Part shown: positions 1 to 8,808 of the stretch, piece after piece
How positions within the stretch are numbered: the first letter of the stretch is position 1
Layout: each line of letters opens with the position of its first letter
Source of the DNA: a virus
Taxonomy: Duplodnaviria > Heunggongvirae > Uroviricota > Caudoviricetes
Reading direction: 5' to 3' (one strand)
IMG/VR virus record: IMGVR_UViG_2706794492_000011
DNA: 8,808 nt
Position numbers and translations under genes: made by a program
The notes under the pieces: model-generated
What the model saw: the letters and a program-made list of their open reading frames with translations, nothing else
What the model was told of the DNA's origin: nothing
Database searches by the model: none

Positions 1-551
1 CTGCGGCGGTTCTGGTAGCGGCATCCAGTGTGACGGTTTCCACGACGCACCAGGAATTATCCACCCATCATTAGCGTCAGGATGCCCCGGGATGTAAGTA
101 GCCCATTTCATTCGCCAGTCACCTTTCCTGTCAAACTCCACGGCAACAAGAACGGCTGTTTTGGTATTCGGCATTCGCTCACTACAGCTTATCCAACCAT
201 CCGGAGTTACCGGAGAATTGCCAGCCTTGCGCATAGCAATCTCCATGATTTCAACCATATCTCCNNNNNNNNNNNNNNNNNNNNNNNNNNNNNNNNNNNN
301 NNNNNNNNNNNNNNNNNNNNNNNNNNNNNNNNNNNNNNNNNNNNNNNNNNNNNNNNNNNNNNNNNNNNNNNNNNNNNNNNNNNNNNNNNNNNNNNNNNNN
401 NNNNNNNNNNNNNTTCTGCTTCCAGCGATGCCAGTGCAATTTTGAATAACTCGCCCTCTACCCGTGCCATCCCTGAATTGGGGTAGCATTTCGCAATCGC
501 TATTTTTAATTTGGCTTCTTCGATTAATTTCTCTTTGGTTAATTCAGTCAC
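1..551 (-). CDS. DUF551-type phage protein; N-terminal part 414-551 and C-terminal domain 1-264 separated by the N gap; 3' end lies beyond window start
   Basis: Minus-strand reading of 264->1 is open to the window edge and translates to ...EIAMRKAGNSPVTPDGWISCSERMPNTKTAVLVAVEFDRKGDWRMKWATYIPGHPDANDGWIIPGASWKPSHWMPLPEPPQ, which fits the DUF551 signature as I recall it (GWIS...MP...WMPLPEPP). The N-terminal piece MTELTKEKLIEEAKLKIAIAKCYPNSGMARVEGELFKIALASLEAE starts at GTG 551. The frame relationship across the N run cannot be determined, so one gene versus two is unresolved. Confidence 0.5.
265..413. other. assembly gap or masked sequence (149 consecutive N)
   Basis: Uninterrupted run of N from 265 to 413, seen directly. 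Confidence 0.95.
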
Positions 552-586
552 TTTTCATTACCGCCCTTTCGGGCGGCCTCCTGACA

Positions 587-799
587 TTAATCGTTGTGAT
601 AACTCATAGCTTCATTTGCAGCATCAACTGGATCAACATCCCACCAGCAATAATTTGGGTCGACACCTTCAGGTGTCCACGGCTCTAATTCATTTTTTGC
701 CGCATTCTCGTCGCCAGTAATTTTAAAAATCTGCTCTGAGAACTTTTTCACCCACTCGTTATATTTTTCAGCGTTAATAACTTTCTGTGCGTTTGACAT
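587..799 (-). CDS. hypothetical small acidic protein (70 aa)
   Basis: ORF with GGAGG 7 nt upstream of the ATG at 799 (minus-strand context GGAGGTATATCA-ATG). Same strand and tight spacing with neighbouring genes. No family recognised. Confidence 0.6.
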   Translation of the reverse strand: MSNAQKVINAEKYNEWVKKFSEQIFKITGDENAAKNELEPWTPEGVDPNYCWWDVDPVDAANEAMSYHND

Positions 800-847
800 T
801 GATATACCTCCGGTTAAGGATTAAATTTTTAACAGAGCTAAATTTAA

Positions 848-1204
848 TTATTCAGTTCTGGATTTTGTCACCCTGCGTATCCGCGCTTTCACGTTACGCT
901 CAATCTGAATTAGCTTTTCTATATTTCTCCGCCTTTCCCGTTCCTCCTGGCGCAAGATCCTTACATCATCTGCCAGTCTGGTTTCTCTTTTCGCCACAGA
1001 GAGCATCCAGTCAAATGGCTCCACAACTGCACCGCAGATTTTACAGCGGACCTGACGCTCTTTTTCGTCAACCCGAACAGAGGCGTGATGACAATATGCT
1101 CTTTCCGATGGCTCATAAAGAAAATTAACCTGATTACGTGGGTCATCCTCTTTTACCGGAAATAAAACGATATTGCTTAACTCATCTTCTGGTTTTATTT
1201 CCAT
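848..1204 (-). CDS. hypothetical protein with putative zinc-ribbon (C-H-H...C-x2-C) and basic C-terminal helix
   Basis: Track ORF 848-1264 begins with GTG overlapping the upstream stop (GTGA), but an internal ATG at 1204 is preceded by AAGGAG (AAGGAGAAGAGC-ATG), so 1204 is the preferred start. Product MEIKPEDELS...YCHHASVRVDEKERQVRCKICGAVVEPFDWM...RRVTKSRTE. Confidence 0.55.
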   Translation of the reverse strand: MEIKPEDELSNIVLFPVKEDDPRNQVNFLYEPSERAYCHHASVRVDEKERQVRCKICGAVVEPFDWMLSVAKRETRLADDVRILRQEERERRRNIEKLIQIERNVKARIRRVTKSRTE

Positions 1205-1260
1205 GCTCTTCTCCTTTGATGTGAATGCCAGCGACAATTGAAGCCTGATAGCTAATTCAC

Positions 1261-1656
1261 TCACAATACCGCCTCCTGAAAATTGCCCTGATAGAACGCC
1301 AGTACACGCAGCATAACTTCACTCTTCCGGCACTCGCCACAGATTATGTTCTGTTGTCTGTCGTAGCGGCGTATTTCTCCGTCTGGTAACTTTCGAATCA
1401 ATGTCTGGTCGGTTGTTTTCTCCGCTGCCTTACGCCATACGCGATACACCTGTTCTGATGTAAAAACACCGTATTTACCGGGCATGTATAAATCGCCGCA
1501 AGCCAGTACATCCACAAGGCAACGTCTGACTGAATGCCAGCCTGCTCCCGTCGCTCTCTCCAGTTGTGATATCGTCATGCGTTCATTTTTGCGTACCAGC
1601 CCGATAATTCGGGCCTTCAGTTCTTCACGCTGTTCGTGTGTAAAAGGTTTCGCCAT
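1261..1656 (-). CDS. hypothetical winged-helix (HTH) protein
   Basis: ORF 1261-1671; preferred start is ATG at 1656 (MAKPFTHEQ...) preceded by GGAGG with 5-nt spacing. The GGAGG sits between the upstream gene stop (1672-1674) and this start. Contains an HTH-like segment MTISQLERATGAGWHSVRRCLVDVL. Confidence 0.6.
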   Translation of the reverse strand: MAKPFTHEQREELKARIIGLVRKNERMTISQLERATGAGWHSVRRCLVDVLACGDLYMPGKYGVFTSEQVYRVWRKAAEKTTDQTLIRKLPDGEIRRYDRQQNIICGECRKSEVMLRVLAFYQGNFQEAVL

Positions 1657-1671
1657 AAGCGCCTCCGGCAA

Positions 1672-2442
1672 TCACTTTTCCGACACAATACGACCGGATG
1701 AATCGACAATCTGCCGAACAATATCCCGGTGCTTGTTCAGCTCCCGCAGCGCGGCGCAGACACGCTCCCACTTCTGAACCTGACCTTTTGCCCGGCGCAG
1801 CTCGCGGTTAGCCACATGCAGCGATGGTAAAATCAGACCATCCGGATGTTTTCTGGTGAACAACGGCTGTGACTGCACTGTGACCGCCACAGTTTCTGTT
1901 TTATTTTCTTCCTGTGTTGCGGCTTCCCGGACTGGTAACGCAGCACCTGCTGGCTGAGGAAAGGCCTTACCATCACTTTCCGTTACCAGCGCGGCTTTCG
2001 GCTCTGCTGGTAAATTATCGCCCGGCATGCAGTAACGAAATTTACCGTTCTGATTAACGCGTGCCAGCCGCCCCGTTGCGGTTACCACCGCCAGCGCGGA
2101 AGCAACCTTGCGAGTACTGACACCGAACTTACCCGCCAGTTCCTCACACGTTTTAGCCCCATCCTGACCGATAAACTCAATCATCATGTCTGCGGTAACT
2201 TTTTGTTCGACCTCCCTGGTCAGCATATCCTGTGCTTCAGATTTTACTGGCCGCTCTTCGGTTACCCCGGATTCACCTTCGCCAGCCAGAAACCAGGTGT
2301 GACCCGTTTTATCAACAACGCTATTTTTTTTGAGTTCCCACAGTTCGTTGAGAACTTCTTCACGGCTGATATCAAGCCGCGCCGCCAGTTCAACAGAATT
2401 GGCTTTACCCATCGCTTTCAGTGCATGCAATACGGTTTCCAT
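1672..2442 (-). CDS. hypothetical protein with two winged-helix-like modules separated by acidic and Pro/Ala-rich linkers
   Basis: 256-aa ORF; ATG at 2442 preceded by GGAGG (minus-strand context GGAGGAAATTTTA-ATG). Two HTH-like segments (NSVELAARLDISREEVLNELWEL and KTCEELAGKFGVSTRKVASALAVV). Directly downstream of the DnaC-like gene. Confidence 0.7.
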   Translation of the reverse strand: METVLHALKAMGKANSVELAARLDISREEVLNELWELKKNSVVDKTGHTWFLAGEGESGVTEERPVKSEAQDMLTREVEQKVTADMMIEFIGQDGAKTCEELAGKFGVSTRKVASALAVVTATGRLARVNQNGKFRYCMPGDNLPAEPKAALVTESDGKAFPQPAGAALPVREAATQEENKTETVAVTVQSQPLFTRKHPDGLILPSLHVANRELRRAKGQVQKWERVCAALRELNKHRDIVRQIVDSSGRIVSEK

Positions 2443-2471
2443 TAAAATTTCCTCCGGATAAAAATTACTTC

Positions 2472-3212
2472 TCAGTTCCTGTGCTGGCTGACGTTCGGAC
2501 GCCAGCTCTCCCAGTTAAACGTCACCCAGCGACCTCCGTTCATGGACATGCGGTCCATCACCCGCTCGCCGAGAAGTGTATTCATCGCTGCATGATTAAG
2601 ATTTGTCAGCATCCCCACACTGAGTAACGATGCCGTTCTGCGGTCAACAATCTGATTAAGCGTGACCTGCTCATTACGCGTATCCCGCTGCATGCCAATT
2701 TCATCCAGGACCAGCAAATCCACCCCGCAAAGCTCCTGTAAAAATTTTTCACCTGATTTGCCGTTGTCGTAACTGTCGTGCAACACACTCATGACATCAG
2801 ACACAGTGATGATAATTACGCTGCGCCCCTTCTCCATCAGCCGATTGCCTATCGCCGCCGCCAGGTGGTTTTTTCCTGTGCCAGGCCGGCCACTGAACAC
2901 AAAATTCGTACAGCCGCCTTCCAGCTCTGCCGCAATGGATTTCGCCTGACTCAGGGCATGGCGCTGACCAGCGTTCTGCACCCGGTAGTTACAGAACGTA
3001 CACTTCCGGTGAAGCGGCTGGATACCGGAGCGGTTAATGATTTTTTCAACCCGCGTCTGATGATTCAGACGATTAACCTCCTCGCTTCGCTTACGCCCTT
3101 CAGCAAGCTGCCATTCCCGCCACTCCGCCACCGTACGGTACGGAGGGATTGCATCCTGCGGCACAAATCTGCTGATTCTTGCCAGAACACCACCTGACGT
3201 AATGTTTTTCAT
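2472..3212 (-). CDS. prophage DnaC-like replicative helicase loader (IstB-like AAA+ ATPase)
   Basis: 246-aa product with Walker A GRPGTGKNHLAAAIG and Walker B LLVLDEIG; collinear similarity along its length to E. coli DnaC as recalled (…NRSGIQPLH…CTFCNYRV…IVDRR…GMLTNLN…LGERVMDRM…). Lies 6 nt downstream of the initiator gene. Confidence 0.9.
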   Translation of the reverse strand: MKNITSGGVLARISRFVPQDAIPPYRTVAEWREWQLAEGRKRSEEVNRLNHQTRVEKIINRSGIQPLHRKCTFCNYRVQNAGQRHALSQAKSIAAELEGGCTNFVFSGRPGTGKNHLAAAIGNRLMEKGRSVIIITVSDVMSVLHDSYDNGKSGEKFLQELCGVDLLVLDEIGMQRDTRNEQVTLNQIVDRRTASLLSVGMLTNLNHAAMNTLLGERVMDRMSMNGGRWVTFNWESWRPNVSQHRN

Positions 3213-3218
3213 GATGCG

Positions 3219-4187
3219 CTACCCCCTGAACCCCGGCGGAATTTCGGTATCCGGTTCAGAAATATGATTCACGCAACGCTGCGCGGGCGAACGCCCCAGG
3301 CGAATAACCAGCTCATCCCATTTTTCCCGGAGTTTTGCCGGACTCATGATGTTTTTTACCCAGAACGAATCCCGTTGAACACGCCCAAACATTTCACAAA
3401 TCTGTCGGTGACTACGTCCATCCAGCATACGCATCATGCGCACATCATTCGCCCAGGTCGTCCAGTTAGGCTCTCTGGGGCGTGATACCTCCCCATCATC
3501 ACTGGCGGCCTGTTCATACAACGCAACAACCCGTCCCCAGATCCACTGTGCACACGTCAAATCCTCCCGGGTTCCCCACTGTCGCTTCGGTACATTCCAG
3601 GTATGCGCATCCGGGTGTTTCTCCAGAAATCGCTCAACTGGTGATGATTGTTTTTCGTCCGGCAGTGAAACGTCCGGACAAGAAGATCTTTTATCTGACG
3701 GATCAGGTTTTAATACTGACGGATCGGGGTCAATCATCGCCCCCCTAATCCGCAGTTTTTTATCAACAGTTGATCCATCAACATTTGACGGGCCAACCGT
3801 TGAGGGGGCAATATTTGACGGGTCATTTTTTGCCTGGCTAATTTTTCTTTTTGGTTTATATGCCTCACGCGCCGCCGCTGCAGCTGCTTCAAGTTTTTCC
3901 ACATTAAGCCGATAGATATTGCTTACGTTACGCCCACCGACCTTACGCTCTTCCTTCGTCAGCCAGCCCTCTTTCGCCAGTTCTGCAATAGCCGATTTCA
4001 CTGTGGATTCACTTCTTGCACCGATCTGACGCCGGATAGTTTCAATGGCAGGCCATGACACGCCCTCGTCATTGCTGTAGTCTGCAAGACGGGCCATAAC
4101 CGCCACCCTGGATAAGATCATGCCGGTGAAGGCGCACCCTTCCCAGACAAGACCATGAAGCTTGCTGCTCATAAAACCCCCGAACAC
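3219..4187 (-). CDS. phage replication initiator (lambda O-like / DnaT-like C-terminus): N-terminal winged helix, DPS-repeat linker, C-terminal domain
   Basis: 322-aa ORF; start is GTG at 4187 or ATG at 4172 (MSSKLHGLVW...). N-terminal HTH-like segment LSRVAVMARLADYSNDEGVSWPAIETIRRQIGARSESTVKSAIAELAKEGWL; linker with repeated DPS/PS motifs; position immediately upstream of the DnaC-like gene. Confidence 0.75.
   Translation of the reverse strand: MFGGFMSSKLHGLVWEGCAFTGMILSRVAVMARLADYSNDEGVSWPAIETIRRQIGARSESTVKSAIAELAKEGWLTKEERKVGGRNVSNIYRLNVEKLEAAAAAAREAYKPKRKISQAKNDPSNIAPSTVGPSNVDGSTVDKKLRIRGAMIDPDPSVLKPDPSDKRSSCPDVSLPDEKQSSPVERFLEKHPDAHTWNVPKRQWGTREDLTCAQWIWGRVVALYEQAASDDGEVSRPREPNWTTWANDVRMMRMLDGRSHRQICEMFGRVQRDSFWVKNIMSPAKLREKWDELVIRLGRSPAQRCVNHISEPDTEIPPGFRG
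3695..3860. repeat. putative replication origin: four 10-bp iteron-like direct repeats plus AT-rich tract, inside the initiator gene
   Basis: CTGACGGATC at 3695-3704 and 3716-3725 (21-bp spacing); TTGACGGGCC at 3785-3794 and TTGACGGGTC at 3815-3824 (30-bp spacing); palindrome TCAACAGTTGA about 3763-3773; AT-rich stretch about 3826-3860 (TTTTTTGCCTGGCTAATTTTTCTTTTTGGTTTATAT). Matches the lambda-type arrangement of ori within the O gene linker. Confidence 0.45.
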
Positions 4188-4194
4188 CGTGCTT

Positions 4195-4620
4195 TTAGTG
4201 CATCACCACAGCATTCCCTGCCGGGCCGCCGCGATTCATCTGGTCATACAAAACAACCGCTGACGCAACAAAATCATCGACATCCTTCACCAGCCGATCC
4301 CTCCGTTCGACGATCTCACGGTAATATTCAGAACTGTGGCTGCGCATACGGGCCACCAGCAAAGGCGGCATCGCCTTTTCGATCGCCGGTAACAGAGCCT
4401 GCATTTTTTCAACAGCATCAGGGGTGTCTTTCTCTACCCAGCGGAAAATTTTCTGGGTATTGCGAGCCAGGGCTTCCGGATGGCTGTCGTCATACAGTTC
4501 TGGGAACGTCATACCCAACTCAAAATAAGCCTGGGTTATTCCAGCTGCTGGAACTTTTTCGCCATCAGGACGCGCCCAGGCATTCATCGCCATGCGGATG
4601 TGTTCATGCTTGATTTTCAT
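4195..4620 (-). CDS. ydaT: YdaT-family protein (Rac-prophage YdaT-like; reported as toxin or CII-like regulator)
   Basis: 141-aa ORF beginning MKIKHEHI..., ATG at 4620 with GGAG about 7 nt upstream; overlaps the upstream YdaS-like gene by 17 nt; position (Cro-like, YdaT, replication genes) as in Rac. Confidence 0.7.
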   Translation of the reverse strand: MKIKHEHIRMAMNAWARPDGEKVPAAGITQAYFELGMTFPELYDDSHPEALARNTQKIFRWVEKDTPDAVEKMQALLPAIEKAMPPLLVARMRSHSSEYYREIVERRDRLVKDVDDFVASAVVLYDQMNRGGPAGNAVVMH

Positions 4621-4879
4621 GAATCAACTCCGGTGTATTTTGTGTGTTAGCCTTATCTCCAGCAGGCAACCCGTCGGTTGGATTCGGATATAAATCTGGT
4701 CGCAATTCATGAGGAGTCACCCCAGTTGCAATATAAATTTGACGAACCCGCTCCCCTGTCGGCACTCGACCATTGTATTCATTTGCCCATTTGTGTATTT
4801 GAGACGGCCAAGCCCCTATTGCACGCCCTAGCGGACGAATACCACCAGCAATCTTTATTGCCTTGTCCAATGCTGTCAT
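4604..4879 (-). CDS. ydaS: Cro-like HTH regulator, YdaS family
   Basis: 91-aa ORF MTALDKAIKIAGGIRPLGRAIGAWPSQIHKWANEY...; GGAGG 4 nt upstream of ATG at 4879; first gene of the leftward operon, divergent from the repressor gene. Confidence 0.7.
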   Translation of the reverse strand: MTALDKAIKIAGGIRPLGRAIGAWPSQIHKWANEYNGRVPTGERVRQIYIATGVTPHELRPDLYPNPTDGLPAGDKANTQNTPELIHENQA

Positions 4880-4906
4880 ACAACCTCCAATTCAATCAGC
4901 CACAAC

Positions 4907-4935
4907 ATTGTTCACTTAAAGAGAACATAAGTCAA
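4907..4935 (-). promoter_or_regulatory. putative early (PR-like) promoter with operator in the spacer: -35 TTGACT (4935..4930), -10 AACAAT (4912..4907), operator TGTTCACTTAAAGAGAACA (4909-4927)
   Basis: Read on the minus strand: TTGACT-17 nt-AACAAT, about 25 nt upstream of the ydaS RBS. The 19-bp imperfect palindrome (half-sites TGTTC...GAACA) occupies the spacer. Near-identical to the module at 5437-5465. Confidence 0.5.
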
Positions 4936-4946
4936 CACTACGAGGA

Positions 4947-4984
4947 ATTGTTAGTGTTCACTGAACGGTTATAATTGCTAAATG
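4947..4984 (+). promoter_or_regulatory. putative repressor-maintenance (PRM-like) promoter: -10 TATAAT at 4970-4975 about 7 nt before the repressor ATG; adjacent palindrome GTTCACTGAAC (4955-4965)
   Basis: Perfect TATAAT hexamer ending 6 nt before ATG 4982 with no Shine-Dalgarno in between, implying a leaderless mRNA. Weak -35 TTGTTA at 4948-4953. Shares the TGTTCAC half-site with the operator. Confidence 0.4.
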
Positions 4985-5371
4985 GACATGAGAAAAAAGC
5001 AATACGACACCCCGCTGGCAGAAAGGTTAGATACGATCTCGCAACAGCATCATTTAAGCGGTTCAGATTTAGCGCGCATCGCTGGTGTAGGACGCTCATC
5101 AGTCAACGCCTGGAAAAAAAGAGGGACAATCAGTAAAGATTCCGCAGCCAAAATTGCAGAAGCGACAAATGTTTCCCTTTCCTGGCTACTGACAGGAAAA
5201 GAAGATACAAACAGAGAGGCGCTTGATGATGATGAGAAAGCCCTGCTTGATGTTTACAGAAACCTGCCACCTGTAGAGCGTAGAAATATGCTGGCAGCTT
5301 TTCAAATGCGCCTTCAAAAACTGACCGAATTTTACTCAGAATACGTTGACCCAATAACGCGACAAAAATAA
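4982..5371 (+). CDS. dicA: XRE-family phage repressor (DicA/RacR-like): N-terminal HTH plus C-terminal helical domain
   Basis: 129-aa ORF with HTH segment LSGSDLARIAGVGRSSVNAWKK; divergent from the Cro-like gene; followed by terminator and the dicF-dicB arm as in Qin. The symbol is by analogy and recalled similarity, not a database hit. Confidence 0.75.
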   Translation: MDMRKKQYDTPLAERLDTISQQHHLSGSDLARIAGVGRSSVNAWKKRGTISKDSAAKIAEATNVSLSWLLTGKEDTNREALDDDEKALLDVYRNLPPVERRNMLAAFQMRLQKLTEFYSEYVDPITRQK

Positions 5372-5392
5372 TTCTTTATTTTACAAAACAAT

Positions 5393-5415
5393 ACCGCCGG
5401 AAGGCGGTTTTTTTT
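5393..5415 (+). terminator. Rho-independent terminator downstream of the repressor gene
   Basis: ACCGCC-GGAA-GGCGGT perfect 6-bp GC-rich stem with tetraloop, followed by a run of 8 T (5408-5415). Confidence 0.8.
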
Positions 5416-5436
5416 GCCTCTTGCGCATTCACAATG

Positions 5437-5465
5437 TTGACATATGTTCATCTTAAGAGAACAAT
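5437..5465 (+). promoter_or_regulatory. putative promoter of the ydfA-dicF-dicB arm (PL-like) with operator in the spacer: -35 TTGACA (5437-5442), operator TGTTCATCTTAAGAGAACA (5445-5463), -10 AACAAT (5460-5465)
   Basis: Consensus TTGACA, 17-nt spacer, AACAAT. Spacer is 13/17 identical to the ydaS promoter spacer; operator is 16/19 identical to 4909-4927. Confidence 0.55.
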
Positions 5466-5540
5466 ATATCCCATCAAAGCACAACGGTGCGACAGGTCTT
5501 AGTTCCGCCCCCCCCGGCGTTAAGGGCAAATGAGGTCAAC

Positions 5541-5693
5541 ATGGATACGCTCAATCTTGGCAACAACGAATCTCTGGTATGTGGCGTGTTTCCCAATCAG
5601 GACGGCACGTTTACCGCGATGACGTATACCAAAAGTAAAACGTTTAAAACCGAAGCTGCCGCGCATCGCTGGTTAGCCAGAAACGCTAACTGA
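5541..5693 (+). CDS. DUF1391-family small protein (YdfA/YdaF-like), 50 aa
   Basis: MDTLNLGNNESLVCGVFPNQDGTFTAMTYTKSKTFKTEAAAHRWLARNAN; GAGG 6 nt upstream of ATG 5541. The track ORF 5487-5693 extends upstream over the promoter and is not favoured. Matches recalled YdfA/YdaF proteins. Confidence 0.6.
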   Translation: MDTLNLGNNESLVCGVFPNQDGTFTAMTYTKSKTFKTEAAAHRWLARNAN

Positions 5694-5953
5694 TTAGCGC
5701 CAGTAAAAACAGGTTTCCACAGGTTAATTTACCCTGAAAAGTCAGGGCATAACACGAAAGCGCACGGCGAGATCCCTTTGCATATAAGTCTTGCCGTTAA
5801 ATTTCTTCGACCGTGCGCTTCTGGTTGTGGCAATCCGCGAAATGGCGCGGCGGTAAGTATGGCGGGGTTATTCCTTCCCCTTGAGGACACCGGGTTGTCA
5901 GGCTGACCATACGCTTAAGTGACAACCCCGCTGCAACGCCCTCTGTTATCAAT

Positions 5954-6011
5954 TTTCTGGTGACGTTTGGCGGTATCAGTTTTACTCCGTGACTGCTCTG
6001 CCGCCCTTTTT
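5954..6011 (+). ncRNA. dicF: DicF small RNA (ftsZ-targeting sRNA of Qin-type prophages)
   Basis: TTTCTGGTGACGTTTGGCGGTATCAGTTTTACTCCGTGACTGCTCTGCCGCCCTTTTT matches E. coli DicF as I recall it; ends in a GC-rich segment plus T5; about 170 nt upstream of a dicB homologue. Exact ends are approximate. Confidence 0.6.
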
Positions 6012-6180
6012 AAAGTGAATTTTGTGATGTGGTGAATGCGGCTGAGCGCACGCGGAACAGTTAAAACCAAAAACAGTGTTATGGGTGGATTCTCTGTATC
6101 CGGCGTTAATTGTTAACTGGTTAACGTCACCTGGAGGCACCAGGCACCGCATCACAAAATTCATTGTTGAGGACGCGATA

Positions 6181-6369
6181 ATGGAAACGTCACTACCAAA
6201 CGTTAATACGTCTGAAGGGTGTTTTAATATTGGTATTCTGCTCAGTAACCGGGAGTTTACTGAAGACGCCATCAGGATGAGAAAATATGAGCCTTATCTT
6301 CTCAATGATAATTCCATACTCTCCAGAATTGCCCTTCTTGAACTTGGCATTTTCGGAGGGCAGCAGTGA
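6181..6369 (+). CDS. dicB: DicB-like cell-division inhibitor (MinC-activating), 62 aa
   Basis: METSLPNVNTSEGCFNIGILLSNREFTEDAIRMRKYEPYLLNDNSILSRIALLELGIFGGQQ; N-terminal half closely matches recalled K-12 DicB (METLLPNVNTSEGCFEIG...FTEDAI...), C-terminal half diverges. GAGG 8 nt upstream of ATG 6181. Confidence 0.75.
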   Translation: METSLPNVNTSEGCFNIGILLSNREFTEDAIRMRKYEPYLLNDNSILSRIALLELGIFGGQQ

Positions 6370-6554
6370 GTTCAGCGTTTGCACTGATGATGACGGTTTT
6401 TCTTATAACAGGTGAGCCACAGAATGTGATTACCGGAATTTATGCCAGTAAAGAATCCTGCCATCAGGCAAGAGACGAGCAAAAAATTTCCGGTGAATGT
6501 CTCCCGTTAAACAAAGTATCGCTGTACCTGAATAACGAAATACCGGCTGGATAA
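6366..6554 (+). CDS. small protein with hydrophobic N-terminus, translationally coupled to dicB (positional equivalent of ydfD)
   Basis: GTG start at 6366 overlaps the dicB stop (GTGA); GGAGGG 5 nt upstream. Product (V/M)SSAFALMMTVFLITGEPQNVITGIYASKESCHQARDEQKISGECLPLNKVSLYLNNEIPAG. Family assignment uncertain. Confidence 0.5.
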   Translation: MSSAFALMMTVFLITGEPQNVITGIYASKESCHQARDEQKISGECLPLNKVSLYLNNEIPAG

Positions 6555-6646
6555 CCCGCCAGCCGTATTAACGCCATACCCGTTGATTAAGCATGCCAGC
6601 AATAGCAGGGATTCGTACAACCTTAAAATAGTTATGAGGTTTATCA

Positions 6647-8808
6647 ATGAGCACTGATAAAGAAGAAATTGCACTGTATTACGAAGCCAAAAATGACAAA
6701 GTCAGAAAACGCCTTGGGATTAAAGGCGGTTTTTACTGGCGCACAGCAAAAAAATTATCGGTTGCAATATCACGGGGTGTTGTCGCAATGGACGATGCTG
6801 GATTTGACGAAGAGGATTTCAAAAAACCTGTTCGCGTGAATTTGCCCATTGTTAATGACCTGCCGCCTGAAGGTGTGTTCGATACTGAATTCTGCAACCG
6901 CTATGAAAAAGGCGGAGAAGATGGCATCACAATGATATTTATAGCGCCTTCCCCCTCAGTTCAGGACAAACCAGCCAGCACTGACAATACCAACGTCAAT
7001 GGCGAAGACATGGCTGAGATTGAGGATAATATGCTCCTGCCGATTTCCGGTCAGGAACTGCCCATTCGCTGGCTTGCGCAACATGGCAGCGAAAAACCGG
7101 TAACGCACGTTTCACGGGAAGAACTTCAGGCATTACATATCGCACGAGCTGAAGAACTGCCTGCTGTTACTGCCCTGGCTATTTCCCACAACACAAAGCT
7201 GCTCGACCCGCTGGAGATTCGCGACCTTCACAAACTGGTACGCGACACAGACAAAGTTTTCCCTAATCCCGTTAATTCCAGTCTGGGGTTAATGACTGCT
7301 TTTTTCGAAGCATACCTGGACGCTGACTATACCGATCGAGGTCTGCTGACAAAAGAGTGGATGAAAGGAAATCGTGTTTTACGCATCAGCCGCACGCCAT
7401 CCGGCGCTAATGCTGGCGGAGGAATTCTTACCGATCGCGGTGAAGGTTTTGTCCACGATGATGCGTCAGTGGAACGTGACGTTGCCGCTGGCGTTCTGGC
7501 CCGTTCAATGGACATCGATATTTACAATCCACATCCGGCACACGCCAAACGCATTGAAGAAATCGTTTCAGAGAATAAGCCGCCCTTTTCTGTTTTTCGT
7601 GACAAATTCATCGCCATGCCTGGTCACCTGGATTATTCCCGCGCGATAGTGGTTGCGTCCGTGAAAGAAGCACCAATTGGTATCGAGGCTACTCCCCACC
7701 GTGTTACCGAATATCTGAACAAAGTACTGACCGAAACCGACCATGCCAACCCTGATCCAGAAATCGTGGATATTGCCTGCGGTCGCTCCTCTGCTCCAAT
7801 GCCGCAGCGTGTAACAAAAGAAGGAAAACAGGATGATGAAGAAAAACCGCAGCCATCTGGCGCAATGGCAGATGAACAGGCAACGACTGAAGCAGTGGAA
7901 CCGGATACAACTGAACATAATCAGGACACGCAGTCGATGGATGCTCAGCCACAGATAAATTCTGTTGATGCGAAATATCAGAAACTGCGGGCAGAACTCC
8001 ATGAAGCCCGGAAAAACATTCCGCCCCAAAATCCTGTCGATGCAGACAAATTACTGGCTGCCTCTCGCGGAGAATTTGTTGAAGGGATTAGCGACCCGAA
8101 TGATCCGAAATGGATTAAGGGGATCCAGACCCGCGATTCTGTGTACCAGAATCAGCCAGAAACGGAACAGAACGACCAGAAAGCGGAACAGAACAGCCCA
8201 AATACGCAACAAAACGAGCCAGAAACGAAACAACCTGAACCAGTAGTGCAACAGGAACCGGAAAAGATCTGCACCGCCTGCGGTCAGAGGAGTGGCGGCA
8301 ACTGCCCTGATTGTGGCGCGGTGATGGGCGACGCAACATACCAGGAAACATTCGATGACAAGAACCTGGTTGAAGTTCAGGAAGACGATTCGGAGAAAAT
8401 GGAAGGCGCTGAACATCAGCACAAGGAGAACACTGGCGGCAATCAGCATCATGCCAGCGATAGTGAAACTGGCGAGACGGCAGATCCCTTAATTACGGTG
8501 AACGGTCATCGCATTATCACATCCACCAGCAGGACGTGTGACCATCTAATGATCGACCTTGAAACCATGGGAAAAAATCCTGATGCCCCGATTATCTCAA
8601 TAGGTGCAATATTTTTCGATCCGCAAACCGGAGATATGGGACCGGAATTTAGTAAGACTATCGATCTGGAAACTGCTGGCGGAGTCATTGATCGGGACAC
8701 CATTAAATGGTGGCTTAAGCAATCACGCGAAGCGCAATCTGCCATTATGACCGATGAAATCCCGTTAGATGATGCACTGTTACAATTGCGGGAATTTATC
8801 GACGAAAA
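6647..8808 (+). CDS. recE: RecE-like exodeoxyribonuclease VIII (partial, 3' end beyond window): N-terminal/central RecE region, Q/E/P-rich linker, Cys4 zinc ribbon, then DEDD (DnaQ-like) exonuclease motif
   Basis: Open frame from ATG 6647 (GAGG 7 nt upstream) to the window end, about 720 codons, no stop; absent from the supplied track because it is edge-truncated. Long collinear similarity to recalled K-12 RecE ([40 protein letters not shown]...[19 protein letters not shown]...[21 protein letters not shown]...[26 protein letters not shown]). From about 8520 the sequence reads [26 protein letters not shown]..., a DnaQ-type Exo I (D-x-E) motif. Confidence 0.85.

Follow-up and report, generated by a model that had tools for sequence, protein, structure and literature searches.

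Which functions are encoded by the three genes that follow the helicase loader in a lambda-like prophage, and do these genes act together? We addressed this question for an 8,808-nucleotide stretch of DNA (hereafter, the window) that comes from a lambdoid prophage of E. coli O157:H7, integrated beside ompW. All genes, domains and motifs described below are on the minus strand. The block consists of three co-directional open reading frames, at positions 1672-2442 (256 aa), 1261-1656 (131 aa) and 848-1204 (118 aa). A DnaC-type helicase loader (2472-3212; NCBIfam PRK12377, 479 bits; PHROG 50) is encoded directly upstream of the 256-aa gene, and the block has the replication genes on one side and the remaining nin region with gene Q on the other. 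The first-pass annotation, made from the sequence alone, had recognized this position as the nin-type accessory region of a lambdoid prophage, and also the tight packing of the genes: the gaps are 15-56 nt long, and each gene has a Shine-Dalgarno site (GGAGG for the 256-aa and 131-aa genes, AAGGAG for the 118-aa gene) with the ATG 5-8 nt downstream. Past the block, a 70-aa gene (587-799) matches PHROG 4659 (E 3.7e-50), a family to which PHROG gives no function; this gene adjoins the 118-aa gene both here and in ArgO145-type Stx phages.

The gene status of all three reading frames is far above chance (Pfam DUF1627, 292 bits; Pfam DUF977, 241 bits; PHROG 1621, E 8e-54). The same matches overturn the earlier impression that none of the products belongs to a recognizable family. 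At the level of sequence, the three proteins are identical to RefSeq entries (WP_000450888, at 100%, for the 256-aa protein; WP_001118161 for the 131-aa protein; WP_001302146 for the 118-aa protein) and fall into already catalogued families. No Nin family (NinB-NinI) is among their Pfam, PHROG and NCBIfam matches, NCBIfam returned nothing specific to their families, and a PDB sequence search with each of the three gave no significant match. The genes are delayed-early, non-structural genes of the early-right (PR) operon, for which the promoter scan placed a PR-like promoter at 4935-4907. Within the block, the promoter and terminator scan yielded nothing above chance level, no operator-like repeats or promoters were found around it, and an Rfam search of the block found no RNA family. 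Because the block has no internal promoter or terminator above chance, the genes would stay silent in a lysogen, which counts against a defence role expressed from the prophage.

The middle gene offers the clearest link to a known phage function. Its 131-aa product (counted from the ATG; 136 aa if started at an upstream TTG) matches Pfam PF06163 (DUF977) with 241.1 bits, against a cut-off of 22.1, over model positions 1-134 of 134; the protein is named LygF in some phage records. PHROG 142, the 'Ren-like exclusion protein' family, is common to this protein (E 2e-43) and lambda Ren (E 1.6e-41). The two are also connected by BLASTP (E 2e-6) and by hhalign of the 131-aa profile against Ren (probability 95.8%, E 6.5e-9, residues 17-123 against 7-93), so that, contrary to the first-pass annotation, this gene has a clear match to a known family. 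These comparisons identify lambda Ren as a homologue of the 131-aa protein. Its winged helix-turn-helix (wHTH) domain (residues 14-62; 1471-1617) matches the second winged helix of the 256-aa protein by hhalign and is aligned with the wHTH of Ren; DUF977 has previously been reported as a winged helix (PMC2686095). The top-scoring stretch against Ren is the C-terminal motif EIRRYDRQQNIICGECRKSEVMLRVLAFYQ (1288-1377), which conforms to the pattern N-[IL]-[IV]-x-x-E-C-R-x-S-x-x-M-x-R-V-L-A-x-Y. Within it, E108, C109 and R110 do not vary among DUF977 proteins, lambda Ren and a 109-aa Ren-like protein, and S112, M115, R117, L119, A120 and Y122 are at least 90% conserved. The 'IICGEC' segment was considered as a zinc site and dropped, given that one of the two cysteines is missing from Ren and that no further ligands are conserved.

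Ren and the 131-aa protein thus share a winged helix followed by a C-terminal helix with the invariant E-C-R motif, membership in the same PHROG, a basic character (net charge +8 for Ren and +7 for the 131-aa protein) and a place in the same operon and region, namely, past the helicase loader where the nin region begins; in lambda, ren is the first gene after P. The differences are considerable: Ren is 96 aa long, whereas the 131-aa protein has an N-terminal extension and a 20-residue insertion; the identity is only 29%; and the Pfam DUF977 model does not detect Ren. In lambda, the end of P and ren overlap, whereas here the DUF1627 gene separates the 131-aa gene from the loader. In the E. coli/Shigella loci L004-L007, however, the DUF977 gene abuts the DnaC-like gene.

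The 256-aa protein belongs to the YdaW family, matching Pfam PF07789 (DUF1627) with 292.3 bits (cut-off 28.1; model positions 1-155 of 155) and PHROG 630 with an E-value of 4.6e-132 (profile positions 1-252 of 253). Its AlphaFold2 model comprises a first winged helix (wHTH1), a disordered linker, a second winged helix (wHTH2), another disordered linker and a C-terminal helix. An alignment of 44 DUF1627 members together with the model shows the layout of the family, namely, an N-terminal wHTH, a variable linker, a second wHTH and a C-terminal helix. The two HTH-like modules noticed in the first-pass annotation correspond to the wHTH domains at residues 4-52 and 84-138 of the model, both of which display the DSSP pattern of helix 1, an optional strand, helices 2 and 3, and a hairpin wing. 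wHTH1 (residues 1-55; 2278-2442; pLDDT ~90, order H-E-H-H-E-E) is the best-conserved part of the family and matches Pfam HTH models weakly; it is acidic (net charge -2, pI 5.6), including its third helix. wHTH2 (residues 83-142; 2017-2196; pLDDT ~85) is mildly basic, and residues 83-137 match the Ren-like PHROG 142 (E 1.8e-5). The C-terminal basic helix (residues 206-256; 1675-1827) is modelled as helices 208-237 and 239-255 with pLDDT ~90, carries a net charge of +6 and contains the conserved motif E-I-R-R-T-K...L...L. Short DUF1627 members of 117-167 aa (for example, in locus L015) lack wHTH2 and match the N- and C-terminal parts only.

The closest named relative is YdaW (b1361) of the K-12 Rac prophage, which is 58% identical to the 256-aa protein over residues 1-154, that is, both winged helices, and is encoded in the same place, after the DnaC-like ydaV. 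At 186 aa, however, K-12 YdaW is a truncated copy without the second linker or the C-terminal helix, whereas the window encodes the full-length form. Phage Rac-SA53 has the same gene order of ydaV, DUF1627 ('ydaW') and DUF977 ('LygF') but no zinc-ribbon gene after LygF. In structure comparisons, Foldseek retrieved MarR, ArsR and Z-alpha domains for the 256-aa model with probability 1.0 and rmsd of 0.8-2 A over 52-62 residues, and nothing beyond generic single and tandem winged helices. The top tandem matches (E ~1e-3), ScpB, the C-terminal domains of SelB, ESCRT-II subunits and DDRGK1/UFL1, also contain two consecutive winged helices, but have no sequence relationship to the 256-aa protein and belong to unrelated biology; furthermore, in the 256-aa protein a disordered linker connects the domains, which are not packed together, and there is an extra long C-terminal helix.

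The winged helices of the two proteins had been described as three paralogous modules, and this claim is borne out in part. By hhalign, wHTH1 is related to wHTH2 (probability 95%, E 4e-8) and wHTH2 to the DUF977 wHTH (77%, E 2e-5), but the comparison of wHTH1 with the DUF977 wHTH reaches only 1.6%. Direct BLASTP detected no significant similarity between the 256-aa protein and either the 131-aa protein or Ren. The three C-terminal helices show no relationship by hhalign, so the common plan of a wHTH with a terminal helix has no homology support from the helices. Rare database proteins fuse parts of two of the three proteins of the block.

The 118-aa protein represents PHROG 1621 (E 8.2e-54), and its homologues form 119 clusters in Enterobacterales. 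A GTGA sequence (1261-1264), formed by a GTG and the overlapping TGA that ends the gene for the Ren homologue, had been taken as the junction with this gene; the sequence is indeed present, but the GTG opens a 138-aa frame, not the 118-aa protein. The GTG at 1264 is probably not the start used, because the ATG at 1204 is where the PHROG profile, the RefSeq entry and distant homologues start. In the acidic, disordered N-terminus, the conserved motif ELSNIVLFP (1157-1183; ELSNVVxFP in the family) includes the invariant F15 and P16 as well as E8, L9 and N11, which are at least 90% conserved, and is flanked by a segment of low pLDDT. The zinc ribbon and basic C-terminal helix seen in the first-pass annotation were recovered. 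The putative zinc knuckle C38-x-H40 ... C54-x2-C57 (1034-1093) has four ligands that are invariant in 26 homologues, down to 46% identity, and is modelled by AlphaFold2 as a beta-hairpin at residues 43-54 (strands 43-46 and 51-54), with metal binding predicted. It is followed by a 55-residue basic helix (residues 63-117; 854-1018; pLDDT 86-94; net charge +7), the best-conserved part of the protein, in which L84, E87, E88, R91, R92, N94, K97, L98, Q100, E102, N104, R108, I109 and R110 are invariant.

In its beta-hairpin knuckle with four ligands and in its size, this domain resembles the TFIIB-type zinc ribbon (PF08271), but the latter has four cysteines in place of Cys-His-Cys-Cys and lacks both the acidic disordered tail before the knuckle and the long basic helix after it. 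The score of the 118-aa protein against the TFIIB-type profile (Pfam Zn_Ribbon_TF), 18.2 bits, is under the 29-bit cut-off. Foldseek against PDB and BFVD retrieved the N-terminal ribbon of TFIIB as the best match (E 0.64) and no informative viral match, and none of the PDB and Foldseek searches linked the protein to a pathway.

The three-gene block had been viewed as a single unit, but its genes are distributed as two mosaic units: a DUF1627-DUF977 pair and a zinc-ribbon gene that is separately mobile between phage regions. Among 5,426 complete E. coli genomes, each single gene is present in 1,126 to 2,714, compared with 191 for the whole block. DUF977 follows DUF1627 in about 74 of 80 loci, and in a separate count DUF1627 precedes DUF977 in 53 of 69 evaluable loci. 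The zinc-ribbon gene, in contrast, follows DUF977 in only 14 of 79 related loci; elsewhere, it is found beside Q in other genera and in the early-left region of Stx phages. Window positions 560-1237 are 92.6% identical to the early-left region of Stx2a phages, and the similarity stops at position 1237. The linkage extends to a distant locus, L111, where DUF1627 comes after a Ren-like gene, in inverted order relative to the window. In the distant relatives L106, L107 and L109, the DUF1627 gene lacks a DUF977 neighbour, so that common descent, and not function, could account for the pairing in E. coli.

By analogy with Ren, we tentatively propose that the most likely role of these genes is a non-essential function that would shield the phage from exclusion systems. 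Ren is non-essential in lambda, the Rex-exclusion literature is cited for it, and the whole nin region is dispensable for plaque formation (PMC10695390). Homology suggests that the 131-aa protein would be a dispensable factor made with the replication proteins, one that would prevent Rex-type exclusion systems of resident prophages from aborting the lytic growth of the phage itself; the homology is also supported by the location of Ren-like genes directly after the helicase loader in lambda and in L004-L007. The YdaW-family protein would most likely work likewise, given its plan of a wHTH with a terminal helix and its usual neighbour, the Ren-like gene. Its winged helices would bind a nucleic-acid intermediate or a host or defence protein, and the C-terminal helix would oligomerize. 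As for the zinc-ribbon protein, it is probably a small factor in its own right, which would bind nucleic acid or protein and dimerize via its helix.

In a literature search for DUF1627, DUF977, LygF and ydaW, the only functional study found was an overexpression screen, reported in a preprint, in which K-12 ydaW scored as blocking RcaT, the toxin of retron-Sen2 (bioRxiv 10.1101/2020.06.22.160242), a hint at counter-defence; the functions of ydaUVW are described in the literature as undetermined. The RcaT-blocking YdaW is the truncated K-12 form without the C-terminal helix, and the blocking effect could be indirect. Similarity to Ren carries over a phenotype, not a mechanism, and the low identity to Ren, the 20-residue insertion and the generic nature of wHTH domains count against the transfer.

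A possible but doubtful alternative is that the winged-helix proteins are ordinary sequence-specific transcription regulators of phage early or late genes or of host genes, with the zinc-ribbon protein as a further small regulator. Such a function would fit the weak matches to the MarR, ArsR, DeoR, GntR and TrmB HTH families, the Foldseek matches to MarR/ArsR regulators at rmsd 1-2 A, the basic charge of the Ren homologue, wHTH2 and both C-terminal helices, and the listing of YdaW among predicted E. coli transcription factors of unknown function (PMC9308461). However, every HTH match is under the family cut-off, the best-conserved domain, wHTH1, is acidic even in its third helix, which is untypical of DNA recognition, and the scan found no operator-like repeats or promoters around the block; moreover, the sole known phenotype of Ren is exclusion rather than regulation.

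Distinctly improbable, in our estimate, is a role of the 256-aa and 131-aa proteins as accessory factors of the phage replication module, modulating the initiator, the loader or host DnaB, or binding the origin. DUF1627 genes do remain neighbours of the replication genes in distant relatives too, in some cases ahead of the initiator (YdaT, DUF1627, O-like and P in L107; O, P, a 123-aa gene and DUF1627 in L109; O-like, Ren-like and DUF1627 in L111), Ren-like genes adjoin the loader gene in lambda and in L004-L007, and some initiators, as well as ScpB, typically contain tandem winged helices. Yet many lambdoid phages lack these genes, lambda Ren and the nin region are dispensable for plaque formation (PMC10695390), and the DUF1627/DUF977 pair is found with several unrelated replication modules, which argues that it has no specific partner. 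Least credible is the reading towards which the first-pass annotation leaned, in which the whole block works as one system, for example a toxin-antitoxin or defence module of the prophage. The close, co-directional packing and the rare fusion proteins speak for such a system, but the neighbourhood data largely refute it: the zinc-ribbon gene seldom follows DUF977 and occurs beside Q or in the early-left region, the whole block is far rarer than its single genes, and the block has no promoter of its own. Nor did PADLOC-DB bear out the suggested anti-host or defence function, as it returned no known defence system, only weak, generic matches (E 2e-4 at best) to CARF, Csa3 and CasR models, confined to their wHTH parts, and no match for the 118-aa protein.

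The preferred role, Ren-like protection from exclusion, can be extended to a broader and rather unlikely scenario, in which the YdaW-family and Ren-like proteins, each with a winged helix and a terminal helix, would belong as two branches to a single, widespread class of counter-defence factors of lambdoid phages. Produced alongside the replication proteins, these would neutralize abortive-infection systems, such as RexAB and retron toxins like RcaT, that sense intermediates of replication or recombination, and the conserved ELSNVVxFP tail of the zinc-ribbon protein could dock to a host protein. As it stands, the finding is of little weight, these proteins being common in E. coli genomes (hundreds to thousands) and already catalogued; its useful part is that it ties the 131-aa protein to lambda Ren and the 256-aa protein to YdaW, and resolves the supposed block into a mosaic of separate units. 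If the counter-defence scenario were true, it would explain the abundance of these genes in E. coli prophages, including Shiga-toxin phages, and would provide a molecular handle on the 45-year-old Ren phenotype, helping to explain how Ren evades Rex exclusion.

The three genes at 1672-2442, 1261-1656 and 848-1204, all on the minus strand, are ordinary lambdoid mosaic accessory DNA, with mechanisms that are predicted at most. The first-pass annotation recognised no known family among them; however, all three products are catalogued, the 256-aa protein as DUF1627/PHROG 630, the 131-aa protein as DUF977/PHROG 142, and the 118-aa protein as PHROG 1621. RefSeq already contains these sequences, which are extremely common. 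Among known entities, the nearest are lambda Ren; YdaW of the Rac prophage, along with the ydaW/LygF pair of Rac-SA53; generic tandem winged-helix proteins; and, for the 118-aa protein, TFIIB-type zinc ribbons.

The window segment 560-2480 is 100% identical to many Escherichia coli O157:H7 chromosomes, for example, that of strain FRIK944, where the copy lies within a lambdoid prophage integrated beside ompW. In minus-strand order, a Cro/YdaS-like gene (4604-4879), a YdaT (CII-like) gene (4195-4620), an O-like initiator gene (3219-4187) and a DnaC-type loader gene (2472-3212) are followed by the three genes, the 70-aa gene (587-799) and more small genes and, further on in the full prophage, by hokD, DUF968, RusA and antiterminator Q. 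This gene order, together with the divergent CI-like repressor gene (4982-5371) and a PR-like promoter (4935-4907), places the three genes within the early-right operon, in the proximal part of the nin region, in agreement with the nin-type position originally proposed. Within the three-gene block, a promoter and terminator scan yielded nothing beyond chance, and an Rfam search found no RNA family. We expect the three genes to share a transcript with the replication genes and not to be expressed in the lysogen.

Elsewhere in the window, the early-left operon carries a full-length DicF small RNA (5955-6006, plus strand; Rfam RF00039, 76.7 bits), followed by an ORF (6181-6369, plus strand) annotated in FRIK944 as the DicB cell-division-inhibitor gene. 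A run of 149 Ns (265-413) hides the central part of a hypothetical 123-aa gene (180-551; WP_000137941 in FRIK944), and the DUF551 gene named in the first-pass annotation comes next, mostly beyond the start of the window. At 7750-8500, inside a RecE-like exonuclease gene that continues past the window's end, one strand strongly favours A over T (AT skew as high as 0.38).

The three ORFs are present as originally called, each with a Shine-Dalgarno site 5-8 nt before its ATG. The GTGA sequence thought to form a stop/start overlap does occur at 1264-1261, but the GTG there is the first codon of a 138-aa ORF; the 118-aa protein starts from ATG 1204. The latter start is supported by the PHROG 1621 profile, which aligns only from residue 21 of the long ORF onwards, by the RefSeq annotation, by homologues in other genera, which share this start, and by the end of nucleotide similarity to Stx2a phages at position 1237. 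Both candidate starts are preceded by strong Shine-Dalgarno sequences within 1205-1284 (AGGAGG 7 nt 5' of GTG 1264; AAGGAG 6 nt 5' of ATG 1204), and a longer 138-aa isoform is possible.

The 256-aa protein is a full-length match to Pfam DUF1627 (292 bits) and PHROG 630. An AlphaFold2 model built from a 44-sequence alignment consists of two winged helices, wHTH1 (residues 4-52, pLDDT about 90) and wHTH2 (84-138, pLDDT about 85), and a C-terminal helix (208-255), with disordered linkers between them (56-79 and about 145-205). Foldseek confirms the winged-helix fold, with matches to MarR, ArsR and Z-alpha domains at probability 1.0 and rmsd 1-2 A, and tandem winged-helix proteins are the top whole-chain matches. 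Thus, the two HTH-like modules previously noticed in this protein are borne out, but the description of three paralogous modules holds only in part: hhalign relates wHTH1 to wHTH2 (probability 95%, E 4e-8) and wHTH2 to the DUF977 winged helix (77%, E 2e-5), but not wHTH1 to the latter (1.6%, E 0.032). K-12 Rac YdaW is 58% identical to the 256-aa protein across both winged helices and is a truncated copy that lacks the C-terminal helix. The family is small (166 representative clusters from 1.84 billion proteins) and includes short forms of 117-167 aa with only wHTH1 and the C-terminal helix, so that wHTH2 looks like an internal addition. The most conserved winged helix, wHTH1, is acidic, which points to binding of protein rather than DNA.

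The 131-aa protein belongs to Pfam DUF977 (241 bits) and to PHROG 142, 'Ren-like exclusion protein', to which lambda Ren itself is also assigned (E 1.6e-41). Ren matches the 131-aa protein in BLASTP (E 2e-6) and the DUF977 profile in hhalign (probability 95.8% over the full length of Ren), and an E-C-R motif is conserved without exception in the DUF977/Ren family. The gene is named LygF in some phage records; PMC4490851 mentions LygF only in listing genes specific to Salmonella serovars and assigns it no function.

For the 118-aa protein, a Pfam search returned no family, with the TFIIB zinc-ribbon model scoring below the cut-off, and PDB searches by sequence and by fold found no relative. Nevertheless, the predicted zinc ribbon and helix are upheld: none of C38, H40, C54 and C57 varies among 26 homologues with identities as low as 46%, and the structural model comprises an acidic disordered N-terminus, a beta-hairpin knuckle and a single 55-residue helix (pLDDT about 90). 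Residues 8-16 (window 1157-1183) form a conserved motif, E-L-[SG]-[NK]-[VI]-[VIL]-x-F-P, within an otherwise variable, acidic and disordered N-terminus; it is a possible docking peptide for a protein of the host.

Neighbourhood counts show that the proposed three-gene block is not one conserved unit. Of 80 IMG/VR loci carrying close relatives of DUF1627, about 74 have DUF977 after it, but the zinc-ribbon gene follows in only about 36. Across 79 loci, DUF977 is preceded by DUF1627 in 53 and by a DnaC-like gene in 7, and is followed by the zinc-ribbon gene in only 14. Four E. coli/Shigella loci (L004-L007) carry DnaC, DUF977 and the zinc-ribbon gene in that order, without DUF1627. The zinc-ribbon gene of Erwinia, Yersinia, Phytobacter, Photorhabdus and others lies at the distal end of the nin region, after NinG-like or small-nuclease genes and immediately 5' of antiterminator Q, and ArgO145-type Stx2a phages carry both it and the 70-aa gene in the early-left ead/Ea22 region. 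In 5,426 complete E. coli genomes, DUF1627-type DNA was detected in 2,714, the zinc-ribbon gene in 1,679, this DUF977 allele in 1,126, and the whole 560-2480 stretch, at >=80% coverage, in 191. Distant DUF1627 genes still adjoin replication genes, but the order varies and DUF977 is often missing; in one such locus (L111), DUF1627 comes immediately after a Ren-like gene.

Another distant DUF1627 relative (L107, 2600-3316) lies upstream of the initiator, in the order YdaT, DUF1627, O-like, lambda-P-like, and a tandem-wHTH relative (L110, 3377-4165) occurs in a conjugative-element context with the type IV secretion genes TraF, DotD and TraI. Rare in-frame chimeras (P0280, P0297, P0273, P0245, P0156) join the zinc-ribbon N-part to the DUF977 C-part, DUF1627 wHTH2 to the zinc ribbon, an Ea22 coiled coil to the zinc ribbon, or the DUF1627 C-helix to DUF977, suggesting recombination inside genes or frameshift/assembly artefacts. 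Short contigs attributed to unrelated hosts carry enterobacterial-type prophage genes, including zinc-ribbon genes near-identical to that of the window (L008, Collinsella MAG; L014, Ursidibacter) or only 52% identical (L013, Chitinophagales MAG), and the 'Actinobacillus phage' PP818812 has a DUF1627 gene with 80-84% identity; mis-binning, contamination or wrong host labels are the probable causes.

The 131-aa protein resembles lambda Ren in fold plan, in motif and charge, and in genomic setting, so that a Ren-like role is most likely, in which it would protect the phage as Ren does. Ren reportedly protects lambda from Rex exclusion (Toothman and Herskowitz, 1980) and is not known to have any other phenotype. 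The ren gene is dispensable in lambda (PMC10695390). The 256-aa protein usually accompanies the 131-aa protein and is comparably built, with winged helix and terminal helix, but hhalign detected no homology among the terminal helices. Its truncated K-12 orthologue, YdaW, was a retron-Sen2 toxin blocker in an overexpression screen (bioRxiv 10.1101/2020.06.22.160242), and a 2023 paper gives the functions of ydaUVW as undetermined (PMC11014345).

Apart from a Ren-like protective role, we considered that these proteins could be plain transcription regulators or replication accessory factors. That all three genes form a single defence or toxin-antitoxin system is strongly argued against by their separate placement across neighbourhoods, by PADLOC, which assigned none of the three proteins to a defence system, and by the lack of a separate promoter for the block. 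The sole forward-looking value of the locus lies in a testable hypothesis, namely that YdaW-type and Ren-type proteins may together make up one class of counter-defence factors.

Follow-up and report, generated by a model that had tools for sequence, protein, structure and literature searches.

A candidate replication origin of 15-bp-phased dyads within the O-like initiator gene of an enterobacterial lambdoid prophage

Introduction

Do repeats that lie inside a phage replication gene act in cis as DNA, or do they merely spell a repetitive peptide? This question is raised by a stretch of 8,808 nucleotides of Caudoviricetes DNA (IMG/VR record IMGVR_UViG_2706794492_000011), the whole of which is referred to here as the window. 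In ori-lambda, imperfect 19-bp inverted-repeat iterons bound by O dimers lie in the middle of gene O together with an AT-rich region (PMC7466680). A preliminary description of the window had noticed short repeats and an AT-rich tract where an O-like gene encodes its linker, and had taken them for the origin of the prophage.

The locus is far from rare. A chromosomal lambdoid (Rac/Qin-like) prophage of Escherichia coli FORC_042 matches the window at 100% identity; this prophage may be defective. Of 5426 complete E. coli genomes, 1855 contain homologous DNA. The family also extends to isolated phages, including SfII and SfIV of Shigella, phiNP, phages of Klebsiella, Citrobacter and Yersinia, and the Stx2e phage phiP27. 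We therefore ask whether the repeats of this family are kept as DNA or as peptide, and which function would account for what is kept.

Results

An O-like initiator with an N-terminal domain of another kind

The gene that holds the repeats (Table 1) encodes a protein in which a linker of low complexity joins a winged-HTH domain at the N-terminus to a lambda-O-like domain at the C-terminus. The same CDS is annotated by RefSeq in the FORC_042 locus with 100% identity, and the protein matches phrog_391, 'replication initiation O-like', over aa 1-317 (E 4e-106). By BLASTP, aa 198-297 align with aa 188-277 of lambda O at 43% identity (E 1e-25). The N-terminal domain is of a different kind. It matches Pfam HTH_36 at aa 25-71 with 27.8 bits against a cut-off of 25, and an additional weak match to DnaD_N was seen. 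PF04492 (Phage_rep_O), which scores lambda O at 123 bits, gave no match to the initiator at E values up to 0.01, and hhalign of the N-domain profile against lambda O gave a probability of 0.1%, with no similarity detected. By these results the N-domain is not of the lambda-O type; the winged helix of the preliminary description is an HTH_36 domain. A Pfam search of the initiator found no Rep_3-type domain either. The linker is rich in P, S, D and K, and the 3695-3860 region lies inside it (codons 105-160).

The gene directly downstream matches Pfam IstB_IS21 and Bac_DnaA, phrog_50 ('DnaC-like helicase loader') and NCBIfam PRK12377 (479 bits, above the cut-off), as well as DnaC (E 4e-90). The remaining genes of the early operon and the divergent repressor gene are given in Table 1.

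Table 1. Features of the initiator gene and its surroundings; positions are those of the window.
Feature	Position	Strand	Remarks
Replication initiator gene	3219-4172	minus	317 aa, ATG at 4172; from ORF listing and translation
N-terminal winged-helix DNA-binding domain	3888-4172	minus	codons 1-95; presumed iteron reader
C-terminal domain	3282-3581	minus	aa 198-297; homologous to the lambda O C-terminal domain
Lys-rich A-tract segment YKPKRKISQAKN	3826-3860	minus	AT-rich tract of the preliminary description
15-bp-period dyad array, candidate iterons	3762-3834	none	4-5 near-palindromic sites (G/A)TCAA-N3-TTGA(C/T)
Array sites, good	3762-3774, 3777-3789, 3792-3804, 3807-3819		
Array site, weak	3822-3834		
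Array units, coding frame	3824-3810, 3809-3795, 3794-3780, 3779-3765		
Array unit, degenerate fifth	3764-3750		
Low-stability segment …GTTGATAAAAA	3757-3786	none	promoter-distal end of array; candidate unwinding site
Isolated degenerate dyad site GTCAATCATCGCC	3729-3741	none	after a spacer of ~20 bp from the array
Two copies of GATCCGTCAG, coding strand (CTGACGGATC on plus strand)	3695-3704, 3716-3725		21 bp apart, flanking an AT-rich spacer
Right-hand end of DNA-conserved block (AAA AGA TCT TCT TGT CCG GAC … GAC)	3659-3694	minus	
DnaC-like helicase-loader gene (ATPase)	2472-3212	minus	directly downstream of initiator; presumed partner of the C-domain
cII-position gene (Pfam YdaT)	4195-4620	minus	early operon
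cro-position gene (Pfam YdaS)	4604-4879	minus	early operon
DUF1627 gene	1672-2442	minus	early operon
DUF977 gene	1261-1671	minus	early operon
CI-like repressor gene	4982-5371	plus	divergent from early operon

The repeats form one array of dyads at a 15-bp period

Read in the coding frame, the array consists of units with the codons GAC CCG TCA AAT ATT, GCC CCC TCA ACG GTT, GGC CCG TCA AAT GTT and GAT GGA TCA ACT GTT, and of a decayed fifth unit. Each boundary between units forms a near-palindrome of 11-13 bp with the consensus (G/A)TCAA-N3-TTGA(C/T). A repeat search returned four copies at 15-bp spacing, and TRF reported a period of 15 with a score of 53. When up to two mismatches were allowed, the pattern GTCAANNNTTGAC matched at 3762, 3777, 3792, 3807 and 3822, each hit exactly 15 bp from the next. 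In 2000 first-order Markov simulations of the window, five sites never fell in phase; the longest run was two (in 4 of the 2000).

Two elements of the preliminary description are absorbed by this array. The pair TTGACGGGCC (3784-3793) and TTGACGGGTC (3814-3823), spaced by 30 bp, and the palindrome TCAACAGTTGA (3763-3773) are both present, not as standalone elements but as parts of the 15-bp array, so that the repeat unit is a dyad in four to five copies instead of two pairs of 10-mers. The other pair, CTGACGGATC with its 21-bp step, was found as described. All 7 diverse type-A sequences share its codons, GAT-CCG-TCA, as do 62-70 of the 70 type-B sequences (types defined below). At the position of the isolated dyad site between this pair and the array, relatives from Erwinia and Edwardsiella carry an intact GTCAATGGTTGAC. 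The array and the related sites at 3695-3741 all fall within codons 117-160 of the 317-codon gene, and on the minus strand they encode D117-P-S, A122-P-S, G127-P-S, D132-G-S, D150-P-S and D157-P-S. The repeats lie in the linker-coding part, as the preliminary description had it.

The linker is conserved as DNA rather than as peptide

Repeats in frame with a 5-residue peptide period, in a linker of such low complexity, could be nothing but the DNA image of a disordered DPSxx peptide, kept alike by slippage and without any function in cis. The copy number, which steps by one 15-bp unit (4 versus 5 in E. coli), also agrees with this reading. It was confronted with homologues. A scan of one genome per species gave 80 loci with a homologous N-domain in many Enterobacterales genera, and phage records (SfIV, a Klebsiella phage, phiNP and LLS) were added; the homologues compared numbered 11 of type A and 70 of type B, 81 in all, with E. 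coli, Erwinia, Edwardsiella, Morganella, Klebsiella, Yersinia, Proteus and Rahnella among their sources. In every one of these loci and phages 3-9 units repeat at 15 bp, and a conserved block containing GATCC(G/A)TCAG sites comes next. Type A, to which the window belongs, has the unit GAC-CCS-TCA-AMN-RTT and occurs in E. coli, Erwinia, Mixta, Morganella and Edwardsiella; type B, at 70 loci, is SfIV-like and has the unit GAC-GCR-TCA-AAA-TCT.

Codon usage at conserved residues was compared between the linker and the folded domains in 7 diverse type-A and 41 non-redundant type-B sequences. The fraction of the major codon rose from 0.62 in the domains to 0.92 in the linker for type A (Mann-Whitney p 2.5e-9), and from 0.53 to 0.93 for type B (p 5.6e-13). 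Synonymous sites are thus almost fixed across genera in the linker, whereas in the flanking folded domains, the N-domain included, they are saturated and randomised across homologues. Logos built from 58 type-A and 336 type-B units carry the same message, in that amino acids are less conserved than the third bases of their codons. Serine within units is encoded by TCA in 35 of 35 type-A and 296 of 336 type-B cases, as compared with 12-16% elsewhere in the same genes; valine is GTT (25/25), isoleucine ATT (24/24) and lysine AAA (237/237).

The nucleotide is held even where the residue is not. In codon 3 of the type-A unit the third base is A in 57 of 58 units despite the residue being S, P, L or A, and the second base of codon 1 is free to vary (D, A, G or N). 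Several type-B linker columns have a third base that is 100% conserved with a residue conservation of only 57-87%. Among E. coli alleles, the differences within the array are mostly non-synonymous. Slippage would make repeats alike within a genome but would not preserve identical codons across at least 40 diverged lineages, and consistent use of rare codons does not explain the codons chosen. Recent exchange between lineages could rescue the peptide explanation only if the variable positions were nearly identical too; 141-161 distinct type-B units were seen instead. As linker nucleotides are fixed where the residue changes, a peptide-only explanation is rejected, and repeats without a function in cis become very improbable. 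The preliminary description had made DNA-level conservation among homologues the deciding comparison, and the linker DNA proved to be better kept than the protein in the 81 homologues. Relatives of lambda O from IMG/VR, intended as a positive control on a proven origin, were all 99-100% identical to lambda, so the codon test had no power there.

The DNA-conserved block extends from ~3824 to ~3659 and is strongest at 3752-3663. In its right-hand end (3659-3694) third-base identity is 0.8-1.0 across genera, and types A and B are nearly identical. Two GATC sites are invariant across the initiator family. The density of GATC, with four in 3685-3775, was reached in 12% of simulations and is not significant by itself.

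Site symmetry, and unit types matched to N-domain clades

The information profile of type-A units is mirror-symmetric about unit position 12, with CAA at positions 8-10 and TTG at positions 14, 15 and 1. The resulting dyad, CAA-N3-TTG, fits a site read by a dimer. Type B retains outer arms, GTCA-N5-TGAC. The two arms of type-A units have complementary bases in 86-98% of cases; covariation between the arms is weak, so that the dyad symmetry is carried chiefly by the consensus. Two clades of N-domains can be told apart, at identities of 0.65 or more within a type and no more than 0.67 between types; they match the two iteron types, each clade with its own unit consensus.

Candidate sites of unwinding

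The AT-rich tract named in the preliminary description (3826-3860) exists as a matter of composition: GC is 0.325 over 3820-3859, and the least stable 30-bp window of this gene falls at 3838-3867 (dG -33.5). As the unwinding element it is not supported. It is a tract of Lys codons with a third-base identity of only 0.60-0.75 in type A; it is absent from type B, the larger branch and most of the family; and, while the AT-rich region of lambda follows the iterons, this tract is found on the opposite, promoter-proximal side of the array.

Two other segments are better candidates. The segment at 3686-3715, around the second GATCCGTCAG, has a dG of -34.2 and is strongly conserved; in 6 of 8 diverse members of the family, no 30-mer anywhere in the gene is less stable than its equivalent. 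The segment at 3757-3786 (dG -34.4, 73% AT) is the third least stable window of the gene. Its location weakly suggests a positional counterpart of the lambda AT-rich region. MAFFT placed the AT-rich run of lambda opposite the A-run of 3757-3786, an alignment that is suggestive only. The low stability of all three segments is modest, with 67-73% AT.

A stability scan of the gene found no long, strongly AT-rich element beside the array such as the 40-bp tract of lambda. This absence lends weight to another explanation, in which the sites bind the initiator for purposes of control (autoregulation, titration or handcuffing, incompatibility), and opening and helicase loading take place elsewhere in the prophage. 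Extra iterons with control roles are also found in iteron plasmids. For phages, a precedent is provided by the extra iterons with control roles in Stx phages (PMC7466680). Against a control function, the conserved block does not end with the array but runs ~100 bp past it and includes the family-wide stability minimum, the sites adjoin the homologous C-domain in a position equivalent to that of the functional origin of lambda, and the cluster is unique, as a pattern search found no second cluster of the dyad motif elsewhere in the 8.8-kb window. We consider an exclusive control role unlikely.

Other functions that could overlap the conserved block

Conserved DNA within a gene may also reflect an antisense or alternative-frame gene, an mRNA structure, an array for another protein or a recombination junction. 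An antisense ORF of 159 aa (3436-3915, plus strand), open in the window, is also open in 6 of 8 type-A relatives, but it has no Pfam match, and types A and B have no open alternative frame in common. Folding of the mRNA strand of 3660-3830 is more favourable than that of shuffled sequences (z -3.78); this fold is favourable for the trivial reason that the dyads pair with each other, and a fixed RNA structure is difficult to reconcile with an array of 3-9 units. Neither strand of 3300-4300 had an Rfam match at E values up to 1. No promoter-like site was detected in a promoter and terminator scan, which gave one weak terminator-like hairpin at chance level. The block does lie at the boundary where phages exchange N- and C-domains, yet recent recombination would not yield position-specific, periodic conservation with variable positions in between. 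An overlapping function of this kind is accordingly held to be quite improbable.

Comparison with known origins

The preliminary description had also proposed a comparison with related lambdoid origins, and both lambda and mEp460-type phages turned out to have their iterons at the equivalent place in the gene. In lambda and the lambda-type Stx phages (933W, P27), the origin lies, like the candidate origin of the window, in the part of the initiator gene that codes for the linker joining the DNA-binding N-domain to the C-domain that binds the loader. In the lambda record the four annotated origin iterons cover O codons 117-145 and lie shortly before the shared C-domain; the window array occupies codons 117-141, so that both arrays start at codon 117. 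Common to both are several tandem imperfect inverted repeats (4 copies in lambda, 6 in Stx phages, 3-9 in the window family), the operon order of cro, cII-position gene, initiator and helicase loader, and the homologous C-domain with its 43% identity (E 1e-25). The left half of the lambda iteron, CCCTCAAAA, is also found in type-B units, which may be due to chance. A DNA alignment of the right arm of the lambda origin with the family block showed short suggestive matches only and was not used as evidence.

The differences from lambda are equally clear. The N-domain is HTH_36 in the window and Phage_rep_O in lambda. Window sites measure 11-13 bp at a 15-bp period and nearly abut, as compared with 18-19 bp at ~20-24 bp in lambda. 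Where a 40-bp AT-rich tract follows the iterons of lambda, the window has a conserved block in which short A-runs accompany two or three GATCCGTCAG-type sites. The loader, finally, is DnaC-like and not lambda P, and some relatives in the window family are without any loader gene. Many relatives have an adenine methylase gene of their own right after the initiator.

The mEp460-type E. coli phages and prophages (L007, L008, L091) share the lambda-O-like C-domain and the operon context with the window. In L091, DnaC-like and DUF1627 genes lie downstream, and the last 369 nt of the initiator gene are ~85% identical in DNA to those of the window. At the place of the window array, however, mEp460-type genes contain five copies of a lambda-like 23-bp palindrome, CATCGGGCCATTTTGACCTGATG, and then a 12-bp AT-rich unit in 3-7 copies, and their N-domain is unrelated to that of the window (no Pfam match). 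Taken together with the pairing of clades and unit types, this indicates that the N-domain travels with the linker repeats, the two being handed down as a single specificity module, as in classical lambdoid phages.

Iterons of theta plasmids such as pPS10, F, R6K and RK2 are direct repeats of 17-22 bp with ~22-bp spacing that are bound by Rep monomers; they are intergenic and lie beside a clear AT-rich element and DnaA boxes. Theta plasmids and the window have in common tandem initiator repeats with winged-helix readers (binding in the window being presumed), and in both the number and arrangement of copies matter for initiation and its control. Unlike the plasmid iterons, the window sites are dyads, have a 15-bp period, lie within a coding region and go with an initiator without a Rep_3 domain.

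A 16-kb circular PLSDB record consisting of the immunity-replication-lysis part of a type-A prophage was considered as a natural mini-replicon and rejected. Both its initiator and its ydaT are frameshifted, so the circle may be an assembly artefact.

Discussion

The repeats are conserved as DNA and not as protein across many enterobacterial prophages, and a replication origin is therefore their most likely function. We put the probability at roughly three in four that ~3659-3834 is the cis-acting origin of this lambdoid prophage, located within the linker of its own initiator gene as ori-lambda is within O. The core of the preliminary description, origin-type repeats embedded in the linker of an O-like initiator, is thus supported by indirect evidence: the linker is conserved as DNA, the C-domain has its homologue in lambda O, and the repeats stand where the iterons of lambda are annotated.

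Initiation at such an origin might proceed as follows: 1) transcription of the rightward early operon (cro-like, YdaT-like, initiator and DnaC-like genes) would supply the initiator; 2) its N-terminal winged helix would bind the 15-bp-spaced dyads, probably as dimers, as well as the related CCGTCA-containing sites downstream; 3) the nucleoprotein complex would destabilise an adjacent stretch of low stability, for which 3686-3715 and 3757-3786 are the best candidates; and 4) the lambda-O-like C-terminal domain would recruit DnaB via the phage DnaC-like loader. We infer the binding of the initiator to the dyads, the place of unwinding, the recruitment of the loader and the continued activity of the origin in the prophage. 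In the literature searched, no experimental evidence of binding or origin activity was found for any member of the HTH_36-type family.

An origin inside an initiator gene is already textbook knowledge for lambda, whereas for the HTH_36-type family no mapped origin was found in the literature. One may go further and ask whether the family represents a distinct and very widespread class of enterobacterial phage origins, with short dyads at a 15-bp period and an origin complex unlike the lambda O-some. Because a 15-bp period corresponds to ~1.4 helical turns, adjacent dimers would be placed on almost opposite sides of the double helix. This idea is a tentative one, and at present we lean against it. 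If it were true, the two family-invariant GATC sites in the opening region could couple firing to Dam methylation or SeqA.

Conservation at the codon level can distinguish a cis-acting DNA element from a peptide repeat, which should aid the annotation of gene-embedded origins, and it is a caution against recoding or codon-optimising such initiator genes. For the biology of mosaic lambdoid phages, the N-domain and the iteron block constitute a co-inherited specificity module. The sites described here provide a concrete candidate origin map for a replication module carried by about one third of complete E. coli genomes and by the isolated phages named above, for none of which a mapped origin was found in the literature.

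Features of the initiator linker and its surroundings

The mRNA of the initiator linker (window 3660-3830, minus strand) folds into a long predicted hairpin (MFE -54.9 kcal/mol, z -3.78), in which the dyad units pair with one another and with 3729-3744; the plus strand of the same segment gave a fold z of -1.5. An antisense ORF of 159 aa (3436-3915, plus strand) covers the entire linker. It gave no Pfam match, and in type-B relatives, those with SfIV-like initiators, this frame is closed; the ORF is probably not a gene.

On the plus strand at 3685-3697, the window carries GATCTTTTATCTG, which is similar to the E. coli oriC 13-mer consensus, GATCTnTTnTTTT; this stretch is not conserved in type B. 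Two GATC sites of the conserved candidate origin block are invariant family-wide, and many type-B phages carry an adenine-N6 (Dam-type) methyltransferase gene directly 3' of the initiator (see table). The cro- and cII-position genes (4195-4879) gave the Pfam matches 'YdaS_toxin' and 'YdaT_toxin', and RefSeq has one of the two as 'toxin YdaT family protein', although they occupy the place of early regulators.

At its C-terminal end (the final 21 residues, aa 297-317; window 3222-3284, minus strand), the initiator shows a weak similarity to the C-terminal tail of DnaT, a primosomal protein (NCBIfam NF002770, E 0.0035; PDB 2ru8, 6aep and 9zbt, E 0.01-0.03). This similarity accounts for the 'primosomal protein I' annotations. 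The peptide may dock onto the DnaB-DnaC complex.

Initiators on circular records

Two circular records are listed as 'plasmid' in PLSDB. L253 (NZ_CP148542.1, 15,977 bp) holds nothing but the immunity, replication and lysis genes of a type-A (window-like) prophage, with frameshifts in both the initiator and ydaT. The record could represent a lambda-dv-like mini-replicon whose sequence contains errors, or else an assembly artefact. L254 (NZ_CP084811.1, 44,270 bp) is the complete genome of a lambdoid phage, integrase and structural genes included. The sole gene in it that can be recognised as one for replication encodes a type-B initiator; a small DUF4222 gene comes before it and overlaps the initiator start.

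Mosaicism of initiators and helicase loader

The C-domain of the window's initiator is also found in mEp460-type initiators, whose N-domain is unrelated. Their repeat array is a candidate for a second in-gene origin type.

Repeats and methyltransferase genes in the compared records
Feature	Record and coordinates	Description
mEp460-type repeats	L007 1699-1870; L091 1953-2158	5 copies of a 23-bp palindromic iteron, CATCGGGCCATTTTGACCTGATG, then 3-7 copies of a 12-bp AT-rich unit
Adenine-N6 (Dam-type) methyltransferase gene	L006 2675-3499; L008 2921-3574; L009 2370-3251; L010 2352-3239; L254 10889-11779	Directly after initiator

Several relatives (L002, L004, L005, which is SfIV, L009 and L010) have no DnaC-like gene downstream of the initiator and therefore presumably use the host loader. 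In some type-B members, phiNP and LLS among them, a Phg_2220_C domain stands in place of the lambda-O-like C-domain. The N-domain and repeat block have thus been joined to at least two different C-domains.

Follow-up and report, generated by a model that had tools for sequence, protein, structure and literature searches.

A 17-nt ydaS/ydaT overlap in an Escherichia coli O157:H7 prophage coincides with a YdaT operator at a mosaic junction

In an 8,808-nt stretch of tailed-phage DNA (IMG/VR record IMGVR_UViG_2706794492_000011, here called the window), two genes of the YdaS and YdaT families overlap by 17 nt. We asked what this pair does and why the two genes overlap. An earlier note on the same DNA had read the pair as a Rac-type, possibly toxic module wired to a Qin-type immunity and division-inhibitor arm. 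Our analysis indicates that the region is in all likelihood a lambdoid prophage's switch for immunity and early regulation, in which a repressor of the DicA/PaaR2 class is combined with a YdaS-like Cro analogue and a YdaT CII analogue, and in which the overlap arises at a mosaic junction.

The gene pair and the immunity region

The pair and its downstream genes are as follows.

2472-4187, minus strand: replication genes downstream of ydaT (Pfam, PHROGs, BLAST)
2472-3212, minus strand: DnaC/IstB-like loader, 75% identical to Rac YdaV
3219-4187 (RefSeq start 4172), minus strand: O-like initiator (phrog_391, E 4.5e-106)
4195-4620, minus strand: ydaT, CII-like transcriptional activator, 141 aa (Pfam, PHROGs, PDB)
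4604-4620, minus strand: ydaS/ydaT overlap, 17 nt (sequence)
4628-4631, minus strand: GGAG, Shine-Dalgarno of ydaT (sequence)
4604-4879, minus strand: ydaS-like gene, predicted Cro analogue, 91 aa, first gene of the PR-type operon (ORF, Pfam, PHROGs, RefSeq)
4884-4888: GGAGG, Shine-Dalgarno of the ydaS-like gene

Both reading frames proposed earlier are present in the ORF list, and RefSeq/PGAP gives the same two CDS limits for an identical O157:H7 locus (L001, where 12096-12521 corresponds to 4195-4620 of the window and 12505-12780 to 4604-4879). The stop codon of ydaS (TGA) lies at 4606-4604 and the ATG of ydaT at 4620-4618, which confirms the described overlap, and the GGAG that had been noticed inside the coding end of ydaS is found at 4631-4628, 7 nt 5' of the ATG. 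Over positions 4100-5500 the window is identical (100%) to an E. coli O157:H7 prophage, present for instance in strain FRIK944 and integrated beside an ompW remnant. To the left of a masked stretch (265-413), the window compared with L001 at a fixed offset shows 210 mismatches, starting from position 1.

Profile searches placed both proteins above the Pfam gathering thresholds, so the family assignments of the earlier note hold, and the O-like initiator and the IstB/DnaC-like loader downstream of the pair agree with its placement at the head of a replication operon. YdaT matches YdaT_toxin (PF06254; 37.8 bits, cut-off 21) and phrog_163, ‘CII-like transcriptional activator’ (E 2.3e-47). Over its full length it is ~95% identical to YdaT of prophage CP-933P (PDB 8BT1, E 1e-88) and it also aligns with 3C4R; it is predicted to consist of an N-terminal POU-like HTH domain and a long C-terminal tetramerising helix. 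The YdaS-like protein matches YdaS_toxin (PF15943; 39 bits, cut-off 30) and phrog_35 (E 1.6e-25), shows a weak sequence match to the structure of a Xylella prophage Cro (3BD1, E 1.3e-3), and is encoded at the head of the operon that runs divergently from the repressor gene. In CP-933P, YdaS and the repressor PaaR2 were shown to be Cro and CI analogues (PMC9986795, PMC8630535); that YdaS, which is not similar in sequence to the YdaS-like protein of the window, binds the repressor's operators in reversed order of preference. By analogy, the YdaS-like protein would act as the Cro analogue of the switch, operator binding included.

The divergent intergenic region of 102 bp contains two promoters and their operators, and a third promoter with an operator lies beyond the repressor gene.

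4907-4935, minus strand: PR-type promoter, −35 TTGACT, −10 AACAAT (promoter scan)
4909-4927: operator TGTTCACTTAAAGAGAACA, a 19-bp palindrome overlapped by the PR-type promoter
4948-4975, plus strand: PRM-type promoter, −35 TTGTTA, −10 TATAAT (promoter scan)
4949-4967: second, weaker operator-like site at the PRM-type promoter
4982-5371 (RefSeq start 4988), plus strand: short CI-type repressor of the DicA/PaaR2 class, 129 aa (Pfam, BLAST)
5393-5415, no strand assigned: intrinsic terminator after the repressor gene, a bidirectional stem with T runs
5435-5465, plus strand: PL-type promoter before ydfA-dicF-dicB, −35 TTGACA, −10 AACAAT
5445-5463: operator at the PL-type promoter
5541-6554, plus strand: left-arm genes (Pfam, Rfam, RefSeq, BLAST)
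5541-5693, plus strand: ydfA-like DUF1391 gene
5955-6006, plus strand: DicF sRNA (Rfam, 76.7 bits)
6181-6369, plus strand: dicB
6366-6554, plus strand: ydfD-like gene

The repressor has HTH domains only (Phage_CI_repr, 47.8 bits; HTH_3, 34.2 bits), without an S24 peptidase domain in Pfam. It is 26% identical to DicA over 110 aa that include the C-terminal region (E 5e-7), and a C-terminal LLxxxxxLPxxE module is common to it, DicA, PaaR2, and other short repressors beside ydaT. In the PDB search it gave HTH-level matches only, the best being the 186 CI repressor (E 4e-3). The earlier description of a DicA-type repressor and operator is therefore half right: the short architecture is DicA-like, but the operator is TGTTCA-N7-AGAACA (19 bp) rather than the TGTTAG-N6-CTAACA of DicA (18 bp in Qin), and the immunity specificity appears from these sequences to differ from that of DicA.

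The predicted PRM start (~4982) is the A of the repressor ATG, which suggests that the repressor mRNA from this promoter is probably leaderless, as are those of PaaR2 of CP-933P and lambda cI (PMC8630535). No Shine-Dalgarno sequence is visible 5' of this ATG. The short repressor, probably made from the leaderless PRM-type mRNA, would bind the TGTTCA-N7-AGAACA operators at PR (4909-4927) and at the PL-type promoter (5445-5463), and would thereby silence ydaS-ydaT-O-dnaC on the right and ydfA-dicF-dicB-exo-xis-int on the left. This operator logic is carried over from PaaR2 by analogy, the repressor having no BLAST-level similarity to PaaR2. Exact operator matches occur in the window only at the PR and PL-type promoters, and both belong to a 31-nt promoter-operator cassette whose PR copy (4907-4937) and inverted copy (5435-5465) are 84% complementary. 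The earlier note placed DicF and DicB correctly on the other arm; Rfam finds the former, and Pfam the latter together with DUF1391/YdfA. Because one cassette serves both PR and the ydfA-dicF-dicB promoter, co-derepression of the two arms is plausible, and the proposed co-induction of DicF and DicB with ydaT is a reasonable reading.

The YdaT box and a candidate leftward promoter

Two further features lie at and beside the ydaT start.

4610-4627, no strand assigned: YdaT box (operator OM), TTGATTTTCATGAATCAA, containing the ydaT ATG
4645-4653, plus strand: candidate PRE-type extended −10, TGt TAGCCT (conserved hexamer)

The box is an exact TTGATT-N6-AATCAA and the only match without mismatches in the window. 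On the coding strand it reads TTGATTC-ATG-AAAATCAA, so that the ydaT start codon and most of the 17-nt overlap fall inside it and the GGAG adjoins it. This coincidence of overlap and YdaT operator had been overlooked in the earlier reading. CP-933P YdaT is a tetrameric POU-like HTH protein that binds TTGATT-N6-AATCAA at the ydaS/ydaT border and activates a leftward PRE-type promoter, making it a functional CII analogue (PMC9986795, PMC8630535). The site was footprinted for CP-933P YdaT (PMC9986795), and a YdaT box was footprinted for Rac YdaT as well (PMC11879457). From the 95%-identical orthologue we predict that the YdaT tetramer of the window binds the palindrome at 4610-4627 around its own start codon.

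To compare the junctions, we surveyed 80 IMG/VR loci whose YdaT is at least 96% identical, together with loci of the Rac and Qin types; the survey comprised ~250 related loci in total, 15 of them from genome contigs, and its diversity came mainly from IMG/VR. On the repressor side of the box, a TAnnnT hexamer starts 21-22 nt beyond the box in all 12 junction types, and in 13 of 13 when one more is added, against a background of 0.023 per offset elsewhere in the same sequences. The types include CP-933P, Rac, and Qin/DicC, and the sequences between box and hexamer are unrelated. With related types counted once (~6 independent lineages), the chance of this pattern is ~1e-8. The weak hexamers TAGCCT, TAACGT, and TATCCT are preceded by TGn in all types but one (the L066 type, CGT-TAGCCT), whereas the good hexamers TACAAT, TATGAT, and TACGAT have no TGn in front. 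In the window the hexamer is TAGCCT (4648-4653) and the TG lies at 4645-4646; in CP-933P the candidate −10 of PRE933P, as we read it from the sequence, is TACAAT. This conservation suggests a YdaT-activated PRE promoter beside the box.

The inferred PRE start of the window would lie near 4660, and transcription would run antisense through ydaS towards the repressor gene. Relative to this start the box is centred near −41.5/−42.5, a geometry that points to a class II activator with no usable −35. Such a geometry fits two properties of PRE933P, namely that its basal activity was undetectable while a reporter was turned on by CP-933P YdaT (PMC8630535), and that the reporter fragment, defined by the F-PRE primer, starts where window position 4592 would be, just 18 nt ahead of the box. 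A simple scan of the plus strand near the box found no consensus sigma-70 promoter, as expected because the promoter would be activator-dependent. Bound YdaT would turn on leftward transcription from a PRE-type promoter with its −10 (TAGCCT) inside the 3' end of ydaS, giving a transcript antisense to ydaS that continues into the repressor gene. Because no Shine-Dalgarno sequence precedes the repressor ATG, this long transcript might translate the repressor poorly and act mainly as an antisense to ydaS.

The position of the box also raises the possibility that it serves mainly in negative autoregulation or as a roadblock to transcription from PR into ydaT and the replication genes, PRE activation being secondary; the box lies over the start codon and right beside the Shine-Dalgarno sequence, and RNA polymerase arriving from PR could be held up by a bound tetramer. 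We consider this unlikely. In Rac, ydaT expression from PydaST changed little with or without binding at the YdaT box while leftward expression rose steeply (PMC11879457), CP-933P YdaT turned on the PRE reporter, and on the leftward side the constant spacing of the conserved TAnnnT from the box speaks for a promoter. Activation of a leftward promoter by YdaT remains our preferred reading of the box.

The overlap as a mosaic junction

In the ~250 loci, at least 12 unrelated cro-like genes stand upstream of near-identical ydaT genes, and YdaT at least 96% identical is preceded by at least nine unrelated cro/repressor pairs, each cro with its own repressor. One of these pairs is that of CP-933P (cro MTLKEF..., 100 aa; PaaR2 MQKKE..., 123 aa), whose type has an intergenic region of 97 bp, matching the published length. 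DNA homology between junction types ends at the right-hand edge of the box. Matches in phage databases end at window position 4631, and the reverse primer for CP-933P ydaS agrees with this limit. Four upstream types have a perfect box. In three of them (those of the window, of CP-933P, and L014) the plus strand has CTCC at the position of the ydaT GGAG, whereas in the fourth (L004) the GGAG has moved 2 nt further upstream.

The junctions take three forms, a 17-nt overlap (protein end ...IHENQA), a 4-nt ATGA overlap (...DS), or a short gap. Among the loci with YdaT at least 96% identical, the overlap is 17 nt in 44 of 81 and 4 nt in 37 of 81, while the Rac and Qin subfamilies (YdaT ~31-38% identical) have −3-nt and −22-nt gaps. 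All three frames are stopped within 17 nt of the ydaT ATG, by the TGA in TTGATT, ATGA, and GCATGA, and a single-base indel turns one cro type from the 17-nt into the 4-nt form. A junction is a gap, a 4-nt overlap, or a 17-nt overlap because the frame of the incoming cro picks which TGA is met. Unrelated cro genes, junctions set by frame, and the end of homology at the box together argue that the overlap is a side effect of modules having been joined at the box; it appears not to be a designed or tuned feature of this pair. The ydaT module, box included, would then be a mosaic unit joined to varied cro/repressor modules at the box edge. Of 5426 complete E. coli genomes, 3293 carry DNA of the ydaT module, in as many as seven copies each, whereas only 82 carry the immunity region of the window.

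Could the 17-nt overlap nevertheless be a selected device, either for obligatory translational coupling or for an mRNA hairpin presenting the ydaT AUG, that sets the YdaS:YdaT ratio? Re-initiation or coupling is physically possible, with the ydaS stop 14 nt past the ydaT AUG and the GGAG present, and the palindrome of the box could make a 6-bp stem with the AUG in the loop. However, in RNA folding the junction (4585-4665) scores no better than shuffled sequence (z = −0.25), nearly identical YdaT proteins occur with both overlap lengths, gaps occur in the Rac and Qin subfamilies, and one base suffices to switch a cro type between forms, all of which makes a selected overlap improbable.

Much weaker still is the reading of YdaS-YdaT as a type II toxin-antitoxin pair with the usual operon coupling of such systems, which we regard as highly implausible. 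It draws on the Pfam names YdaS_toxin and YdaT_toxin, on the RefSeq label ‘toxin YdaT family protein’, and on toxicity of the Rac pair upon derepression or over-expression, as reported in PMC5700377 and PMC5700373, but the pair stands between a CI-type repressor and O/P-type replication genes at the head of a long replication operon rather than in a self-contained toxin-antitoxin operon, YdaT is a sequence-specific DNA-binding tetramer in its 95%-identical orthologue and its operator is present in the window, PHROGs classes the family as CII-like activators, and the same ydaT beside at least nine unrelated cro-like partners misfits a cognate toxin-antitoxin interface. No toxicity was detected for CP-933P YdaT, and the authors concluded that YdaS and YdaT act as Cro and CII analogues and are not a toxin-antitoxin system (PMC8630535). 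We reject the toxin-antitoxin reading on gene context, operator presence, promiscuous pairing, and these published tests; the toxin framing of the earlier note is outdated.

The joining of modules at the box has a corollary for the candidate promoter. We lean slightly towards the view that the PRE promoter is split across the mosaic junction, the ydaT module supplying the activator and the box and each unrelated cro module supplying a −10 exactly 21-22 nt beyond it. If so, Rac would also have a proximal promoter, TATGAT, next to its YdaT box. Box-dependent activation in Rac was assigned to PracR4, ~190 bp away, and not to a proximal promoter (PMC11879457); the PracR4 construct contains both PracR4 and the proximal TATGAT. 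Under the split-promoter arrangement, the proximal promoter and not PracR4 would be the real YdaT-dependent one.

Relation to known prophage switches

The closest characterised relative is CP-933P (Sp12) of E. coli O157:H7 with its PaaR2/YdaS/YdaT system (PMC8630535, PMC9986795; 8BT1). Besides the ~95% identical YdaT, the two share an identical OM box at the ydaT start and identical flanking DNA up to 4631, as well as the layout of a short repressor, a divergent promoter region of ~100 bp, a cro-like gene, ydaT, and an O-like gene. Both have a second PR-like promoter-operator beyond the repressor, and a leaderless repressor start is likely in the window too. The cro-like protein has 91 aa in the window and 100 aa in CP-933P, and the repressor 129 aa and 123 aa, respectively; BLAST gave no hit at E < 0.01 between the repressor and PaaR2 or between the YdaS-like protein and CP-933P YdaS. 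We also considered homology to PaaR2 and CP-933P YdaS and rejected it, only the C-terminal motif being common to the repressor and PaaR2. The operators of CP-933P are of the GTTTAGTAA type instead of TGTTCA-N7-AGAACA, its junction has the 4-nt instead of the 17-nt overlap, and its repressor gene is followed by the paaA2-parE2 toxin-antitoxin genes, where the window has a terminator and then directly ydfA-dicF-dicB.

Qin of K-12 (dicA/dicC-ydfX, ydfABC-dicF-dicB) shares the left arm, with DUF1391 (YdfA) 84%, DicB 58%, and YdfD 45% identical and DicF present, the repressor architecture of DicA, and a second operator-promoter ~170 bp downstream of the repressor. The 17-nt overlap recurs between its dicC and ydfX, the latter a truncated YdaT-family gene whose product is 38% identical to YdaT of the window. 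However, DicC is a P22_Cro-family protein without similarity to the YdaS-like protein, the box is degenerate (GTGATT-N6-GTTCAA), the right arm is deleted, DicA is only 26% identical to the repressor, and the operator half-site and spacing differ.

Rac of K-12 (racR/ydaS-ydaT-ydaU-ydaV-ydaW; PMC11879457) has the same gene families in the same order, a YdaT box around the ydaT ATG that differs by one base (ATGATT-N6-AATCAA), a YdaV 75% identical to the loader, a YdaW 58% identical to the next gene, a DUF1391 protein (YdaF) 79% identical to that of the window, and a division inhibitor on its left arm too. Its YdaS and YdaT, by contrast, are only 30% and 31% identical to the proteins of the window, ydaS and ydaT are separated by 22 nt without overlap, RacR is unrelated to the repressor outside the HTH, the division inhibitor is KilR and not DicB, and in place of the O/DnaD-like initiator it has the DUF1376 protein YdaU, related only over the last 19 aa (68%).

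The picture of a Rac-type module wired to a Qin-type arm is therefore a false contrast, given the ~30% identity to the Rac regulators, the gap in Rac, and an initiator that is not YdaU. We rejected a Rac-Qin fusion as a special event, as Qin has the same cro-ydaT junction and Rac has a DUF1391 gene and a division inhibitor. Because both prophage types natively possess a cro-ydaT unit and a division-inhibitor arm, the picture marks nothing unusual, and the mix of Rac-like and Qin-like genes looks like ordinary lambdoid mosaicism.

With lambda cI/cro/cII the window shares logic and gene order, an activator gene after cro, a site at the cro/cII border, and, as predicted for the window, a leftward PRE antisense to cro and a leaderless PRM repressor mRNA. 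The sequences are not similar, and while CII binds direct TTGC repeats straddling −35, YdaT is predicted to be a POU-like HTH tetramer on an inverted repeat with an inferred centre near −41.5. The repressor also lacks the RecA-cleavable S24 domain.

Overall, ydaS and ydaT most likely encode analogues of Cro and CII in a prophage switch of a largely known kind with an unstudied immunity specificity. The finding itself is of little importance; two ordinary prophage regulators turn out to be mislabelled ‘toxin’ in the databases, and a striking overlap is presented as a by-product of module shuffling at a known operator. In O157:H7, a rare immunity specificity, comprising repressor, Cro analogue, and operator, would control the DicF/DicB division-inhibitor arm. 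Novelty, if any, lies in the split-promoter idea alone. The conserved −10 hexamer provides a simple, testable rule for locating the YdaT-dependent promoter of a module that over half of the complete E. coli genomes carry.

A hexamer beyond the YdaT box

Past the YdaT box, at a distance of 21-22 nt, a TAnnnT hexamer was found in all of the cro-module types compared (loci L004-L258), against a background frequency for TAnnnT of 0.023 per offset. The sites in the window and in Rac (L002) are as follows.

Window 4645-4653, + strand: candidate -10 element (TAnnnT) of a predicted PRE-type promoter, antisense to ydaS, that YdaT would activate, at the fixed spacing of 21-22 nt from the YdaT box
L002 about 4652-4657, minus strand: Rac counterpart of the hexamer

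This constant spacing implies a candidate YdaT-dependent PRE promoter proximal to the box, which would include Rac; the YdaT-dependent activity of Rac is credited in the literature to a promoter about 190 bp away (PMC11879457).

The repressor gene and its borders

Window 4970-4975, + strand: PRM-like -10 element (TATAAT), which puts the predicted start at 4982, on the first base (A) of the repressor's ATG
Window 5393-5415: intrinsic terminator stem ACCGCCGGAAGGCGGT, scoring on both strands

The repressor may start at ATG 4982 or, according to RefSeq, at ATG 4988, and a Shine-Dalgarno sequence is absent ahead of both codons (window 4970-4990). The mRNA from the predicted PRM start is probably leaderless, as are those of PaaR2, the CP-933P repressor, and lambda cI. 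The terminator stem, with A-rich sequence to one side and a run of T to the other, stands between the repressor gene and the PL-type promoter.

Probable joints within genes

Window 4604-4700: 3' half of ydaS, encoding the common tail

The YdaS-like C-terminal tail (VTPHE...YPNPTDGLP...ANTQ...) is 50-55% identical to the tails of two cro-like proteins (loci L044, L066, L086) that show no relationship to it in the N-terminal HTH half. A common tail on unrelated HTH halves points to an additional recombination point within the cro gene.

Several YdaT-bearing prophage contigs of E. coli type (L084, L091, L093-L095) come from MAGs labelled Collinsella, Nanosynbacter, Veillonella and Bacillota, placements that are almost certainly binning contamination from Enterobacteriaceae prophage DNA. 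Among small hypothetical genes, window 265-413 is masked (149 consecutive N), and leftward of it the fixed-offset, base-for-base alignment to L001, the matching E. coli O157:H7 prophage locus, is lost.

The last 19 residues of the O-like initiator (codons at window 3219-3275) are 68% identical to those of Rac YdaU while the remainder is unrelated, and the adjoining DnaC-like loader (window 2472-3212) is 75% identical to Rac YdaV. The initiator's C-terminal tail probably travels together with the loader that it contacts.

Follow-up and report, generated by a model that had tools for sequence, protein, structure and literature searches.

A repressor gene between two matching promoter-operator modules: putative PR-like and PL-like early promoters in a lambdoid prophage of Escherichia coli O157:H7

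Why does a short repressor gene in phage DNA lie between two nearly identical promoter-like sequences that point away from it, and which genes would these sequences control? We addressed this question in a stretch of 8,808 nucleotides from a virus of the class Caudoviricetes (IMG/VR record IMGVR_UViG_2706794492_000011), which is called the window in this study. The original prediction had proposed a PR/PL-like arrangement in which a single operator lies inside the spacer of each promoter. We consider, with a probability of about 0.82, that the two modules serve as divergent early promoters in a lambdoid prophage of E. coli O157:H7, built in the style of Rac, Qin and CP-933P, with one repressor operator each.

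The prophage and its immunity region

The window belongs to a lambda-like (lambdoid) prophage of E. coli O157:H7. Over 1.2 kb, its sequence matches a prophage in the O157:H7 strain FRIK944 with 100% identity, and of 5426 complete E. coli genomes, 82 contain at least 80% of this region. In the RefSeq annotation of FRIK944, the genes on the leftward side in the orientation of the window are an antiterminator, rusA, hokD, DUF977, DUF1627, an ATP-binding replication protein, an HTH replication protein, ydaT, and a small transcriptional regulator. The genes on the rightward side are an HTH protein, a ydfA-like DUF1391 gene, dicB, DUF1482, an exonuclease, an excisionase, and an integrase that adjoins an ompW remnant. 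Our protein and RNA searches concurred with this annotation (Table 1).

The orientations were as predicted. The minus-strand module points towards the Cro-like gene of the ydaS family, ydaT, and the replication genes, and the plus-strand module towards ydfA, DicF, dicB, and the exonuclease gene. Considering the identities of these genes, the two modules occupy the positions expected for PR and PL in a lambdoid immunity region. The divergent repressor and Cro-like genes are separated by an intergenic region of 102 bp (4880-4981) with back-to-back promoter sequences.

Table 1. Features of the immunity region and adjoining early genes, in window coordinates
Feature	Position	Strand	Evidence
YdaT, CII-like regulator, 141 aa	4195..4620	-	PDB 8bt1, E 1e-88; Pfam PF06254
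Cro-like YdaS-family HTH protein, 91 aa, first gene of the PR-like operon	4604..4879	-	Pfam PF15943, 7e-10
Candidate YdaT operator TTGATTTTCATGAATCAA (exact TTGATT-N6-AATCAA), Cro-like gene/ydaT junction, PRE-like region	4610..4627	.	0 mismatches
Putative right-arm operator TGTTCACTTAAAGAGAACA, 5-bp arms and 9-bp centre, centred at about -18 in the PR-like promoter	4909..4927	.	
PR-like early promoter, TTGACT-N17-AACAAT	4935..4907	-	Direct reading and promoter scan
PRM-like repressor promoter, TTGTTA-16-TATAAT	4948..4975	+	Promoter scan, 10/12
Short CI/DicA-type HTH repressor, 129 aa	4982..5371	+	Pfam PF07022 Phage_CI_repr, 1.8e-12
Intrinsic terminator 3' of the repressor gene	5393..5416	+	6-pair stem with 5 G-C pairs, then T run
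PL-like (dicBp-equivalent) early promoter, TTGACA-N17-AACAAT	5437..5465	+	Direct reading and promoter scan
Putative left-arm operator TGTTCATCTTAAGAGAACA, centred at about -18 in the PL-like promoter	5445..5463	.	
ydfA-like DUF1391 gene, first in the PL-like operon	5541..5693	+	Pfam PF07151, 1.3e-29; RefSeq
DicF small RNA, PL-like operon	5955..6006	+	Rfam RF00039, 76.7 bits (gathering score 48)
dicB cell-division inhibitor gene, PL-like operon	6181..6369	+	RefSeq of identical FRIK944; ATG 6181 checked

The repressor matched five overlapping HTH families of Pfam within residues 15-75, and Peptidase_S24 was not among these five families reported at E ≤ 0.01. It also matched the N-terminal domain of phage 186 CI (PDB 2fjr). 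Its alignment with K-12 DicA showed 26% identity over 110 aa (E 5e-7) and included the C-terminal LP..E...L motif. Judged by this alignment, the homology of the repressor to DicA is distant. The RefSeq entry of the protein (WP_001380402.1, helix-turn-helix protein) places its start at 4988.

The 91-aa Cro-like protein matched the Cro proteins of PDB entries 3bd1 and 5w8y, and it is a probable second ligand of both operators. YdaT is nearly identical to the YdaT of CP-933P, and the motif and location of the exact YdaT operator agree with the footprinted OM site of that prophage (PMC9986795). The terminator behind the repressor gene is kept in all relatives, including those from Klebsiella and Lelliottia, and would insulate the PL-like promoter from repressor transcription.

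Two matching modules and a third promoter

Read directly, the minus-strand module is TTGACT-TATGTTCTCTTTAAGTG-AACAAT (full 29 nt, TTGACTTATGTTCTCTTTAAGTGAACAAT) and the plus-strand module is TTGACA-TATGTTCATCTTAAGAG-AACAAT (full 29 nt, TTGACATATGTTCATCTTAAGAGAACAAT). The description of the modules as near-identical and inverted on either side of the repressor gene was borne out, as 24 of 29 positions are the same. By our own count the spacers are alike at 13 of 17 positions, and the embedded 19-mers are the same at 16 of 19 (84%), both as first reported. The 19-mers had also been called palindromes. This term is loose here, as symmetry is limited to the outer 5-bp arms; self-complementarity is 16/19 at the left site (4909-4927) and 12/19 at the right site (5445-5463).

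A repeat search returned the module pair as its top inverted repeat (31 nt, 84% complementary). Between 4550 and 5750, the best non-overlapping inverted 29-mer had 24 matches and the best 31-mer had 26. The chance control, 150 first-order Markov shuffles, gave a mean of 19.2 matches for 29-mers (sd 0.8, maximum 22) and of 20.0 for 31-mers (sd 0.9, maximum 23). When TGTTC-N9-GAACA was searched with at most one mismatch, as the original prediction had suggested, the 8.8-kb window gave two matches, both exact, where 0.34 were expected; two were reached in 7 of 200 shuffles. Over 25 kb of the prophage, the motif has no further occurrence. The resemblance of the two 29-bp sequences is hence confirmed as real, and a consensus promoter scan of 4400-6000 returned exactly both modules and one further site at 4948-4975.

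A matrix built from the family scored the right-arm operator at 34.7 bits and the left-arm operator at 32.3 bits, and no other 19-mer of the window reached 8 bits. In the 25-kb stretch, only two further 19-mers exceeded that value (10.7-10.9 bits), and they lie beyond the integrase near espM1/nleG.

In the switch that we propose, each putative early promoter contains one strong 19-bp candidate operator between its -35 and -10 elements, centred near -18. The promoter-distal arm of the operator abuts the -35 element, and the promoter-proximal arm overlaps the -10 hexamer AACAAT. We infer that a dimer of the 129-aa repressor binds each operator and excludes RNA polymerase. Binding on the PR side would shut down the Cro-like gene, ydaT, and the replication genes, and binding on the PL side would silence ydfA, DicF, dicB, the exonuclease gene, xis, and int. 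The earlier wording, by which a single dimer of the repressor shuts off both arms, cannot be taken literally, since a separate dimer is required at each promoter. The PR-like transcript is predicted to start near 4900, with a leader of about 21 nt and GGAGG placed 4 nt before the ATG at 4879. For the conserved leader 3' of the PL-like promoter, RNAalifold found no convincing helix (about -1.3 kcal/mol), and no Rfam match came near its gathering score. AACAAT is a weak -10 hexamer.

The further site of the promoter scan, a PRM-like promoter that the first reading overlooked, lies 12 bp from the PR-like -35 element and ends 6 nt before the repressor ATG at 4982; no Shine-Dalgarno sequence precedes this ATG. 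The repressor would be expressed from this promoter of its own, back to back with the PR-like promoter. Its -10 element is invariant at 6/6 columns and a half-site in its spacer, GTGTTCACTG (4954-4963), at 10/10, whereas the other non-coding columns are invariant at 16/57. In all related immunity types, the gap between the -10 element and the repressor ATG is 6-7 nt. By analogy with cI and paaR2, the repressor mRNA is probably leaderless; for the analogous repressor promoter of CP-933P, a leaderless mRNA was shown experimentally (PMC8630535).

We considered whether the repressor promoter holds a full third operator, and rejected this, as two registers gave only 7/10 and 8/10 core matches. We call the site a half-site because these core matches are poor, only the TGTTCAC half is conserved in the relatives with 78% and 81% identical repressors, and the 11-bp palindrome GTTCACTGAAC at this promoter is not conserved. 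The half-site GTGTTCACTG is plausibly a low-affinity site, and it would probably serve autoregulation, shut-off by the Cro-like protein, or both.

A possible auxiliary operator at 4889-4907, 20 bp from the main site, was likewise not adopted: it has 7/10 core matches, a score that about 0.4% of the 19-mers in the window reach, and it is missing in the 81% relative. The weak matches at 4889-4907 (7/10) and 4949-4967 (8/10) are not distinguishable from background. The claim of one site per arm does not hold strictly: each arm has one full site, but the half-site in the third promoter and these two weak 19-mers also lie in the region.

Conservation and operator change among relatives

Relatives of the repressor were drawn from GTDB genomes, INPHARED phages, and IMG/VR. 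The set that shares the operator of the window, type A, consists of about 25 loci with 98-100% identical repressors, one locus at 81% (L037), and one Lelliottia locus at 78% (L004). All type-A loci (repressors 78-100% identical) carry GTTC-N11-GAAC at both promoters. The 9-bp centres differ among these loci at the left site (for example CTTAAAGAG, CTTAAAACG, CCAAAAAAG, and CCTAAAGAG) and at the right site (for example ATCTTAAGA, ATTTGAAGA, ACCTAGAGA, and ACCTTGGAA). Left and right centres are also unlike each other and vary independently within one phage, which points to selection on the arms rather than copying between the sites.

We counted invariant columns among relatives whose repressors are 78-100% identical, using 15 distinct sequences from the upstream side and 19 from the downstream side. 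The operator arms were invariant at 17 of 20 columns, the 9-bp centres at 7 of 18, and the other non-coding positions at 34 of 95. Fisher tests gave p = 0.006 for arms versus centres and p = 1e-4 for arms versus other non-coding columns, values that are only indicative and overstate significance because the relatives are related by descent. In the right-arm operator, 9/10 arm columns are invariant versus 5/9 in the centre, and in the left-arm operator, 8/10 versus 2/9. The -35 element is invariant at 5/6 columns in both promoters, across 15 distinct type-A relatives for the PR-like one (plus-strand complement AGTCAA) and 19 distinct relatives for the PL-like one. Since AACAAT overlaps an operator arm, conservation of the -10 element is inseparable from that of the arm. 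This pattern, with conserved half-sites and -35 hexamers and a variable operator centre and flanks, agrees with the PR/PL reading of the original prediction.

In relatives with 57-74% identical repressors, the recognition helices and the operator differ, and the layout is the same. These loci keep the terminator, a -35 element TTGAC/TTGAT, a 17-nt spacer with a dyad, and TATAAT/TACAAT at 6-7 nt before the repressor ATG. In type A (the window, L037, and L004), the repressor has GRSSVNAW(K/R)KRG, the Cro-like HTH is IRPLGRAIGAWPSQIHKW, and the operator is TGTTC-N9-GAACA. In type B (L038, L039, and L163-L165), the repressor has SRSSVN.W(Y/H/F)KRG, the Cro-like protein has NQRRLALALN.RPSSLNKW, and the operator is TGTTAGC-N5-..CTAACA. 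Type C (Klebsiella phage Kp4882-1 and L173-L191) combines the repressor SPTSVTNWFKR. and the Cro-like KRRLALALNIKPSSLSRW with the operator TTAGCC-N3-GGCTAA. Type D (L171 and L172) has the repressor SRSSV.GWHKRG and the operator TGTCAGC...

TGTTAG-type operators were found in 73-74% identical relatives (L038 and L163-L165). One side of the PL operator is degenerate in relatives of this type, so two-arm symmetry is not universal. As far as these sequences go, the change of operator with immunity type is the behaviour expected for an operator that is read by phage-encoded HTH proteins.

As a finder of relatives, a scan of IMG/VR for TATGTTC-N9-GAACAAT was discarded. Nearly all of its 120 matches were unrelated singles, as 14 specified bases are too few for a collection of that kind. 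Only two loci had paired matches, and both are of this prophage type.

Known switches and other readings of the sites

One of the closest known systems is that of the Qin (Kim) prophage of K-12. The gene order is the same, with the Cro-like gene on the left, then a short repressor, a terminator, a promoter, ydfA, DicF, and dicB. The repressor is short, like DicA of Qin, with no S24 peptidase domain detected. The PL-like module aligns column for column with K-12 dicBp, TTGACC-GATATGTTAGTCATGGC-TAATCT, whose 17-nt spacer holds one Oc-like operator, a 14/18 copy of Oc (TTGTTAGTCATAACTAACAA). Homology between the window and dicBp resumes directly after the -10 hexamer, indicating that the promoter-operator segment is the exchangeable, immunity-specific part. 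Oc was the only one of three proposed dicA-dicC sites bound by DicA in vivo (PMC3441716). dicBp is repressed by DicA, and DicA and DicC form a bistable switch (PMC10448788). On the other hand, the operator of the window is the 19-bp TGTTC-N9-GAACA, whereas Oc of Qin is the 18-bp TGTTAG-N6-CTAACA (full form TTGTTAG-N6-CTAACAA). The Cro-like protein is not similar to DicC (BLASTP E 1.1), ydfB and ydfC of Qin are absent, and the right arm here has ydaT and intact-looking replication genes.

We also compared the CP-933P region, which was taken from an O157:H7 genome. The two prophages have the same host and the same ydaT, with the same exact YdaT operator at the ydaS/ydaT junction. The PR, PRM (leaderless), and PL promoters of this sibling were verified experimentally, and its PR and PL are matched (PMC8630535). 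The differences concern the regulators and their sites. The Cro-like protein of the window is without similarity to CP-933P YdaS (E 5.4), and the four 18-bp repeats in the intergenic region of CP-933P compare with one full site and a half-site here. The paaA2-parE2 toxin-antitoxin pair is absent, and the terminator and PL-like promoter directly follow the repressor. Membership of the repressor in the PaaR2 family was considered and dropped, since BLASTP gave no alignment to PaaR2. Based on the comparisons with Qin and CP-933P, the element in the window appears to be a heteroimmune sibling of these characterised systems.

The original prediction regarded a single operator inside each spacer as a departure from lambda and DicA. 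This did not hold, because K-12 dicBp and the PR and PL promoters of CP-933P (PMC8630535) also have the operator in the spacer, and the design is already known.

With K-12 Rac, the window has in common the divergent repressor and ydaS-ydaT operon and the replication genes downstream. The Cro-like protein is 30% identical to Rac YdaS (E 4e-6), but similarity to RacR is limited to a 28-residue stretch of the HTH region, and the left arm of Rac carries kilR and sieB instead of dicF and dicB. With lambda, it shares the divergent repressor and cro genes, back-to-back PR and PRM, related operators at PR and PL, a leaderless repressor mRNA (predicted here), and a CII-type activator downstream of cro. 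Lambda, however, has three tandem 17-bp operators per arm with cooperative binding, whereas we found one strong operator per arm, inside the spacer. The lambda repressor has a RecA-cleavable C-terminal S24 domain, and in the 129-aa repressor no such domain was detected.

In lambda, OL and OR are bridged. In the same way, a tetramer or higher oligomer of the repressor could bridge the two operators, which lie 536 bp apart, and loop out the repressor gene, and such a loop might be required for tight repression. All 27 type-A loci, the 78% and 81% relatives among them, have their operators 535-539 bp apart, the distance from Oc to the dicBp operator in K-12 Qin is also 536 bp by our own count, and octamerisation is reported for both PaaR2 and lambda CI (PMC8630535). 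However, the spacing largely follows from conserved gene length, and in related immunity types the two -35 elements are separated by 496 to 519 bp. As this range leaves no conserved helical phase, bridging stays speculative, and we consider a required loop unlikely. A wider form of the idea is that the repressor family represents a minimal switch, with one strong operator per early promoter and tight, bistable control obtained by bridging over about 536 bp together with the PRM half-site instead of tandem cooperative operators as in lambda; this seems doubtful. The family would also form a natural set of at least four or five specificities of the operator, set on a promoter scaffold that stays fixed.

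A second alternative is that the operators are read mainly by the Cro-like protein and not by the 129-aa repressor, or that the sites are divided between both; in such a division, for instance, PR and PL would go to the repressor and the half-site of the PRM-like promoter to the Cro-like protein. Between operator types, the HTH of the Cro-like protein differs no less sharply than the helix of the repressor, with IRPLGRAIGAWPSQIHKW in the window type and RRLALALN.(R/K)PSSL..W in the TTAGC-core types. In addition, YdaS and PaaR2 footprint the same region in CP-933P (PMC8630535). On the other hand, the helix of the repressor likewise differs between operator types (GRSSVNAWKKRG, SRSSVNAWYKRG, and SPTSVTNWFKRE), and it is the CI-like protein that binds at PR and PL in lambda, Qin, and CP-933P (PMC3441716, PMC10448788, PMC8630535). 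Because the repressor and the Cro-like protein change together, covariation cannot say which of them reads the operator. Considering that shared operators are the rule in such switches, reading by the Cro-like protein is more a refinement of repressor-operated early promoters than a true alternative, and as a replacement for them it is quite improbable.

Arms like TGTTC/GAACA occur in some host operators (GlpR, DeoR), and mosaic boundaries adjoin both modules, but a leftover of duplication or recombination, or sites for a host regulator, with no role in prophage immunity, is a very remote explanation, given that conservation is confined to the arms and promoter hexamers while centres and flanks drift, that the operator follows the phage-encoded regulators and not the host genus (Escherichia, Lelliottia, and Klebsiella share the layout), and that the sites take the same position within both promoter spacers.

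The reading of the modules as early promoters, each with a repressor operator, is essentially that of the original prediction; it is right in outline and unremarkable, and it leaves the current understanding of such switches unchanged. Neither the exact operator sequences nor the RefSeq accession of the repressor was found in the literature that we searched. What is new, on the sequence comparisons made here, is the specific pair of operator and repressor, an immunity specificity within a known type of switch.

E. coli O157:H7 has many lambdoid prophages, and the module would set the immunity specificity of one of them. The module would also gate DicF and DicB, which act on cell division, together with the replication and recombination genes. 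Once the operator and its cognate repressor are known, they could be used to predict which O157 prophages cross-repress one another, to design reporters for spontaneous derepression, and to compare this switch with those of Qin DicA and CP-933P PaaR2.

Repressor promoter and neighbouring operator-like site

The repressor gene has a putative promoter of its own, a third one besides the PR-like and PL-like promoters; its position is given in the table. This promoter ends 6 nt upstream of the ATG from which we read the repressor, which implies, from the sequence, that the repressor mRNA would be leaderless; in the RefSeq annotation, translation begins at the next ATG, the second one, instead. The spacer of the promoter contains an invariant putative operator half-site. 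One IMG/VR relative (L040) carries a frameshifted repressor gene with a 69-aa product, and both of its operators and all three promoters are intact.

On the right-arm side, a weak operator-like 19-mer with 7 of the 10 core positions adjoins the main operator at a centre-to-centre distance of 20 bp and covers the position where transcription of the Cro-like gene is predicted to begin. Members of the E. coli group retain this 19-mer in part, and it is missing from L037, the relative with an 81%-identical repressor.

Coordinates of the features in the window
Feature	Position	Strand	Basis or remark
Masked sequence (149-N run)	265-413		within minus-strand open reading frame
Immunity module	4604-5465
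YdaT operator, TTGATTTTCATGAATCAA	4610-4627		centred on ydaT start codon
Operator-like 19-mer, AATTCAATCAGCCACAACA	4889-4907
Repressor promoter, TTGTTA-16-TATAAT	4948-4975	+	sequence
Operator half-site, GTGTTCACTG	4954-4963
Repressor ATG, this analysis	4982	+
Repressor ATG, RefSeq	4988	+
Direct repeat CGCGCATCGCTGGT, first copy	5073-5086		within repressor HTH coding region
Leader after PL-like -10	~5466-5535
Poly-C tract	5508-5515
Direct repeat, second copy	5660-5673		near 3' end of ydfA-like gene

Proposed exchange of the immunity module

At 0.435, the G+C content of the immunity module is below that of both neighbours, the replication genes to the left (0.529) and, to the right, the dicF-dicB arm (0.476), and this low value fits a mosaic, exchanged module. 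The YdaT operator is an exact motif match, and the ydaT of the window is near-identical to that of CP-933P, the sibling O157:H7 prophage whose YdaT has been crystallised (8bt1). Since both elements agree in this way, the CII-like/PRE module is, judged by sequence, common to the two prophages, with the repressor and Cro module swapped. Apart from this, the window holds an exact 14-nt direct repeat, a length for which about 0.003 repeats are expected by chance per 1.2 kb.

Downstream of the repressor gene, the PL operators of some TGTTAG-type relatives from IMG/VR (L163 and L038) are mixed or degenerate; the one in L163 (TTGACACATGTTCACCTTTGTCGAATACT) has a left half like that of the window. Such operators suggest that immunity types have recombined within the operator itself. 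Measured from start to start, the two operators lie 536 bp apart in the window (4909 and 5445) and equally in K-12 Qin (2367 and 2903 of locus L002), despite a dicA in Qin that is 18 nt longer than the window repressor gene. Considering that promoter spacing differs by up to 23 bp among related immunity types, this match is probably a coincidence.

Leader downstream of the PL-like promoter

The leader immediately after the PL-like -10 element, CATCAAAGCACAACGGTGCGACAGGT...GTTCCGC...GGCGTTAAGGG, is kept in heteroimmune prophages of Escherichia, Lelliottia and Klebsiella, including those in which a different gene follows it. Among the Escherichia examples, it is present in K-12 Qin, whereas CP-933P has only part of it. 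Neither a search for a consensus fold of the leader nor an Rfam search returned a candidate, the latter giving no match near the gathering score. The leader might serve in processing, in antitermination or as a site for protein binding. Its poly-C tract has 8 C in the window and 6 or 7 C in otherwise identical IMG/VR loci, reflecting either a length polymorphism or a sequencing error.

What the first reader, a model, noticed from the sequence alone, without database searches (positions are those of the whole stretch)
4955..4990. Repressor gene appears to be expressed from a leaderless mRNA
Seen: a perfect TATAAT (4970-4975) ends 6 nt before the first ATG (4982) of the repressor ORF, with no Shine-Dalgarno sequence. 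A transcript from this -10 would begin at or within a few nt of the AUG. Lambda cI from PRM is the classic leaderless precedent (established). A palindrome GTTCACTGAAC (4955-4965), sharing the operator half-site, sits just upstream and could give auto-regulation.
Basis: partly seen in the sequence, partly recalled or inferred. Interest (0 to 1): 0.4.

Follow-up and report, generated by a model that had tools for sequence, protein, structure and literature searches.

The report
Leaderless prophage repressor gene
The repressor gene of this E. coli O157:H7 prophage very probably makes an mRNA that begins at its AUG, as phage lambda cI does. That arrangement is already documented for several related prophage repressors, so the finding is sound but ordinary.

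Summary
The window is the immunity region of a Qin/Rac/CP-933P-like lambdoid prophage of E. coli O157:H7.

**What the sequence shows**
- The only TATAAT in the window (4970-4975) sits 16 nt after TTGTTA and 6 nt before ATG 4982.
- The codon just before that ATG is an in-frame TAA, so the ORF cannot start further upstream.
- Neither ATG 4982 nor ATG 4988 has a Shine-Dalgarno. The neighbouring genes have strong ones.

**Comparison with relatives**
- In 25 of 25 homologous repressor loci, a TAnnnT hexamer ends 6-8 nt before the first ATG. These loci fall into 19 distinct upstream-sequence groups from many Enterobacterales and four phages.
- Only 2 of 171 control ORFs show this.
- The ATG follows the -10 even where the N-terminus changes. 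This favours ATG 4982 over the ATG 4988 that PGAP annotates.

**Precedent.** Leaderless repressor mRNAs have been mapped for lambda cI, racR, ymfK, dicA (3-nt leader) and paaR2 of CP-933P. The CP-933P ydaT/replication genes are about 88% identical to this window.

**The palindrome.** It lies at 4956-4966, one base off, inside the promoter spacer. Only its left half-site GTTCAC is conserved.

**A second transcript.** A YdaT (cII-like) operator at 4610-4627 suggests an additional PRE-like transcript with a long leader.

**Verdict.** It is a new member of a known kind, of low interest.

The parts
4948..4953 (+). -35 hexamer TTGTTA of the PRM-like repressor promoter
   Evidence: Promoter scan: 16-nt spacer to TATAAT, 10/12 matches. 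TTG is invariant in 8 close relatives. A TTGnnn at a 16-nt spacer appears in most distant relatives.
4970..4975 (+). -10 hexamer TATAAT
   Evidence: Only exact TATAAT in the window. GGTTATAATTGC is invariant in alignment A2. An equivalent TAnnnT is present 6-8 nt before the ATG in 25/25 homologous loci.
4982..4984 (+). Predicted transcription start (A4982) and first AUG of the repressor; the most likely start codon
   Evidence: It is 7 nt downstream of the last base of the -10. In-frame TAA at 4979-4981. In relatives the first ATG keeps the 6-7 nt distance even where the N-terminus differs: MDMRKK, MNTKKK, MKKK, MKED. No mapping data exist.
4988..4990 (+). Second in-frame ATG. PGAP uses it as the start in many genomes (127-aa form)
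   Evidence: annotation alternates between the 127-aa and 129-aa forms. Lost in Salmonella L028 (MNTKKK).
4982..5371 (+). Repressor CDS, 129 aa: short CI/DicA-type HTH protein without a peptidase domain
   Evidence: Pfam Phage_CI_repr 1.8e-12 and HTH_3. NCBIfam DicA full-length match E 7.5e-10, below cutoff. BLASTP to DicA 26% identity, E 5e-7.
4956..4972 (.). PRM-proximal operator-like site GTTCAC-TGAAC-GGTTAT. It has a conserved left half-site and a weak right half overlapping the -10.
   Evidence: 11-nt direct repeat of the OR1 left half, 46 nt away (D4). GTGTTCACTG is invariant while the TGAAC arm varies. Centre at -18 from A4982, against -19 for lambda OR3. Repressor binding is inferred, not tested.
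4910..4926 (.). OR1-like operator GTTCACTTAAAGAGAAC inside the spacer of the PR-like promoter
   Evidence: Repeat family D1 with the OL copy, and inverted repeat I1. Conserved in A2.
4907..4935 (-). PR-like promoter (TTGACT-17-AACAAT) for the YdaS/Cro-like gene; predicted start near 4900
   Evidence: The predicted PR and PRM starts are 82 bp apart.
4604..4879 (-). YdaS (Cro-like) gene with strong SD GGAGG
   Evidence: Pfam YdaS_toxin 7e-10. Anti-SD duplex -10.5 kcal/mol.
4610..4627 (.). YdaT (cII-like) operator TTGATTTTCATGAATCAA. It marks a probable PRE-like promoter reading towards the repressor gene
   Evidence: Exact match to the published YdaT site TTGATT-N6-AATCAA (PMC9986795). One match found against 0.05 expected. 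Window 4592-4631 is identical to the PRE933P fragment. Promoter activity is inferred from PMC8630535.
4195..4620 (-). YdaT (cII-like) gene
   Evidence: Pfam YdaT_toxin. 95.7% amino-acid identity to CP-933P-type YdaT.
5393..5408 (+). Intrinsic terminator after the repressor gene
   Evidence: GC-rich hairpin followed by T8. Conserved in A3.
5437..5465 (+). PL-like promoter TTGACA-17-AACAAT, with operator OL (5446-5462, GTTCATCTTAAGAGAAC) in its spacer
   Evidence: 31-nt inverted copy of the PR region, 84%. Conserved in A3.

Best explanation
This is the maintenance (PRM-type) promoter of a lambdoid prophage repressor.

Proposed mechanism:
- Sigma-70 RNA polymerase uses TTGTTA (4948-4953), a 16-nt spacer and TATAAT (4970-4975). 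It starts at or within 1-2 nt of A4982.
- The mRNA therefore begins with the AUG of the 129-aa repressor (MDMRKK...).
- Translation starts on the 5'-terminal AUG without a Shine-Dalgarno, as for lambda cI. An unstructured, A-rich start of the coding region helps.
- The repressor binds the 17-bp operators in the spacers of the divergent PR-like promoter (4910-4926) and the PL-like promoter (5446-5462).
- It probably also binds, more weakly, the site at 4956-4972 that overlaps its own -10. That would give negative autoregulation at high concentration.
- A second, long-leader transcript from a YdaT-activated PRE-like promoter near 4610-4645 probably serves establishment, as lambda PRE does.

Shown here: the sequence geometry, the lack of SD, conservation across relatives, and the repeated operators.
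Inferred: the start site, the use of ATG 4982, repressor binding and autoregulation, and PRE activity.
For: 1. Geometry. The promoter matches 10/12 consensus positions, and the -10 ends 6 nt before the ATG. This is the spacing of lambda PRM, TAGATT-taacgt-ATG, and of CP-933P PRM933P, GATAAT-taccac-ATG. The start of PRM933P was mapped to the A of the ATG by 5' RACE, and the protein N-terminus was sequenced (PMC8630535).
2. No other start is possible. TAA is in frame at 4979-4981, and the HTH domain begins near residue 12-15. Only ATG 4982 and ATG 4988 remain.
3. No SD. The anti-SD duplex is -2.9/-3.0 kcal/mol, against -6.8 to -10.8 for neighbouring genes.
4. Conservation.
   - 25/25 homologous loci at 29-100% protein identity have TAnnnT (at least 4/6) ending 6 nt (18 loci), 7 nt (6) or 8 nt (1) before the first ATG.
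   - Only 2/171 control ORFs do (Fisher p = 1e-29). The 25 loci form 19 groups at 70% upstream identity.
   - The gap bases, the operator types and the N-termini all differ. All the start codons are ATG.
5. The coding start suits leaderless translation. Nucleotides +4 to +24 are 57% A (median) against 29% in controls. The first 50 nt fold at only -3.4 kcal/mol, with the AUG unpaired.
6. Context. The divergent YdaS/Cro-like and YdaT/cII-like genes, the operators duplicated at PR and PL, and the terminator all fit a lambdoid switch.
7. Precedent in the same module type: racR and ymfK have a 0-nt leader and dicA a 3-nt leader (PMC4681348 Table S3). PracR3 is the main racR promoter (PMC9638921).
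Against: - No 5'-end mapping or ribosome data exist for this prophage. I found none for a close homologue either.
- The -35 matches only 4/6.
- The number of promoter-like hits in the region is not above shuffles.
- racR has two additional upstream promoters that give leaders. A weak extra start in the 102-bp intergenic region therefore cannot be excluded.
- A PRE-like promoter would add leadered transcripts.
- The start could fall at A4980 or A4981, giving a 1-2 nt leader.
- PGAP annotates ATG 4988 in many genomes.
- In phage mEp237 the homologue is the second gene of a tandem pair, so the arrangement is not universal.
Confidence: 0.85

Rival explanations
1. The repressor is made mainly from leadered transcripts. 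These would start upstream, at the YdaT-activated PRE-like promoter near 4610-4645 or at unrecognised weak promoters like PracR1/2. The TATAAT next to the ATG would contribute little.
For: - The exact YdaT operator lies at 4610-4627, and window 4592-4631 is identical to the PRE933P fragment.
- PRE933P is activated by YdaT (PMC8630535).
- racR has several promoters (PMC9638921).
Against: - PRE933P is silent without YdaT, and in a lysogen ydaT is repressed.
- For racR the leaderless promoter is the strongest and is essential for promoter strength.
- A leadered transcript would still lack any SD before either ATG.
- The 25/25 conservation of the -10-to-ATG distance has no explanation if this promoter is unimportant.
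- As an additional establishment route this is likely. As the main route in lysogens it is unlikely.
Confidence: 0.08
2. Transcription starts near 4982, but translation begins at the second ATG (4988), as PGAP annotates. That gives a 127-aa protein from an mRNA with a 6-nt leader.
For: - PGAP calls the 127-aa form in many genomes.
- Several homologues begin at the position aligned with M3, for example MKKK in Enterobacter.
Against: - In those homologues the two upstream codons are absent, and the ATG again lies 6-7 nt after the -10.
- Salmonella L028 keeps only the first ATG (MNTKKK).
- Leaderless initiation is known to favour a 5'-terminal AUG (Brock et al. 2008, cited in PMC8630535).
- No SD precedes ATG 4988.
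Confidence: 0.06
3. The TATAAT is a chance match or merely part of an operator, and the repressor gene of this possibly defective prophage is not expressed from it.
For: Promoter-like matches in the region are not more frequent than in shuffles.
Against: - The hexamer position is conserved across relatives that use at least four different operator sequences: GTTCAC, TTAGCC/GGCTAA, TAAAC/GTTTA and AAGC/GCTT types. It therefore cannot be operator-specific.
- The homologues include functional phages (SEN34, PHB10, Klebsiella phages).
- The ORF is intact and 98-100% conserved in many genomes.
Confidence: 0.02

Closest known systems
PaaR2 / PRM933P of cryptic prophage CP-933P (Sp12) of E. coli O157:H7 (Jurenas et al. 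2021, PMC8630535)
   Same: - Same module: repressor divergent from ydaS (Cro-like) and ydaT (cII-like), followed by O- and DnaC-like genes.
- The -10 ends 6 nt before the ATG (GATAAT-taccac-ATG).
- The leaderless start was shown by 5' RACE, and the N-terminus by sequencing.
- The coding start is A-rich.
- The YdaT operator and the ydaT gene are nearly identical to the window's (95.7% amino-acid identity; 87.6% DNA identity over 2801-4631).
   Different: - The immunity cassette differs. The window repressor has no BLASTP match to PaaR2, and YdaS is only 23% identical.
- The operators are GTTCAC-type rather than GTTTAGTAA-type.
- No paaA2-parE2 toxin-antitoxin genes follow the repressor. A terminator, a PL-like promoter and a DUF1391 gene follow instead.
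Lambda cI from PRM
   Same: - The -10 ends 6 nt before the ATG (TAGATT-taacgt-ATG).
- The coding start is A-rich.
- The divergent PR and PRM starts are 82 bp apart. The lambda value is from my own knowledge.
- Operator centres lie at about -18 and -64 here, against -19 (OR3) and -66 (OR1) in lambda.
- A second, cII-dependent promoter lies upstream.
   Different: - The window repressor has 129 aa and no LexA-like cleavage domain.
- Its -10 is a perfect consensus, whereas lambda PRM is weak and needs activation.
- No clear OR2 equivalent was found, so positive autoregulation is not evident.
DicA of prophage Qin (E. coli K-12)
   Same: - Closest named protein family: full-length NCBIfam match E 7.5e-10 and 26% identity.
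- Same gene order: dicC-like gene, repressor, DUF1391 (ydfA-like), DicF, dicB.
- The operator sits in the spacer of the dicB/PL promoter.
- The mRNA is classed as leaderless (PMC4681348).
   Different: - dicA has a 3-nt leader, with the -10 TAGCAT ending 9 nt before the ATG.
- The operator sequence differs.
- The window protein scores below the DicA family cutoff (38.7 bits against 101).
RacR (Rac) and YmfK/CohE (e14) of E. coli K-12
   Same: - Prophage repressors with a 0-nt leader (PMC4681348 Table S3).
- RacR is divergent from ydaS-ydaT, and its leaderless PracR3 is the main promoter (PMC9638921).
   Different: - Similarity to RacR is limited to the HTH (E 3e-4).
- racR has two further upstream promoters. 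None is evident here.
Gifsy-type short repressors (GfoR/GfhR/GtgR) controlled by antirepressors (Lemire et al. 2011, PMC3121763)
   Same: - Small repressors of about 130-150 aa without a cleavage domain.
- Homologues of the window protein occur in phages mEp237 and SEN34, next to genes annotated as similar to Salmonella 14028S/D23580 prophage regulators.
   Different: - Homology to GfoR/GtgR was not tested directly.
- No antirepressor gene was looked for.
- That paper reports no start-site data.

Membership tests
Leaderless bacterial mRNA | Primary 5' end at, or within a few nt of, the start codon | not testable with these tools
   Only predicted. The -10 (4970-4975) places +1 at A4982. No mapping data were found for this prophage.
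Leaderless bacterial mRNA | No Shine-Dalgarno upstream of the start codon | tested here: met
   Anti-SD duplex -2.9/-3.0 kcal/mol, against -6.8 to -10.8 for neighbouring genes. The median over 25 homologues is -2.5.
Leaderless bacterial mRNA | AUG (not GUG/UUG) start codon at the 5' end | tested here: met
   ATG in the window and in all 25 homologous loci. In-frame TAA directly upstream.
Leaderless bacterial mRNA | The promoter -10 element keeps a fixed distance of about 6-7 nt from the start codon across relatives | tested here: met
   25/25 loci at 6-8 nt, against 2/171 control ORFs.
Lambdoid PR/PRM immunity switch | Repressor gene divergent from a cro-like gene, with back-to-back promoters in a short intergenic region | tested here: met
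   102-bp intergenic region with a + strand and a - strand promoter. The YdaS-like gene is identified by Pfam.
Lambdoid PR/PRM immunity switch | Repeated operators overlapping PR, PRM and PL | tested here: met
   17-bp sites at 4910-4926 and 5446-5462, and a half-site repeat at 4955-4965. All are conserved in relatives. Binding was not tested.
Lambdoid PR/PRM immunity switch | cII-type activator and PRE-type establishment promoter | tested here: inconclusive
   The YdaT gene and an exact YdaT operator are present at the ydaS/ydaT junction. Promoter activity is inferred only from CP-933P.
DicA family (NCBIfam NF007257) | Score above the curated family cutoff | tested here: not met
   38.7 bits against a cutoff of 101, although the alignment covers the full length. 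It is a distant relative, not a DicA equivalog.
Short non-cleavable (DicA/Gifsy-type) prophage repressors | N-terminal CI-type HTH, about 130-150 aa, no S24 peptidase domain | tested here: met
   129 aa. Pfam reports only HTH families. The best solved relatives match only the HTH.
Short non-cleavable (DicA/Gifsy-type) prophage repressors | Inactivation by an antirepressor | not tested
   No antirepressor gene was searched for. Known for DicA/Rem (PMC10448788) and the Gifsy repressors (PMC3121763).
PaaR2 family | Detectable sequence homology to PaaR2 | tested here: not met
   BLASTP found no hit at E <= 10. Only a short C-terminal motif looks similar by eye.

The most novel reading that the evidence does not exclude
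Starting the mRNA at the AUG may be an obligatory, selected design of the whole family of short (DicA/Gifsy-type) lambdoid repressors, not an accident of a few prophages. Across at least 19 independent promoter/operator variants the -10-to-AUG distance stays at 6-7 nt. The AUG moves with the promoter rather than with the protein's N-terminus, and the right half of the promoter-proximal operator overlaps the -10. If this reading is right, leaderless translation itself is part of how lysogeny is kept stable. It might give low, SD-independent or stress-proof synthesis, coupled tightly to autorepression.
Probability: 0.45. Interest if true: 0.4.

Novelty: new member of a known kind. Interest (0 to 1): 0.2.

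Why it matters
- It corrects the likely start codon to ATG 4982 (129 aa), where many RefSeq records use ATG 4988.
- It adds one more immunity type to the list of prophage repressors made from leaderless mRNA.
- The comparison across relatives indicates that the feature holds family-wide in short non-cleavable repressors of Enterobacterales prophages.
- In O157:H7 this repressor controls a DicF/DicB cell-division-inhibitor operon, so knowing how it is expressed bears on prophage stability.
- It opens no new question. The mechanism is textbook (lambda cI) and was recently shown for the sister prophage CP-933P.

Tried and rejected
**Searches that gave nothing useful**
- Direct start-site evidence for this gene:
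  - The 82 E. coli genomes that carry the cassette are O157:H7 and other STEC strains. EDL933 and Sakai were not seen among the 69 distinct records I could list; 13 of the 82 went unseen.
  - The papers I read had no mapping for this gene. PMC3121763 and PMC7067206 do not mention leaderless starts.
- A megablast of the cassette against the phage collection found only short flanking matches.
- A sequence search of PDB found only HTH-level similarity (phage 186 CI, 434 repressor) and no PaaR2.
- Table S1 of PMC8630535 (promoter sequences) is not held as text. I rebuilt the paaR2 upstream sequence from the primer list and recovered the locus by BLAST.

**Readings rejected or left open**
- The 11-nt palindrome as the functional unit: its right arm is not conserved in Salmonella or Lelliottia relatives that keep the same operators.
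- An OR2-like site at 4931-4947 (GTCAAC-ACTAC-GAGGAA, 4/6 + 4/6): it overlaps the constrained PR -35 and is poorly conserved, so it remains speculation.
- An SD-like GAGAGG in L033 and L002 (-7 kcal/mol): it lies 14-19 nt upstream, inside the promoter spacer, so this promoter would not transcribe it.

Full report
**1. What the window is**

The 1.1-kb region around the finding is 100% identical to a prophage of E. coli O157:H7 FRIK944 and many other O157:H7/STEC chromosomes. RefSeq annotation and Pfam give this gene order:

| Window coordinates | Strand | Feature |
|---|---|---|
| 2472-3212 | - | DnaC-like gene |
| 3219-4187 | - | O-like gene |
| 4195-4620 | - | YdaT (cII-like) |
| 4604-4879 | - | YdaS (Cro-like) |
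| 4982-5371 | + | 129-aa CI-type HTH repressor |
| 5393-5408 | + | intrinsic terminator |
| 5437-5465 | + | promoter-like site |
| 5541-5693 | + | DUF1391 (ydfA-like) gene |

DicF RNA follows at 5955-6006 (Rfam 76.7 bits), then dicB. This is the layout of the Qin (dicC-dicA-ydfA...dicF-dicB) and Rac (ydaT-ydaS-racR-...ydaF) immunity regions of K-12.

**2. Check of the observation**

- TATAAT is at 4970-4975 and is the only exact TATAAT in the window on either strand.
- It ends 6 nt (TGCTAA) before ATG 4982. A second in-frame ATG is at 4988.
- The scan pairs it with TTGTTA (4948-4953) at a 16-nt spacer, 10/12 consensus matches.
- The codon before ATG 4982 is TAA in frame (4979-4981), so the ORF cannot begin upstream.
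- The HTH domain starts near residue 12-15, so only these two ATGs can serve as starts.
- Neither has a Shine-Dalgarno. The best pairing with the 16S 3' end is -2.9 and -3.0 kcal/mol. The values for the other genes are -10.5 (YdaS-like), -7.1 (YdaT-like), -6.8 (DUF1391) and -10.8 (DnaC-like).
It lies inside the -35/-10 spacer rather than upstream of the promoter.

**3. Is it more than chance?**

The number of promoter-like hits in 4500-5800 is not above shuffles: 3 found against 2.0 +/- 1.7 expected. An exact TATAAT 5-8 nt before a given ATG has a prior of about 0.001.

The decisive test was comparative. I collected loci that encode homologues of the repressor at 29-100% identity:
- from a species-level genome collection;
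- from contigs encoding specific homologues;
- from phage genomes.

Results:
- In 25 of 25 loci a TAnnnT hexamer with at least 4/6 matches to TATAAT ends 6 nt (18 loci), 7 nt (6) or 8 nt (1) before the first in-frame ATG.
- Among 171 other ATG-ORFs of 70 aa or more in the same loci, 2 have such a hexamer (Fisher p = 1e-29).
- Anchored on the ATG, the 45-nt upstream sequences of the 25 loci form 19 groups at 70% identity, so this is not one inherited sequence.
- The 6-7 gap bases are not conserved: tgctaa, tgccac, tccgtt, tagtga, tcagat, cgaagc, ggcatt and others.
- The spacer carries at least four different operator types.

The hosts are Escherichia, Salmonella, Lelliottia, Enterobacter, Cronobacter, Raoultella, Serratia, Sodalis, Chimaeribacter, Xenorhabdus and Phlomobacter. 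The phages are SEN34, PHB10, ST974-OXA48phi18.2 and Kp4882-1.

**4. Which ATG?**

The N-termini differ: MDMRKK in E. coli, Salmonella and Lelliottia; MNTKKK in Salmonella L028; MKKK/MKKT in Enterobacter L029 and Salmonella L030; MKED, MSKN and others. In every case the first ATG keeps the 6-7 nt distance from the -10.
- Where the second ATG is lost (L028), the first remains.
- Where the first two codons are absent (L029, L030), the -10 has moved with the ATG.

The start codon is therefore tied to the promoter, not to a fixed position in the protein. This favours ATG 4982 (129 aa). PGAP is inconsistent, calling the 127-aa form in some genomes and the 129-aa form in others.

**5. Features of the coding start**

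- Nucleotides +4 to +24 are A-rich in the repressors: median 57% A, against 29% in control ORFs. Only 3% of controls reach the repressor median.
- The first 50 nt of the predicted mRNA fold weakly: -3.4 kcal/mol, against -5.3 +/- 2.4 for shuffles. The AUG is unpaired.
- Lambda cI (AUGAGCACAAAAAAGAAA) and paaR2 (AUGCAAAAAAAAGAAA) look the same.

**6. Operators and the palindrome**

- The repeat search finds TGTTCACTTAAAGAGAACA (4909-4927) and TGTTCATCTTAAGAGAACA (5445-5463).
- The whole PR-like promoter (4907-4937, - strand) is a 31-nt inverted copy (84%) of the PL-like promoter (5435-5465).
- Each 17-bp site lies in the spacer of a promoter that reads away from the repressor gene, which suits repression by occlusion.
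- A third copy of the left half only (TGTTCACTGAA, 4955-4965) lies 46 nt from the first, in the spacer of the repressor's own promoter.
- In an alignment of six E. coli variants plus Salmonella and Lelliottia relatives that keep the same operators, GTGTTCACTG and GGTTATAATTGC are invariant. The right arm of the palindrome is TGAGA or TGCGA outside E. coli.

The palindrome is therefore incidental. The conserved unit is a half-site followed by a weak right half (GGTTAT) that overlaps the -10.

In other immunity types the equivalent site is a good palindrome abutting the -10, for example TTAGCCAGTGGCTTAcaat.

Relative to A4982 the two window sites are centred at -64 and -18. Lambda OR1 and OR3 are centred at -66 and -19 relative to the cI ATG. 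The predicted PR-like start (near 4900) and A4982 are 82 bp apart, the value I recall for lambda PR/PRM (own knowledge). Binding and negative autoregulation at 4956-4972 are inferred. I found no convincing OR2 equivalent.

**7. Literature**

- Romero et al. [quoted passage not shown] Three encode prophage repressors: dicA (3-nt leader), racR (0 nt) and ymfK (0 nt) (PMC4681348).
- For racR, the leaderless promoter PracR3 is the strongest of three (PMC9638921).
- For paaR2 of CP-933P in O157:H7 EDL933, 5' RACE placed the start on the translation start. N-terminal sequencing (MQKKE) and intact mass confirmed leaderless translation (PMC8630535).
- racR, dicA and cohE are treated as known leaderless genes in a ribosome-profiling study (PMC8794815).

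**8. Relation to CP-933P**

I rebuilt the paaR2 5' region from the published primers and recovered the locus in O157:H7 PV15-279.
- Its promoter reads GATAAT-taccac-ATG, the same 6-nt gap as in the window.
- The window is 87.6% identical in DNA to that prophage over 2801-4631. YdaT is 95.7% identical and the O-like protein 87%.
- YdaS is only 23% identical, and the two repressors share no BLASTP match. Similarity resumes at 5727.
- The window therefore carries a different immunity cassette (about 4632-5726) in a CP-933P-like backbone.

By protein family the repressor is a distant DicA relative: NCBIfam full-length match E 7.5e-10 but below cutoff, and 26% identity by BLASTP.

**9. A second promoter**

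- The exact YdaT recognition site TTGATT-N6-AATCAA (PMC9986795) occurs once in the window, at 4610-4627, on the ydaS-stop/ydaT-start junction. By chance 0.05 matches are expected.
- Window 4592-4631 is identical to the start of the PRE933P fragment, which YdaT activates.
- A -10-like TATTTT (4636-4641) lies where CP-933P has GATAAG.

The repressor gene is therefore probably also reached by a long-leader, YdaT-dependent transcript, as lambda cI is from PRE. This does not contradict the leaderless maintenance transcript. It does mean that a mapped upstream start would not by itself refute the claim.

**10. Conclusion**

The leaderless interpretation is well supported by geometry, by the absence of any alternative start or SD, by strict conservation across relatives and by direct experiments on sister modules. 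It remains unproven for this gene.

It is a new member of a known kind. The only modest addition is that the architecture appears to hold family-wide in short DicA/Gifsy-type repressors. Confidence in the leaderless maintenance transcript is about 0.85, and interest is low (0.2).

Noticed in passing
window 4610-4627 (and 4592-4645): The exact YdaT (cII-like) operator TTGATTTTCATGAATCAA lies at the ydaS-stop/ydaT-start junction. The sequence 4592-4631 is identical to the PRE933P fragment of CP-933P. A -10-like TATTTT sits at 4636-4641. This suggests a YdaT-activated establishment promoter reading into the repressor gene.
   Followed up: partly
window 2801-4631 and 5727-6000 versus L045: Mosaic structure. 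The replication genes and ydaT are about 88% identical in DNA to a CP-933P-like prophage. The ydaS-repressor-DUF1391 cassette (about 4632-5726) is unrelated and replaces ydaS-paaR2-paaA2-parE2.
   Followed up: partly
window 5955-6006 (+): A DicF small RNA (Rfam RF00039, 76.7 bits) lies downstream of the PL-like promoter, followed by dicB. The repressor therefore probably controls a cell-division-inhibitor operon, as DicA does.
   Followed up: no
window 4907-4937 and 5435-5465: The PR-like and PL-like promoter/operator regions are 31-nt inverted copies of each other (84%).
   Followed up: partly
window 4982/4988; L040-L044: RefSeq/PGAP start-codon calls for this repressor are inconsistent between genomes: 127 aa from the second ATG in some, 129 aa from the first in others.
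   Followed up: yes
L035 (phage mEp237) 814-1693; L036 (phage SEN34) 1304-2116: These phages carry two tandem paralogous short repressor genes. In mEp237 the homologue closest to the window protein is the second gene. It still has no obvious SD.
   Followed up: no
window 5219-5330 (repressor residues ~80-116); DicA, PaaR2, mEp237 gp38/gp39: A C-terminal motif (E-x-x-L-L-x-x-F/Y-x-x-L/F-P-x-x-E-Q/R...) seems shared by the window repressor, DicA, PaaR2 and the phage paralogues. PaaR2 otherwise shows no BLAST similarity. The motif might be a common dimerisation or antirepressor-binding module.
   Followed up: no
window 5501-5508: A poly-C tract (C8) in the leader between the PL-like promoter and the DUF1391 gene varies among strains: C7, CTACCCC, CCACCC.
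   Followed up: no
window 4877-4890 (- strand): The ribosome-binding region of the YdaS-like gene (GGAGGTTGTATG) is identical to that of lambda cro.
   Followed up: no
window ~250-440: A run of masked bases (N) interrupts the sequence. ORF translations there show X.
   Followed up: no

Follow-up and report, generated by a model that had tools for sequence, protein, structure and literature searches.

A conserved pseudoknotted RNA upstream of DicF in the dicBF operon leader of an Escherichia coli O157:H7 prophage

The dicF–dicB cassette and its surroundings

The interval described here, positions 5694 to 6180 of a stretch of 8,808 nucleotides that was analysed as a whole (the window), is the well-known dicF–dicB cassette, a cell-division inhibitor module, as carried by a prophage of E. 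coli O157:H7 that is missing two optional small genes. The window was 100% identical to the O157:H7 prophages adjoining ompW. Based on gene calls with Pfam (DUF1391, DicB, DUF1482 and Phage_CI_repr), homologues of ydfA, dicB and ydfD were found in this order 3' of a DicA-type repressor gene, as in the dicBF operon of the K-12 prophage Qin. The features of the operon and its leader are given below.

4982–5371: DicA-like repressor gene (Pfam Phage_CI_repr/HTH_3)
5393–5416, plus strand: intrinsic terminator 3' of the DicA-like repressor gene (terminator scan; 6-bp GC-rich stem and a T7 run)
5437–5465, plus strand: promoter-like site, TTGACA, 17 nt, AACAAT (10 of 12 consensus positions, called by consensus match only)
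5541–5693, plus strand: ydfA homologue, DUF1391, 50 aa (Pfam DUF1391, 102 bits; RefSeq WP_000380314.1)
5694–5728, plus strand: junction segment replacing K-12 ydfB, ydfC and 112 nt past ydfC (no alignment to K-12)
5729–5818, plus strand: variable 5' part of the leader, holding a hairpin (5732–5747) and a pairing (5760–5767/5811–5818)
5819–5944, plus strand: conserved structured RNA element, 126 nt, four helices and a pseudoknot (covariance model R1, 146.8 bits)
5945–5953, plus strand: A/U-rich single-stranded linker, ending at the DicF 5' end (AA↓UUUU)
5954–6011, plus strand: DicF sRNA, 53 nt (5954–6006), with its terminator hairpin and U tract (RF00039)
6014–6165, plus strand: 21-bp stem (6014–6034/6145–6165) enclosing a folded domain, probable RNase III site (minimum-free-energy folds)
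6004–6213, plus strand: sub-threshold resemblance to STnc100, with the motif CACCUGGAGGCACCAGGCACC at 6128–6148 (38.4 bits, gathering score 47)
6170–6174, plus strand: Shine–Dalgarno sequence of dicB, GAGGA
6181–6369, plus strand: dicB, second allele class, 62 aa (Pfam DicB, 115.7 bits, positions 1–62 of 62; RefSeq WP_000450222.1)
6366–6554, plus strand: ydfD-like gene, DUF1482, 62 aa (Pfam DUF1482, 53.8 bits; RefSeq annotation)

The promoter-like site is a candidate promoter of the dicB operon, judging by where it sits, 3' of the repressor gene and 5' of ydfA. The ydfA homologue (85% nucleotide identity to K-12 ydfA) ends at 5693, where a preliminary description of this DNA had placed the end of a DUF1391 gene. 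The interval is the non-translated central part of the early-left ('dicBF') operon in a lambdoid O157:H7 prophage integrated beside ompW, with the order repressor, promoter, ydfA, leader, DicF, dicB, ydfD-like gene, exonuclease, xis and int. Its leader consists of four parts, namely a variable 5' stretch, the 126-nt conserved RNA, the A/U-rich linker with DicF and its intrinsic terminator, and the 21-bp duplex with its folded domain.

In comparison to K-12 Qin (ydfABC-dicF-dicB-ydfD), the window shares the promoter-proximal ydfA, an untranslated spacer, an identical DicF, the dicF–dicB spacer, and dicB followed by a ydfD-like gene in the same order. It differs from Qin by the absence of ydfB and ydfC and by a dicB of the second allele class, and the prophage still has the exonuclease, xis and int genes downstream. 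DicF and DicB are already known from O157:H7 prophages and the layout without ydfBC is common, and the cassette is genuine and ordinary and brings nothing new in itself.

Absence of ydfB and ydfC

The preliminary description regarded ydfB and ydfC as absent or decayed, and alignment with K-12 confirmed the absence. Homology to K-12 ended with ydfA (5684) and restarted at 5729, which corresponds to 112 nt past the stop codon of ydfC in K-12; in place of about 490 nt in K-12, the window has about 35 nt, and no part of the window aligned to K-12 L002:2165–2654. Decay found no such backing, as the absence is clean, with a sharp junction and no relics in the alignment. A tblastn search detected YdfB and YdfC at other loci, whereas the arrangement seen here (L001, identical in sequence to the window) had neither. 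The same junction was present in 411 of 5426 complete E. coli genomes. The gene content upstream varied between loci: ydfABC was found in 40, ydfA only in 32, ydfAB in 11, ydfC only in 4 and none of these genes in 64. Thus, ydfB and ydfC are optional cassettes that are missing from this prophage.

The leader had also been described as a structured sequence of about 260 nt sitting where ydfB and ydfC would be expected. Its counterpart turned out to be the 340-nt untranslated ydfC–dicF spacer, which K-12 has on top of ydfB and ydfC, and to which the leader is 92% identical from 5729 on. The variable 5' part (5729–5818) is homologous to K-12 from L002:2655 onward, with 1-nt indels.

DicF and the processing of the transcript

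DicF, expected from about 5954, was recovered with the Rfam model RF00039 (76.7 bits compared to a gathering score of 48, E = 5e-16). The match covered the full model (1–52) at 5955–6006 and the sequence is identical to K-12 dicF; the 5' end was set by alignment to the K-12 annotation. A terminator hairpin with UUUUU at 6007–6011 completes the module, which lies upstream of dicB (6181) in the same operon, and over DicF and on to 6150 the sequence barely differs from that of K-12.

In K-12, upon loss of the repressor, some transcripts end at the DicF terminator and are trimmed by RNase E to the 53-nt DicF, and read-through transcripts are cut by RNase III to yield a 72-nt DicF (PMC5069750, PMC9438474). 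Given the sequence identity, both routes would be expected in this prophage as well. The 5' end of DicF is RNase E-dependent (PMC5069750), and the boundary between linker and DicF appears, from its sequence, to fit the RN↓WUU preference of this enzyme. The likely substrate of RNase III is the predicted 21-bp stem, which the preliminary description did not list. This assignment is considered probable because the 3' end expected for the published 72-nt DicF (PMC5069750, PMC9438474) falls within the 5' arm of the stem, near 6025, and because the polymorphisms found in both arms lead to wobble pairs (6030, C/U opposite G; 6148, C/U opposite G). A cut in this duplex may also free the dicB mRNA, and the folded domain within it would end beside the dicB ribosome-binding site.

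The preliminary description had instead proposed three inverted repeats as signals for RNase III and RNase E in a leader left by the decay of ydfB and ydfC. All three sequences exist, with some of their positions shifted. The hairpin CCCTGA-AAAG-TCAGGG lies at 5732–5747 and not at 5742–5757, the 8-bp repeat was 1 nt off (GCGCACGG, 5760–5767; CCGTGCGC, 5811–5818), and GGTGACG was correctly placed at 5959–5965, with its partner CGTCACC 2 nt away from the position given, at 6125–6131. As conserved pairings these repeats, misplaced by 1–10 nt, appear from the homologues to be weakly supported or unsupported. The 8-bp pairing is retained, being mostly invariant, and most of its few changes lead to G-U wobble pairs. 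However, the outer two pairs of the hairpin were broken in 35 of 68 homologues, and the pairing that brackets DicF varied on the 5' side only, giving mismatches that were not compensated, with its 3' arm lying within a local hairpin in the predicted fold. In addition, the homology of the leader to the K-12 spacer, the lack of ydfB and ydfC relics and the fit of the 72-nt product to the 21-bp stem all stand against this proposal. It is largely refuted and we regard it as highly improbable, and the conserved structures lie elsewhere.

The overall view of the interval as a structured non-coding RNA did hold. Exact inverted repeats of 8 nt numbered 17 compared to 2.3 in dinucleotide shuffles, and those of 9 nt 10 compared to 0.5, and the folding z-score was -4.76 (5694–6185). 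Considered one by one, inverted repeats of 7 or 8 nt would arise by chance in a sequence of 487 nt, at 8.6 and 2.3 per shuffle, respectively. The statement that the interval has no open reading frame longer than about 16 codons was correct for ATG starts (longest 15 codons) and failed for TTG and GTG starts, with which a 42-codon frame on the plus strand (5778–5906) and frames of 51–53 codons on the minus strand were found. Phage records carry a 'hypothetical protein' annotation over this stretch, in some cases for the minus-strand frames, in line with a small protein encoded by the TTG-started frame or by the minus-strand frames. Against this, 1-nt indels between the window and K-12 fall within the frames, the homologues have indels of 1–6 nt in the P3 hairpin of the RNA described below, and the substitutions are compensatory for RNA pairing; moreover, no Pfam match and no Shine–Dalgarno sequence were found for these frames. 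Coding potential of the TTG frame and of the minus-strand frames was ruled out by the indels and the substitution pattern, and a small protein has hardly any likelihood left.

A conserved 126-nt RNA with a pseudoknot

As a fallback, the preliminary description had suggested that the region might carry a further unannotated RNA, and this proved to be the most interesting part of the locus. The 126-nt element at 5819–5944 contains the following pairings, all on the plus strand.

5824–5831/5930–5937: helix P1
5835–5839/5846–5850: helix P2
5864–5867/5877–5880: helix P3
5892–5900/5920–5928: helix P4
5901–5903/5913–5915: pairing P4b
5857–5862/5907–5912: hairpin-loop pseudoknot

Comparison of the homologues identifies the element as a genuine RNA structure, because of several lines of evidence. 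Among 40 distinct members, in an alignment (A3) of closely related sequences fitted to the model, 96.2% of the cells were paired compared to 36–53% in slid controls, and compensatory (double) changes were seen in 18 of 32 pairs, a number that was reached in 0 of 500 shuffles. RNAalifold by itself recovered P1 to P4, and the G-U pairs make the structure specific to the plus strand. At the pseudoknot, one pair was U-A in 217, C-G in 12 and U.G in 6 loci, with no mismatch in all 235. Finally, the element is the best-conserved stretch of the leader, conserved above the stem of DicF itself, and it has near-invariant unpaired nucleotides. The 5' strand of P1 was missing in three members (L014, L051 and L006), which counts against the explanation that we prefer below.

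Matches to R1 occurred as a single copy per locus and on the plus strand only, always in sense orientation within an operon leader. The element was found in 4419 of 5426 (about 80%) complete E. coli genomes, K-12 included, and also in P1-type phage-plasmids and Salmonella phages. Its distribution was limited to Enterobacteriaceae phages, from which all the sequences came, with sampling anchored on the P4 loop. A scan of genome contigs for a 14-base loop pattern gave almost only chance matches in unrelated phyla, and an E. albertii locus (L141) alone carried the element.

No Rfam match was obtained for the element at E <= 10. In the literature searched on 'dicF-like' and on ydfC sRNA or processing, a structure upstream of DicF was not described; the papers of Faubladier (1990, 1994), which lay outside the scope of this search, may show it. 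The possible importance of the locus lies in this conserved pseudoknotted RNA, present in most E. coli genomes without an Rfam family.

Possible role of the element at the DicF terminator

We link the element to the control of transcription because of the places in which it occurs. In phage P1 it occupies roughly +20 to +150 of the transcript from Pban, which is repressed by C1, and a terminator follows directly. In cdtI, F1055 and pPE4 it lies just 3' of cI/dicA, and no N-like PHROG family adjoined it in cdtI or F1055. An intrinsic terminator followed within 25–66 nt in 35 of 37 representative members, and in this prophage xis and int are located 3' of the terminator. The stems of these terminators vary widely between members and the element is constant.

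The P1 homologue (R1 89.2 bits, 68723–68851) belongs to the ban leader, known for its 'dicF-like region' (NC_005856 68791–68892). As in the window, it is in sense orientation, lies behind an early promoter under repressor control and has an intrinsic terminator 3' of it. It differs in that the terminator hairpin is unrelated to DicF and has no RF00039 match, that the element starts about 20 nt past the predicted transcription start, and that tRNA genes and ban, and not dicB, are found downstream.

Our best guess, made with low confidence, is that the element is a cis-acting leader RNA which would govern how transcripts divide between termination and read-through at the DicF terminator. It might act in cis on the nascent transcript or on the elongating polymerase, again with low confidence, and would set the share of transcription that passes the terminator that nearly always follows it. 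One promoter could in this way supply a terminated sRNA as well as the downstream dicB, exonuclease, xis and int, where no N-type antiterminator gene was found alongside. A role in antitermination is argued from position and from need, and we put little confidence in it. The full explanation, in which a dicBF operon leader, the DicF processing scheme and a cis-acting element at the terminator are combined, is tentative, with a nearly even chance of being right. Two divergent members (L288 and L308) have no adjacent terminator, which counts against it.

The put RNA makes the polymerase resistant to termination in cis via the zinc-binding domain of the beta' subunit. The put RNAs of phage HK022 are cis-acting antiterminators that bind RNA polymerase (PMC9378689). 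Like put, the element is folded and has conserved unpaired bases, and it lies upstream of terminators that have to be passed, in an early operon leader under repressor control in lambdoid phages with no N-like gene found; its location in the P1 Pban leader and in cdtI, F1055 and pPE4, with the downstream terminator in 35 of 37 members, resembles that of put. In contrast, put is a two-stem RNA of about 70 nt present in each of the two early operons, whereas the element has 126 nt, four helices and a pseudoknot and occurs as a single copy. In the immunity region of HK022 (24500–32600), which holds the put sites and was covered as a whole with R1 as the model, no score exceeded 7.5 bits. With no R1 match in this region and a different architecture, homology to put was rejected. 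The element could still represent a new type of RNA that acts in cis to modify the elongation complex, by itself or together with host factors. Early operons of lambdoid phages in which no N gene was detected, as well as the P1 ban operon, could then be read through an intrinsic terminator that also yields a DicF-type sRNA, and the job of put would be done by an unrelated pseudoknotted fold. We consider this specific form rather unlikely.

A search with R1 found no second copy in the rightward operon, and the presence of one copy per prophage counts against the preferred explanation, as HK022 has put in both operons.

Other known signals were searched for in the leader. In a lambda-type nut site, boxA (YGCTCTTTA) precedes a boxB hairpin and an N gene is close by. 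The plus strand of 5700–5960 had no boxA match when up to 2 mismatches were allowed, and the boxB-like hairpin at 5732–5747 is not conserved. Similarly, the 12-nt RfaH ops sequence (GGCGGTAGNNTG) had no match within 2 mismatches in the leader; GGCGGTAAGTATGG at 5849–5862 fits ops only with a 1-nt deletion. The missing boxA and ops matches count against the preferred explanation, as does the absence of similarity to the HK022 immunity region in the R1 search.

Alternatively, the element may serve as a scaffold for biogenesis or stability, formed by the folded 5' portion of the primary transcript that ends at the terminator. It would position RNase E at the linker and/or protect the precursor, and in this way DicF-type sRNAs that differ in their seeds could be released from one chassis. 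In 35 of 37 members the element is followed by the A/U-rich single-stranded linker and the terminator hairpin with its U tail, the seeds and stems being variable, which would be in line with this, as would the RNase E dependence of the DicF 5' end (PMC5069750) and the discrete RNA of about 180 nt that the P1 promoter, element and terminator would make. However, a pure scaffold leaves the near-invariant unpaired nucleotides and the pseudoknot unexplained, neither the length nor the sequence of the linker is conserved, and L288 and L308 retain the element without any DicF-like module. We rate the scaffold as somewhat unlikely.

The persistence of the element without a terminator in L288 and L308 would suit a stable trans-acting RNA, in which the upstream fragment survives the RNase E cut at the DicF 5' end and binds another RNA or, acting as decoy or cofactor, a protein of the host or the phage. 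Resistance to exonucleases would be expected from the closing helix P1 and the compact fold with its pseudoknot, and the strong conservation of the loop sequences suggests a specific partner. Nevertheless, no promoter of its own was predicted within the leader, the element has no defined 5' boundary and, wherever it occurs, is part of an operon leader in the sense orientation, and we find a trans-acting RNA improbable.

A structured domain with conserved unpaired bases directly 5' of an intrinsic terminator in a leader also recalls a riboswitch-like attenuator, in which a ligand switches between terminator and antiterminator folds. However, the terminator stems (DicF types, P1 type and L248) are fully different with no matching change in the element, two members have no terminator, and the distribution is limited to Enterobacteriaceae phages. 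There is no conserved alternative pairing, because the terminators differ completely while the element is constant, and riboswitch-type alternative pairing was ruled out by this variation without compensation. A ligand-controlled attenuator is thus very improbable.

If the preferred control of termination is true, it would explain the expression of dicB, xis and int past the terminator without a detected N protein, as well as the production of sRNA and mRNA from one promoter, and a second fold would join the very small set of RNA-only antiterminators. If the element is a scaffold or decoy instead, it would still be an uncharacterised RNA domain in the most-studied bacterium.

dicB and the dicF–dicB spacer

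The DicB homologue has 58% overall identity to K-12 DicB, and the divergence of its C-terminal half that had been pointed out is real (about 40% identity, compared to about 75% in the N-terminal half). It is not peculiar to this locus, as this second allele class was present in about 30 of 110 sampled loci.

The Pas sRNA is unrelated to this locus. The dicF–dicB spacer resembles STnc100 (RF02076) in having an outer long stem and the motif CACCNGGAGGCACCNGGCACC, as in the model. True STnc100 copies occupy the late regions of phages, such as the stretch 3' of stx2B (PMC12711010), and with this location and a score below the gathering score, membership of the spacer was ruled out. The STnc100 model scored 34.4 bits in K-12 and 39.1 bits in pPE4.

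Arrangement of the dicF-dicB operon

Many E. coli O157:H7 chromosomes carry prophages that are 100% identical to the window over 5380-6560, and in FRIK944 the annotated order is helix-turn-helix repressor, DUF1391, dicB, DUF1482, exonuclease, excisionase, integrase and truncated ompW. Because of this identity and gene order, the dicF-dicB interval is assigned, by sequence comparison, to the early-left operon of a lambdoid prophage integrated beside ompW. The following features were identified:

5541-5693, ydfA, Pfam family matched over nearly the full length
5954-6006, the 53-nt DicF RNA, by alignment to the K-12 annotation
5955-6006, DicF, Rfam match with 76.7 bits against a gathering score of 48
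6181-6369, dicB, Pfam family matched over nearly the full length with 115.7 bits
6366-6554, ydfD-like gene, Pfam family matched over nearly the full length

The dicF-dicB cassette reported in the preliminary description was confirmed by the Rfam covariance check, which makes DicF a full member of RF00039, and by the full-length dicB match. It belongs to the Qin-type dicBF operon family, minus ydfB and ydfC, and is itself known and in a common arrangement. In K-12, DicF arises by termination or read-through; RNase E acts on its 5' end, and RNase III generates the long form. This scheme would transfer to the window because the sequences are nearly identical. A run of 149 N was observed at 265-413, and the ORFs listed over this masked stretch (e.g. 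82-486 and 207-551) are artefacts.

In the alignment with K-12 Qin, homology runs through ydfA to 5684 and is then lost until 5729, the counterpart of a position 112 nt past the K-12 ydfC stop. Between 5729 and the first third of dicB, identity is 92%, with ~5835 to 6150 being almost invariant. Judged from this alignment, ydfB and ydfC are absent, with a sharp boundary and no remnant of either gene in the leader, so that the proposal that they were absent or decayed stands in its first half only. The junction is common to 411 of 5426 complete E. coli genomes. Upstream of the leader, gene content varied freely over 159 sampled loci, with ydfABC (40), ydfA only (32), ydfAB (11), ydfC only (4) or none of these (64). 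In this distribution ydfB and ydfC act as optional cassettes.

A conserved pseudoknotted RNA in the leader

The value of the present finding lies in what the seemingly empty leader contains: a widespread, strongly supported and unclassified fold, associated with an intrinsic terminator in the early operons of phages, which the preliminary description had missed. A sensitive search with the leader detected the element (126 nt, 5819-5944, plus strand) in 4419 of 5426 E. coli genomes, and shorter matches, covering 5835-5930 only, on plasmids of ~90-100 kb that are P1-type phage-plasmids. The match in phage P1 closely follows the C1-controlled ban promoter and coincides in part with a feature annotated as 'dicF-like region'. 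The P1 genome annotation already records the sequence resemblance of P1 to the dicF region. Compensatory changes were evident from aligning the window, K-12 and P1-type sequences. Members gathered from viral contigs and from phage and plasmid records gave a covariance model (R1), and 40 distinct members were aligned (alignment A3), with the following pairings in the window:

5824-5831 with 5930-5937, helix P1
5835-5839 with 5846-5850, helix P2
5864-5867 with 5877-5880, helix P3
5892-5900 with 5920-5928, helix P4
5901-5903 with 5913-5915, P4b, a short extension closing the 9-nt loop UGACCAUAC
5907-5912, in the loop closed by P4b, with the J2/3 strand GUAUGG at 5857-5862, pseudoknot

In A3, which was fitted to the model and consists of closely related members whose sampling was anchored on the P4 loop, 96.2% of the cells form standard pairs compared to 36-53% with the partners slid, and both sides have changed in 18 of 32 pairs (5.5 ± 1.7 in shuffles, none of 500 reaching 18). 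RNAalifold recovered P1-P4 on its own, and the fold is specific to the plus strand owing to G-U pairs in P1 and P4. The sole variable pseudoknot pair was followed in 235 loci sampled with both positions unconstrained, and was U-A in 217, C-G in 12 and U.G in 6, with no non-pairing combination; the C-G state arose in two unrelated backgrounds. No other part of the leader is as well conserved as the element, which is present once per prophage and only on the sense strand. No Rfam family matched it even at E<=10, and no description of the fold was found in Rfam or in the searchable literature, a search that did not extend to the original DicF processing papers.

A coding role of the element was excluded by frame-breaking indels and the compensatory pattern of substitutions. 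Several phage records have 'hypothetical protein' genes across it, mostly on the opposite strand (window 5729-5952, minus strand; L250 3544-3999; and others), and the pattern of indels and covariation suggests that these calls are spurious.

The inverted repeats described previously all exist, although several coordinates were wrong: the hairpin lies at 5732-5747 (10 nt off), GCGCACGG and CCGTGCGC at 5760-5767 and 5811-5818 (1 nt off) and CGTCACC at 6125-6131 (2 nt off). The statement that no ORF exceeds about 16 codons holds for ATG starts only, as there is a TTG-started ORF of 42 codons (5778-5906) and minus-strand ORFs of 51-53 codons. Self-complementarity of the region is far above chance (17 exact 8-nt inverted repeats vs 2.3 in shuffles; folding z-score -4.76), but any one 7-nt or 8-nt repeat, taken singly, is to be expected by chance. 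The three structures proposed as processing signals were checked against true homologues. In the hairpin, 35 of 68 variants have lost the outer two pairs, a few variants show compensatory change, and at best a 4-bp core would be kept. The pairing of 5760-5767 with 5811-5818 is nearly invariant, and its few changes, mostly to wobble pairs, are no more than compatible with pairing. The pairing of 5959-5965 with 6125-6131 around DicF was not upheld, with changes on the DicF side only, mismatches in up to 16 of 87 sequences and no compensation; its 3' arm falls within a local hairpin of the predicted fold. The earlier account was thus partly wrong in its coordinates and partly in which structures matter.

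Genomic contexts and possible role of the element

In phage P1 the element begins ~20 nt past the predicted Pban transcript start and is followed by the terminator GCCCAUCUUCGGGUGGGC-U7. Phage cdtI, Salmonella phage F1055 and phage pPE4 carry it, without ydfABC, a few hundred nt downstream of cI or dicA, a position corresponding to that of nutL-N in lambda and putL in HK022; the genes adjacent to it in cdtI and F1055 revealed no N-like family. An intrinsic terminator follows the element within 25-66 nt in 35 of 37 representative members. Its stem and loop are highly variable, comprising DicF proper, several DicF-like variants and unrelated hairpins, whereas the element is constant. This terminator variation, to which nothing in the element corresponds, makes a classical riboswitch-type attenuator unlikely.

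The divergent members L288 (5068-5196) and L308 (4999-5127) have no terminator and lead straight into a long stem. No other members diverge as far, and P1 and P4 have undergone many compensatory changes in both; a DicF-like terminator is lacking, and the surroundings are non-coding (~1 kb in L288). The 5' strand of P1 is missing in three members. A short motif, CGAAA..GCGC.CGGCG, is repeated in the window at 5748-5769 (variable 5' leader) and 5832-5853 (P2/J2-3), and two loci, L014 and L365, look like deletions between its copies that removed this strand. In pPE4, recorded as an Actinobacillus phage and E. coli-like in the element region, a tandem duplication (L006 3119-3330) extends from the 3' strand of P1 through the terminator, with CCCCGCCACAAC...TTTTTAAAGTGAATTTTGTGAT occurring twice.

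Our best guess, a tentative one, is that the element may act in cis to control the elongation complex. In every context it lies in a repressor-controlled early-operon leader, just before a terminator to be passed for expression of the downstream genes, which in the window prophage are dicB, the exonuclease, xis and int. The conserved unpaired bases and the pseudoknot point to a specific macromolecular partner. A scaffold for sRNA biogenesis fits in part: it matches the constant succession of element, linker and terminator, but agrees less well with the near-invariant loops and the two terminator-less members. An independent stable RNA would be a further, less probable reading. If elongation control is right, the element would work similarly to the put RNAs of HK022 without being a member of their family, as put is ~70 nt with two stems whereas the element has 126 nt, four helices and a pseudoknot in a single copy; R1 found nothing in the HK022 immunity region. 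Neither the lambda boxA nor the RfaH ops sequence is present in the element. At 5849-5862, GGCGGTAAGTATGG needs three mismatches to the ops consensus GGCGGTAGNNTG; removal of one A would give a match, and the resemblance is probably coincidental. A perfect boxA-like CGCTCTTTAA (L248 3185-3194) was observed in a prophage on a Salmonella plasmid, ~50 nt past the element's terminator, and may be a separate nut-type site of that phage.

The dicF-dicB spacer

Directly after the DicF U tract, the predicted fold pairs 6014-6034 with 6145-6165 in 21 consecutive bp, which a weaker pairing of 6007-6013 with 6167-6173 extends as far as the dicB Shine-Dalgarno sequence (6170-6174). Frequent polymorphisms in either arm lead to wobble pairs (C or U at 6030 and at 6148, each opposite G). 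A 72-nt DicF has been described as an RNase III product of the full-length transcript (PMC5069750, PMC9438474). Counted from 5954, such a product would end at ~6025, in the middle of the 5' arm, and the duplex is a probable RNase III cleavage site.

The domain enclosed by the stem was considered as STnc100 (RF02076) and rejected as a family member, its Rfam score being sub-threshold (38.4 bits vs 47). Sub-threshold STnc100 matches of 33-39 bits against this gathering score were seen in the window (6004-6213), L006 (3266-3450) and L005 (2842-2961); their sites are the spacer ahead of dicB or kil and, in phage P1, a position ahead of tciA. These matches have the motif CACCNGGAGGCACCNGGCACC in common (window 6128-6148) and may represent an STnc100-related RNA module that recurs between phage genes. 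Phages of the cdtI and F1055 types have another long stem after the terminator (ACAGAGAAGAGCA...UGUUCUUCUCUGU), and the end of this stem lies shortly before the first gene downstream; the succession of terminator, long duplex and ribosome-binding site is conserved, but not the sequence. This stem was located as follows:

L250, ~3640-3790
L249, ~3700-3800
L288, ~5196-5330

DicB alleles

The divergence noted in the C-terminal half of the dicB homologue is real: the window DicB is full-length with 58% identity to K-12, and most differences are C-terminal. It is also common, as DicB from 110 sampled loci fell into two allele classes, with ~30 in that of the window (…MRKYEPYLLNDNSILSRIALLELGIFG…). 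The classes differ mainly after residue 32, and one sampled protein is a recombinant between them.

What the first reader, a model, noticed from the sequence alone, without database searches (positions are those of the whole stretch)
6355..6570. Small protein translationally coupled to dicB, followed by a hairpin spanning its stop codon
Seen: GTG 6366 overlaps the dicB stop (GTGA) and is preceded by GGAGGG with 5-nt spacing. The product has a hydrophobic N-terminal segment (FALMMTVFLITG) and two cysteines. A 7-bp stem CGGCTGG/CCAGCCG (6544-6550 / 6559-6565) encloses the TAA stop but lacks a clear downstream U-tract. Its position corresponds to ydfD of Qin, reported to be a lysis-inducing protein, so it may be a second growth-arrest effector co-expressed with DicB.
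Basis: partly seen in the sequence, partly recalled or inferred. Interest (0 to 1): 0.4.

Follow-up and report, generated by a model that had tools for sequence, protein, structure and literature searches.

The report
YdfD-family gene coupled to dicB
The small gene after dicB is a diverged copy of the known prophage lysis gene ydfD in an E. coli O157:H7 prophage. It is already annotated in public genomes, and the hairpin at its stop codon is real but no more than chance would give.

Summary
GTG 6366 overlaps the dicB stop (GTGA), GGAGGG lies at 6355-6360 with a 5-nt spacer, and the ORF runs 6366-6554 (62 aa, two cysteines). A 7-bp stem, 6544-6550/6559-6565, encloses TAA 6552-6554.

The window is 100% identical to an O157:H7 lambdoid prophage integrated next to ompW. 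RefSeq annotates the ORF as a DUF1482 family protein. It matches Pfam DUF1482 (53.8 bits, cutoff 25), is 47% identical over its full length to K-12 YdfD, and sits in the same slot: DicF, dicB, ydfD, exonuclease.

The 4-nt stop/start overlap is present in all 90 related loci examined (ATGA 62, GTGA 26, ATAA 2). That fixes the start, and dN/dS of 0.17-0.3 supports the reading frame. Lysis through IspG inhibition is inferred from K-12 work only.

The hairpin is stable (-14.6 kcal/mol) and is kept within this allele clade. It is absent from the K-12 and Klebsiella clades, shows no compensatory changes and has no U-tract. One such hairpin per window is expected by chance.

One surprise: AlphaFold (pLDDT 82) places the hydrophobic N-terminus as a beta-strand of a compact globular domain, not a membrane helix.

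Verdict: already known, low interest.

The parts
5955..6006 (+). DicF small RNA gene, upstream member of the same operon
   Evidence: Rfam RF00039, 76.7 bits against a gathering score of 48, E 5e-16. This stretch is 100% identical to K-12 Qin.
6181..6369 (+). dicB (62 aa plus stop), the upstream gene whose stop overlaps the ydfD-like start
   Evidence: Pfam DicB PF05358, E 7e-34; NCBIfam NF049927, 102.2 bits against a cutoff of 100. It is 58% identical to K-12 DicB. RefSeq annotates it as dicB.
6355..6360 (+). Shine-Dalgarno GGAGGG for the ydfD-like gene, lying inside the last dicB codons (F-G-G-Q-Q)
   Evidence: Read directly from the sequence. Related alleles have GGAGAA, GGAGAG, GGGGGG or AAGGA at the same place.
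6366..6369 (+). GTGA start/stop overlap (ydfD-like GTG start, dicB TGA stop)
   Evidence: All 90 related loci carry the same 4-nt overlap: ATGA 62, GTGA 26, ATAA 2.
6366..6554 (+). ydfD-family (DUF1482) gene, 62 aa plus TAA
   Evidence: PF07358, 53.8 bits (cutoff 25), profile positions 1-57 of 57. phrog_1092, E 3e-33. 47% identity to K-12 YdfD. RefSeq WP_000092782.1, 'DUF1482 family protein'. dN/dS 0.17-0.3 within the clade.
6539..6569 (+). Hairpin enclosing the TAA stop. The core stem is 6544-6550/6559-6565, and the 5' arm is codons Pro60-Ala61-Gly62.
   Evidence: -14.6 kcal/mol, z = -4.0. It persists in a 181-nt fold. The GGCTGG/CCAGCC core is kept in all but one (L085) of the 82 window-type loci and is absent in the K-12-type and Klebsiella alleles. 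It is not above the window-wide chance expectation.
6593..6646 (+). Conserved intergenic block up to the exonuclease start. It holds a small TGCCA-GCAA-TGGCA hairpin motif (this window has TAGCA, one pair broken) and the exonuclease SD GAGG at 6636-6639.
   Evidence: The alignment of 27 distinct intergenic sequences shows this block shared by both ydfD allele clades while the flanks differ.
6647..8808 (+). 5' part of the exonuclease gene (Exonuc_VIII family), which runs off the window
   Evidence: Pfam PF06630, E 1e-16. RefSeq 'exonuclease', 2445 nt.

Best explanation
The ORF 6366-6554 is a diverged allele of ydfD, the DUF1482-family small protein gene that follows dicB in the early-left (dicBF) operon of Qin-like lambdoid prophages. 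Here it sits in an E. coli O157:H7 prophage next to ompW.

Shown by the sequence and comparisons: it is translated from GTG 6366, using the GGAGGG that lies inside the last dicB codons. The 4-nt GTGA overlap means a ribosome terminating on dicB is already positioned on the ydfD start. This is the classic arrangement for termination-reinitiation or ribosome-facilitated coupling, so DicB and the YdfD-like protein should be made from one mRNA in a linked ratio.

Inferred from K-12 YdfD experiments: the protein binds and inhibits IspG, starves the cell of isoprenoid (undecaprenyl-phosphate) precursors, and lyses dividing cells. Co-made DicB blocks division and so holds lysis back.

Inferred from structure prediction: the protein is a compact beta-beta-alpha-beta-alpha domain. 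Its hydrophobic N-terminal segment is a strand of the sheet, and the family-invariant Cys32 and Cys45 lie on the first helix and the third strand.

The hairpin around the stop codon is most likely a lineage-specific by-product. Its 5' arm is fixed by the invariant Pro-Ala-Gly codons. At most it acts as a weak barrier to 3' exonucleases, and it is not an intrinsic terminator.
For: Identity and annotation: the window is 100% identical to O157:H7 genomes, where the ORF is annotated as a DUF1482 family protein between dicB and the exonuclease gene.

Family membership: PF07358 at 53.8 bits over the full profile, phrog_1092, and 47% identity, 68% positives and no gaps against K-12 YdfD.

Synteny: K-12 Qin has dicF-dicB-ydfD-ydfE(exo) with the same 4-nt overlap. 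Phages mEp460 and PPompW have the same order.

Start codon: 62 of 90 homologous loci have ATG at the exact position of this GTG, and all 90 overlap the upstream stop. Residues 2-7 are conserved, and K-12-type alleles have no internal Met.

Coding frame: dN/dS is 0.17-0.3.

Function in K-12: lysis, suppression by DicB or SulA, IspG binding and rescue by ispG or HMBPP (PMC8835842). One polycistronic transcript covers ydfABC-dicF-dicB-ydfD (PMC10448788).

Structure: AlphaFold2 with 22 family sequences gives pLDDT 82, pTM 0.62 and elements E5-12, E18-26, H29-39, E43-47, H48-55. A BFVD model of another DUF1482 protein superposes with TM 0.56-0.60.
Against: At 47% identity, the target and the phenotype are not guaranteed to carry over. 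No experiment exists for this allele.

The IspG mechanism rests on one paper that used tagged, over-expressed protein.

GTG is a weaker start than ATG, and some database records call the internal ATGs instead (55-aa and 54-aa entries).

The globular model conflicts with the published description of a hydrophobic, membrane-associated N-terminal domain (Masuda 2016; I could not retrieve it, so this point is from memory). AlphaFold does not model membranes, and the first run with 11 close sequences gave only pLDDT 58.

Coupling itself is inferred from geometry. The SD is predicted to be mostly base-paired (P unpaired 0.18), but that local fold is no more stable than shuffles (z = +0.5).
Confidence: 0.8

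Rival explanations
1. The hairpin at the stop codon is a functional RNA element. It could be a barrier to 3' exonucleases or a processing or termination signal that defines the 3' end of a dicB-ydfD message and separates it from exonuclease-xis-int expression.
For: The hairpin is stable: -14.6 kcal/mol, z = -4.0. It survives in the larger fold. The 6-bp core GGCTGG/CCAGCC is unchanged in all but one (L085) of the 82 window-type loci, while loop and flanking positions vary. In K-12 a transcript ending after ydfD, and nothing longer, was detected (PMC10448788).
Against: There is no U-tract on the + strand. The 5' arm is fixed by the invariant Pro-Ala-Gly codons, and there is no compensatory change anywhere. 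The loci are closely related, so the conservation is weak evidence. The hairpin is absent from the K-12 clade, the one in which the post-ydfD transcript end was seen, and from Klebsiella. One such hairpin per window is expected by chance. Some alleles have lost the stop and translate through the stem (74-aa forms).
Confidence: 0.2
2. The protein is translated from an internal ATG (6387 or 6390), giving a 55- or 54-aa product. The GTGA overlap is then incidental.
For: Public databases hold 55-aa and 54-aa versions that begin MMTVFL / MTVFL for GTG-type alleles. ATG is a stronger initiator than GTG.
Against: There is no SD-like sequence upstream of 6387/6390. The homologous position of the GTG is ATG in 62 of 90 loci. 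Residues 2-7 are conserved at the protein level although they lie outside dicB. K-12-type alleles have Val-Leu at positions 8-9, so the long form is the only option there. The Pfam profile begins at residue 4. The AlphaFold strand begins at residue 5.
Confidence: 0.07
3. This allele has diverged in function. It shares the YdfD fold but acts on a host target other than IspG, or is not lytic. Together with the equally diverged C-terminal half of DicB, it would form a swapped module.
For: The protein is only 47% identical to YdfD and DicB only 58% identical to K-12 DicB. By contrast, the 280 nt upstream, including DicF, are about 100% identical to K-12. That is a sharp mosaic boundary inside dicB. 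The N-terminal segment is less hydrophobic than in K-12.
Against: The family-invariant residues (Leu7, Gly16, Cys32, Cys45) and the C-terminal E-x-P-A-G are kept. Selection is purifying. The operon position is identical. Mosaicism of this kind is normal for lambdoid prophages and need not change function.
Confidence: 0.2
4. The hydrophobic N-terminus is a membrane anchor or a cleavable Sec signal peptide (ITG|EP fits the -3/-1 rule). The two conserved cysteines would then form a periplasmic disulfide.
For: There is an uncharged run of 16 residues, with small residues at -3 and -1 before Glu17. The C-terminal part is net acidic (4 K/R against 6 D/E). The two cysteines are invariant.
Against: There is no positively charged n-region. 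The Kyte-Doolittle 19-residue mean of 1.27 is below the usual 1.6 threshold. AlphaFold builds residues 5-12 into the sheet with pLDDT of about 83. The reported target, IspG, is cytoplasmic, and Cys-less mutants still bind it (PMC8835842).
Confidence: 0.07

Closest known systems
YdfD of the E. coli K-12 Qin cryptic prophage (b1576; Pfam DUF1482, PF07358)
   Same: Both belong to the same Pfam family. They align over the full length at 47% identity without gaps. They share a similar length (62 against 63 aa), the invariant Gly16/Cys32/Cys45 and the C-terminal EIPAG. The operon slot is the same (DicF, dicB, ydfD, exonuclease), as is the 4-nt start/stop overlap with dicB.
   Different: The start codon is GTG rather than ATG, and the SD is stronger (GGAGGG against AAGGA). 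The N-terminal segment is less hydrophobic. A GC-rich hairpin over the stop codon is lacking in K-12. The downstream exonuclease gene is intact here, whereas K-12 ydfE is a pseudogene. No functional data exist for this allele.
Single-gene lysis proteins that inhibit cell-wall precursor synthesis (phiX174 E on MraY, Qbeta A2 on MurA, phage M LysM on MurJ)
   Same: According to PMC8835842, YdfD works in the same manner. It is a small phage protein that blocks one host enzyme needed for envelope precursor supply, so that dividing cells lyse.
   Different: There is no sequence or fold relationship. YdfD is encoded in the early-left operon of a temperate lambdoid prophage next to a division inhibitor, not as the lysis gene of a small lytic phage. 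These prophages carry their own holin/endolysin cassettes elsewhere (my general knowledge of lambdoid prophages, not tested here). Phage E is a true membrane protein, whereas this protein is not predicted to be one.
Translationally coupled gene pairs with ATGA/GTGA overlaps (for example trpB-trpA and many phage early genes)
   Same: The stop of the upstream gene overlaps the start of the downstream gene by 4 nt, and the SD is embedded in the upstream coding sequence. The overlap is universal across the family, including a Klebsiella phage where the upstream gene is not dicB.
   Different: Coupling has not been measured for dicB-ydfD in any allele. Here it is inferred from the geometry only.

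Membership tests
YdfD / DUF1482 (PF07358) | Match to the Pfam profile above the gathering score | tested here: met
   53.8 bits against a cutoff of 25, E 1.8e-14, profile positions 1-57 of 57. Also phrog_1092, E 3e-33.
YdfD / DUF1482 (PF07358) | Full-length similarity to the characterised K-12 YdfD | tested here: met
   29 of 62 residues identical (47%), 68% positives, no gaps, E 2e-21.
YdfD / DUF1482 (PF07358) | About 60 aa with the family-invariant Gly16, Cys32 and Cys45 | tested here: met
   These residues are invariant or nearly so in alignments of 31 and 22 family representatives. All are present in the window protein.
YdfD / DUF1482 (PF07358) | Position directly after dicB, overlapping its stop, and before the exonuclease gene in a lambdoid early-left operon | tested here: met
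   Among the loci with readable upstream sequence, the upstream ORF is a 62-aa DicB in all but the Klebsiella locus.
YdfD / DUF1482 (PF07358) | Lysis on expression, suppressed by DicB or SulA | not testable with these tools
   Known only for K-12 YdfD (PMC8835842, citing Masuda 2016).
YdfD / DUF1482 (PF07358) | Binding and inhibition of IspG | not testable with these tools
   Reported for K-12 YdfD only (PMC8835842).
Rho-independent (intrinsic) terminator | GC-rich stem-loop | tested here: met
   A 7-bp stem with 6 G-C pairs and an 8-nt loop, -14.6 kcal/mol.
Rho-independent (intrinsic) terminator | U-tract immediately 3' of the stem on the transcribed (+) strand | tested here: not met
   The stem is followed by UAUUAACGCC. 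The scan reports the site only on the minus strand (tail GTATTTCGTT), where no transcript is expected. The scan total was 4 sites against 1.8 +/- 1.3 expected.
Conserved structured RNA element | Base pairs maintained by compensatory changes across homologues | tested here: not met
   The core is invariant within one closely related clade with no double changes. It is absent in the K-12-type and Klebsiella alleles. Rfam finds nothing there.
Single-pass membrane protein | Hydrophobic helix long enough to span the bilayer (about 19 residues or more, Kyte-Doolittle mean above 1.6) | tested here: not met
   The uncharged run is 16 residues and the best 19-residue mean is 1.27 (K-12 YdfD gives 2.0). 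AlphaFold models residues 5-12 as a beta-strand, pLDDT about 83. No dedicated TM predictor was available.
Translationally coupled gene pair | Stop/start overlap with the SD inside the upstream ORF | tested here: met
   GTGA at 6366-6369 and GGAGGG at 6355-6360. The overlap is present in 90 of 90 loci.
Translationally coupled gene pair | Downstream translation depends on upstream translation | not testable with these tools
   The SD is predicted to be mostly paired (P unpaired 0.18), but the fold is not better than shuffles. This needs a reporter experiment.

The most novel reading that the evidence does not exclude
The YdfD/DUF1482 family may not be membrane-anchored at all. It may be a small soluble beta-beta-alpha-beta-alpha domain whose all-hydrophobic first strand forms an exposed sticky sheet face used to bind its target or to dimerise. 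The sharply diverged 'DicB C-terminus plus YdfD' module of this O157:H7 prophage could then be an allelic variant with an altered host target.
Probability: 0.25. Interest if true: 0.35.

Novelty: already known. Interest (0 to 1): 0.12.

Why it matters
The finding matters little beyond confirmation. The gene is already annotated as DUF1482 in thousands of E. coli genomes, and its K-12 homologue is a published lysis protein. The overlap with dicB is also noted in the literature.

This check adds four modest points.
- The 4-nt overlap is universal across the family. That settles the GTG start, which some databases miscall as an internal ATG.
- O157:H7 carries an allele only 47% identical to the studied YdfD, so the IspG mechanism should be re-tested on it.
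- Structure prediction questions the membrane-anchor picture.
- The stop-codon hairpin should not be read as a terminator.

Tried and rejected
- **Intrinsic terminator on the + strand.** Rejected because there is no U-tract.
- **Minus-strand terminator.** The scan hit at 6565-6544 with tail GTATTTCGTT has no convergent gene or convincing promoter. The only minus-strand promoter-like site nearby scores 9/12, and promoter counts are at shuffle level.
- **Structured RNA family.** Rfam finds only DicF in the window.
- **SD-sequestering stem** (6330-6337/6355-6362) as a coupling device. The local fold is no better than shuffles (z = +0.5) and the stem is not kept in the commonest allele.
- **Anti-phage defence families.** No PADLOC hit for either protein.
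- **NCBIfam.** No model matches the YdfD-like protein.
- **Masuda 2016** (PMC5975272) could not be retrieved. Its content is cited only through PMC8835842 and from memory.
- **Species-level genome scan.** It gave only 7 loci, and the word-indexed protein search returned only close relatives. The exhaustive profile search shows the family is small: 52 clusters at 50% identity among 1.84 billion proteins.
- **First AlphaFold run** with 11 close sequences was uninformative (pLDDT 58).

Full report
**1. Observation**

- GGAGGG occupies 6355-6360.
- Five bases (CAGCA) follow.
- GTG is at 6366-6368, and TGA 6367-6369 is the stop of the upstream gene, giving a GTGA overlap.
- The ORF 6366-6554 encodes 62 aa: MSSAFALMMTVFLITGEPQNVITGIYASKESCHQARDEQKISGECLPLNKVSLYLNNEIPAG. 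It has two cysteines, at positions 32 and 45.
- CGGCTGG (6544-6550) pairs with CCAGCCG (6559-6565) around an 8-nt loop that contains TAA 6552-6554.
- The 3' flank UAUUAACGCC is not a U-tract.

**2. What the locus is**

The 601 bases around the finding are 100% identical to many E. coli O157:H7 chromosomes. In strain FRIK944 the region is a lambdoid prophage next to an ompW remnant. It is annotated, in order:
- DicA-like repressor
- DUF1391 (YdfA-like) protein
- dicB (window 6181-6369)
- 'DUF1482 family protein' WP_000092782.1 (window 6366-6554)
- exonuclease (from 6647)
- excisionase
- integrase

Rfam places DicF at 5955-6006. Pfam confirms DicB (E 7e-34), DUF1482 (53.8 bits, cutoff 25, whole profile) and Exonuc_VIII.

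K-12 Qin has the same order: dicF, dicB, ydfD ('lysis protein'), then ydfE, an exonuclease pseudogene. The window protein is 47% identical to K-12 YdfD over all 62 residues without gaps (E 2e-21). DicB is 58% identical to its K-12 counterpart.

**3. Start codon and coupling**

I collected 92 loci: the window, K-12, phages mEp460, PPompW and a Klebsiella phage, 7 species-level genome loci and 80 IMG/VR contigs. In the 90 loci with usable upstream sequence, the start always overlaps the upstream stop by 4 nt: ATGA 62, GTGA 26, ATAA 2.
- An SD-like GGAG/AGGA lies 5-8 nt upstream in every allele.
- Among the loci with readable upstream sequence, the upstream ORF is a 62-aa DicB in all but one.
- The exception is the Klebsiella phage, where a different 37-aa ORF precedes the gene with the same ATGA overlap.

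Residues 2-7 are conserved although they lie outside dicB, and K-12-type alleles have no internal Met. Some database entries nevertheless start GTG-type alleles at Met8 or Met9, giving 55 or 54 aa. The comparative evidence says these are miscalls.

Within the clade, dN/dS against the window allele is 0.17-0.3, so the frame is under purifying selection. Coupling itself is inferred from the geometry. A predicted stem that would mask the SD is no more stable than shuffled sequence and is not conserved.

**4. The hairpin**

It folds at -14.6 kcal/mol, with z = -4.0 for the 51 nt chosen around it, and it persists in a 181-nt fold. Four observations argue against a selected function.
- A window-wide count finds exactly one perfect GC-rich 7-bp hairpin. 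Dinucleotide shuffles give 0.86 +/- 1.15.
- The 5' arm is the codons CCG-GCT-GGA for Pro-Ala-Gly, which are invariant among the close family members aligned.
- The 6-bp core is unchanged in all but one (L085) of the 82 window-type loci while loop and flank positions vary. There is no compensatory change, and these loci are close relatives.
- K-12-type and Klebsiella alleles have no hairpin there.

Some alleles have lost the TAA and read through the stem for 12 more codons. The terminator scan recognises the site only on the minus strand, where nothing is expected to be transcribed towards it. I conclude that the hairpin is real but probably incidental. A weak role as a 3'-end barrier cannot be excluded, and I put it at about 0.2.

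In K-12, which lacks this hairpin, a ydfABC-dicFB-ydfD transcript with nothing longer was reported (PMC10448788). Any 3' end there must be set by something else. One candidate is the conserved intergenic block described in section 7.

**5. The protein**

The family is small: 52 clusters at 50% identity among 1.84 billion proteins. Gly16 and Cys32 are invariant, and Cys45 and Leu7 nearly so.

The hydrophobic run is only 12-16 residues. The best 19-residue Kyte-Doolittle mean is 1.27, against 2.0 in K-12 YdfD.

AlphaFold2 with 11 close sequences was poor (pLDDT 58). With 22 diverse family members it gave pLDDT 82 and pTM 0.62, with topology strand 5-12, strand 18-26, helix 29-39, strand 43-47, helix 48-55. 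The 'hydrophobic N-terminal segment' is thus modelled as a strand of a small sheet, not as a membrane helix.

**6. Mechanism**

Everything about function comes from K-12.
- Over-expressed YdfD lyses cells.
- DicB or SulA co-expression prevents lysis.
- YdfD binds IspG.
- ispG over-expression or HMBPP rescues the cells.
- Cys-less mutants still bind IspG (PMC8835842).
- Deleting ydfD does not affect DicB-mediated phage resistance (PMC6832061).

By homology, the window gene most likely encodes a division-dependent lytic inhibitor made in a fixed ratio with its functional antagonist DicB from one DicA-repressed mRNA. At 47% identity the transfer of target specificity is an inference, with perhaps 0.6-0.7 confidence.

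**7. Context noticed**

Identity to K-12 is about 100% from 5900 to the dicB start. It then decays inside dicB to about 50% across ydfD. This is a mosaic boundary within dicB.

A roughly 50-nt intergenic block (6593-6646) is shared by both ydfD clades. It contains TGCCA-GCAA-TGGCA and the exonuclease SD. Both ydfD types occur with both exonuclease 5' types, so the block behaves as a recombination linker between modules.

**8. Verdict**

The gene, the family and the arrangement are already known. Interest is low.

Noticed in passing
window 5900-6400: There is a sharp mosaic boundary. The sequence is about 100% identical to K-12 Qin from 5900 through DicF to the dicB start. Identity then falls inside dicB to about 50% through ydfD. 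The conserved DicB N-terminus (residues 1-15) is joined to a diverged C-terminal half.
   Followed up: partly
window 6593-6646: A conserved intergenic block lies before the exonuclease gene: ATGCCAGCAATGGCAGGGATT...ATGAGGTT. It is shared by both ydfD allele clades. It contains a 5-bp stem with a GCAA loop, and this window has G-to-A at 6604, which breaks one pair. All four combinations of ydfD type and exonuclease 5' type occur, so the block looks like a recombination linker between modules.
   Followed up: partly
window 6544-6565, minus strand: On the minus strand the same hairpin is followed by GTATTTCGTT and is scored as terminator-like. No convergent gene or convincing promoter exists to use it.
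   Followed up: partly
P0006, P0043 (74 aa); equivalent to window 6552-6590: Some alleles have lost the TAA stop and extend by 12 codons (YPASHINAIPTD) through the 3' arm of the hairpin.
   Followed up: no
two IMG/VR loci among L013-L092 (upstream string TTTTCGGAGAACGTCAATAA): The start codon is ATA instead of ATG or GTG, and the overlapped upstream stop is TAA. These may be inactivated or poorly translated copies.
   Followed up: no
L004 2891-3192 (Klebsiella phage ST13-OXA48phi12.4): The DUF1482 homologue follows a 37-aa non-DicB ORF with the same ATGA overlap. A further small ORF separates it from the exonuclease gene. Coupling to the upstream gene is therefore kept even without dicB.
   Followed up: partly
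window 265-413: A run of 149 N (masked bases) interrupts the ORFs at the left end of the window.
   Followed up: no
L008 (JAGZPX010000007.1, labelled MAG: Veillonella parvula): A contig binned as Veillonella carries an Escherichia-type dicB-ydfD-exonuclease locus. This is most likely a binning contaminant.
   Followed up: no
P0107 (848 aa, 13 stretches) and P0131 (1031 aa, 6 stretches): Two long proteins match a short part of the DUF1482 profile many times over (positions 35-55 and 21-37). These are probably repeats or artefacts and are unrelated to the family.
   Followed up: no
E. coli genomes: Sequences related to this dicB-ydfD segment occur in 4541 of 5426 complete E. coli genomes. The median is 2 places per genome and the maximum is 9, with 5-8 places in the O157:H7 strains listed.
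   Followed up: no

Follow-up and report, generated by a model that had tools for sequence, protein, structure and literature searches.

The exonuclease gene and its operon

The gene described here is part of a lambdoid prophage of E. coli O157 type, located at ynfA. The window (the whole stretch of DNA that was analysed, 8,808 nt) contains the first 720 of its 814 codons, together with the genes that precede it. The features are the following:

5955-6006, + strand: DicF sRNA (Rfam RF00039, 76.7 bits)
6181-6369, + strand: dicB (annotation from identical genomes)
6366-6554, + strand: ydfD-like DUF1482 gene (annotation from identical genomes)
6647-8808, + strand: prophage "exonuclease" gene, part inside the window (open frame; NZ_CP018247.1 and NZ_CP040316.1, which match it at 100%, give the full 814 amino acid CDS)
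6647-6949, + strand: N-terminal alpha/beta domain, residues 1-101 (AlphaFold2 pLDDT about 90; PF06630 match at residues 56-189)
6983-7819, + strand: helical domain common to RecE, residues 113-391
7820-8530, + strand: acidic, Q/N-rich, mostly disordered tether with one helix (438-456), residues 392-628 (AlphaFold2 pLDDT and pI)
8270-8314, + strand: four-cysteine zinc-ribbon knuckle, C542, C545, C553 and C556 (motif positions; kept in the alignment with K-12 RecE)
8493-8530, + strand: mosaic junction, codons 616-628 approximately, where RecE homology ends and a near-identical DEDDh cassette starts (blastn)
8531-8808, + strand: DEDDh (DexA / Rv2179c-like) 3'-5' exonuclease domain, first half (PF16473; the domain covers residues 629-811, the window reaches residue 720)
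8555-8563, + strand: Exo I motif, D637-L-E639 (motif positions; the window ends before D737 of Exo II and H787/D792 of Exo III)

The frame which starts at 6647 is open for all 720 codons up to the end of the window, as the first-pass annotation of this DNA had read it, and a GAGG ribosome-binding site is found 9 nt 5' of its ATG. Extension of the gene to its stop codon, 283 nt past the window end, gives an intact CDS in the 100% identical genomes. Its product is WP_000102182.1, with 814 amino acids, named "exonuclease" in RefSeq. This CDS has been used for all full-gene analyses, the window itself holds residues 1-720, and positions 8459-8808 correspond to residues 605-720. A search with the full-length protein only matches near-identical E. 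coli entries, which show no diversity.

The members of the operon upstream of the exonuclease gene span 5955-6554 (+ strand), and xis and int are found directly 3' of the gene in NZ_CP018247.1 and NZ_CP040316.1. The order is that of an early-left operon of the dicB type: DicF, dicB, ydfD, exonuclease, xis, int. No promoter-like site was found in the 92 nt gap before 6647. This gene order and the absence of a consensus promoter suggest that the exonuclease gene is the last gene of the operon.

A pseudogene, a frameshift or an assembly artefact might have placed an unrelated DEDD gene in frame with a RecE-like gene. Many database entries are fragments, the gene is interrupted by IS3 or IS1203 in some strains, and some "stand-alone" ORFs of 180-183 amino acids are gene-calling artefacts. 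Against this, exactly the same 814 amino acid protein (P0121) is recorded on 381 contigs, which excludes a frameshift separating the DEDD motif from the rest. The same architecture is found in cultured phages and in homologues whose identity is as low as 30-40%. Both halves of the gene are under purifying selection, with a dN/dS of 0.07-0.36 for the DEDDh domain. An artefact is thus already effectively refuted as an explanation, and we give it practically no weight.

The RecE-like part

The first-pass annotation had proposed about 600 residues collinear with RecE, including a zinc ribbon and an ETGE.ADP segment at which the homology ends. All of this was borne out by comparison with RecE of E. 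coli K-12. According to BLASTP, residues 58-617 are 74% identical to residues 50-592 of K-12 RecE, and nothing significant is found beyond. At the nucleotide level (blastn), homology to K-12 recE (83.4%) stops at nt 1847 of the gene, in codon 616. The motifs CTACG (542), CPDCG (553) and ETGE (607) are located in this part, in alignment with RecE, and D-L-E (637-639) is found after it. The PF06630 profile (Exonuc_VIII region) matches residues 56-189 with an E value of 6.8e-34. The NCBIfam RecE equivalog profile, NF007259, gives 1093.9 bits, below its cut-off of 1269, and is covered at positions 1-603 of 877. The first 57 residues of the exonuclease differ from those of K-12 RecE.

The folded N-terminal module (residues 1-391) is formed by the alpha/beta domain and the helical domain. 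Our searches detected no relatives of known function for the module, and no structural relatives for its helical domain (113-391). It is followed by the tether, with a pLDDT below 50 over residues 392-437 and approximately 460-628, and a pI of 4.0-4.3. The zinc-ribbon knuckle lies in the tether; its match to Pfam DZR is weak (E 0.058) and model confidence is low there.

RecE-type N-termini occur with a PD-(D/E)XK domain, with a DEDDh domain, or without any recognisable C-terminal domain. Pfam and PDB sequence searches of the proteins in the last class found nothing. No function is known to have been assigned to the N-terminal region of RecE since the 1980s.

The DEDDh exonuclease domain

From the letters of the window, the segment after the RecE-like part had been read as a DEDD exonuclease, and profile searches agree. 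The part inside the window by itself matches PF16473 (Rv2179c-like) with an E value of 4.8e-30 (105 bits), a match much too strong to be due to chance. With the full gene the match rises to 227.2 bits (E 1.4e-67), where the gathering cut-off is 27 bits, and covers profile positions 2-177 of 177. Exo II and Exo III, which the window does not reach, are both present in the full gene, so that the catalytic set D637, E639, D737, H787 and D792 is complete. D637 is invariant in an alignment of 29 sequences, and the other four positions are at least 90% conserved.

The AlphaFold2 model of the domain has a pLDDT of about 90 and shows an RNase H-like DEDD fold. Compared with solved structures (Foldseek), its first match is T4 DexA (8KEL, E 4e-11), followed by RNase T, Orn/REXO2, the CBASS-associated Cap18 and DnaQ domains. 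A sequence search of solved structures finds DexA as the sole match, with E values of 9e-8 (single sequence) and 3.4e-16 (profile). Both sequence and predicted fold thus point to T4 DexA as the closest characterised relative. No Rv2179c chain appears in the sequence search, in the profile search or among the top 50 fold matches to solved structures, so the substrate preference of Rv2179c cannot be carried over to this domain. DexA is a 3'-5' DNA exonuclease which prefers ssDNA (PMC12153337). It is from DexA, as the nearest characterised relative, that we infer DNA as the probable substrate.

Exchange of the nuclease domain

At the position where the DEDDh cassette starts, K-12 RecE has its RecB-like PD-(D/E)XK domain (PF12684, residues 615-850), which is responsible for ExoVIII activity, and no DEDD segment. 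The pairwise alignment shows no similarity after residue 617. The identity of the gene to phages Tritos and 689R5 rises from about 88% to 98-100% at nt 1880 approximately, next to the end of RecE homology. The gene is a natural mosaic, with a folded N-terminal module (1-391), a tether of about 240 residues and a complete DEDDh domain (629-811).

Either a domain swap or an insertion had been proposed. The swap is confirmed, and the insertion is not: a profile search of the 814 amino acid protein finds no PF12684 after the DEDDh domain, and the protein ends 3 residues past it. The canonical 5'-3' nuclease has been replaced.

Pairing of the nuclease with RecT, also part of the original proposal, does not hold. 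There is no recT after the gene in this prophage, nor in any of the 7 other DEDDh loci examined. They belong to phages 689R5 and Tritos, three further E. coli prophages with different attachment sites, and two divergent homologues, whose N-terminal module is only 34-35% identical. In all of them xis-int is found directly downstream of the gene. In the PD-(D/E)XK forms examined, recT follows. The unit which is exchanged is thus PD-(D/E)XK plus recT on one side, and DEDDh on the other.

Comparison with related systems

RecE of the K-12 Rac prophage (exonuclease VIII, P15032, PF06630 plus PF12684) shares with this exonuclease the PF06630 region, the helical domain, the acidic tether, the zinc ribbon and the ETGE.ADP segment. 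In both cases the gene comes late in the early-left operon of a lambdoid prophage, with xis-int downstream of it. The differences are the N-terminal 57 residues, the missing PD-(D/E)XK domain, and the absence of recT, ralR and rcbA downstream. The expected polarity is also different: 3'-5' for this exonuclease, 5'-3' for RecE.

The catalytic residues of T4 DexA (exonuclease A, 8KEL/8KEN), D7, E9, D119, H186 and D191, correspond to D637, E639, D737, H787 and D792. (E9 of DexA is printed as E12 in PMC12153337.) Identity to DexA does not exceed about 21-23%. The protein of T4, a lytic phage, is stand-alone, with 227 amino acids and extra loops, whereas the domain described here forms the C-terminal end of a protein of 814 amino acids from temperate phages. 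The Rv2179c-like family (PF16473) is matched over its full length; its founder is a mycobacterial RNA exonuclease.

The exonucleases of YdfE type, found in Qin-like prophages (TRITO_27 of Tritos, with 823 amino acids, and the K-12 pseudogene ydfE), have a tether and zinc ribbon with 85-93% nucleotide identity to ours and a DEDDh cassette which is 98-100% identical. The order of genes is the same (dicB, ydfD, exonuclease, xis, int). On the other hand, their N-terminal residues, about 465, are unrelated to RecE. For this reason we have rejected, as far as the N-terminus is concerned, that our gene is an intact ortholog of K-12 ydfE. YdfE matches the N-terminus of the 823 amino acid exonuclease of Tritos type at 99% identity, and has only its position and the C-terminal half in common with the exonuclease described here.

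EcD (HREX, PMC12153337) is an E. coli DexA homologue, with conserved catalytic residues. It differs from this exonuclease in being a short stand-alone protein, which starts with MIDTET.

Distribution of the DEDDh cassette

The cassette is found in 4048 of 5426 complete E. coli genomes (about 75%), the canonical RecE nuclease domain in 1730. A single genome may contain it in up to 7 places; this strain has 5. The same cassette, with 96-99% amino acid identity, is also fused to the unrelated N-terminus of YdfE type. As a genuine separate gene, the DEDDh domain is found in Klebsiella, Xanthomonas and many other phages. Stand-alone E. coli DEDD genes of 180-183 amino acids were considered as donors of the cassette, and two of the contexts examined are artefacts: one (L005) contains a run of N, and in the other (L009) the upstream frame is open, including the conserved linker.

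The gene is not a rare novelty. Its sequence and domains are already catalogued in RefSeq, Pfam and PHROGs: It is a common gene which has not been studied, rather than new sequence space. A literature search for fusions of RecE with DEDD or Rv2179c-like domains, or for PF16473 in prophages, found nothing relevant.

Possible function

In our opinion, this mosaic gene probably codes for a stand-alone 3'-5' exonuclease of DNA ends, made from the dicB early-left operon and tethered to a RecE-type N-terminal module. The protein would be made upon prophage induction or derepression of the operon, and would act alone as a Mg2+-dependent 3'-5' exonuclease. By analogy with DexA, its target would be DNA 3' ends, on ssDNA tails or at the ends of dsDNA. 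The N-terminal module would provide targeting or oligomerisation, not catalysis; a targeting role is suggested by the fact that the module is paired with interchangeable nucleases. There would be no two-component recombinase, formed by an exonuclease and an annealing protein. Candidate purposes are to trim DNA ends, of the phage or of the host, in lytic growth, or to attack foreign DNA. A 3'-5' DNA exonuclease is not an obvious need of a lambdoid phage, which counts against this explanation.

The original idea was a recombination exonuclease of reversed polarity, cooperating with RecT or with another annealing protein; this partner might be encoded elsewhere, for example in another O157 prophage. 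O157 genomes do contain several lambdoid prophages, with the cassette at 5 places in this strain, the gene stands where an early-left operon has its recombination module, and 560 RecE residues are retained. Nevertheless, all the DEDDh loci examined, those of isolated phages and distant homologues among them, have lost recT along with PD-(D/E)XK, which makes such a recombinase unlikely. Neither ExoVIII activity nor RecET recombination requires residues 1-587 of RecE, and the specificity for RecT lies in the C-terminal nuclease part of RecE, precisely the part which is absent here. Resection in the 3'-5' direction would also destroy the 3' tails used by annealing proteins. We consider this idea very improbable. 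A substrate of RNA or short oligonucleotides, as for Rv2179c, Orn and RNase T, is somewhat less so, although still improbable. The domain could process operon RNA such as DicF, or destroy nucleotide or oligonucleotide signals or the DNA or RNA triggers of a defence system, as an anti-defence activity. The name of the best Pfam family, taken from the Rv2179c exoribonuclease, suggests such substrates; RNase T, Orn/REXO2 and Cap18 come after DexA as fold neighbours, and an early operon is a suitable location for counter-defence. On the other hand, the only solved structure matched by sequence or by profile is DexA, a DNA enzyme. No neighbour gene suggests a particular defence system, and in the other cases known the long RecE-type scaffold is always joined to a DNA nuclease.

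A more serious competitor, still unlikely, is a prophage exclusion nuclease similar to HREX, whose DexA-like domain would selectively destroy modified-cytosine DNA entering the cell, for example that of T-even phages, and protect the lysogen. A precedent is EcD (HAK9828821.1), which is reported to cleave 5hmC DNA and spare unmodified DNA, and to confer protection from T4 even when its expression is leaky (PMC12153337). DexA homologues are most frequent in Escherichia (PMC12153337), and the cassette is present in 75% of complete E. coli genomes. EcD is, however, a different protein, since it begins with MIDTET (according to the cloning primer). None of the proteins we retrieved begins with MIDTE, and a search with the 20-mer of the EcD reverse primer gave one match, in an unrelated MAG. 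The marks of HREX are the loss of the tetramer-forming Asp (D90 of DexA) and the conservation of W152 and D169, involved in 5hmC recognition (PMC12153337). In the HMMER alignment with DexA, which is uncertain by about one residue and ends before D169, an aromatic residue, Y757, corresponds to W152, with W753 nearby. On the contrary, D709 is opposite D90, where EcD has Ala. Moreover, a repressor-controlled early operon, next to the lethal dicB and ydfD, does not resemble a gene expressed in the lysogen, and the PADLOC match is only weak, to a generic DEDDh (E 1.7e-5).

Implications for RecE and for DexA homologues

RecE is a workhorse of recombineering. The form found in K-12 is not the typical one: In E. 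coli, the RecE scaffold often carries a nuclease of predicted opposite polarity, without RecT. A wider proposal, which we regard as speculative and rather unlikely, is that the N-terminal region of RecE serves lambdoid prophages in general for delivery or targeting, as a module with interchangeable effector ends: PD-(D/E)XK plus RecT, DexA-like DEDDh, or domains not yet recognised. In that case the version with DEDDh, which is the commonest in E. coli, would be a weapon against DNA ends, of phage versus phage or phage versus host, used in exclusion or counter-defence and not in recombination.

In a paper of 2025, "bacterial DexA homologues" are regarded as defence genes of the chromosome, and neither a prophage context nor N-terminal fusions are mentioned (PMC12153337). 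Our results place that claim in a different frame: the E. coli DexA-like domains we have found are C-termini of large proteins from prophage early operons. The RecE-type N-terminal module is probably a self-contained functional unit, so that its binding partner becomes a question which may be directly tested.

The fusion gene

The frame beginning at 6647 is open for 720 codons, up to the end of the window, as the first-pass annotation had it, and continues to 814 amino acids in identical genomes (WP_000102182.1, "exonuclease"). Its ATG has a GAGG ribosome-binding site 9 nt upstream. We have found the exact 814 amino acid protein on 381 contigs, which rules out a sequencing frameshift or a misassembly. 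An artefact or a pseudogene is excluded by these contigs, by purifying selection and by the presence of the same form in divergent homologues.

The homology to RecE recognized in the first-pass annotation is real: Residues 58–617 are 74% identical to residues 50–592 of K-12 RecE (BLASTP), including the zinc ribbon and the ETGE.ADP segment. Beyond residue 617, BLASTP finds no significant similarity to K-12 RecE. DNA identity to K-12 recE is 83.4% and ends at nucleotide 1847 of the gene (codon 616, window position ~8493). A DEDD exonuclease does follow, as had been proposed: PF16473 (Rv2179c-like DEDD) matches over its full length (227 bits, profile positions 2–177 of 177), and the portion inside the window gives an E-value of 4.8e-30 by itself. 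The same place in K-12 RecE is occupied by PF12684, a PD-(D/E)XK domain. The five DEDDh catalytic residues are all present (D637, E639, D737, H787 and D792), the last three supplying the Exo II (D737) and Exo III (H787/D792) motifs. D637 is invariant in 29 homologues, the other four are each at least 90% conserved.

In some strains the gene is split by IS3/IS1203 (NZ_CP032789.1, NZ_CP077436.1), and the products are annotated as "RecE family exodeoxyribonuclease" and "3'-5' exoribonuclease domain-containing protein". A 79 amino acid antisense ORF (8506–8745, minus strand) lies inside the DEDDh coding region, in a block 98–100% conserved as a plus-strand gene; nothing suggests that it is a gene.

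Predicted structure

Table. Predicted anatomy of the protein (AlphaFold2 run with alignments)
Residues 1–101: alpha/beta domain, confident model
Residues 113–391: helical domain, pLDDT mostly 85–97
Residues 392–437: disordered stretch
Residues 438–456: helix following the disordered stretch
Residues ~460–628: long tether, acidic and Q/N-rich, with a four-cysteine knuckle, low-confidence model
Residues 629–811: DEDD domain, confident model

The best structural match of the DEDD domain is T4 DexA (8KEL, E-value 4e-11); RNase T, Orn and DnaQ domains come next. DexA is also the only solved relative by sequence (E-values of 9e-8 with a single sequence and 3.4e-16 with a profile). For the RecE-type N-terminal module (residues 1–391, window 6647–7819, pLDDT 85–97) no structural relative is found in PDB or BFVD. 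Compared with K-12 RecE, the Q/N/E-rich tether has 14 extra residues (506–519, window ~8160–8200), which suggests a length-variable low-complexity linker.

Prophage context

The whole window is found with 100% identity in E. coli O157:H7-type chromosomes, in a lambdoid prophage integrated beside ynfA/speG.

Table. Features in window order
Replication genes: minus strand (annotation)
YdaT/Cro-like pair: minus strand (annotation)
Repressor-like helix-turn-helix gene
ydfA: between the repressor-like gene and DicF
5955–6006: DicF sRNA, same orientation as the exonuclease (Rfam, 76.7 bits)
6181–6369: dicB, same orientation, upstream of the exonuclease
6366–6554: ydfD-like lysis gene, same orientation, directly upstream of the exonuclease
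6647 onwards: exonuclease ORF

Consensus matching finds a promoter-like site at 5437–5465 and none just before 6647. A promoter lying between the repressor gene and ydfA would drive DicF, dicB, ydfD and the exonuclease as one transcript. This prophage has no annotated ydfB or ydfC, both of which are present in K-12 Qin. In the DUF551/hypothetical gene region (minus strand), 149 nt of the window (265–413) are replaced by 314 nt in NZ_CP040316.1, a genome which is otherwise 100% identical.

The first-pass annotation expected a nuclease paired with RecT. The gene order in K-12 Rac is recE, recT, ralR, rcbA, xisR, intR. Here the exonuclease is directly followed by xis and a degraded int, and no recT is found. 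DEDDh genes have this arrangement, again without recT, in phages vB_EcoS-689R5 and Tritos, in three other E. coli prophages with different attachment sites, and in two homologues whose N-terminal modules are only 34–35% identical to that of our protein. Downstream of a divergent PD-(D/E)XK member lies RecT; downstream of a member with no recognizable C-terminal domain lie DUF1187, xis and int. PD-(D/E)XK forms are found with recT and DEDDh forms without it, so the exchangeable unit is a PD-(D/E)XK domain plus recT versus a DEDDh domain.

Mosaic structure and frequency

Table. Comparison with the exonucleases of Tritos (823 amino acids, TRITO_27) and vB_EcoS-689R5 (689R5) and with K-12 recE
N-terminal part: Tritos, unrelated up to ~codon 465; 689R5, 86% nucleotide identity in codons 1–264, no blastn match in 265–396; K-12 recE, 83% nucleotide identity from codon 113
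Central tether: Tritos, 85–93% nucleotide identity in codons ~467–627; 689R5, about 85–93% from ~codon 397; K-12 recE, homology stops at codon 616
DEDDh cassette (from ~codon 627): Tritos, 98–100%, running on into xis; 689R5, 98–100%, to the gene end only; K-12 recE, none

The left edge of the cassette is the end of the RecE homology. Across genes it shows 96–99% amino acid identity (dS 0.02–0.2, dN/dS 0.07–0.36). Judged by these comparisons, it is a near-identical block carried by genes whose N-termini are unrelated.

The Qin prophage of K-12 has a pseudogene, ydfE (NC_000913.3 1650078–1650998), which is truncated by IS2 and shares 253 of 255 residues (99%) with the N-terminus of the Tritos exonuclease. 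By its sequence, ydfE is the truncated N-terminus of a Tritos-type DEDDh exonuclease, so K-12, too, once carried the DexA-like exonuclease behind dicB-ydfD. In short proteins of 209–261 amino acids (P0092, P0111), a YdfE-type N-terminus runs straight into the latter half of the DEDDh domain and Exo I is lacking; presumably they are catalytically dead deletion derivatives.

When residues 1–460 are used in an exhaustive phmmer search, no more than 194 clusters at 50% identity are found. Of the 150 best, about 22 have a PD-(D/E)XK C-terminus, about 16 have DEDDh, and the others have no assigned domain. A third class (P0274, P0300, P0304, P0319, P0348) has 350–440 C-terminal residues with no match in Pfam; for P0274, a sequence search of the PDB gives none either. 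The locus mentioned above, with DUF1187, xis and int downstream, is the one seen for this class and has no recT. These proteins may carry further unrecognised effector domains.

The DEDDh cassette is found in 4048 of the 5426 complete E. coli genomes (8111 places, up to 7 per genome), the canonical RecE nuclease domain in 1730. Matches that join the RecE N-terminus to DEDDh and span 80% or more of the query occur in 1150 genomes. Among phages, DexA-like genes standing alone are widespread: 756 phage records have a match, in most cases over the DEDDh domain alone.

Probable function

DexA is a 3'-5' DNA exonuclease which prefers ssDNA (PMC12153337). The catalytic domain of our protein is intact and under purifying selection, DexA is its nearest relative and no annealing protein is found alongside, so we consider it fairly probable that it acts as a stand-alone 3'-5' exonuclease on DNA ends. 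The recombinase of reversed polarity suggested in the first-pass annotation is argued against by the consistent lack of recT at the DEDDh loci examined; a 3'-5' nuclease would also strip the 3' tails which annealing proteins require. The name of the Pfam family and the nearest folds after DexA leave room for an RNA or oligonucleotide substrate or for an anti-defence role; the restriction of the sequence relationship to DexA does not favour either. A prophage exclusion nuclease of the "HREX" type is plausible: EcD, an E. coli DexA homologue, is reported to protect against T4 (PMC12153337). EcD is a different protein (it starts with MIDTET), and the early-operon location speaks against expression of the exonuclease in the lysogen.

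The DexA paper presents "bacterial DexA homologues", commonest in Escherichia, as chromosomal defence, with no mention of prophages (PMC12153337). The DexA-like domains which we have retrieved from E. coli sit at the C-terminus of proteins from prophage early operons, or are fragments of these. RefSeq calls these proteins "exonuclease" or "3'-5' exoribonuclease domain-containing protein", PF06630 and PF16473 are already in the precomputed Pfam annotation, and the architecture is present in PHROGs. Our literature search found no paper describing the exchange of a DEDD domain into a RecE scaffold. The gene is therefore a catalogued, very common yet unstudied variant of RecE.

RecE residues 1–587 are dispensable for ExoVIII activity, and interchangeable nucleases occur joined to the RecE-type N-terminal module; together, these point to targeting or assembly as its role. 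The module is predicted to be a fold without structural relatives in PDB or BFVD and with no known function, in a much-used protein, RecE.
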